Positions 1 through 35,653 of a DNA stretch of 35,653 bases are shown here, in pieces. The stretch covers positions 1 to 35,653 of IMG/VR virus record IMGVR_UViG_3300032212_000091, one strand, 5' to 3'. This DNA is from a virus (Duplodnaviria > Caudoviricetes). The notes under the pieces were generated by a model that worked only from the letters and a program-made list of their open reading frames with translations, had not been told where the DNA came from and ran no database searches. Position 1 is the stretch's first letter, and every line of letters begins with the position of its first letter. The translations under genes were made by a program, and so were the position numbers.

Positions 1-71
1 CAAGACCGAACGAAAAGCTAAAGCGTAATGATTATATGTTTACTAGCTTTTATAAACCAAAAGGATAAACA

Positions 72-629
72 ATGAAAACATTACTAGCACAAGCTCAAAG
101 GCTTGATAATGGAGAGTTAATTGAAGGAGAAGTGATGCAAGTAGAGACAATTTACAGAGCTAAAAAAATAGACTCTGATGAGTGGGTGCAAGGTGATTTA
201 GTTAACGTACTTAGTAATGTTGGTGGCAAAGTCCACAAGTGTATAGCTAACGCAGAAAACCTAGTTAAGTCAGATAGATTACAAGTTAGGGGGTACTACG
301 GTTCTAGTGTTGATATAAACAAAGTGTTTTTAACAATGGTTGACCCCTCAACCCTAGCTATCCACTTCACAAATAGCGGTATGAACGACTCAGAAGGTAC
401 ACCTATCTTTGCAAGCCTTAGTAGTGATGGGAATGGTGGAGATAGATTACTACTCAAAGATTTAGATAAAGGATTTTCTAACTTTGATGAAAATAATCCT
501 GATGAAACAAGAGTAGTTATACTTAAAGATTTTACAGTGTGTGTTGAAAACATTAAGGGTGGAAGTTATTGTAATTTTGAAATGATTGAACAGTCTTTGT
601 GTAAAATCACAGGCATACACACTATATAA
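72..629 (+). CDS. YopX-like phage protein (alternative start ATG 135)
   Basis: YRAKKIDSDEWVQG and VDPSTL motifs typical of YopX family. RBS AAGGAG precedes ATG 135. Confidence 0.65.
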   Translation: MKTLLAQAQRLDNGELIEGEVMQVETIYRAKKIDSDEWVQGDLVNVLSNVGGKVHKCIANAENLVKSDRLQVRGYYGSSVDINKVFLTMVDPSTLAIHFTNSGMNDSEGTPIFASLSSDGNGGDRLLLKDLDKGFSNFDENNPDETRVVILKDFTVCVENIKGGSYCNFEMIEQSLCKITGIHTI

Positions 630-638
630 GGAAGTGAA

Positions 639-806
639 ATGAGAGGTTTAATAAGCTATTTAACGCTTAACTTTATTGAAACTAGGTTTGTTGATATAGT
701 GTCAGGTAAATCCGTCAATCTATACGAGGATTGTTACGGAAATAAGTATCTAAAAGATGGAAGATGGTCTTTGTTTAAAGTAGAGCTAATTGAAAAGGAG
801 AAGTGA
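639..806 (+). CDS. hypothetical protein (55 aa, not in ORF track)
   Basis: AAGGAAG RBS, MRGLISYL...EKEK*, stop overlaps next start. Confidence 0.65.
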   Translation: MRGLISYLTLNFIETRFVDIVSGKSVNLYEDCYGNKYLKDGRWSLFKVELIEKEK

Positions 807-991
807 TGGGATTATTTAGTAACCCAAAATGTCCTCGATGTGGCAAAGAAACTACAGTACAACGTGATATGTTTGAATCTTATTATACCTGTACCCCTTG
901 CGTAAATAAACTACGAAAAGAGAAACAAGAAAAAGAGGACTTACTAAAAAGAGTTGAAGCACTAGAGAAACAACTAGATAAGGAGAAGTGA
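806..991 (+). CDS. small zinc-finger/coiled-coil protein
   Basis: CPRC...CTPC; RBS AAGGAG. Confidence 0.65.
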   Translation: MGLFSNPKCPRCGKETTVQRDMFESYYTCTPCVNKLRKEKQEKEDLLKRVEALEKQLDKEK

Positions 992-1089
992 TGAAATGGC
1001 TTGACCCTATAACAATCATGTTAGCGTTCTTAGCATTAGTGGCGGTAATCACCGCATTTGTATTAACAACAAAAGGAGTTGTATTATGA
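991..1089 (+). CDS. small membrane peptide (32 aa, not in ORF track)
   Basis: MKWLDPITIMLAFLALVAVITAFVLTTKGVVL; RBS AAGGAG; overlaps both neighbours. Confidence 0.6.
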   Translation: MKWLDPITIMLAFLALVAVITAFVLTTKGVVL

Positions 1090-1313
1090 CTTCTGAACAA
1101 GAGAAAAGACTAAAAGACTACAATAACTTTTTAAAAGGTGTATTGTCAACGTACAAAGAACAAGATTATAAACTAACAATTACATCAAATGGCGGTGAGT
1201 TATCAGTAACTTTTGGAATAAAGCAAGAGACAGTAGCGGAAGCTTTATGTTTTTCATTTAAACATGAACTAAAACAACACACTACAACTCATAATGTTAC
1301 ATTAAACTTATAA
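1086..1313 (+). CDS. hypothetical protein
   Basis: RBS AAGGAG, ATGA coupling. Confidence 0.65.
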   Translation: MTSEQEKRLKDYNNFLKGVLSTYKEQDYKLTITSNGGELSVTFGIKQETVAEALCFSFKHELKQHTTTHNVTLNL

Positions 1314-1324
1314 AAGGATATGTT

Positions 1325-1513
1325 ATGAAAGTAAATCTACTATGGGTAATTATATGTTTATTGATCGCCATATTAACAGCAGTAATCACGATTGGAATTT
1401 ATGAGTTATCACGACCCCACAAGATACTAGAACATCATCATCACGACTCAACTATTTACGGAAATTATAGTGTCGATGATGCAAACGAATATGGCAAAAA
1501 GGATAAACAATGA
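1325..1513 (+). CDS. hypothetical membrane protein
   Basis: N-terminal hydrophobic helix, RBS AAGGA. Confidence 0.65.
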   Translation: MKVNLLWVIICLLIAILTAVITIGIYELSRPHKILEHHHHDSTIYGNYSVDDANEYGKKDKQ

Positions 1514-1869
1514 ATCGAACAGACGAAATTAACGAGCTAATGCTTAACAATGACAAAGAAGCTTTAGCCGAGAAGCTACTCGATATACAAGTTCGACTAC
1601 AGGCTTTGCACGTTACACCATTAAATATTCAATTAACTAGGCAGATTGAGTCACTCAAAGCCGAACTATCAAATTTACATACAAAGTACACTAAAGAAAC
1701 ATCAAGACTAGAACAGCTTAACGGGAATTTACAAGCCGAACTATCAGCACTTAAAGAGGGTGTAGATAATGCTTTATCTGATTTAAGAATTGATGGACAT
1801 ACACAAAGAGGTGTTTACAACGCAATAGCAGAACTAGAAAAAGTCACAATAAGGAGAGCAGATGATTAA
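1510..1869 (+). CDS. hypothetical coiled-coil protein
   Basis: RBS AAGGA, heptad pattern. Confidence 0.65.
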   Translation: MNRTDEINELMLNNDKEALAEKLLDIQVRLQALHVTPLNIQLTRQIESLKAELSNLHTKYTKETSRLEQLNGNLQAELSALKEGVDNALSDLRIDGHTQRGVYNAIAELEKVTIRRADD

Positions 1870-2419
1870 GAAAGATATAAAAGGTTACGAAGGTTTGTAT
1901 TATGCGACATCTTATGGGAATATTGTGTCATACCCAAATAGAGCAAATGGATTGAAACATACAACTCTTAGACCAACAACAAACAATGCAGGGTATTTAC
2001 ACGTCTCATTAAGTAAGAACAACATAAGAAAAACAAAGAATGTTCATAAGTTAATAGCCGATACTCTACTTGAAAACATTGATGGCAAACCTCACATAAA
2101 CCATAAAGATGGGGATAAACTAAATAATGAATTAAGTAATCTTGAGTGGTGTACGCCATCTCAAAACGCACATCATGCTTTTAGATTAAATCTAAGGAAG
2201 CCATCTGAAAAACAAAAGAAAGCTACAACGAAGAACTGGAAGAAGAAAAGAACAGTTAGTGATGAAGTTGTTGTTGCAATAAGAAATGAATATATGCCTC
2301 ATAAAATTACAATGCCAATGTTAGCAGAAAAATATAACATAAGTAGGTCTTTGGTTTGTTCAATAGTTCACGGAAACAGCTATAGAGACTTATTACAAGA
2401 GGTAAAGGATAAACAATGA
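1862..2419 (+). CDS. NUMOD4-HNH homing endonuclease
   Basis: KDIKGYEGLYYATSYG (NUMOD4), INHKDGDKLNNELSNLEWCT..N..H (HNH), C-terminal HTH-like segment. Confidence 0.92.
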   Translation: MIKKDIKGYEGLYYATSYGNIVSYPNRANGLKHTTLRPTTNNAGYLHVSLSKNNIRKTKNVHKLIADTLLENIDGKPHINHKDGDKLNNELSNLEWCTPSQNAHHAFRLNLRKPSEKQKKATTKNWKKKRTVSDEVVVAIRNEYMPHKITMPMLAEKYNISRSLVCSIVHGNSYRDLLQEVKDKQ

Positions 2420-2652
2420 GCTATGAAATATTTAATGTAGAAAAAAACATAGCAAACGCAAACGAAAATCTAAGGGTAGTAGCATCCAAAGCAAAGAGAA
2501 GCGAAAGAGAACTTATGCAAGTAATGGGAGGACGAGTTATAGAAAGTGATTTAGACACTCAGCGACTAGCCAACGAACGACACAACGAAGCTATGCTTAA
2601 AAAAGACATTGAGATAGCAGAGTTAAAAGGGCAGTTAAAGGCTTTATCATGA
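2416..2652 (+). CDS. hypothetical protein
   Basis: RBS AAGGA, ATGA coupling. Confidence 0.6.
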   Translation: MSYEIFNVEKNIANANENLRVVASKAKRSERELMQVMGGRVIESDLDTQRLANERHNEAMLKKDIEIAELKGQLKALS

Positions 2653-2828
2653 AAAGTAGATTACTTTTTGTATTAATGGAATTTATAGGAACTTTCGTTT
2701 TTTTGTTGGTTGTATTGACCTTTCCTATTTGGATAATCGCTTGGATTATAAAAGGTGAAAATTATGCTGAAAAAATTCTGAGATATTTTAGCATGGAAGA
2801 ATGGAAAAAGACAAAGGACAAATCATGA
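2649..2828 (+). CDS. hypothetical membrane protein (59 aa, not in ORF track)
   Basis: MKSRLLFVLMEFIGTFVFLLVVLTFPIWIIAWII...; ATGA overlaps at both ends. Confidence 0.6.
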   Translation: MKSRLLFVLMEFIGTFVFLLVVLTFPIWIIAWIIKGENYAEKILRYFSMEEWKKTKDKS

Positions 2829-2926
2829 CACCAGTACAATACGAACTCCTAAACATTCTATCTGTAATAGGGATAGGGGTTATAGCGGTATATAAACAAT
2901 GGAAGCAAAATGAAACACAGCACTAA
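2825..2926 (+). CDS. small membrane peptide (33 aa, not in ORF track)
   Basis: AAGGA RBS; MTPVQYELLNILSVIGIGVIAVYKQW... Confidence 0.5.
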   Translation: MTPVQYELLNILSVIGIGVIAVYKQWKQNETQH

Positions 2927-3119
2927 GTATCTTTATGGCGAACTAGGATTTTTCTACAAGTTCCTACAAAAAGTAGTAGCCAAAAAGAAAATAAAGTGTT
3001 GTAATCGTGAAAAAGCTTTGATTTGTAGTGTAGAGCCTAAGCATAGAGATTTAAAGCGATACACAGCAGTTATAAAAGCTAGAGAGTTTAACGAAAAGAT
3101 TTTAAAGGAAGTGGAATGA
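2910..3119 (+). CDS. hypothetical basic protein
   Basis: ORF packed between neighbours. Confidence 0.55.
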   Translation: MKHSTKYLYGELGFFYKFLQKVVAKKKIKCCNREKALICSVEPKHRDLKRYTAVIKAREFNEKILKEVE

Positions 3120-3460
3120 ATCAAATAATAGCATCTATCTTAATCCTCTTATTGCTCCCTATACTCACATGGGGCAAAGGCAAGCCTCAAAGGTATTTCA
3201 ATTCCTACCAAAAAAATATTATATGGGAGCGTGATAAAGGCATATGTCAGATATGCAGAATCAAGCTAAAGCCATACGGCAGAGATAAAGACTCAGTAGA
3301 GTTCGATCATTTCTACCCTTATTCCAAGGGATACCCGACAACAATAGACAATGGCGTACTCCTATGTAGACTTCACAATCAAGAAAAAAGCAATAATATC
3401 TATCCTATAAGCGTTTTAATAGGCAACCATAAACACCTAAAAAAAGTCAAAAAGCAATAA
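3116..3460 (+). CDS. HNH endonuclease with N-terminal signal/TM segment
   Basis: RDKGICQIC...EFDHFYPYSKG...NGVLLCRLHNQEKSN; hydrophobic residues 4-18. Confidence 0.85.
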   Translation: MNQIIASILILLLLPILTWGKGKPQRYFNSYQKNIIWERDKGICQICRIKLKPYGRDKDSVEFDHFYPYSKGYPTTIDNGVLLCRLHNQEKSNNIYPISVLIGNHKHLKKVKKQ

Positions 3461-3485
3461 ATTTACAAATTCTTTACAAGATTAC

Positions 3486-3515
3486 TTGACATTCCCAAAG
3501 AAAACTTGCTATACT
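3486..3515 (+). promoter_or_regulatory. sigma70-type promoter
   Basis: TTGACA-N18-TATACT with TG extended -10, intergenic. Confidence 0.75.
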
Positions 3516-3544
3516 GTTAACAGTTAAAAAATAAAGGAGTTCAA

Positions 3545-3781
3545 ATGTACTATGTTGTAATGATTGACGGTTTCTTAAGTGGTTGGGGTAAGGCAGAGGG
3601 TAAAAAAGCTCGCTATATCTATGAATGTGAAAACATGGCAGAGGCTGAAAAAGTAGCTGATTATGCAAAATCAAGAGGCGATCAAAAATACGTAAGGGTT
3701 AATCTTAACAAGCCTCAAAAAAGAAGTGATTGTTTAGATATGTATAAAAACAAATCAAATAGTAAAGAATGGTATAAGTAA
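3545..3781 (+). CDS. hypothetical phage protein
   Basis: RBS AAGGAG directly downstream of promoter. Confidence 0.75.
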   Translation: MYYVVMIDGFLSGWGKAEGKKARYIYECENMAEAEKVADYAKSRGDQKYVRVNLNKPQKRSDCLDMYKNKSNSKEWYK

Positions 3782-3798
3782 GGCGAAAGCCTTGCTTA
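3775..3798 (+). other. GNRA-loop hairpin (possible processing or termination site)
   Basis: TAAGTAAGGC-GAAA-GCCTTGCTTA; no U tract. Confidence 0.5.
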
Positions 3799-3817
3799 AT
3801 CAAATTAGGAGCAAAAC

Positions 3818-3994
3818 ATGAAAAACGAAAACATAGATCATAAGGTCATAGCTAAACACTTTCACAAAGAGGGCAAGCAGATACAAAGCACGATAGAAGC
3901 TTTTAGACAGTTAAAGCGTAAACACGAAAAATCTAAAGATGGGCTTTGGATCATTTATGTTAAAGCGTATAACTGGGATACAAAGGATCAATAA
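3818..3994 (+). CDS. hypothetical protein (58 aa, not in ORF track)
   Basis: AGGAG RBS; MKNENIDHK...KDQ*. Confidence 0.6.
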   Translation: MKNENIDHKVIAKHFHKEGKQIQSTIEAFRQLKRKHEKSKDGLWIIYVKAYNWDTKDQ

Positions 3995-4161
3995 TGAAAT
4001 CATGCGAGTGCGGATGCCTAATAACAAAGGCCAGTATATCAAAAGAGAAATGTGACGGGTGCTACCTAAAAGCAAGAAAAGACAGAAAAGAGAACTCAGA
4101 GTTTTTTCATAAGTTAAAGCACGAAAGAGCGAATAGAATGGCACTTGATAAAAAAAGGTGA
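3994..4161 (+). CDS. small Cys-containing protein (55 aa, not in ORF track)
   Basis: AAGGA RBS; MKSCECGC...CDGC. Confidence 0.55.
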   Translation: MKSCECGCLITKASISKEKCDGCYLKARKDRKENSEFFHKLKHERANRMALDKKR

Positions 4162-4246
4162 TACAATGCTTTTATGTTTAATGAGGATGAATGTAAAATT
4201 ATTATCTTCTCGATCATGTATATACTAGCACTGGTAGCCTATCGTT

Positions 4247-4375
4247 ATGCATAGTATAAATCCAGTTTACAAGTGCCATACGTGCAAAAAAGAGTTTTTA
4301 GATACCAAAGTGTGTCCTTGGTGCAAAAAGCCTTTAAAGCCGATCTATAGAATACCTTATCAAAAAGGGTATTAG
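4247..4375 (+). CDS. small zinc-ribbon protein (42 aa, not in ORF track)
   Basis: YKCHTC...VCPWC; weak RBS. Confidence 0.45.
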   Translation: MHSINPVYKCHTCKKEFLDTKVCPWCKKPLKPIYRIPYQKGY

Positions 4376-4441
4376 TATATAGGCCTAAGTATTTCTAAAG
4401 TAAGTATAGAGTATTCTTTGGAAATATAAAAAAGGTTTATT

Positions 4442-4585
4442 ATGCAAGTAAATTTATCAAAGCCAGTTTACGACAAACTAACAAAACTGTCTAAAGAACT
4501 GGATATGCCAAGGGCTCAAGTTGTTAATATGCTAATAAGCGAGTATAGGAGGTTATATGGCGAAACAAAAAACCAAACGTCCTGA
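4442..4585 (+). CDS. ribbon-helix-helix DNA-binding protein (47 aa, not in ORF track)
   Basis: MQVNLSKPVYDKLTKLSKELDMPRAQVVNMLISEY fits the CopG/Arc pattern; AAGG RBS. Confidence 0.7.
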   Translation: MQVNLSKPVYDKLTKLSKELDMPRAQVVNMLISEYRRLYGETKNQTS

Positions 4586-4757
4586 TGGAAGCAAGCCAAG
4601 CTATAAAGACTTAGAGGCAAGCTTCTTAAAAGTTTACCAAGCCTTAGAGATCGCAAATTCTGAGGTAAAAAGGTTAAACCAAGAGTGTGCATCTTTACGC
4701 TATGATATAGACCAACTTAAAAAAGGTGGAAAAAATGGCGTACAACACAGCATATAA
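4557..4757 (+). CDS. hypothetical coiled-coil protein
   Basis: AGGAGG RBS. Confidence 0.65.
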   Translation: MAKQKTKRPDGSKPSYKDLEASFLKVYQALEIANSEVKRLNQECASLRYDIDQLKKGGKNGVQHSI

Positions 4758-4914
4758 AGTAAAAGAGAGCAAGACTAACAAACGTAACAGTAAATTAGGC
4801 GGTATCAGTCTAAGAGGGCGGAGTGCTGATTCAGATAGCGAAAAAGAGGTTTGGAAGCGAATCATGGAACAGCAGAAAAAAGAGAACGAAGAGGAAGCCA
4901 AAAAAAATAAATAG
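4726..4914 (+). CDS. hypothetical charged protein (likely start 4735)
   Basis: AAGGTGG upstream of ATG, tight packing. Confidence 0.55.
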   Translation: MEKMAYNTAYKVKESKTNKRNSKLGGISLRGRSADSDSEKEVWKRIMEQQKKENEEEAKKNK

Positions 4915-4923
4915 GAGGCTACC

Positions 4924-5169
4924 ATGAAAAAGTTATTAGTAATGATCGCATTAAGTTTAGCCGCTTTAAACGCAACAATAGAAAGCGATCTTAAGGGTTG
5001 TGCAGAGTGTAAGACTGGTGAGTGCTACAAAGTCGCTACAGGGTTTGCAGAAAAACATTCAACAAAAGAGCGTAAAAACTATCAAGATATGTATTTTCTA
5101 TGCTCTGTAGTATGTGGAAACAAAGCCAAGCTAAAAGAGTACATGGACTACTTTAAAGGGGGCAAGTAA
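4924..5169 (+). CDS. secreted Cys-rich protein 1
   Basis: Signal peptide MKKLLVMIALSLAALNA; 5 Cys; AGGAGG RBS. Confidence 0.7.
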   Translation: MKKLLVMIALSLAALNATIESDLKGCAECKTGECYKVATGFAEKHSTKERKNYQDMYFLCSVVCGNKAKLKEYMDYFKGGK

Positions 5170-5432
5170 TGAAAACTTTAATTATCTTACTAATGGCTTT
5201 TTCACTACAGGCCAACAACATTGAAAAAGAGATTAACAAACTCTTACGAGCTGAGTACAAGCAATGTGGTAAGGCTCATAAGTTCAAAGACGCTAACTGT
5301 AACCTAATCGGTTTTAAGCTTGCTGAACGTGCAGGAACTACACATAATATTAAACGCATGATGTATCTTCACTGCTCTATGGCGTGCCAGTATGGTTATA
5401 AAGTAGTAGAAGCTCAATTAAACAAAAAGTAG
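5169..5432 (+). CDS. secreted Cys-rich protein 2
   Basis: Signal peptide MKTLIILLMAFSLQA; 4 Cys. Confidence 0.7.
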   Translation: MKTLIILLMAFSLQANNIEKEINKLLRAEYKQCGKAHKFKDANCNLIGFKLAERAGTTHNIKRMMYLHCSMACQYGYKVVEAQLNKK

Positions 5433-5439
5433 TAATCAA

Positions 5440-5988
5440 TTGGCGCTATCACAAGAACAAAAAGACGAAATAATAGCCCTATTCAAAAAAGGCGATCTAT
5501 CTAATGTAGCCATAGCTAAAAAGGTAGGTTGCGGTGAAACAGCAGTACGTAGAATAACTAAAGAGCATGGGGCTAAAAAAAGCGAGATAACAGAGCTTGC
5601 AGATCGTGAAATTACTAATACTATAATAGGGAATGAAATAAAAGCGAAAAAAAGCGAGTTCACAGAAGCGGAAAAGCGAGCCTATGATGAGGTATACCTA
5701 ACTATGGCTCAAAGCCTCAATTTATTTAATAACTCCACTATAGAAAACCAAGAACTTATCAACATGGCTCAAGAGGGGATCATTGAATCAGCAACACTCT
5801 CAGATGGCACGGTTGATAAGAGCTTACTTGTAGGGCAGTTGCCGAATCTTATGGCGATCTCAAAAACAACAGAGGCCAATAGAAAGCAGATGCTAGGGGT
5901 TACAGAGACATACAAGGCGGAAAAAGAAAGCCAAGACAGAGAAACTATAGTGCATATAATAGAGGATAAAAAAGATAATGCGGTATAA
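5440..5988 (+). CDS. terS: putative terminase small subunit (N-terminal HTH)
   Basis: LSNVAIAKKVGCGETAVRRI HTH; position upstream of TerL; TTG start. Confidence 0.65.
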   Translation: MALSQEQKDEIIALFKKGDLSNVAIAKKVGCGETAVRRITKEHGAKKSEITELADREITNTIIGNEIKAKKSEFTEAEKRAYDEVYLTMAQSLNLFNNSTIENQELINMAQEGIIESATLSDGTVDKSLLVGQLPNLMAISKTTEANRKQMLGVTETYKAEKESQDRETIVHIIEDKKDNAV

Positions 5989-6006
5989 TGGTTCTAAAGG
6001 AGTTCC

Positions 6007-6477
6007 ATGTTGATCGATGATATTAAAGAGACAGTAAGATATAACCCTGACACTGGAATATTTACATACATCAAAACAAACAAAGAAATACATAATAGAA
6101 ACAAATTGGGTTATGTAAGGGTTTCAGTTAAAGGCAAAAGATACTTAGCCCACAGATTAGCGATCATCTATACCTATGGGAAAATAGACGATAAAATGGA
6201 AGTTGACCACTTAAACCAAATCAAGCATGATAATAGAATATGCAATTTAAAAGTAGGCACGTCAAGAGATAATAAGATGAATAAAGCACTACAATCCAAC
6301 AACAGCACTGGGATAAATGGAGTGTCTTATAGTAACAAATATAAAAGATATGAGGTTAGCGTAAAAACAGACAATAGAAAGATATTTTTAGGTCATTTTG
6401 ACAATTTAGAGGAAGCAAGGGCTTGTAGAATTGGAGCCAATAGAGTGTTGGAATTTAGCGAGATTCACGGATTATGA
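6007..6477 (+). CDS. HNH homing endonuclease with AP2-like C-terminus
   Basis: YNPDTGIF, YLAHRLA, VDHLNQIKHDNRICNL, NNSTGINGVS, FLGHFDNLEEA. Confidence 0.92.
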   Translation: MLIDDIKETVRYNPDTGIFTYIKTNKEIHNRNKLGYVRVSVKGKRYLAHRLAIIYTYGKIDDKMEVDHLNQIKHDNRICNLKVGTSRDNKMNKALQSNNSTGINGVSYSNKYKRYEVSVKTDNRKIFLGHFDNLEEARACRIGANRVLEFSEIHGL

Positions 6478-7763
6478 TTAAACCACTAAATTTGTTACCT
6501 CACCAGTATGCCTTAGTTATGGATAAGTCAACTAGGATACTAGGCTTAACAAGCGGTTATGGAGCTGGGAAAACCTATGTAGTGGCTAGAAAAGCGGTAT
6601 TATTGGCTATGGATAATATTGGTTATGATGGTATAGTTTGTGAGCCGAATTTTCCTTTACTCACACAAATTCTTATCCCTGAATTGAAAACAGCACTTGA
6701 ATTTTTTAATATTCCTTATGAGTTCAAATCAGGGGAGAGTATTTTTTACTGCACAATAAAAGGGGTCGAGACTCGCATTATTTGTAAAAGTATGGAGGGG
6801 TACGAAAGACTAATCGGTATCAATGCCGCGTGGGTGGTTCTAGATGAGTTCGACACAGCAAAACCTGAACTTGCCTATAACGCTTATATTAAGCTACTTG
6901 GACGTATACGTGTAGGTAAAGTTCGTCAAATGGTTATTGTGTCAACACCTGAGGGCTTTCGTGCTATGTATCGTATCTTCATTGAAGAGGCAGACGAAAC
7001 AAAGAGACTTATTAAGGCTAAGACTACAGACAACTACCACTTGCCACAAGATTATATTGATACAATGAGATCACAGTATCCGCCTGAGTTGATCGATGCT
7101 TACTTAAACGGAGAGTTTACTAACCTTACAAGTGGTACAGTTTACACGCAGTTTGATCGAACCCTCAATGATACAGCTATGGAAGATGATTCAATAAGTG
7201 ATATTCATGTGGGTATTGACTTCAATGTTAGTGCCATGAGTGCTATCGTCTGTTTAGTAAAAGATCAAAAGGTTTATGCCGTAGCTGAGTATGTAGATCT
7301 ATTCGACACGCCTGAACTGGTTGAAACTTTATCTCTTAAATATCAAGGGCGTAACGTTGTATGCTATCCTGATAGTGCAGGAAACGCACGAAAGACAGTA
7401 CAGGCCAACACCTCAGACATCAACCTACTTAAGCAAGCAGGGTTTACGATCAGAGCTAACACTTCAAACCCTGCTATTATGGATCGCGTTAATAGCATGA
7501 ACACACTCTTTAGTAACTCAAAGGGTGAACGTAGGCTATTTGTAAACGTAAACAAATGCCCTAAGCTCACCAAAGCAGTAGAGCAACAATCCTATGATGA
7601 AAACACAAAGCTACCCGACAAGAAAAACGGACACGACAACAAAGGTATAGATGCACTGGGCTATTTAACATCAAAACTATTTCCAGTTAGGGCGAGAGTT
7701 GGAATGCAACACGCATCTATGCCTACGGGAACTATAAAGGCAGGGGGCGGTTATGGGCGATAA
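6474..7763 (+). CDS. terL: terminase large subunit
   Basis: Walker A SGYGAGKT, Walker B VVLDE, coupling motif STPEG, nuclease GIDFN and DALGY. Confidence 0.95.
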   Translation: MIKPLNLLPHQYALVMDKSTRILGLTSGYGAGKTYVVARKAVLLAMDNIGYDGIVCEPNFPLLTQILIPELKTALEFFNIPYEFKSGESIFYCTIKGVETRIICKSMEGYERLIGINAAWVVLDEFDTAKPELAYNAYIKLLGRIRVGKVRQMVIVSTPEGFRAMYRIFIEEADETKRLIKAKTTDNYHLPQDYIDTMRSQYPPELIDAYLNGEFTNLTSGTVYTQFDRTLNDTAMEDDSISDIHVGIDFNVSAMSAIVCLVKDQKVYAVAEYVDLFDTPELVETLSLKYQGRNVVCYPDSAGNARKTVQANTSDINLLKQAGFTIRANTSNPAIMDRVNSMNTLFSNSKGERRLFVNVNKCPKLTKAVEQQSYDENTKLPDKKNGHDNKGIDALGYLTSKLFPVRARVGMQHASMPTGTIKAGGGYGR

Positions 7764-8073
7764 AGATGAGATAGAGTTCTTTCAGTTCGCACACACCAAG
7801 ATGGAGTTAAAGGATCTTGGCGAGTATTTAGATACAGTGCATTACAATTTTTTAGGATCACAAAAAGAGTTCTTTTTATGCTTGGCTTTTGAAGAGACAT
7901 ACAACTTTGTTTATTATGCTTGGCATGATGGTAGTCACAAAGGGAGGAAAGCACTCTATGAGACAGTAAAGAGAACGTCTAATCGTGATACTTATTTTGC
8001 GACAGATATTAAAGACTTATACCCTAACCACTCTAAGCAAATCGAAGATAATCTTTTTATGCTTATATTATGA
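7753..8073 (+). CDS. hypothetical protein
   Basis: Overlaps terL end. Confidence 0.6.
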   Translation: MGDKDEIEFFQFAHTKMELKDLGEYLDTVHYNFLGSQKEFFLCLAFEETYNFVYYAWHDGSHKGRKALYETVKRTSNRDTYFATDIKDLYPNHSKQIEDNLFMLIL

Positions 8074-8109
8074 TACAATTAGTGCATAAAAATTAATCAA
8101 GGGGCTATT

Positions 8110-8433
8110 ATGGGCGGTGGTAATCCATTAAAGAAAATAGAAAAAGGCGTTAAGACTGGGGCTAAGAGTTTCGAGGGCGATGTACTCCAAGGCGAGACAT
8201 TTAGAGATGTTGGAAGCGTTGCATCTATGGGAGTAATTGAGGGAGGCCGTGAACGTATAGCACGTAGGGAAGCGGAACAAGCTCAAGGCGAGCAAGAGGC
8301 TTTACTTAGAGAGCAACAAAGTCAAGCTCAAACGGCTATGGAAGAACGCAAAAAGAGGATGCTCAGAAGTCGACAAGGGCGCAGGGGCTTATTAAGTGGC
8401 AGTGTTAAAGGCACTGAGCGCGGTATTTTATAA
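8110..8433 (+). CDS. small virion-associated protein preceding portal
   Basis: MGGG start and RRGLLSG...GIL end, as in small pre-portal genes of podoviruses. Confidence 0.6.
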   Translation: MGGGNPLKKIEKGVKTGAKSFEGDVLQGETFRDVGSVASMGVIEGGRERIARREAEQAQGEQEALLREQQSQAQTAMEERKKRMLRSRQGRRGLLSGSVKGTERGIL

Positions 8434-8446
8434 AAAGGAAACCAAA

Positions 8447-8620
8447 ATGTATACAAGTATTAACTTCACAGCGATTAAATGTTCAGAGTGTGGCGAAACA
8501 ATTAAGATCCATCCAAATAAGCCTTTTGCAGGCATTGAATGTAAATGTACTAAGGCCAAGGCGGTTAAACCTAAAGAGGAAGCAAAGCCAAAGGCGAAAA
8601 CAAAAACAAAGGCTAACTAA
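8447..8620 (+). CDS. small zinc-ribbon protein with Lys/Ala-rich tail
   Basis: CSEC...CKC; AAGGA RBS before ATG 8447. Confidence 0.55.
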   Translation: MYTSINFTAIKCSECGETIKIHPNKPFAGIECKCTKAKAVKPKEEAKPKAKTKTKAN

Positions 8621-10161
8621 TGCCTTATAATATTGATAACATGATTAAGCGTGTCAAAAAGGCACGCTCTACTAAAACATTATGGGAAAGCAATCTAAGA
8701 GAGTGCTATAGATACACTATCCCTCACAAACAAACCTTTGACGAGTTTACAACAGGTGCAGAGAAGCACCAGTATGTTTTTGATAGTACGGCAGTAGTAG
8801 GCGTTGAAAAATTCGCCTCACGTATGCAATCACAACTTGTACCACCTTGGAGACACTGGGCTAAACTTGAAGCAGGCTCAGAGATACCAAAAGACGAAGT
8901 AGAAAGAGTTAACAAGCAGTTAGAAGAGGTAACGGATATTATTTTCGATCACCTTAACCATTCTAATTTTTCAACGCAAGTACATGAGTGCTTTTTAGAT
9001 CTGTCAATCAGCACTGGCGTACTTATTTGTGAAGAGAGTGACAGCGAGAAATCATCTCTAAACTTTCGCAGTGTTTCACTGTCTGAGGTTATGATTGAAC
9101 GCACTAACCAAGGTATTGTTAAAAACGTATGGCGTGAGTTATGTGTACCAGTGCAGGACATTAATCAGATTTGGCCTAAAGCTAAACTAAATGATGTTAT
9201 GCAAAAAATGCTACAAGAAGATCCACTCAAAGAGGTAAACCTAATCGAGGGCGTAGTGTATAACCCCGATGATGGAAGCTTTATGAGTATCCTCTTTAGC
9301 GAAAAACATAAGTTTCAAATGTACGAAGAGACACTTGAAACGTCACCTTGGATTGTGTTTCGTGAGTCTGTAATAGCAGGTGAAACACTTGGAAGAGGCC
9401 GCGTAATGACTCTTATTCACGACATTAAGTCACTTAATGAGATCGTTAGGATGAATCTTGACAACGCAGGTTTAGCCTCAGCAGGTGCATACACTGTTAG
9501 AAATGATGGTGTAGTTAACCCTTTCGGGATACGTATTGAGCCAAGATCTCTCATTCCAGTAGACAGTAACGAAACAGGAAACCCAACTTTAGCCCCTTTG
9601 CCTATGGGCGGTAACTTTGATTTAACACAATTAAGTATCAATGATCTAAGAGACAACATTAGAAACTATCTATATTCTCAGCCATTCGGACAAATAGACC
9701 AAACACCAGTGAGAAGCGCTACAGAAATGGGCATTAGAAATGAGGACTTAAATGCCACATCTTCGAGCGCCTTTGGACGCTTACAAACTGAGCTATTAGA
9801 TCAACTATTAACACGTGTTGTAAGCATTCTCACTAAGGCAGGCAAGATCGCACCTATTAAAGTGGATGGAAAGGAAGTTACAATTAAGTTTACCTCTCCT
9901 ATGGCACGCAGACAAGACATTGAAGAGCTTGAAAGCACTTCAACATTTGGACAGTTTATGCAGATGCTACCGCCTGATATTGCACAGAAAGAAATTAACT
10001 ACTCAAACGTAGTGGAAAATCTTGTAAGAACTACTGGCGTTCCTAAGAATTACCAATACTCAGAAGAGGAAAAGGCAGAAAGAGCCGAGGCGGAAGCCAA
10101 GGCAAGAGCTGAGGCTATTCAGTTAGCACAAATGGAAGCAGAACAAGGAGATAAGCAGTGA
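8620..10161 (+). CDS. portal (head-tail connector, T7 gp8-like)
   Basis: 513 aa; FDSTA, GETLGRG, RSATE motifs. Confidence 0.93.
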   Translation: MPYNIDNMIKRVKKARSTKTLWESNLRECYRYTIPHKQTFDEFTTGAEKHQYVFDSTAVVGVEKFASRMQSQLVPPWRHWAKLEAGSEIPKDEVERVNKQLEEVTDIIFDHLNHSNFSTQVHECFLDLSISTGVLICEESDSEKSSLNFRSVSLSEVMIERTNQGIVKNVWRELCVPVQDINQIWPKAKLNDVMQKMLQEDPLKEVNLIEGVVYNPDDGSFMSILFSEKHKFQMYEETLETSPWIVFRESVIAGETLGRGRVMTLIHDIKSLNEIVRMNLDNAGLASAGAYTVRNDGVVNPFGIRIEPRSLIPVDSNETGNPTLAPLPMGGNFDLTQLSINDLRDNIRNYLYSQPFGQIDQTPVRSATEMGIRNEDLNATSSSAFGRLQTELLDQLLTRVVSILTKAGKIAPIKVDGKEVTIKFTSPMARRQDIEELESTSTFGQFMQMLPPDIAQKEINYSNVVENLVRTTGVPKNYQYSEEEKAERAEAEAKARAEAIQLAQMEAEQGDKQ

Positions 10162-10457
10162 ATTTAGCAAGTCACCTATACACAGCAGATTACAAGAATC
10201 AAAAGCCGTCCGACGCTCTCAGTGAGCAAGAGGCATGGTATAAAAAGCAAAATGTCATGGCCTCAAATTATAGAGCAATCTTTGAAAGCGAACTAGGCCA
10301 AATTGTTTTAAAAGACTTGATCGACAAGTGTCTAACGCGTCCTATCGCTATGGCTAATGATACACAAATACAGATAGGCATTAGAGAGGGTCGAGCTTCA
10401 TTAGTTCGTGATATTCTAGGCTTTATTCAACAATCAAAAGGGAATGATAATGGCTGA
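10158..10457 (+). CDS. Bbp19-like phage protein
   Basis: F.SE.GQ.VL.DL and REG R..V..I motifs; follows portal. Confidence 0.75.
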   Translation: MNLASHLYTADYKNQKPSDALSEQEAWYKKQNVMASNYRAIFESELGQIVLKDLIDKCLTRPIAMANDTQIQIGIREGRASLVRDILGFIQQSKGNDNG

Positions 10458-10992
10458 TACAGAATTACAAGCGATACTTTCAGGTGGTGCAATTACCAAT
10501 ATTCAGATAGGCGGTGCAACAGTCAATGAGGCCGTACCTGTAAAATCGGAACTTAAAGATCCGTCCTTACAAGAAGTAGGAATCACAAACATGAGAGGTG
10601 CTAACATAGCGCCTCAGTCACTAATAGCCGACACACCTGCAAAAGTAAATCTCTTTGATACCAAAGTAGTAGAGGCAGGCGTAGGCGTTTCGGGTTATGT
10701 GGTAACACAAAGAGCCACAGCTACACTTAATGGCTTGTTTAAGATACGCCTAGATGCCTTAGTAGATTATGCTTCAAATGTAGATATTACGTGGGATCTC
10801 TATAAAAATGGTTCACCTACTGGGGTACCAGTTACAATCTCAGGCCAAGGGGCTACAGCCTTTCAGATTGTTAAAGTCTCTACAGAATCATTTGTAGCTA
10901 CAGACTATATTGAACTATACGCTACAGCAAGTGCGGACACAACACTTAAGGTACATAGTGCTTACGGATCGTTTGAAAAAACCATATTTTAA
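10444..10992 (+). CDS. putative C1q/BclA-CTD-like beta-sandwich protein (likely start 10450)
   Basis: GLFKI, LYKNG and DYIELYA strand pattern. Confidence 0.5.
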   Translation: MIMADTELQAILSGGAITNIQIGGATVNEAVPVKSELKDPSLQEVGITNMRGANIAPQSLIADTPAKVNLFDTKVVEAGVGVSGYVVTQRATATLNGLFKIRLDALVDYASNVDITWDLYKNGSPTGVPVTISGQGATAFQIVKVSTESFVATDYIELYATASADTTLKVHSAYGSFEKTIF

Positions 10993-11055
10993 ATAGTGGC
11001 TCTTTAGGGGGCTACTGGTTTGCAATATGCAAAAATAAAACCAAAAGGATACTTG

Positions 11056-11760
11056 ATGAGTGAAGAAATCGCATCAACCCAAACAACAGAAACAGCACCC
11101 ACAGAGGGCGGAATAGAAATCACTGGTGGGTGGAATTATGCCGATGGTACGGCAGGAGCAGGCGAACGCCCTGAATGGTTTAAAGAAAAGTATACAACAG
11201 TATCAGATCAAGCGCAGGCTTATAACGAACTAGAAAAACGCTTTGGTGGCTTCACTGGTTCACCTGATGAGTTTACAATAGATGAAGGTGTAGAGTATGA
11301 CGCTGAAAACCCTCTTTTTGAAAAGTTGCAAACTTTAGCGCGTGAAAATAACATGAACAATGATCTATTTAATGGTCTTATTTCTATGTATAATGAGGCT
11401 CAATCTGAGTATTATGACATGGCTCAACAGATGGAGGTAGATGCACTAGGAGATAAAGCCGAAGCACGTATCAATAATATTGCAGATTGGGGAAGGGCGA
11501 ATTTACCTGAGGGCTTAAGTGATACTTTTTTGGATAATATGAGAACCGCTGATGATATTAAAGTTATGGAGCATATTATCAGTTTAACTAAAGAAACAAA
11601 AGTCGCAGGCGATCAAGTGCCATTAGGAAACACGCAAGACACAGCAGAGAGCCTGTATGAGTTGCAAATGGCTGTAGATAAAAATGGTGATCGCAGAATG
11701 AGTACCGACCCTGAATACAAAAAGTTCGTTGATGCAAAATTCTCCAACTTTTACAAGTAG
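11056..11760 (+). CDS. capsid scaffolding protein
   Basis: Acidic; RPEWF.EK..., AY.ELEK, DPEY..V motifs; precedes capsid; RBS AAGGA. Confidence 0.85.
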   Translation: MSEEIASTQTTETAPTEGGIEITGGWNYADGTAGAGERPEWFKEKYTTVSDQAQAYNELEKRFGGFTGSPDEFTIDEGVEYDAENPLFEKLQTLARENNMNNDLFNGLISMYNEAQSEYYDMAQQMEVDALGDKAEARINNIADWGRANLPEGLSDTFLDNMRTADDIKVMEHIISLTKETKVAGDQVPLGNTQDTAESLYELQMAVDKNGDRRMSTDPEYKKFVDAKFSNFYK

Positions 11761-11784
11761 ATTGATTAAGTTTTATACAACCAC

Positions 11785-11813
11785 TTGCATTAAAATTAAT
11801 CTTATGCTAGAAT
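11785..11813 (+). promoter_or_regulatory. promoter of major capsid gene
   Basis: TTGCAT-N17-TAGAAT with TG extension. Confidence 0.65.
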
Positions 11814-11963
11814 TTTTCTAGTGTAAATATAAACTACTTACCGAGACACCTCTTATGAGCCTCACAAAGTAGGGATTATTTAGCGTAAAGCTATTTAACC
11901 CGCTTTTGTGGCGGACACCTAAAAGCTTACAACACAACTTATTAAAATCAAAAAGGACTCCAA

Positions 11964-12830
11964 ATGAGTTTAGAACTAAGCAAACAAGCTCTAACACAGT
12001 TTGATAACGAGGTAAAACACGCGTATCAAGGTGGCGGTAAGCTAATGGGTACAACTAGACGTATCACTGGCGTTACTGCTGACACTTACAAGTTTTCACA
12101 AATGGGTAAAGGTATGGCTACAGAGCGTACTGCACCATCAAGCGATGTTACACCAATGGATATTACTCACAATCGCCCGACTTGTGTATTAACAGACTGG
12201 GAAGCACCTGAGTACACAGATATTTACAATAAAGCAGAAGTAAACATTGATGAAGTTCAAGAGTTAGCAAAAACTATTTCTAAAGCTTTAGAGCGTCGTG
12301 ACGATCAAATGAAGATCAACGCTTTAGTTAGTGGTACTTACAATGCTACACCTGCTGAGGGCGAGGGAATGTTAATTGACACTAATGTCGGTGGTGCAGG
12401 AACAGGTCTTAATCTTGCTAAGTTAATCGCGGCACAAGAGCGTTTTGACGATTTAGAGGTGGAAGATACAGACCGATACTTCACAATTTCGGCTCAGGGT
12501 AAAGCAGATTTACTTAATGATTCTCAGCTAACAAGTGCTGATTATACAACTCTTAAAGCGTTAACTACTGGTAAAGTTGAAAATCTTCTAGGTTTCAATT
12601 TCATTATGATCGGTTCACGTGGCGAGGGTGGTCTACCTAAAGCAGGAGCAGTTCGTGACAACTTTGCGTGGGATAAGCAAGCCGTAGGCCAAGCCGTAGG
12701 TATCGACTTTAAAACACGTGTTGACTGGATTGCTCATAAATCTTCATGGTTATCAAATGGTATCTTTAAAGCAGGTGCTTGTATCATTGATAACGAGGGC
12801 GTTATTAAAATTCAAACTACCGAAGCGTAA
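11964..12830 (+). CDS. major capsid protein
   Basis: QFDNEVKHAYQ start, EYTDIYN, AL.RR.DQ, LGF.F motifs; 288 aa; follows scaffold. Confidence 0.92.
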   Translation: MSLELSKQALTQFDNEVKHAYQGGGKLMGTTRRITGVTADTYKFSQMGKGMATERTAPSSDVTPMDITHNRPTCVLTDWEAPEYTDIYNKAEVNIDEVQELAKTISKALERRDDQMKINALVSGTYNATPAEGEGMLIDTNVGGAGTGLNLAKLIAAQERFDDLEVEDTDRYFTISAQGKADLLNDSQLTSADYTTLKALTTGKVENLLGFNFIMIGSRGEGGLPKAGAVRDNFAWDKQAVGQAVGIDFKTRVDWIAHKSSWLSNGIFKAGACIIDNEGVIKIQTTEA

Positions 12831-12863
12831 AAGTTTCGGTATAATAAATAAAAAGGTTTTACT

Positions 12864-13112
12864 ATGGCATTTACAAGAGGTGCAATTTCAACTGGTTCTT
12901 TAGGTAATGGTTCGGCAAACCCGACATTACACACGGCAACGTCAGACACCACAAAACTACTCACAGTGGCGGCTGATTATTTCTTGCCAGTATACGATGT
13001 TTTAAATGTAGGTGATTTCATTTTGACAGCTTGTACTGATGGTGAAGTGCTATGCTCTGTAGTAACTTCAAGCCAAGCAGGTGTTACGGTTCGATCAGTA
13101 GCGTTAGCATAA
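12864..13112 (+). CDS. putative head decoration/minor capsid protein
   Basis: Small protein after capsid; ADYF...LNVGDFI motif. Confidence 0.6.
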   Translation: MAFTRGAISTGSLGNGSANPTLHTATSDTTKLLTVAADYFLPVYDVLNVGDFILTACTDGEVLCSVVTSSQAGVTVRSVALA

Positions 13113-13160
13113 TTTATTGATACTCCTTAGGGGGTATCTCATAAGTAATGAGGGGCTAAG

Positions 13161-13730
13161 ATGGCAGGTAATACAAGTAAATTAAAGATTATTTCAAGTG
13201 CTTTAGTCCTTATCGGAGCGGCACCGATCAACAGCCTCAACGATGCAGGGGCAGGGGCAGACACCGCAGAGGCACTCTACGAGAGTTCACTAGAAAACAT
13301 CTTGACACTACATAGATGGCGTTTCACTATGAAACAAGCTCAACTCTCACGATCAGCAGAGAAGCCACTATATAACTGGAAATACTCTTTTTATCTACCT
13401 AATGACTATCTATTCTTGGAAAAAACAAGCTCTATAGATTATGACATTATCGGAGATCGCTTATACTCAAATGATAATAATATCTTTATTGAGTATGGGT
13501 TTAGGGCTAGTGAGAGTAATTTTCCTGCATGGTTCACTAAGACACTAGAGTATTTTTTAGCCTCAGAATTTGCGATCCCTATTACTGGTAACGCTACTAA
13601 GGCTCAGTTTTATGCTGAGAGATTTGAGAAGCAGTTTAGCCGTGCAAGATATGAGGATAGCGTAGCAACCCCTACCAACCAACTAGGGCAAAGTCCATCT
13701 ATGTATCCTACCATAAGTGTTAGAGGCTAA
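13161..13730 (+). CDS. tail tubular protein A / adaptor (gp11-like)
   Basis: ALVLIGA.PI.SL, H.WRF, F.LP.DYL, FP.WF...L...LA motifs. Confidence 0.88.
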   Translation: MAGNTSKLKIISSALVLIGAAPINSLNDAGAGADTAEALYESSLENILTLHRWRFTMKQAQLSRSAEKPLYNWKYSFYLPNDYLFLEKTSSIDYDIIGDRLYSNDNNIFIEYGFRASESNFPAWFTKTLEYFLASEFAIPITGNATKAQFYAERFEKQFSRARYEDSVATPTNQLGQSPSMYPTISVRG

Positions 13731-15563
13731 ATGAAATCACATATAGTACAATCGGCCTTTACTTCAGGTGAGATAGCACCTACTCTACATGGTCGCGTTG
13801 ACATTGAGAAATATTATCAAGCTTTAGCTCAGGCTAAAAACGTGGTTATCATGCCTCATGGCGGCGTTCGACGCAGAGGCGGCCTTAAAAAGATCCTTGA
13901 TTATTCTAACGTATCCAACGAGGCAGACAAACAAATCATACGCATTGAGAGCTTTTCTTTCAACGTAGACCAAAGATACTTATTATCGTTTAGCTTAGAG
14001 GGATCAATAGGCTATGTAAGCGTAGTTAGATTACCCGATTTTGAGCCAATGACTAAAATAAGTATAGGAACATGGACGGCAGAAGAACTAAGAGACTTTG
14101 ATTATATTCAATCAGCCGATACAGTCCTTATAGCTCACGAAAAACACCCTCTAGGCCAAATTATTAGAGACAGTGCTAATGAAACAATATGGACTCATTC
14201 AGCGGTAGACTTAACTAATATTCCTACGCACACATTTGACACAGTGGCGGAGCCTGTTTGGAGTGCTACACGTGGCTATCCTAAGACATTAACCTTTCAT
14301 AAAGGCCGTCTTTGGATCGGTGGCAGTACCGATATGCCTAACACTGTTTGGGCTTCGGTTGTTAATGACTTCTTTAATTTCGATTTAGGCCTACAAGAAG
14401 CAGACAAAGCAATCTTTAACACTATAGATGATGACGAATTTAACGCGATTACTGGGATAGTATCAGGACGTGACTTGCAACTTTTTACTACTGGCTCAGA
14501 GTTTATACAAAAAACAGAGATACCATTACCTACAGATAGTAACTGGAAAAAGCAGACGAGATACGGAGCGAAACGTATTAGGCCTGCTATTATAGATGGG
14601 GCAACTTATTACGTAGATGAAAGCGGATCAACTGTTAGACAGCACTTATACGCAGACGAAGAGGGAGCTTATATCTCTCAAAATATCGCCTTAATGAGTT
14701 CTCATCTAATTAAGAACGTAAAAGAGATTATGACGGTTAAAGCTAGAGCTACAGACGTGAGTGATTTGTTAGTAGTTGTAAATGACGATGGAACAGTAGC
14801 GGTTATGAATTCAATGAGACATGAGGGCGTTTTAGGTTGGAGCCACTGGGATACTCAGGGTAAATTCATAGATGTAACAGTTTCAGGAAACGATATTTAC
14901 TTTGTGGTGGAGCGTATCGGTACGGACTTAATGCCTTACTATTTCATTGAGAAAATAGAAGAGGGTACTTATACCGATCATAACACCACTCTAGATGGAA
15001 TTGAGCCAATAACCTTCAACGTGACATTTGGTGGAGACAATCTTGTATTTAATGGCAGTAATGTAGTATTTACGGACATTTCAACAGGGGTTTACGTAAC
15101 AGAGTTACAGACTAACACCGTAGACGCTATGATAGGCCATGATTACAGATTGGTACTTGAAACAGCAATACAAAGCGATACTAACCTAACCTCAACGGCA
15201 ACCAACGCAAATAAAGCCGTTTTGCCAAGAAGTGCTTATAAAATTGATGTAGGCCTAGACTATCCAGTTGGGATTAAAACATTACCTCTAAATGTAGATC
15301 TTCAAGGCGGGGCTAATATCAACCTAAGAAAAAGAGTGGTGAGAGTTATTCTTAACATATACGAGTCTTTAGGTATTTACATTCAAGATACTTTTATGAG
15401 TGACAGAAAGCTAGTCTTAACGCTGGATAAATCACCCGATCCATTTACAGGCATAAAAGAGATTTACTTACTAGGATATGGTAGAATTGTGGACGTAGAA
15501 ATAACTCAAAAAGATCCACTACCATTCACGTTGAGAAATATTGATATAGAGTTAGAATTTTAA
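13731..15563 (+). CDS. tail tubular protein B / nozzle (gp12-like)
   Basis: FTSGEIAP.L.GR.D, GGVRRRGG, YP....FH.GRL, PLPFTL motifs. Confidence 0.9.
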   Translation: MKSHIVQSAFTSGEIAPTLHGRVDIEKYYQALAQAKNVVIMPHGGVRRRGGLKKILDYSNVSNEADKQIIRIESFSFNVDQRYLLSFSLEGSIGYVSVVRLPDFEPMTKISIGTWTAEELRDFDYIQSADTVLIAHEKHPLGQIIRDSANETIWTHSAVDLTNIPTHTFDTVAEPVWSATRGYPKTLTFHKGRLWIGGSTDMPNTVWASVVNDFFNFDLGLQEADKAIFNTIDDDEFNAITGIVSGRDLQLFTTGSEFIQKTEIPLPTDSNWKKQTRYGAKRIRPAIIDGATYYVDESGSTVRQHLYADEEGAYISQNIALMSSHLIKNVKEIMTVKARATDVSDLLVVVNDDGTVAVMNSMRHEGVLGWSHWDTQGKFIDVTVSGNDIYFVVERIGTDLMPYYFIEKIEEGTYTDHNTTLDGIEPITFNVTFGGDNLVFNGSNVVFTDISTGVYVTELQTNTVDAMIGHDYRLVLETAIQSDTNLTSTATNANKAVLPRSAYKIDVGLDYPVGIKTLPLNVDLQGGANINLRKRVVRVILNIYESLGIYIQDTFMSDRKLVLTLDKSPDPFTGIKEIYLLGYGRIVDVEITQKDPLPFTLRNIDIELEF

Positions 15564-15573
15564 AGGGGGCATC

Positions 15574-15969
15574 ATGGCAATAGGAAAGGCACAGGCTGTA
15601 GTAGGTACAATGCAGTTTTTATCAGAAGTTGGAGCAGGTCTAGCAAAAAAAAGAGAGATGAAAGCCCTCGCTAAACAATCAGAGCTGGACGCACTATCAG
15701 ATGAAGTCTCACGCATGGAAGATCTAAACGAAGCTATGGCTATGCAGGCTGTTATGTTTGGAGCAGGTGGAGTATCCGCAGGCGTGGGAAGCGCTAAAGC
15801 GATCACAGAGCAAAGCCTCACACAATTTGAGAGAGAGAAAAAAATGATCCGTGCTAAAGGTAGAGCTAAGGCGGCAGGACTAAGAGCGAGAGGCCACAGA
15901 GCATTGACAACAGGGTTTAGTAAGGGTGCTTTAAAAGCAGGCTCTACATTTGCAGGTAAAGGCATTTAG
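15574..15969 (+). CDS. internal virion (ejection) protein, gp14-like
   Basis: Ala/Gly-rich, AGGVSAGVGSA; follows nozzle. Confidence 0.7.
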   Translation: MAIGKAQAVVGTMQFLSEVGAGLAKKREMKALAKQSELDALSDEVSRMEDLNEAMAMQAVMFGAGGVSAGVGSAKAITEQSLTQFEREKKMIRAKGRAKAAGLRARGHRALTTGFSKGALKAGSTFAGKGI

Positions 15970-15971
15970 AT

Positions 15972-18062
15972 ATGGCTATTCCTATTTATAAAGGCAAGCA
16001 AATAAAAACTGATGTATCTTCTGCACAGGTGGGCATAGCTCAGGACGTACAGCAAGACATGAGCCTACTAAGTAAAAAATTAGGCCAGTTCGCAGGAACT
16101 CTAAGATCTGAACAGATAAAAAAAGCTCAGATTGACGCAGGCAACGAAGCAAGCAAACTTTTTGCAGACGGCGGGAACAGTAGGCGATTAAGAGAAGATA
16201 ACGGCTACTATAATGAGTCATTCAATCGTAGAATGTCTAGCCTTATGTTTAAACAGACTAACATAGATGCTACAAGTTATGCGAAAGAACTATATGATAA
16301 GCACGAAGATAATCCGCTGGGTTTTCAAGAGGCATTCGGAGCCTACAAAAAGAAAGCCCTAGAAAATGCCCCTGAATCTTTACGGGGCGATCTCTCAGTA
16401 AGTTTGGCCTCTATTGAATCGGCAAGCTCTTCTAGGCTACAATCACGCTATTTTAAAAAGCAAAAAGAACGCGAAAAGACAATACTTGATAACTCTTACA
16501 AGTTCGACCTAAAGAATTTGTCAGACTTTAATTATGAGGGTAATTTCGCTCAATCGGCTACCACATACAATTTTGCAAAGACAAGCCTTGACGCTCAACT
16601 ATCAGACGGTCTTATAGATGAAAAAGAGTACAAAGATAAATTAAGCGAGATCCAGTATACATCTATTCGTGGGTCTATGATGGGGATTAATGATCGCCTC
16701 TTAGAGAAAAAAGACTTTGTGAGAGCTGAGAAAAACATTAACGACTTTGCAGGCAAAACACACAAAGATATTTCAGTTAAGCAAAGAGAATCTATTGAAG
16801 CAAAGTTAAGACAAGATCTATCAAGAGCGAGAAGTTTAGAGGGTGGACGATTAAGAGCCTCAGATCAAGCGTTAAAGCACAATGTAAATGAAGCCGTTAA
16901 GATGTACCATCAAGGTAAGTTTTTAGCCAATATAGGCGAGATCACTAGAGAGGCAGAGGGTACAAAATACGAGCAAGAATTACACGAAGCTTCAAGAGTA
17001 TATAATGCTATAAGTGCTTACGTAGATCTACCACCAAAACAACTAGAGCAAGCTATTATTGATATAAGAAAACAAACTAAAGGCGGTACTACTGAGGGAG
17101 CAGAAGTTTTACTAAAAAGGCTAGGGGGATCTCTAAACAAAGATAAAGCCCTTTTAAAGAAATCTCCTTTGCAAGTAGCTTTAAATCATGGTTATATTGA
17201 TGAATTAGCACCACTTGACACATCAAGTCCTGAGAACTTCAAAGGCTCGTTAATGTCACGTATTGACGCATACAATAAGACCTATGAGACATACGGAGTT
17301 GTAGGCGGAGCTTTTAGCGACACAGAGCTAACAGACCTAGCAGGGAGATTCCCTAACATGACGATTGATAACAGACAATCAATCCTAGAATCTATCTCTA
17401 CTCTCCAAGGCTTAGAAAACGCACGAAAGATACCTAAGGGTACAGCTATGGCAACCTTTAAGCAACTAAATAAAAAAGGGTGGGGAGAGTTTAGTATAGC
17501 AGGTGCTTTATCTTTAGAGGGTGAAGATGCTACTAGTGAAATGATCCTTAACGGCACACGCTTAAAAAGTGCCAAAGAGTACAAGAAACCTAAAGGGTTC
17601 AACCTCACATATCAAACGGAACTTGGGAACGCTCTAACTGGAATGGATGCAACACAAACAAGTCTAAGAGATTCTTATTTCGCCTCTATTGAAAGTGTCT
17701 ATGCAATACTAGCTAAAGACAGCGAAGATGCTAAAACAGACATTGACGAGGGCTTACTCAATAAAGCTATCAAGCAAGTAACGGGCGGAACATATAGACA
17801 CAATAACAGCACTCTAATTATGCCCGTTCACGGAATGAGCGAGGACGATTTTGAGGAATGGTTCGATAATATCGGCAGTGAGAGCATCTTGGGAATTAAC
17901 GACAGGGTAAACAAAAACATATCTGATGAGGATTTTATAGAGTCTTTAAAAGAGGATTTTCAGATCGTCAACTTATCAAAAGGTGTTTACGGCTTTAAAT
18001 CAGACAAAGGCATTTTACGAGATAGTTTAGGCAACCCGATTAGATTAAGCTATACGGAGTAG
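15972..18062 (+). CDS. internal virion (ejection) protein
   Basis: 696 aa helical protein, synteny. Confidence 0.7.
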   Translation: MAIPIYKGKQIKTDVSSAQVGIAQDVQQDMSLLSKKLGQFAGTLRSEQIKKAQIDAGNEASKLFADGGNSRRLREDNGYYNESFNRRMSSLMFKQTNIDATSYAKELYDKHEDNPLGFQEAFGAYKKKALENAPESLRGDLSVSLASIESASSSRLQSRYFKKQKEREKTILDNSYKFDLKNLSDFNYEGNFAQSATTYNFAKTSLDAQLSDGLIDEKEYKDKLSEIQYTSIRGSMMGINDRLLEKKDFVRAEKNINDFAGKTHKDISVKQRESIEAKLRQDLSRARSLEGGRLRASDQALKHNVNEAVKMYHQGKFLANIGEITREAEGTKYEQELHEASRVYNAISAYVDLPPKQLEQAIIDIRKQTKGGTTEGAEVLLKRLGGSLNKDKALLKKSPLQVALNHGYIDELAPLDTSSPENFKGSLMSRIDAYNKTYETYGVVGGAFSDTELTDLAGRFPNMTIDNRQSILESISTLQGLENARKIPKGTAMATFKQLNKKGWGEFSIAGALSLEGEDATSEMILNGTRLKSAKEYKKPKGFNLTYQTELGNALTGMDATQTSLRDSYFASIESVYAILAKDSEDAKTDIDEGLLNKAIKQVTGGTYRHNNSTLIMPVHGMSEDDFEEWFDNIGSESILGINDRVNKNISDEDFIESLKEDFQIVNLSKGVYGFKSDKGILRDSLGNPIRLSYTE

Positions 18063-18065
18063 ATC

Positions 18066-19550
18066 ATGTTTTTTGCAGATATGGACGAGTTTAATAACAA
18101 AGCCTCTCAAAGCGAAGAGACAGGCGAGAACATAGGCTATCAATCACTAGGTGATACTTTTAACGCAGGAGTCAAAAATATGCTTGCCTCAGGTAATGCG
18201 GATTCGGAAGATAGTTATAAGCATACAGAAAGCGTTATTGAAATTGACAGACTTTTAAGTCAAACAAATAACGATCAAGACAGAAAAACTATAGAGCTAT
18301 ACAAGCGTAAATTTGACAGTCACGATATGCGATACCTAAGAGGTGTCATTGAAGATGGGAAGCTTATTTATAATGCAGACACACACCAGTACGAGGGAAA
18401 CACAGCCCATTACAAATGGGTTGCCAGCAAATACAAAATGATGCTCGATCCTATAAAACGCTACGATGATTTAATTGCTAAAAATGGTTTTAGAGATCTT
18501 TCCAAGATTAATCAGGATGCACGATCCAAGGCCTATAAAGATTACACAGAGACGCAAAAGAGGCTAAGCAATACAGAGGGCTTTACGTCATGGCTCGCAG
18601 AGATGGGCGGAACTATGGCAGGCGGTTTACAAGATCCAGTTACAGCCGCATCTTTAGCTATTGGATCGCCAGTTAAAATCGTAGGAGAGGGCATAAAAGC
18701 TATTACTCACGCAGGAGCTAAGGCATTTGCACAGGAAGTAAAGATCGGTATAGGGCTAGAGGCTTTAACGGCACCTCAGGTTTACGACTGGAAAAATGAA
18801 ATAGGCATAGATTACAGCGTAAGAGATGCACTTATAGAGAGTGGGGCATCTGTTTTAGCAGGTGGCCTTATTCGTGGTGCAGGTAGTATAGTGGTAGATG
18901 CTACGCCTGCACTGGTAAAGAAATTCAAGCAGGACGCTAAAGAGCGTGGAGATGCTGAGGCCGTAGAGTTAGCAGATCACATGGAAGCCATAAACAGAGA
19001 TAGCCTATTCGATGATACTACAGATCACATTGAAGCCTTACATGATGCACGCAGACAAATAGATGAGGGGCTAGAGGCTAGGACTTCTGAGGCCATGAGT
19101 GATTCAAAGAGCGTCAATCAAGCAAAAAAAGAGATCATAGAAAGACTTGAAAAAGAGGGCAAAGAATTCATCAAAGAGGGTCACGCTCCAACAATCAAAG
19201 ATCAATACGTAAACAACCCACTAAACGACATAAATGAGGTACCTATGCAAAGAACAGGCACAGATGATCTACCTCCAAGCGTAGGGAAAGAGCCTTTAAA
19301 AATTGATTTGCAAGATCACAAAAAGCTTGAGGATTTACGCATTGAGAAAGAGGGCAAAAGTGACTATGTTGACGCTAAATACCAAGAGGTAGAAAGCTTT
19401 ACAAAAGACAATAGTGACGCAATCGTAGCACATAGAGAATTACAAGAGGACGGAGAAATCATATCTAAGCAATCCACTCTCAAAGAGGAATTAGATATAA
19501 TAGACAACGATATAAAAACTATTAATAAAATGTTGGATTGTGCCTTATGA
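18066..19550 (+). CDS. internal virion (ejection) protein
   Basis: Central Gly/Ala hydrophobic region (GGTMAGGLQDPV), synteny. Confidence 0.7.
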   Translation: MFFADMDEFNNKASQSEETGENIGYQSLGDTFNAGVKNMLASGNADSEDSYKHTESVIEIDRLLSQTNNDQDRKTIELYKRKFDSHDMRYLRGVIEDGKLIYNADTHQYEGNTAHYKWVASKYKMMLDPIKRYDDLIAKNGFRDLSKINQDARSKAYKDYTETQKRLSNTEGFTSWLAEMGGTMAGGLQDPVTAASLAIGSPVKIVGEGIKAITHAGAKAFAQEVKIGIGLEALTAPQVYDWKNEIGIDYSVRDALIESGASVLAGGLIRGAGSIVVDATPALVKKFKQDAKERGDAEAVELADHMEAINRDSLFDDTTDHIEALHDARRQIDEGLEARTSEAMSDSKSVNQAKKEIIERLEKEGKEFIKEGHAPTIKDQYVNNPLNDINEVPMQRTGTDDLPPSVGKEPLKIDLQDHKKLEDLRIEKEGKSDYVDAKYQEVESFTKDNSDAIVAHRELQEDGEIISKQSTLKEELDIIDNDIKTINKMLDCAL

Positions 19551-21952
19551 GTAAAGACTTAGTATCATGTGTCAATAAAGCCGTAAAAGAGGGAAAGCTA
19601 AGTAAATCCGCAGGCGAGGACATTAAAGACTTTTACCAAAAAGAGTTAAACGAAAATGTATCACCTAAAGAGGCTACTAAAAAAGCATTAGCCGAAGCAG
19701 AATATAAGAAAAAAAGAGATGCTTTTACAAAAGGGCTTAACGCTAAGGCAATCAAAAACCTAACCGAATTAGTAGATTCTCACCCTAAAGGCGGTTATCA
19801 CGCTCTATTTTCAACCATGACAAAAGATGTTACAGGCAAATCTATAGGCAGTAATGTAGAGTATAGATCCAAGGCCATACGCGGAATGATCGAGGCCAAA
19901 TTCGCTGATGCTATTCACGCTATGCGTACAACTATGGCAGGCCGTAGACAAGATACCGAACTTATCCATAACACAGTAAGAGAGATCTTTAAAAAGGGAT
20001 CAACAGAGGACACACAAGCAAGCGAGTTTGCTAAACTATGGGGTGATATTGCAGAAGAGTTGAGACAGCTTTTTAATGGTGCAGGTGGAGCAATTAGAAA
20101 GCTTGATGACTGGGGCTTACCTCAAAGCCATAATGCTTTCAACCTACACAAAAAAGGCCTTGACGCTTGGAGTGATAACATCATGAATAAGCTTGACTGG
20201 GAGCGTATGGGTGTAGCTGAGATCGATAGAGCTGAATATTTAAAACATACCTTTGAAACAATCAGCAGTGGTGGTCTTAATAAGCTTGAAGTAGGGAAAA
20301 TGCCAAAGGGTATTAGTTCGGCTAAGGCCAATGCACATAGAGAACACAGAGAGTTATTCTTTAAAGATGCCGATAGTTGGATCGAGTACCAAAAAGAGTT
20401 CGGAAACCCTGATCCTTTTAGTGCCATGAAAGACCATATTATGCTAATGTCTAACGATGTCGCATTAATGGAAATTTACGGAGCTAATCCAAAGAGAAGC
20501 TTTGAGTACATGATAGATTATGTGAGAAAAAAAGATGGTCTAACTGATGCAAAAGAGCGAAAATTATCAGGGATCTTTAGAGTGGTATCAGGTGAAGTTG
20601 ATAACCTCATTGTAAAAGATGCCAAAGATTACAGAATCGCTCAGTTTGGGGGCGTAGTTAGATCTATCCAAACAGCCTCAAAGCTTGGAAGTGCTGTTTT
20701 ATCTTCTGTTACTGATTTATCAACTATGATACAAACATCAAGATACAACGGTATGCCAGTTATGAAAGCGGTAAAAAGTGGCTTTGCAACTATGGCAAAT
20801 AGCAAACGACACGTGCAAGCAACACGCTTAGGAGTTATCGCGGATTATGCTAGTGCCTCAATGACTTCAAGGTTTGGAGAGGTGGCACACGGAAAGGCTC
20901 AAACAATGGCGGAGCTTGTATTAAGAGCCTCAGGTATGGGTGTATGGACTGATGGTTTTAAAACCTCTTTCAGAATGGAGCTAATGGGGAATATAGGGGA
21001 TAATTTATCTAAGCCTTTTTCTAGTCTAAACAAGAATATGAAAAAGCGATTAACGGAAAACGGAATCACCTCTAAAGACTGGGATTATATGGCTAAGTCA
21101 GAGCTTATTGATGGCGGCCTGATAGATATTGAGAACATAGCACAGTTGCACAAAAAAACAGATCTAAGCATAATCGAGGCGAGAGACTTAGCCATAAGAG
21201 TATCAGAGTATATCCACAAAGAGGGCGATATGGCAGTTATTACACCTGATGCACATACACGCTATTACACTACAGCAGGAAAAGTTAAAGGCGAGTTTTG
21301 GGGAGAAATGGCAAGAATGACAACTCAGTTTAAATCGTTCCCTATTGCTATGGTATTTAGTCACATGATGCGAAACATGAGTCAAGATACTTGGACTTCA
21401 AAACTTGGTATGACGGCAAGCTTTACGCTTTTAACCACTATTTTTGGAGGTATGGCTATTACAGCTAAAGATATAGCGAAAGGCAAAGACCCTCACAAAG
21501 CAAACCTAGAATTTATCGGTGCGTCTGTACTTCAAGGCGGCGGCTGGGGGATCTTTGGAGATTTCTTATTCTCAGACCAAACACGCTTTGGAAACAGCTT
21601 GACTGCTACAGCACTTGGAGCCATAGGATCTATGGGCGAGGATATAATGACCTTAACGGTTGAGCAGGTGCAAAAAGCCCTTATGAGCGATAAAGAAAGT
21701 AATCTTGTAGAAGAGTTGGTAAGGATAGGAAAAAACTATCTACCTGCCCAAAACCTTTGGTATACTAGGCTCGCTTTTGAACGTTTATTGTACGATCATA
21801 TTAAAGAAGCTACAGCAAAGAATTATAAGAGTAAAATACGTAAGCATGTAAGAAAGATGAAAAAAGAGACAGGGCAAGAGTATTGGTGGGAAATCGGAGA
21901 GTTAGAGCCTGAGCGTTCACCAAGATTTGAAAATTTAACAGGGGGCAATTAA
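19538..21952 (+). CDS. large internal virion (ejection) protein
   Basis: WGLPQSH, FKDADSW..Y...FG, QFKSFP, QGGG.GIFGDFL, P.QNLWY motifs. Confidence 0.8.
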   Translation: MCLMSKDLVSCVNKAVKEGKLSKSAGEDIKDFYQKELNENVSPKEATKKALAEAEYKKKRDAFTKGLNAKAIKNLTELVDSHPKGGYHALFSTMTKDVTGKSIGSNVEYRSKAIRGMIEAKFADAIHAMRTTMAGRRQDTELIHNTVREIFKKGSTEDTQASEFAKLWGDIAEELRQLFNGAGGAIRKLDDWGLPQSHNAFNLHKKGLDAWSDNIMNKLDWERMGVAEIDRAEYLKHTFETISSGGLNKLEVGKMPKGISSAKANAHREHRELFFKDADSWIEYQKEFGNPDPFSAMKDHIMLMSNDVALMEIYGANPKRSFEYMIDYVRKKDGLTDAKERKLSGIFRVVSGEVDNLIVKDAKDYRIAQFGGVVRSIQTASKLGSAVLSSVTDLSTMIQTSRYNGMPVMKAVKSGFATMANSKRHVQATRLGVIADYASASMTSRFGEVAHGKAQTMAELVLRASGMGVWTDGFKTSFRMELMGNIGDNLSKPFSSLNKNMKKRLTENGITSKDWDYMAKSELIDGGLIDIENIAQLHKKTDLSIIEARDLAIRVSEYIHKEGDMAVITPDAHTRYYTTAGKVKGEFWGEMARMTTQFKSFPIAMVFSHMMRNMSQDTWTSKLGMTASFTLLTTIFGGMAITAKDIAKGKDPHKANLEFIGASVLQGGGWGIFGDFLFSDQTRFGNSLTATALGAIGSMGEDIMTLTVEQVQKALMSDKESNLVEELVRIGKNYLPAQNLWYTRLAFERLLYDHIKEATAKNYKSKIRKHVRKMKKETGQEYWWEIGELEPERSPRFENLTGGN

Positions 21953-24900
21953 TGGCTTTTAATAGTAATGTAGGTAGAGTAGAACTTAAGGCAGGCGCAG
22001 GACAAACGGACTTTAATTTTAATTTTCGTATTTTCTCATTTACGGATATTATCGTTTATCACACACCAAATGGACAGGCACCAAATGTAAGTACAGACAC
22101 GCTAACCATAGATGTTGATTACACAGTAACTATTAACGGAGAGAGTGGGGGTATTTTATCTCTTAACACTGGGGCGAATCTAAACGACTCTATTACTATT
22201 CAAAGAAGTCTACCCGTTAATAGGCTTATTGATTTTCAACCAAGGGGTGATTTAACGTCTGAAAACCTTAACGATGATGCAGAGTATCAAACTTACTTAG
22301 TGGCAGACCAAAAAGCCAAAGAGGGCGTATTTTTATCGGTAGATCCTGCAACGCAAGACTTTAATACGATCTTGCCTGCTCCAACCCCGAACAGCTATAT
22401 TAAATTTTCAGAAGATGGCAAGTCTATTATCGGTGACGAGACTATCCCTCAGGCCGTAATAGATACCGCGGCTAATGCGGCTAACGCAAAGGTTAGTGAG
22501 GATAATTCAAAGATTAGTGAAGATAACGCCAAAATATCAGAGATAAACGCTCAGGCCTCAGCAGCTTCAGTGGATGCAACCACTATGTCTAATCGTTCAT
22601 CAATGGTTATCAATACACCATCAACGCTAGAGAATCTAAAACTAGATTCTGTCACTAAGATAGGGCAGACAGAGTTTTTATATACTGGTACTGGTGTAGA
22701 AAGAACAGTAGATACAACTGGGATTCAATTAGTTAATGATAACGGAGATGGCGTAACCTTAGCAAGCGATTGGGCTGATACTACTCATGCTTTAGGTGTC
22801 ATTGTTTACGATACAAGTGCTACTGGAGATAGTAAACCTTATGAGTGTACTGTAGCCATTACTGTAGCTACTGGTATATCACCTAGAGCTGACGTTGATG
22901 CTACAAGTGCAAATTGGAAACTAGCTGATAATCAGTTTGGGTATAGAATTAACTTCAAAAATAGAACTACTATTAGAGATTGGAGAGGATGCGATTCAAT
23001 CAGGGGATTATTTAAAGAAATCTATACTAATACTACAGCTACTGAATTTAATCAAACTCAAGGATTAATAGGGGTATCTCCATTTTCAGTTACAATAGGT
23101 ACTGATGTAGGGTATAACACTCTGAATGATAATTACCTTTTAGAAGTAGAGCAAACTACAAGAAGAACAGCAGGTGTATTAATATTTGATATAGCGTTAG
23201 GTAGAGATGTAGTTGTTAACTCAGTTGGGCTATATGATGGTACAGGAGTTTATAACCCAGCAGTACATGCTTCATTGTGTGAAGTAGATAGTGCAGGTAA
23301 TCCAGTTATCAATCACTACAACCCAGTTCAAGGTAATGGTATTAGATTTAGAACTGGTAGCGGTGTAGCAGGTACTAATGCTCCAAGTATGGGTATTTTA
23401 ACTAAGCTACTTGATACTAAAAATCTTAGTTCTATTGCTAGTTGGTTGAATTATAATTTTATAAGTGGAGCTACAAAATATTTATCTTTAAATGTAACCC
23501 AAGGGGAAGCAACAAGTATTATAGGTTGGAATAATACAGAACCTACACAAGATACTTTTACTTATGGTACGGATATTTCCGTTAATGTAGTGAACAACAA
23601 CTACATTGACTACTACCAAGGTGAAACACCAAATACTAAAATAGTAAACTATCAGGGTACAGGTGCAGTAGGTAATGATGCTTTAAATAATATTGGTATG
23701 AATTGTAGTGTATTAGGTACTAAGGTGACAATAAAGAGATTAGATGCAGTAGGAAACTGGGATAAGATAAGCAATATTCGTGGCGGTACCCAAGTAGTCT
23801 ATGCTGACTTATCTAATGCGGAGGCTATAGATTCAGATACTAAGTTTACTAGCACGGGGCTTATTATAGATATAACAACGGGGGATGAAAATGCTAATGG
23901 TGGCTCTTACCTAGCTATCATTAAAACACCTAATTATGAGCAACCAATCTCAGGTAAATTAATCGGATTCAGCAACGACATTAAAGCAGTATTAGCGGAT
24001 GGTATCAATGCAAACCAAGCTAAGAAAACTTTAGATGTTCAAACTACAGCTTTAACTACTTTAGATGTTGGAACTGGTAATGCAAACACTAGACAGCACT
24101 TATTTTTAAAAGGTGATGGTTCAGTATTTAAACAACCATATCCACTTAGAAAAGGTCTTAACAATGCTGATGCTGATAAGTGGGGTGTTGATGTAAAAGA
24201 TGCTAATGGTGTTGTAACTGGTAAGACTACAGCTAGACATGGTACTTATGCTAGTGATACTGGTTTTGTTAGTGCGAGTAGTCAAGAAGCTAACAACTTA
24301 GCATGGGAAGCATTAAGCCACATAACATCAATAGGTAATGGTTGGTTGACTCTCCTTGGTGATACCGCTGGTTGGTGGAAAAATAACTTAACTAAAAGTA
24401 GAGTAATCAAAGGTTATGAATTTTCATCACCTACCGTAACATCAGTTATCGCAACAAATATACTTTCATTCCCTAAGACATGGACTTTTGAGGGTTCTAA
24501 TGATGATACTAACTGGGATATTATTGAAAATGTTACAAATTATGTGCCTACTGGTGATGGAACAGTGGGAGTATTTGAACCAACACGAGATTTATCAGCT
24601 AATACGACATCGTATAAAGATTATAGAATAAATATTACTGCCAATAATGGGTCAACTCAATATGTAGGATTTGGAGAAATTAGGCTCATATTCGCAATAG
24701 ACGATACACCATATTTAAACATCACAGACAATGTAATATACACAGATGTAAACGACACAGTAACAGATACATTTACAGAGTTAGGTACAGCAGTAATTGA
24801 CGATACAGAGACAGTATCACATGTATTCAATGCTGAATCTAATGTAACAGAGTTTGAGAACTTAACAGTTTATGGTGAAGCTCATTTAGATGGAAACACT

Positions 24901-25242
24901 TATTTGATTACACCTCAGAATGAAGAAGCATTACCCGATTTGGTTGCAGTTAATAAAAAATACTTACTAGATAATCCATTCGGAAAAAATACACCAGTTG
25001 AAGTTATAGCAGAGGTTTTTTATGACGGTATTTGGAGTGGTACTAGATGGTATTACGGAGATTCATCGGGTAACTCAGGTGGAGTAAGTGGATATTATGT
25101 AGAAGGAGTAGGAATAGCAATTATTACTGGTAATGTTGACATAATGCACGTTCAGCATGTAACTGGTAATCCTCATGGAGCATCTACCAGTATTAAATCT
25201 GCACCATGTAGAGTAAGAGTAATTAGACAAGGAGGAAAATAA
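21952..25242 (+). CDS. tail fibre / receptor-binding protein
   Basis: gp17-like N-terminal anchor (GQTDF.F.F.IF), heptads, three repeated modules, discoidin-like PKTWTFEGSND..NW / YRINIT domain. Confidence 0.88.
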   Translation: MAFNSNVGRVELKAGAGQTDFNFNFRIFSFTDIIVYHTPNGQAPNVSTDTLTIDVDYTVTINGESGGILSLNTGANLNDSITIQRSLPVNRLIDFQPRGDLTSENLNDDAEYQTYLVADQKAKEGVFLSVDPATQDFNTILPAPTPNSYIKFSEDGKSIIGDETIPQAVIDTAANAANAKVSEDNSKISEDNAKISEINAQASAASVDATTMSNRSSMVINTPSTLENLKLDSVTKIGQTEFLYTGTGVERTVDTTGIQLVNDNGDGVTLASDWADTTHALGVIVYDTSATGDSKPYECTVAITVATGISPRADVDATSANWKLADNQFGYRINFKNRTTIRDWRGCDSIRGLFKEIYTNTTATEFNQTQGLIGVSPFSVTIGTDVGYNTLNDNYLLEVEQTTRRTAGVLIFDIALGRDVVVNSVGLYDGTGVYNPAVHASLCEVDSAGNPVINHYNPVQGNGIRFRTGSGVAGTNAPSMGILTKLLDTKNLSSIASWLNYNFISGATKYLSLNVTQGEATSIIGWNNTEPTQDTFTYGTDISVNVVNNNYIDYYQGETPNTKIVNYQGTGAVGNDALNNIGMNCSVLGTKVTIKRLDAVGNWDKISNIRGGTQVVYADLSNAEAIDSDTKFTSTGLIIDITTGDENANGGSYLAIIKTPNYEQPISGKLIGFSNDIKAVLADGINANQAKKTLDVQTTALTTLDVGTGNANTRQHLFLKGDGSVFKQPYPLRKGLNNADADKWGVDVKDANGVVTGKTTARHGTYASDTGFVSASSQEANNLAWEALSHITSIGNGWLTLLGDTAGWWKNNLTKSRVIKGYEFSSPTVTSVIATNILSFPKTWTFEGSNDDTNWDIIENVTNYVPTGDGTVGVFEPTRDLSANTTSYKDYRINITANNGSTQYVGFGEIRLIFAIDDTPYLNITDNVIYTDVNDTVTDTFTELGTAVIDDTETVSHVFNAESNVTEFENLTVYGEAHLDGNTYLITPQNEEALPDLVAVNKKYLLDNPFGKNTPVEVIAEVFYDGIWSGTRWYYGDSSGNSGGVSGYYVEGVGIAIITGNVDIMHVQHVTGNPHGASTSIKSAPCRVRVIRQGGK

Positions 25243-25721
25243 TGGCAGTGGCTTATTATAGTGCGTTAGGCGATAATGCAATCACAGTAGTAAAAGTTGG
25301 TTCAGCAGGTGAGCAGAGTTGTATCGATTCAGGCTTAATCAAAATGGTATCTGATAACGAAGATAAGACAATGACAGCTCAAGCAGATGGTACTTGGGTT
25401 AGTGATTTAAATAAAAATGTTGAACGCTTTACTGATATTACAACAAACTTTATTCAAGATGTTTTAGACAATTACAATGATGAGTTTGGTCTAAAGATTA
25501 AAGATGTAGCTAGAGCTGAACTTTATTCACGAAAGACTGGGTACACTCATCAAGCTTTTTGCTTAGCTATTTGGGATTGGTCTGTTGATGTATGGGAAGC
25601 AATCAGAGCTATTCCTATTATTCCTACTGATGCAGAGTTTGAAGCAGTCATCAGAGGTGTAAACATTACTGATGTAGATTTACAAGCAAGAGTGACAGCT
25701 ACAGATATGGACTTCGACTAA
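25242..25721 (+). CDS. putative tail fibre assembly protein
   Basis: Follows fibre; A.ADGTWV and W...VW....IPT..E motifs. Confidence 0.6.
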   Translation: MAVAYYSALGDNAITVVKVGSAGEQSCIDSGLIKMVSDNEDKTMTAQADGTWVSDLNKNVERFTDITTNFIQDVLDNYNDEFGLKIKDVARAELYSRKTGYTHQAFCLAIWDWSVDVWEAIRAIPIIPTDAEFEAVIRGVNITDVDLQARVTATDMDFD

Positions 25722-26041
25722 TGTACTCATTAAAAGTTAGCCCTACAATAGATAAGAAATTTGTCTTATTTGAGCCATATACTTTCAGTGATGTTACAGT
25801 ACCAAAGGGTTACAAAACTAATGGTGCTGATGTGCCTTGGTTATTTACTTTGCTTATTCCTAGATATTGCCCTATGAATTTACCGATGGTAGTGGTTCAT
25901 GACTACCTAACAGATTTAGAACAATATGAAAAAGCAGACTATTTGTTTGAGACAATGTTCAGAATGAGTGGCTACACGCTAAGAAGAAGAATCGCAGTAT
26001 GGGCGGTTAATTTATATCATGGAGTTAAATATGGAAGATAA
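25721..26041 (+). CDS. DUF1353 family protein
   Basis: VPKGYKTNGADVP, VVHDYL, AD..F motifs. Confidence 0.85.
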   Translation: MYSLKVSPTIDKKFVLFEPYTFSDVTVPKGYKTNGADVPWLFTLLIPRYCPMNLPMVVVHDYLTDLEQYEKADYLFETMFRMSGYTLRRRIAVWAVNLYHGVKYGR

Positions 26042-26258
26042 ACAAATTGGCTTTTGGGCTAAACACAGAATTACTACAAGGCTAATTTCAATGGCTATCG
26101 TATACGCATATATCTATTCTGTACGAGCAAAAGAACCATCTGAGGATATTATCTTCACTACTGGTTTATTTGCTTTAATTGCTTTGATTGTGTTAACCTT
26201 TGGTTTGAATTCAATCACGAAAGTAACAAGCATGATAAAAGCATGGAAGGGTAAATAA
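26031..26258 (+). CDS. putative holin
   Basis: Two TM helices, basic C-terminus, in lysis cassette; GGAG RBS. Confidence 0.55.
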   Translation: MEDKQIGFWAKHRITTRLISMAIVYAYIYSVRAKEPSEDIIFTTGLFALIALIVLTFGLNSITKVTSMIKAWKGK

Positions 26259-26518
26259 TGGACACTAAAGACATAATCGGTCTAGTAATCGGCCTTGGAA
26301 TCTTAGGTAATTCAGCGTTAAATACATGGCAAAATAATTACCTAAAAAACAAAGTAAACGAACTAGAGACAGTAGCTCTTTATAATAAGGCTATATTAAA
26401 AGCCAATAAAGTTAAAGAAGCAGAGTATCAAAACCAAATTGACGATATTGAAAGGAACCATAATGAGGAAGTTAACGACATTAACAATACTCCTATCGGT
26501 GGCACTATTAACTTTTAG
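26258..26518 (+). CDS. putative inner-membrane spanin (Rz-like)
   Basis: N-terminal TM plus coiled coil; overlaps lipoprotein gene. Confidence 0.65.
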   Translation: MDTKDIIGLVIGLGILGNSALNTWQNNYLKNKVNELETVALYNKAILKANKVKEAEYQNQIDDIERNHNEEVNDINNTPIGGTINF

Positions 26519-26759
26519 CGGTTGTACTAAGATTGAGTATCTCCCATGTCCAGAGTTTGACATGAAAACTGAACCACCAATCTTAGATCTTAATGGCACT
26601 GGCTCAATGAAGCGTGTAAGTAAAGATTACTGGATGGTTCCACATAAAACAGTGATTGTAGTAAAAGAGTTTGAAAAGAAATGCTATGAGCATTCAGCAG
26701 ACTTTCTATCTACCACTAAAGCTATTAATGCTTACAATAAAGAATTAGACAAAGATTAA
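26463..26759 (+). CDS. putative outer-membrane spanin lipoprotein (Rz1-like)
   Basis: MRKLTTLTILLSVALLTFSG-C lipobox, then a Pro-rich segment; AAGGA RBS. Confidence 0.7.
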   Translation: MRKLTTLTILLSVALLTFSGCTKIEYLPCPEFDMKTEPPILDLNGTGSMKRVSKDYWMVPHKTVIVVKEFEKKCYEHSADFLSTTKAINAYNKELDKD

Positions 26760-26796
26760 CACGTTATAATTCAATAAAAAAAGGCAGGTATCATCT

Positions 26797-27246
26797 ATGC
26801 ACAAAATTGAGGAAGTCATAGTAGAGATTAACCACCTTAAAGAAAAGATTGAAGAGCAGTCCAAAGCTTTTGAAAAACACACAGATGAAGAAAAGTTACA
26901 GTTTAGAACACTATCAAGCCAACACAACGATCTTATTAAACACATAGGGGATTTAACAGTAAGTATTGAAGTGTACGTTAAAGAAACCAGTGTTAGTATG
27001 ACATGGTTCAAGCGCATAGGCGGCCTGTTCTTTACTGGGCTTGGTATGGCTAGTGCTTACCTTTTTTTTGAACTTAGAGCTATTGAACTAAAAAACACCT
27101 TGCACGATAAACAAGTTAACGCACGCATTGAAAAGATCGAAAAAAGAGTACAACACATAGTAGATAAAGACGTTTATTACGACAGCAATAGAGATACTAT
27201 TTATGAGATGATCGAGGGATACAAAGCTAAAAGGAAAGCTAAATGA
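26797..27246 (+). CDS. single-TM coiled-coil protein
   Basis: Central TM IGGLFFTGLGMASAYLFF. Confidence 0.7.
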   Translation: MHKIEEVIVEINHLKEKIEEQSKAFEKHTDEEKLQFRTLSSQHNDLIKHIGDLTVSIEVYVKETSVSMTWFKRIGGLFFTGLGMASAYLFFELRAIELKNTLHDKQVNARIEKIEKRVQHIVDKDVYYDSNRDTIYEMIEGYKAKRKAK

Positions 27247-27611
27247 CCGAAGAGTTAAGCATAGAAGAGAAAATGTTTAAGGCTTTAAGAGAGCAAAAAA
27301 AAGAGCTAGAACACAAAGACCTTTTAATGCACTTCTCAAAGCTCTCCAAAGATATTAGAAAAATAGAGGTATCAGCAAAAGAGGGAAATAGAGATAATAA
27401 GGATCTCATGTATAGACACGGCAATATGATAGAGAAAAGGTGTGTATCAAAAGTTAAAAATCTCTATATTGCTTTGTTTTCGATATTTTTTCCTATTGTG
27501 TCTGTGGCTACTTATTCAATTATAAGCCTAAGCCTCGACCTAGAAGAGGTAACTTGGAAGCAAAAAGCTACCTACAAAAACTTTATGAAATATAAAAGGA
27601 GTCATCCATGA
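27243..27611 (+). CDS. single-TM coiled-coil protein
   Basis: TM LYIALFSIFFPIVSVATYSII. Confidence 0.7.
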   Translation: MTEELSIEEKMFKALREQKKELEHKDLLMHFSKLSKDIRKIEVSAKEGNRDNKDLMYRHGNMIEKRCVSKVKNLYIALFSIFFPIVSVATYSIISLSLDLEEVTWKQKATYKNFMKYKRSHP

Positions 27612-28012
27612 TACATGAACTTATTAATGAAATAACAGAAGATGAGGGCTTTATATCTAAGCCATATAAAGACACTCTAGGCGTTTTAACTATTGGCTTC
27701 GGTACAAACATTGAACAAGGCATAACGCGGCCTATGGCTAGGGCTATGTTTGAAACTGATTTAAGAGACAAAATTAAAGAGCTTGAAAACAAAAAGCCGT
27801 TTGTAGTTATGTTATCAGAAGAGAGACAAAAGATCATTTTCAACATGGTCTACCAACTTGGAGTAGGCGGTGTTTTAAAATTTAAAAAGATGTGGCTCGC
27901 ACTAGAAAATGAAGATTACAAAACAGCATCTATTGAAATGCTTGACTCCAAGTGGGCAAAACAGACTCCAAGCAGAGCCAAGCGTTTAGCCTCACGCATG
28001 AAGAGAGGCTAG
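27608..28012 (+). CDS. endolysin, GH24 (T4 lysozyme-like)
   Basis: EG......YKDTLG.LTIGFG (E-x8-D-x5-T triad), MLDSKWAKQTP.RA.RL. Confidence 0.93.
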   Translation: MIHELINEITEDEGFISKPYKDTLGVLTIGFGTNIEQGITRPMARAMFETDLRDKIKELENKKPFVVMLSEERQKIIFNMVYQLGVGGVLKFKKMWLALENEDYKTASIEMLDSKWAKQTPSRAKRLASRMKRG

Positions 28013-28524
28013 GCTACGGCCTCTAAGAAATTATCTACCCATTTATTTTCTCTCTTGTCCATGCGATAAAGAGCCTTTGTCTTAATTATCTTTAAGCCAT
28101 ATACTAAAAAGTCTCTTAGCTTATCTCCTAATACTGGTCTAAAATCTCTAAGCCAGTTAGTCCAAGATCCCTCACTATCTCCATTTAACGCAGATAATAA
28201 CTGGGCTTTTTGAAAGTCATTGAGGTATAAATCTAGGCCATAATAGACATTCTCGAACATCCTATCGGTTATGTACCTTCTTTTTGTATTTGTATCCCCG
28301 TGAGCCTTGGAATTCCAATTGTTTACATCAATTAGAAAATCACCATCAACCATTTTTACATTTTTATTTTTATTGTGGTATTTTTGATGAATAACGCCCA
28401 AAGTAACACCCATATTTACCTCATGGTGAAGCGTTGGTCTTTCCCATTTTGGTTGTATGAGTTTTAATAATTCAGCCTTTTGCGGTAATTTATATAGTTC
28501 TTTTTTATTTATTGGCACTTTCAA
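28009..28524 (-). CDS. hypothetical protein
   Basis: 171-aa ORF, last gene of minus-strand operon. Confidence 0.7.
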   Translation of the reverse strand: MKVPINKKELYKLPQKAELLKLIQPKWERPTLHHEVNMGVTLGVIHQKYHNKNKNVKMVDGDFLIDVNNWNSKAHGDTNTKRRYITDRMFENVYYGLDLYLNDFQKAQLLSALNGDSEGSWTNWLRDFRPVLGDKLRDFLVYGLKIIKTKALYRMDKRENKWVDNFLEAVA

Positions 28525-28894
28525 ACTCTCTTAATATCATTCTCATTTTATACATAACATTTACTCTCATAGTTCCTATTTTAAAAATATCGTGATGAAA
28601 AAATGTTGAGGCCGTAGCGGTACTTTTAAAGTATTCATTATCCCTTAGCCATTTAACAACTACAACTGGGTTTTCTATCTCAAAGTATAAATCTTGCACC
28701 TTGGCTCTAAGCCTATTAGCATACTCGTCGTACTTAATGCAACCTTGCAATAGATCACCTCTTCCTAAGGCTCTTTTGTATCGTGCCTCTTTGGTTTTTG
28801 CTCTTTGAATAGTAGTTAAATAAGTCTTACACTTTCCTAATTTGAATGAATTTTGAGTATTGCCATTTCTTGCAAATTTGCTATCTTTTTTCAT
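28505..28894 (-). CDS. hypothetical protein, paralog of 34015..34407
   Basis: Shared YL.TI...RY...LG.GDL.QG...Y..Y...L....QD.YF. Confidence 0.8.
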   Translation of the reverse strand: MKKDSKFARNGNTQNSFKLGKCKTYLTTIQRAKTKEARYKRALGRGDLLQGCIKYDEYANRLRAKVQDLYFEIENPVVVVKWLRDNEYFKSTATASTFFHHDIFKIGTMRVNVMYKMRMILREFESANK

Positions 28895-29666
28895 AGTTTT
28901 TTATCCTTTCTAGTATCATGTTCATTTTAATTTCACTTATGCCAGTTCCATTTTTGTAAGCAGTTCTTAGTCTTGAAAAAGTAGGGGCATCAAGCCCTAA
29001 AAGTTTACGTGTAAGCGTTTCAGAGTCTATATTATTTCGATCCATAAAGCCTTGTAACTCTCCTAGTGTTTTATCCGCTAAAACTTGGATAGAACTATCT
29101 ACAGTCTTGTTTCGTAAAGGCGTAACAGCTTGTTTCACTTCTTTTTTCTTTGGCTTGGCATCATCCAAAGTAACCCTTTCAGGACGTAACGAAATCATGG
29201 CTTTAATTTGGCCTATCTGAATCAAAACCAACACAAAGCCAAGCAAGAAAATAGTTATCCACTTAGACTTATCAATAGTGAAAGCCTCATCTTTTTGCTT
29301 TCCTATACTCTCTAAACTTGCAAGTGATTTTTGCAAGGTGATAGGCCAGTCCTCTTCTTTTACTTTTTCAATTACAGACATAAGAAGTTTTTCTTTTTTG
29401 TCTACTATCTCTTTTTTAGCCTTAGCCTCGCTGTCATTAATTACCTTATCACCTAAGTGATATAGAGCAAAACAAATAACAAATGCTGAAGTTAAAGGGG
29501 CTAGTACAATATTGCGATTATACCAAAACCACAAGGCAACAACTTCTATTAAGACAGACATTAAAGAGCCAGTAATAGAGTCGCTAAATTTAATCCATGT
29601 GTTAATAGAGTGCCATTGTAATAAAATCATAGATAGTAATACTATCACCCATGCGGTTACTTTCAT
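28881..29666 (-). CDS. multi-TM membrane protein with putative C-terminal HTH
   Basis: About 4 hydrophobic helices; C-terminal ETLTRKLLGLDAPTFSRLR; AGGAGG RBS. Confidence 0.75.
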   Translation of the reverse strand: MKVTAWVIVLLSMILLQWHSINTWIKFSDSITGSLMSVLIEVVALWFWYNRNIVLAPLTSAFVICFALYHLGDKVINDSEAKAKKEIVDKKEKLLMSVIEKVKEEDWPITLQKSLASLESIGKQKDEAFTIDKSKWITIFLLGFVLVLIQIGQIKAMISLRPERVTLDDAKPKKKEVKQAVTPLRNKTVDSSIQVLADKTLGELQGFMDRNNIDSETLTRKLLGLDAPTFSRLRTAYKNGTGISEIKMNMILERIKNYEKR

Positions 29667-29686
29667 TTTTACCTCCTACAGTAAAA

Positions 29687-29830
29687 CTACTTTTGCTTTT
29701 TCTTGTACTCTTCAAGCAGATATTTAACAAGCCCTCTCATGGTGCGGCCACTCTTGACGGCCTCCATTTTAAACTCTTTATGAGTTTCCTTATCTACAAT
29801 AATATAAGCCTCATCTTTGCTCTTAGCCAT
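29687..29830 (-). CDS. ribbon-helix-helix (Arc/CopG-like) regulator (47 aa, not in ORF track)
   Basis: MAKSKDEAYIIVDKETHKEFKMEAVKSGRTMRGLVKYLLEEYKKKQK; AAGGA RBS. Confidence 0.75.
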   Translation of the reverse strand: MAKSKDEAYIIVDKETHKEFKMEAVKSGRTMRGLVKYLLEEYKKKQK

Positions 29831-29858
29831 TCTATTTCCTTTTTTTTGATTTACACTT

Positions 29859-29912
29859 AACATGATAACCTTAATAACCTTTAGGAAACATTAAGCTATT
29901 GTGTATTACAAT
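29859..29912. promoter_or_regulatory. divergent promoter region with operator-like repeat
   Basis: Minus-strand -10 TATCAT; plus-strand TTAAGC...TACAAT; AACCTT-AAT-AACCTTTAG at 29867-29884. Confidence 0.6.
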
Positions 29913-29941
29913 TAGGTATCCAAAAAATTTAGGAGGATATT

Positions 29942-30004
29942 ATGGAGGAAAAAGAAATGACAGCCTCAGAGCTTTTTATGTATTGGTTTGGGGGTAAAAA
30001 GTAA
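29942..30004 (+). CDS. 20-aa peptide (not in ORF track)
   Basis: AGGAGG RBS; MEEKEMTASELFMYWFGGKK; TAATG coupling to next gene. Confidence 0.5.
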   Translation: MEEKEMTASELFMYWFGGKK

Positions 30005-30231
30005 TGGGATATAAAAGACTCGACTATGATGATTTTTATGAAAATAATCTTGATAAAGCTTTAGAGGTTATTTTAGAAAGAAAGATTGATGAGGCCTTGG
30101 AGTTTATTGCTGAAAAATTTGAGGACGAAGTAAATGAGTATATATCAGAGCTTTATGCAGATGTAGAAGCAGATTATGGCGACTACTTACACGATCTCAG
30201 AAGAGATGAAAAATTACTAGGAGATGATTAA
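30004..30231 (+). CDS. small acidic protein
   Basis: 25 of 75 residues are D/E. Confidence 0.7.
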   Translation: MGYKRLDYDDFYENNLDKALEVILERKIDEALEFIAEKFEDEVNEYISELYADVEADYGDYLHDLRRDEKLLGDD

Positions 30232-30842
30232 TGAGTTTATCAAAAATTCAAAGCCGACTAAAGGCAAATAAGTCACAATTTAATAAGTTTGGCAACTACA
30301 ACTATAGGAGCCTAGAAGATATAACAGAGGCTCTTAAGCCTCTTTTAGAAGAGTTTAATGCTCATTTTATTATTAATCACGAGCCGTTTGAGCTTGGAGG
30401 TAGGTTATTTGATAAGGCCACAGCTAAAATTACTTTTGCAGGCGATAAGGATAATAACGATATTTCTCATGAGGCTACAGCTTATGCAGAGATGCTTATA
30501 GGTGCGAAGGGAATGAGCCAGCCGCAACAATCAGGAGCAACGCAAACTTATAGCGGTAAATACGCAACAGCAGGCCTATTCGCTATTGATGACAACAAAG
30601 ATCCTGATAGTTTAGATAATTCAACAAACAACCGACCAACGGGAAGCAAGGCAACAGAGGACGATAAAAAGCGTGCATGGCACGACTTCACAGAACTTTG
30701 CAGTAGCAAGAGTGTAGACCCAGTAAATTTTATAAGCTCTCAGGTAGACATGAGCGACAAAAAAGCAGTACATAACTTAGTTGTGAAGTGGTTAAAAAAC
30801 ACTGACGCACTACTAGGACAGCTAGATAACTTTGAGGGCTAA
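30231..30842 (+). CDS. erf: ERF-family single-strand annealing protein
   Basis: K.QFNKFGNYNYRSLEDI.EALKP, Q.SGA..TY..KY...GLFAIDD.KDPD. Confidence 0.92.
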   Translation: MSLSKIQSRLKANKSQFNKFGNYNYRSLEDITEALKPLLEEFNAHFIINHEPFELGGRLFDKATAKITFAGDKDNNDISHEATAYAEMLIGAKGMSQPQQSGATQTYSGKYATAGLFAIDDNKDPDSLDNSTNNRPTGSKATEDDKKRAWHDFTELCSSKSVDPVNFISSQVDMSDKKAVHNLVVKWLKNTDALLGQLDNFEG

Positions 30843-30844
30843 AT

Positions 30845-31198
30845 ATGGCTCTCAAAACACTCAATCAAAATAATCTTTATCATGCATACGTAAATCAATT
30901 ATACAATCATGGATCTATTAAGATTCAGATAGAAACGAAAGAGTGGGAGGGCGATTTAAAAGAATATGTAACTGGAAGCTATAAGCACTTAAAGAATGTT
31001 GCCGATTTTAAAAGCGTTGCAAGGTATTTGCTAAAAATGATGGATATTGAGTTACCGACACGAAACCCCATAACACAACACAATATGAATAAAAATCATT
31101 TCAATAAAGTAAATAAGGAAGATTTAACCCACCACATTAGCTGGCTAAGAGAGCAACTAATCTACAATAACATAAGGCCATACAATGATTCAGTTTAA
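30845..31198 (+). CDS. hypothetical protein
   Basis: GAGG RBS, operon packing. Confidence 0.65.
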   Translation: MALKTLNQNNLYHAYVNQLYNHGSIKIQIETKEWEGDLKEYVTGSYKHLKNVADFKSVARYLLKMMDIELPTRNPITQHNMNKNHFNKVNKEDLTHHISWLREQLIYNNIRPYNDSV

Positions 31199-31388
31199 TG
31201 AAAATATCACAATGCTAGAAAAGTATAATATAATTCTATCAGAGATATTAAACGAATGCTTGGTGCTTGAACTTAGTATGAGTGAGACAATAAAAGAGTT
31301 AGCAAAGTTTGTGGATCATGGAGATTTTGTTAACCCTTTTGACTTTGTAGAGGCATGGCTCAATAAAGAGCTTTCGCAACGTCAATAA
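31185..31388 (+). CDS. hypothetical protein
   Basis: Overlapping operon ORF. Confidence 0.55.
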   Translation: MIQFNENITMLEKYNIILSEILNECLVLELSMSETIKELAKFVDHGDFVNPFDFVEAWLNKELSQRQ

Positions 31389-31419
31389 GCCGAAAAATTA
31401 ATAGTATGGGAGTACGAAA

Positions 31420-31881
31420 ATGTTCAACAGAAGCGTATTAGTTGGAAACTTAACTAAAGATATAGAGCTCAGATACACAAATGGCGGTACAGCCTTGGCT
31501 AAAACGGCTATTGCAACTACACGTAAGTTTACTTCAAATGGTGAGCGTAAAGAGGAAGTATGTTTTATTGATATTACTTTTTTTGGAAGATCGGCTGAAA
31601 TAGCTAATCAATATCTGAGAAAAGGGAGTAAATGTTTGGTTGAGGGTCGTCTGATGTTTGAACAGTGGACTGATCAATCAGGCCAAAAACGCTCTAAGCA
31701 CTCAGTAACGGTTGAAAATATGGTAATGCTTGACAGCAAGAAAGACTCACAGCAAAACAGCACGAACCAACAGCAACAAAACAACGGACAGTATCAGCCA
31801 CAGGGTGCAGGTCAAGCAAACGCTCAGTATCAACAGCAACAGCAAGAGTTTGATATTGATGAAGATGAAATACCATTTTAG
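31420..31881 (+). CDS. ssb: single-stranded DNA-binding protein
   Basis: OB-fold LVGNLTKDIELRYT, YLRKGS..LVEGRL; Q-rich linker; DEDEIPF tail. Confidence 0.97.
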   Translation: MFNRSVLVGNLTKDIELRYTNGGTALAKTAIATTRKFTSNGERKEEVCFIDITFFGRSAEIANQYLRKGSKCLVEGRLMFEQWTDQSGQKRSKHSVTVENMVMLDSKKDSQQNSTNQQQQNNGQYQPQGAGQANAQYQQQQQEFDIDEDEIPF

Positions 31882-31890
31882 GAGGATATT

Positions 31891-32019
31891 GTGATTTTAT
31901 GGGGAGCCTTAGGGATAGCGGTTTGCATTGCGGTATTTATCACAAAAGATAAAAAAACAGAGATCGAGGGATTGGCTCTTTTGATTCTTATAGACATTTT
32001 TAGTAAAATAGGAGTTTAA
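31891..32019 (+). CDS. small 2-TM peptide (42 aa, not in ORF track)
   Basis: AGGAGG RBS, GTG start. Confidence 0.55.
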   Translation: MILWGALGIAVCIAVFITKDKKTEIEGLALLILIDIFSKIGV

Positions 32020-32023
32020 GGCT

Positions 32024-32242
32024 ATGATTTTATGCGACAACACAAAATGTCACATGAGAGAAATTTGTGGCAGAGCAAATCTCATAACTAACGGCAAAAC
32101 AGAGATACGACATTTTGAGCCTTTAGGTGCTAGTTGCGATCATTTTATAGAGCATCACGACCACAATTATTCAAAAGATGAAATGGACGCTATGCGGCAT
32201 CAAATAGGGGCATACGATAAAAAGACAAAATCTTTATTTTAA
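32024..32242 (+). CDS. small Cys-containing phage protein
   Basis: C....C.....C.R...C..F pattern; AGGAG RBS. Confidence 0.65.
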   Translation: MILCDNTKCHMREICGRANLITNGKTEIRHFEPLGASCDHFIEHHDHNYSKDEMDAMRHQIGAYDKKTKSLF

Positions 32243-32273
32243 ACCTTGACAACCTTTAGTAATATGCTATAAT
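32242..32273 (+). promoter_or_regulatory. strong sigma70 promoter overlapped by operator-like repeat
   Basis: TTGACA-N16-TATAAT with TG; AACCTT-GAC-AACCTTTAG overlaps the -35. Confidence 0.8.
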
Positions 32274-32281
32274 TGTATCAC

Positions 32282-32403
32282 GGCTTATAGCTACGTACCT
32301 TTTCAGCGTATACTAGAGTCTAGTTGATACCTCCTAAGTATGAAAAAAGTTCCTACCTACCTAACCCATGCGGTAGGTATTGGAATAGATCATGCTATAA
32401 GTT
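32282..32403 (+). ncRNA. candidate multi-branched antisense sRNA
   Basis: Begins about 8 nt after TATAAT; closing stem GGCTTATAGC/GCTATAAGTT around four hairpins; two loops complementary to the 5' end of the 28881..29666 mRNA. Confidence 0.7.
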
Positions 32404-32408
32404 AATAT

Positions 32409-32513
32409 ACAAGTTTTATTAATTGCAAGTGAGTTTGGTCGCTTCCTACTTGCAATTAATAAGGTTTGTTTATAACATATAATCAGATAAAAGGAAGCGA
32501 CCAACCTCCTTTA
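32409..32513 (+). promoter_or_regulatory. long hairpin whose loop is complementary to a downstream box (pseudoknot/attenuator)
   Basis: 15-bp perfect stem 32416-30/32448-62; 17-nt loop complementary (16/17) to 32492-32508. Confidence 0.75.
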
Positions 32514-32561
32514 GCGACTATCACCCTTAAATTTTATTATTGTTGGCGAAAGAACCGTAAA

Positions 32562-32729
32562 ATGTCAAAGTTAAGCAAAAAAAGTAAGGTACTGGATAGT
32601 ATTTTGACTTCATACAAAAATAAAGATATTAAAGGCCTTACTTTAATTAGTGATTTGCACCCTAATTATAAACCTACTGCAACTAAATATATTCTAAGAT
32701 TAGAAAAGAGAAATCATGGCAAAGCGTAG
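32562..32729 (+). CDS. small basic protein upstream of replication initiator
   Basis: ATG 32562, overlaps next gene; weak RBS. Confidence 0.5.
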   Translation: MSKLSKKSKVLDSILTSYKNKDIKGLTLISDLHPNYKPTATKYILRLEKRNHGKA

Positions 32730-33486
32730 AATGTTTGCAAAAACGATTATAGACAGCGATAGTTTTCTCGATATGAGTTTATCGACACAGGCTCTTTATT
32801 TTCATTTATCCATGAGAGCAGATGATGAAGGGTTCATTAATAACCCCCGTAAAATATCACGCATGATAGGCTCAAATGAAGATGAGTTAAAGGTGCTTGT
32901 AGCTAAGAAATTTATACTCATTTTTGATAGCGGGGTGATAGTGATTAAGCATTGGAAAATCCATAATTTAATTAGAGCAGATAGAATCTGCGAAACTGTT
33001 TACTTAGATGAGCGTGACCAAGTAGTGACCAATGAAAATGAGTCCTACAGTATGCTACAAGAGGGTTGCAGTCAAATGTCAACCACTTGTCAACCAAATG
33101 TCCGCATAGGTAAGGATAGTATAGGTAAGGATAGTATAGGAGAGGTTAGTAGAGGTAAGGATAGGTTAGTAGAGACTAATGAAGCATTTGAGCAATTTTG
33201 GAAAACATACCCTAAGAAAAAATCTAAGCAAATCGCTAAAAAAGCTTTTGAAAAGCATTTTAAATCTATACCGCCACTAGATTATTTGATAAGCCATCTT
33301 GAAATGATGAAATTAACTAAGGATTGGAAAAAAGAAAACGGACAATATATTCCTTACCCTGCTACATGGCTAAATGCTCACGGTTGGAATGATGAAGTAA
33401 ATCTATCAGATGCAGAGAAGGCCAAAGCGATAATAGACAATAGCGACATGAGCTATAAAGATATTTTAAAAGCAAAAGGATATTAA
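32716..33486 (+). CDS. phage replisome organizer / replication initiator
   Basis: MAKRRMF.K.IIDSD.FLDM..S.QALYFHL.M.ADDEGF; C-terminal FEQFW..YPKK...YIPYPATWLN...W.DE. Confidence 0.9.
   Translation: MAKRRMFAKTIIDSDSFLDMSLSTQALYFHLSMRADDEGFINNPRKISRMIGSNEDELKVLVAKKFILIFDSGVIVIKHWKIHNLIRADRICETVYLDERDQVVTNENESYSMLQEGCSQMSTTCQPNVRIGKDSIGKDSIGEVSRGKDRLVETNEAFEQFWKTYPKKKSKQIAKKAFEKHFKSIPPLDYLISHLEMMKLTKDWKKENGQYIPYPATWLNAHGWNDEVNLSDAEKAKAIIDNSDMSYKDILKAKGY
33071..33175 (+). repeat. iteron-like repeats, putative replication origin
   Basis: TGTCAACCA x2, then 15-bp ATAGGTAAGGATAGT x2 plus 2 degenerate copies, in the linker of the initiator gene. Confidence 0.7.
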
Positions 33487-33487
33487 A

Positions 33488-34018
33488 ATGAATGATCTAA
33501 TCGAAGCAATAAGAATTAAACTAAACATTGCAGATAATATTTTTATCAATGGTGAGATAGAAAGTTATTTAGAAGATATTGCACCAGTTGACTATCAAGA
33601 TTTCTTCAAAGAGTTAAGCGGCGATCAATTTGCATATAAACAAGGCATGGACAGAGTAGCTATTGTAAGTGAGTCATTTAAAGAGCGTAACATAGCCAAA
33701 ATAAGCAAAACTGTTCCATGTAAAGCCAAAGACTTACACGACAGACTTTTTCGTCTTAAAGAGCATCTAGGAGATGAATACAAAGATAAAGACTTTTCAT
33801 GTATAAAGTTTGGTGATGGCAGAATGTTTTCTGATATTGAAATAATCATTTTAGGTAATTTAAATTTAGACCTAATAATGGGTAAGATTTTAAGCCCTTA
33901 TGATACAGACCTTATAGTAAACATGATTAAAGATGCTATGGTTAAATACAATCAAGCCAAAGCAGAGGGTTTAGCGGTATCACTGAACGATAAAAAGCTA
34001 TTAAGTAATAAATCATGA
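33488..34018 (+). CDS. hypothetical protein (helicase-loader position)
   Basis: Follows initiator; AAGGA RBS; no P-loop seen. Confidence 0.65.
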   Translation: MNDLIEAIRIKLNIADNIFINGEIESYLEDIAPVDYQDFFKELSGDQFAYKQGMDRVAIVSESFKERNIAKISKTVPCKAKDLHDRLFRLKEHLGDEYKDKDFSCIKFGDGRMFSDIEIIILGNLNLDLIMGKILSPYDTDLIVNMIKDAMVKYNQAKAEGLAVSLNDKKLLSNKS

Positions 34019-34407
34019 GAGGCACAAGAGAAGCACGAACAAATGGCTACAGCGTTTATTCTATAGCTATAGGCAAACATCATAGCTACTTATCAACCAT
34101 AGCCGCCTCACGTTCTTTGAGATACCGCTACATGATGGTACTAGGCAAAGGAGATCTTATTCAAGGCCACATGAACTATGAGAGATACTCCGATCACTTA
34201 AAAATAGAACTGCAAGATATTTACTTCAAAGGCTCAGATATTAAGTTTTACAACTTCTTAGTTGATAATGGCTTCTTTACTACTAGAAACTCAGCCCTAA
34301 GATTTACAGATGATAATATCTTTAGCACTGAGAAAGTATTATCGGTAACTACGATGAAGAAAGCACGAGCGATTTTAAAGAAGCATAAAGAGATAAAGGA
34401 AAACTAA
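34015..34407 (+). CDS. hypothetical protein, paralog of 28505..28894
   Basis: Full-length similarity by eye. Confidence 0.8.
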   Translation: MRGTREARTNGYSVYSIAIGKHHSYLSTIAASRSLRYRYMMVLGKGDLIQGHMNYERYSDHLKIELQDIYFKGSDIKFYNFLVDNGFFTTRNSALRFTDDNIFSTEKVLSVTTMKKARAILKKHKEIKEN

Positions 34408-34429
34408 AGGTTTTAAAGGTTACAATGTT
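34404..34429 (+). promoter_or_regulatory. promoter/operator of pentapeptide operon
   Basis: CTAAAGGTT-TTA-AAGGTTACAAT; 22/26 identical to the minus strand at 29859-29884. Confidence 0.6.
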
Positions 34430-34457
34430 CTTATCAATTAACTGTAGGAGGTTTGAG

Positions 34458-35033
34458 ATGAAGATAAAAAATAGATTTACCGATGAAGTTATATACGAAG
34501 ATGAAAACGGAACAATGAAAGAGACGTTGTTATCCGCCCTAGAAGGAGGTGCTGACCTTGGAGAGGCTAACCTTAGAGGTGCTTACCTTAGAGGTGCTAA
34601 CCTTAGAGGTGCTGACCTTGGAGAGGCTAACCTTAGAGGTGCTGACCTTGGAGAGGCTGACCTTAGAGGTGCTGACCTTAGAGGTGCTGACCTTGGAGAG
34701 GCTAACCTTGGAGAGGCTGACCTTGGAGGTGCTTACCTTGGAGGTGCTTACCTTAGAGAGGCTGACCTTAGAGGTGCTGACCTTGGAGAGGCTAACCTTA
34801 GAGGTGCTGACCTTAGAGGTGCTGACCTTGGAGAGGCTAAACAATACTATAGCTTCACTGCTTACGACACATCAAAACGTATCGTACATTGTGTTAAACA
34901 CAATAACACTTGGATGATACAAGCGGGGTGCTTTTGGGGAACACTAGAGGAATTAGAAACAAAAGTAAAAGAAACTCACAATAGTAAAGTTTATATTGCT
35001 AATATTGAGCTACTTAAAAGTTTAGAAGATTAA
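34458..35033 (+). CDS. pentapeptide repeat protein
   Basis: 19 A(D/N/Y)Lxx units; C-terminal AGCFWGTLEE domain; AGGAGG RBS. Confidence 0.92.
   Translation: MKIKNRFTDEVIYEDENGTMKETLLSALEGGADLGEANLRGAYLRGANLRGADLGEANLRGADLGEADLRGADLRGADLGEANLGEADLGGAYLGGAYLREADLRGADLGEANLRGADLRGADLGEAKQYYSFTAYDTSKRIVHCVKHNNTWMIQAGCFWGTLEELETKVKETHNSKVYIANIELLKSLED
34548..34838 (+). repeat. 15-bp tandem repeat array
   Basis: (GGT/GAG)GCT(G/A/T)ACCTT(A/G)GA x19. Confidence 0.95.
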
Positions 35034-35109
35034 ATCATGAAAAAGGTAAGCGAACTACTAAACAACTTAGAAAAATGGTGCGAGTCTTTCGCACGAAAGG
35101 TTTTTTAAA

Positions 35110-35424
35110 ATGGATGATGAAACTATAGAATTTTTAGATATTGAGTGTCGCATGGTTATTCAACTAGAGAAAATTAAAATCATTAGCGAAGCTTATAACC
35201 TTTTGGTTAAGCTTGGAAAGAATTATGATTTTTTAAATGATTTGTTAACTGAGGGTGGCGGTCAAATTGATGAGATAATCACAGCCTTTAATATGAGCGA
35301 GTACGATCTAGGTTCACGATGTGAAGAACTCATTAGCGAACATATAAATGGTGAATTCATGACAGCTATTTATGAGGACGGATATTTTAAAACAGGAGGA
35401 TACTTAAATGTACTCCAAAGCTGA
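35110..35424 (+). CDS. hypothetical acidic protein
   Basis: 104-aa ORF with AAGG RBS. Confidence 0.6.
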   Translation: MDDETIEFLDIECRMVIQLEKIKIISEAYNLLVKLGKNYDFLNDLLTEGGGQIDEIITAFNMSEYDLGSRCEELISEHINGEFMTAIYEDGYFKTGGYLNVLQS

Positions 35425-35653
35425 ACAACTAAAAAGCAACCGCATTAAGCCGATTAAAGTTTCAACTTTCGGCAAACGAAAGCAGATCAAAAAAAAGCGT
35501 GTTACTAATGATTCAGAACTTGCTTATAACAACTGGCTACACGAAAAAGAGCAAATGGAAAAGTTTAAGTGCATGGTATGTGGCAAGCAGGTAGAACACT
35601 ATCATCATGTCAAGTGGGATAGCACAGATAAAAAGCGTCAATTTGTTCAGATG
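35408..35653 (+). CDS. partial HNH-like (DUF968/Ref-like) protein, truncated by window end
   Basis: GGAGG RBS; Y..WL...CMVCG....HYHHV; open to window end. Confidence 0.6.
   Translation, partial: MYSKAEQLKSNRIKPIKVSTFGKRKQIKKKRVTNDSELAYNNWLHEKEQMEKFKCMVCGKQVEHYHHVKWDSTDKKRQFVQM

Follow-up and report, generated by a model that had tools for sequence, protein, structure and literature searches.

Judging from sequence comparison, the locus at positions 32280–32403 probably encodes a small RNA (sRNA) that represses several early genes of a phage in trans by pairing with their ribosome-binding sites (RBS). A promoter, a conserved fold and a seed are present at the locus, and the RBS motif complementary to the seed is limited to 2–6 starts per phage at equivalent positions. 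The unit is likely 110–125 nt long, with the order hairpin–seed–hairpin, and the 261-aa membrane gene that the preliminary description had proposed as its target is likely one target of several.

The window, i.e., the whole stretch of DNA that was analyzed, is a complete 35.7-kb virus record (35,653 nt, completeness as rated) encoding terminase, portal, capsid, tail, endolysin, Erf, SSB and a DnaD-like initiator. Its SSB is nearest to proteins of Campylobacterota (Sulfurovum, Sulfurimonas), and the host is presumably of this phylum, the SSB protein similarity being the sole basis of this assignment. A tyrosine integrase was found in none of five phages (the window and four relatives), a serine recombinase was not found in the window, and no CI-like or partition gene was found among the ORFs scanned (39 + 28). 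A serine-recombinase match in the relative G003 was set aside, as it falls within a 312-aa helicase-like ORF. In one DNA run, possibly the source of the record, a single contig spans 29500–32800 without differences from the window. Two genes of 129–130 aa at 28505–28894 (minus strand) and 34015–34407 (plus strand) look paralogous in that both match one region of the relative G001, and their DNA cross-matches in the relative G002.

The promoter (32246–32273, plus strand) is of the sigma-70 type, TTGACA-16-TATAAT with a TG extension. As the preliminary description had it, a consensus promoter (12/12) thus precedes ∼120 nt of structured sequence, and it is the sole 12/12 site among 20 promoter-like matches in 27900–33000 (18.7 expected from shuffles). 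Spacing and alignment place the start of the predicted RNA (32280–32403, plus strand) at about 32280, while its 3′ end is uncertain and lies at ∼32390, after the second hairpin, or at 32403 if a closing stem forms. Along the plus strand follow a 5′ hairpin (H1, 32282–32320; core 32288–32315 with the pairs TAG/CTA and TACG/CGTA), the anti-RBS seed (32325–32340; core TACCTCCTA at 32328–36), a predicted 3′ hairpin (H2, 32349–32386; core stem 32354–61/32372–79, loop 32362–71) and the 3′ arm of the closing stem (32394–32403), which pairs with 32282–91. The fold of 32282–32403 has a predicted energy of −33.8 kcal/mol (z −2.95), equaled by 0 of 200 shuffles. All helices proposed in the preliminary description do pair, and the closed fold that they form reaches −31.0 kcal/mol against a minimum free energy of −34.4. 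Since this closed fold is more stable in the window than the two-hairpin fold conserved among relatives (−22.5 kcal/mol), the window lineage may fold differently. The predicted ensemble leaves little of the 9-mer's 5′ half unpaired (unpaired probability 0.05–0.28), the next CCT being open (0.96–0.99); the seed is predicted to be partly paired in G002 as well, and opening the 12-nt seed costs 2.6 kcal/mol in the window.

Homologous units were identified in three relatives, of which G001 (70%) and G002 (50%) were found via the 261-aa protein and G003 via the capsid protein. In each of them the unit lies downstream of ssb and has the same order of promoter, 5′ hairpin, A(A/C)CUCCUA seed and 3′ hairpin, with compensatory changes, which also occur in H1. 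Invariant in the four-phage alignment are the TATAAT box, a 5′ A-x-GG-x-T start and the A(A/C)CTCCTA of the seed, while the RNAalifold consensus consists of H1, an unpaired seed and H2, and both partners have changed in 7 of its 17 pairs. In this consensus 90.5% of the cells are paired, a value reached by 1 of 500 shuffles and compared with 27–55% in slid controls, in a test in which four related sequences can score so without structure; the H2 of G001 and the basal helix of the window are out of register in the alignment. The promoter-driven structured unit that was originally described is thus conserved, although the closing stem is specific to the window and, like the ACTAG hairpin, absent from the consensus, which is that of two hairpins flanking the seed. 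In the relatives and in a second group of phages described below, the unit's 3′ hairpin has a T-rich run behind it; on the plus strand of the window there is no T-rich run 3′ of H2 and no intrinsic-terminator-like site at the RNA end. The locus shows two features expected of a trans-encoded sRNA: its own promoter together with a conserved structure that has no conserved ORF over it (none was seen in the window or the relatives), and a seed that is itself conserved and to which mRNAs of distant genes are complementary over short, imperfect stretches.

Membership of this sRNA comprises four phages, all of them uncultured. The sRNA model gave no match in three further phages (G004–G006), nor was it found in 5 and then 151 Campylobacterota genomes (22–150 candidates scored per genome, no positive control); a weak match occurred in L100 (E 0.31). 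At the gathering score, the Infernal/Rfam check yielded no family for the window, for L007 and L008 or for seven additional loci, and at E ≤ 10 the region 32100–32750 gave eight weak matches, regarded as noise, among which C4 did not appear. By blastn, the locus had no match in cultured phages, and no paper on it was found in the literature covered, in which subscription papers were thinly represented and supplements excluded. Two pattern searches gave candidates that were discarded: both boxes of the preliminary description, searched in viral contigs, matched four loci of one unrelated sequence, judged to be chance, and the promoter–seed pattern gave three matches, two already known and one judged to be chance.

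In the four phages AAGGAG is the RBS of ordinary starts, and TAGGRGG marks a small class (in the window 6 of 28 AGGRG starts, 3/16 in G001, 2/19 in G002 and 3/12 in G003). TAGGAGG was found at none of 371 host-like starts in 783 kb surrounding ssb, for the most part from Campylobacterota; pairing of the seeds comes to −14 kcal/mol at only 0–3 of these 371, and the T before AGGAGG is not explained by the Campylobacter 16S tail. Sites of this class occupy equivalent positions in the four phages, i.e., behind a ribbon-helix-helix (RHH)-like gene, in front of the first ORF of the early region and in front of the gene that comes first after the replication block. The site after the RHH-like gene is present whatever comes next (a gene of 261, 260, 64 or 66 aa), and one of the sites before the first ORF in the divergent recombination operon has the form TAGGAGT, as has one in G002.

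Four starts of the window stand out as predicted targets. The RBS ACTGTAGGAGGTA (29670–29682, minus strand) directly follows the RHH-like gene and precedes the 261-aa gene (−16.9 kcal/mol, rank 2/131). The RBS of a 20-aa first ORF (29942–30004) of the rightward recombination operon (29928–29941, plus strand) pairs best (−17.2, rank 1/131); the RBS ACTGTAGGAGGTT (34441–34457, plus strand) belongs to the first gene after the replication block, which encodes a pentapeptide-repeat protein (ATG 34458; −14.7, rank 5/131); and an RBS identical to that of the 20-aa ORF lies before a 42-aa hydrophobic ORF (31877–31890, plus strand; GTG 31891; −14.4, rank 6). Weaker candidates are the TAGGAGG sites of a 66-aa ORF (4543–4556, plus strand; ATG 4557; −12.9, rank 9) and an 81-aa ORF (4910–4923, plus strand; ATG 4924; −12.3), a similar 81-aa ORF of G001 holding rank 1/109 there. 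Among the SD-bearing starts, the three equivalent ones rank 1, 2 and 5 of 131 in the window, 2, 3 and 4 of 109 in G001, 1, 2 and 7–8 of 99 in G002 and 1, 2 and 3 of 86 in G003, bearing in mind that an anti-SD seed favors any strong GGAGG site. Summed over the three target classes, pairing within the own genome is best in 4/4 rows and ranks first among 24 assignments, which is the smallest value that four genomes allow, for classes chosen after the rankings had been seen; in the 12 individual comparisons, the seed of the same genome comes out best or equal best only 6 times. The preliminary description had expected the region 29647–29678 to rank first among all starts. With the seed alone, the 261-aa start comes second of 131 SD-bearing starts, behind the leader ORF at 29942, and with a longer seed it is fourth of all 1,122 starts. 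The flank of the window seed fits least, the base before TAGG being mismatched in the direct register at 4 of 6 targets. Outside the window, A is constant in the seed at the place where 13 of 19 targets carry G, an asymmetry that U–G wobble permits.

The 20-aa ORF has a stop that overlaps the next start. First ORFs of 20–22 aa with a KEMTASELFMY core overlap the next gene in three of the four phages (window 29942–30004; L016 14812, minus strand; L015 4398), and this conserved ORF likely serves as a coupling leader. In the phage G006, which shares the gene order and encodes a homolog (272 aa) of the 261-aa protein, an AAGGAG site follows the RHH-like gene, the sRNA model finds no match, and TAGGRGG is present at none of six starts in the 19 of 44 kb examined. 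Two RTAGGAGG copies elsewhere in G006 look intragenic by eye.

A search with the RBS motif only returned 82 loci, three of which were G001 and G003 again; the other 79 were considered. Sixteen of them (9 distinct, mutually related sequences) hold an inverted spare copy of the motif within a hairpin–seed–terminator unit of ∼60 nt, which is made up of a −10-like box, a hairpin, A(A/C)CTCCTATGG and a GC-rich terminator and adjoins an ssb-like gene of a Sak/exonuclease module. With the seeds of this second group, motif-bearing starts come out on top (L027, 4 of the top 4/40; L064, 3/37; L081, 3/17; L087, 4/31). In the flanks all 36 positions pair, 17 of them by G–U (9 targets, 3 seeds; the search pattern had fixed 3 of the 9 scored targets), and such wobble-permitted departures are expected of RNA pairing and not of a DNA site. 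The units of the second group appear to follow the same design as the window sRNA, a likeness that lies in the layout, as the sRNA model scores them at E 0.19–0.27 only. Those scanned had no Rfam match. In L027 (2931–3019, minus strand) and the 15 other loci, the units converge with the ssb-like gene, and they lie upstream of an HTH gene. By blastn, a unit of this group matched only terminators after ssb. In a further phage, G160, five GTAGGAGG ribosome sites occur on both strands of an 11-kb fragment (L103, 6372–8321). No spare inverted copy was seen in this fragment of a 30%-complete record, and the partner RNA may sit outside it. Finally, a phage of 31% GC with many TAGGAG starts has a seed-like ACCTCCTA followed by a terminator-like hairpin (L080 13589, plus strand), possibly another independent case.

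The reading that we consider unlikely, yet the best of the alternatives, is that of the preliminary description, in which a two-box RNA of the c4/CI or antitoxin type is dedicated to the 261-aa membrane gene through two loop contacts. This gene (28881–29666, minus strand) encodes a protein with a hydrophobic N-terminal half and, from weak leads, a possible C-terminal HTH. Seventy relatives were found at E ≤ 0.001, mostly of 250–300 aa, with no Pfam or PHROG family; a metagenome scan recovered only a window-identical record and two known phages, and a genome scan none. Both matches exist as described: TACCTCCTA at 32328–36 and 29670–78 and ACCCATGCGGT at 32364–74 and 29647–57 each occur exactly twice in the window, counting both strands, and the target boxes lie 12 nt apart in the order given. 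The 11-mer is the most GC-rich of 11 exact 11-nt matches that 32230–32560 has elsewhere in the window, and 8 of its 11 bases lie inside the open H2 loop, 14 nt from the SD helix, so that an 8-nt loop contact of −12.9 kcal/mol would cost 0.2 kcal/mol to open, compared with 7.9 for all 11 bases. An 11-nt complement to positions +1 to +60 of the 261-aa gene arose in 412 of 200,000 shuffles, and of the six window targets none but the 261-aa start has a second box of >8 nt; in G001, the H1 loop matches ATGAAAG (7 nt) at two of four targets. However, a complement to any of the six candidate targets arose in 1,905 of 200,000 shuffles, and arithmetic from these shuffles puts chance at ∼1% over six targets and ∼4% over four phages, the 11-mer being window-specific with a chance of 0.2–1%. 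No second box of >8 nt was found at +1 to +60 of 11 candidate starts in the three relatives, the 70%-identical ortholog of G001 included, and the H2 loop differs in sequence in every one of the four phages. The argument had been placed on the 11-mer, with the 9-mer considered unspecific alone; as no second box of >8 nt was found in the relatives and the H2 loop is variable, the relation is reversed, and the conserved functional part of the RNA is the 9-mer seed, present in 4/4 phages. Codons 4–7 of the 261-aa gene (29647–29657, minus strand), complementary to the H2 loop, may give a second, loop-based contact on its mRNA in the window phage only. A further match, ACTATCACCC (32517–26 to 29641–50), was dropped because ATCACCC also ends the G006 copy of the paired-hairpin element described below.

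RNA and gene also part company. G003 has the sRNA and no 261-aa homolog in its early region, while G004–G006 have the homolog and no sRNA-model match, the homolog lying inside other operons in G004 and G005. In G002, the 274-aa homolog is found one gene further down, without an SD of its own, where it overlaps the stop of the targeted 64-aa gene. Trans action at the RBS of the 261-aa gene therefore still stands as a prediction, whereas that of a dedicated target does not.

Somewhat less likely still is that a protein recognizes the motif in DNA or RNA (as an operator, a stoperator or the site of a translational regulator), with the copy at the sRNA locus merely an inverted site. The motif does recur at regulatory positions, the G160 fragment contains five sites without an inverted copy, and for a comparable repeat of mycobacteriophages a protein ligand was left open in the account of Pope et al. 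(PMC3203893). Against this, the inverted copy always lies between a −10 box with its hairpin and a second hairpin, and the A-for-G wobble asymmetry outside the window and the 0 mismatches in the 36 flank positions of the second group speak for RNA pairing. A better operator candidate is the direct repeat AACCTT-N3-AACCTT, found four times in the window against 0.38 expected. One copy (32242–32256, plus strand) overlaps the −35 box of the sRNA promoter; the others lie in the divergent early promoter region (29867–29881, plus strand), upstream of the predicted target at 34441–34457 (34407–34421, minus strand) and, as a perfect copy, inside the start of an HNH gene (1881–1895, minus strand). G002 has two copies, G003 three, and none was found in G001. 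The 46-aa RHH-like gene (29687–29827, minus strand), with Pfam RHH matches below the cut-off, is in the same place in all four phages, and its product is likely a transcriptional repressor that binds these repeats.

We find it just as improbable that the RNA is mainly a 5′ leader of the replication operon acting in cis, as an attenuator or switch, with a secondary anti-SD match. Such a leader would include a paired-hairpin element (32409–32512, plus strand) separate from the sRNA, in which a long hairpin (32409–31/32447–69) carries a loop (32435–47) complementary to 32492–504. The element follows the sRNA in all four phages, the window lacks a terminator after H2, the 5′ side of H2 in G001 can pair into the element, and P4 CI is described as being cut from such a leader (PMC4825925). 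Against this, the element also occurs without the sRNA, in G006 and as a second copy in G003, the gene downstream varies among phages, the exact-match list of the window contains no seed complement downstream in the same transcript, and in the second group each unit is closed by a clean terminator and oriented away from the adjacent gene. By its predicted pairing the element looks like a kissing-loop or pseudoknot switch; it has no Rfam match. Counting that of the window, such elements of different sequence were seen in six places of five phages (the others being L007 5008–5165, minus strand; L008 3765–3915, minus strand; L015 6968–7108 and 8225–8378; L113 3234–3385, minus strand), with loop complements of 8–13 bp, a downstream segment that is often itself a hairpin loop, and a position 40–60 nt before a start codon, that of a replication initiator in three cases. 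On the minus strand, six T follow H2 (32340–32390) and a promoter-like site lies at 32568–32539, so that an antisense RNA of ∼180 nt over the element is possible; relatives show no evident T run of this kind.

Least probable is that these features came together by chance, with a strong promoter and ordinary hairpins in a phage that has strong SDs at highly expressed genes, and no regulatory pairing. Although CCUCC complements any strong SD and the sample is small, the seed is invariant amid diverged flanks in four phages with covarying stems, the motif is absent from 371 host-like starts, motif and RNA are jointly absent in G006, and the same design is found in a second phage group.

For the favored reading of a multi-target anti-RBS repressor, we infer transcription, pairing, repression and timing from the sequences. 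Host RNA polymerase would make the RNA from its perfect sigma-70 promoter soon after infection, and as the RNA accumulates, its seed would form 11–17 bp with the TAGGAGG sites and block binding of the 30S subunit. In several cases the targeted ORF is a short one or the first of its operon, with a stop codon overlapping the start of the following gene, so that through the loss of translational coupling the repression would reach genes further downstream. A second layer of this brake would come from the RHH-like protein, which probably represses these units as well, by way of the AACCTT repeats. Since no integrase was found, delayed shut-off or damping of early genes is the more probable role compared with prophage immunity; a non-integrated prophage has, however, been reported in Sulfurimonas (PMC11290706). 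If this reading is true, one RNA acting on a private RBS class across operons would constitute a compact RNA-based regulon in phages without a detected integrase or CI-type repressor, and a seed for a phage RBS class absent from 371 host-like starts would be a natural model for orthogonal translational control.

Among known systems, type I antitoxins act on small toxins of under about 60 aa. The proposed kinship with them does not hold, as the target has 261 aa in a family of mostly 250–300 aa and RNA and gene do not always co-occur (G003; G004–G006). RsaE/RoxS and 6C are host-encoded C-rich multi-target anti-SD sRNAs aimed at host genes. The window RNA resembles them in that a single short seed rich in C and U would cover the SDs of numerous mRNAs, but here the phage supplies both the seed and the matching private RBS, and Rfam gives no match. 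In phage P22, Arc and Mnt are RHH proteins, and the cis-encoded Sar acts atop protein repressors. Sar is fully complementary to one target, whereas the window sRNA would act in trans on several targets. Sar is described as blocking translation initiation, and the phage regulatory RNAs treated in the same review, as far as it was available, act on one phage gene or on host genes (PMC12197685).

In the C4 RNA of P1 and P7, one loop partly occludes the RBS and a second loop gives specificity, according to the descriptions available (PMC5320573, PMC8198154). C4 and the window RNA share a phage-encoded structured RNA ahead of an operon, trans action on an RBS, predicted in the case of the window RNA, and a short first ORF (icd in P1/P7) as part of the control. 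However, C4 is depicted in these sources as a three-stem RNA cut by RNase P that acts on its own operon, while the window consensus is two hairpins with an open seed and the predicted targets are spread over 3–6 units. The four phages do not share three stem-loops closed by a conserved P1 stem, a closed multi-loop fold being predicted for the window, and with no Rfam C4 match, no closing stem in the consensus and a second box in the window only, we do not assign the RNA to C4. P4 CI, cut from a leader upstream of the replication genes, pairs with the flanking seqA and seqC in the same transcript, which leads to termination, in the sections of the work covered (PMC4825925). It is similar in providing RNA-only control of phage genes from a leader before replication genes, but the complement of the window seed is an RBS class in other transcripts, and the exact-match list of 32230–32560 has no seqA/seqC-type sites near the seed or the H2 loop, so that the suggested likeness to CI is not borne out.

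The closest parallel to the TAGGAGG class are the SAS/ESAS repeats of Cluster K mycobacteriophages, a 13-bp motif in 11–19 copies (PMC3203893, PMC11373665). With these, and with Microbacterium cluster EF (PMC7302621), as these sources present them, the window class has in common an RBS repeat that is private and over-conserved and lies at non-structural genes, some copies having a promoter or operator repeat upstream; like SAS, it exceeds the 16S complement and is rare in the host, as inferred from SSB only. SAS belong to temperate actinophages, while the window motif is shorter, different and present in 2–6 copies, and SAS and the window RNA were compared in sequence at the shared TAGGAG core only. 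In four K1 phages, one SAS was noted in opposite orientation and without a gene by Pope et al. in 2011, who left open an RNA or protein ligand (PMC3203893); the role of SAS was still given as unknown in a 2024 account (PMC11373665). No RNA partner of SAS was found proposed in the literature covered, which included few subscription papers and excluded the supplements with SAS site tables. In TM4 and Pixie, whose right halves were examined, no inverted SAS copy was seen there, and this speaks against a universal rule. In Adephagia, the lone inverted SAS (58682–58694) forms the 10-nt loop of a predicted −33.7 kcal/mol hairpin (L197 28660–28730 = 58659–58729), in a gap that gave Rfam noise only. 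This gap between genes 92 and 93 is where late transcription is reported to start (PMC11373665). We offer only tentatively, as a doubtful generalization, that unrelated phages have repeatedly built RNA-addressed regulons, in which selected genes bear a private RBS barcode foreign to the host, read by one short RNA that replaces a protein repressor at the level of translation, and that the SAS of K1 phages may be such barcodes, read by the Adephagia loop. It would provide a testable explanation for the SAS repeats, since Adephagia is a cultured phage with published RNA-seq and with the inverted copy in a predicted hairpin loop.
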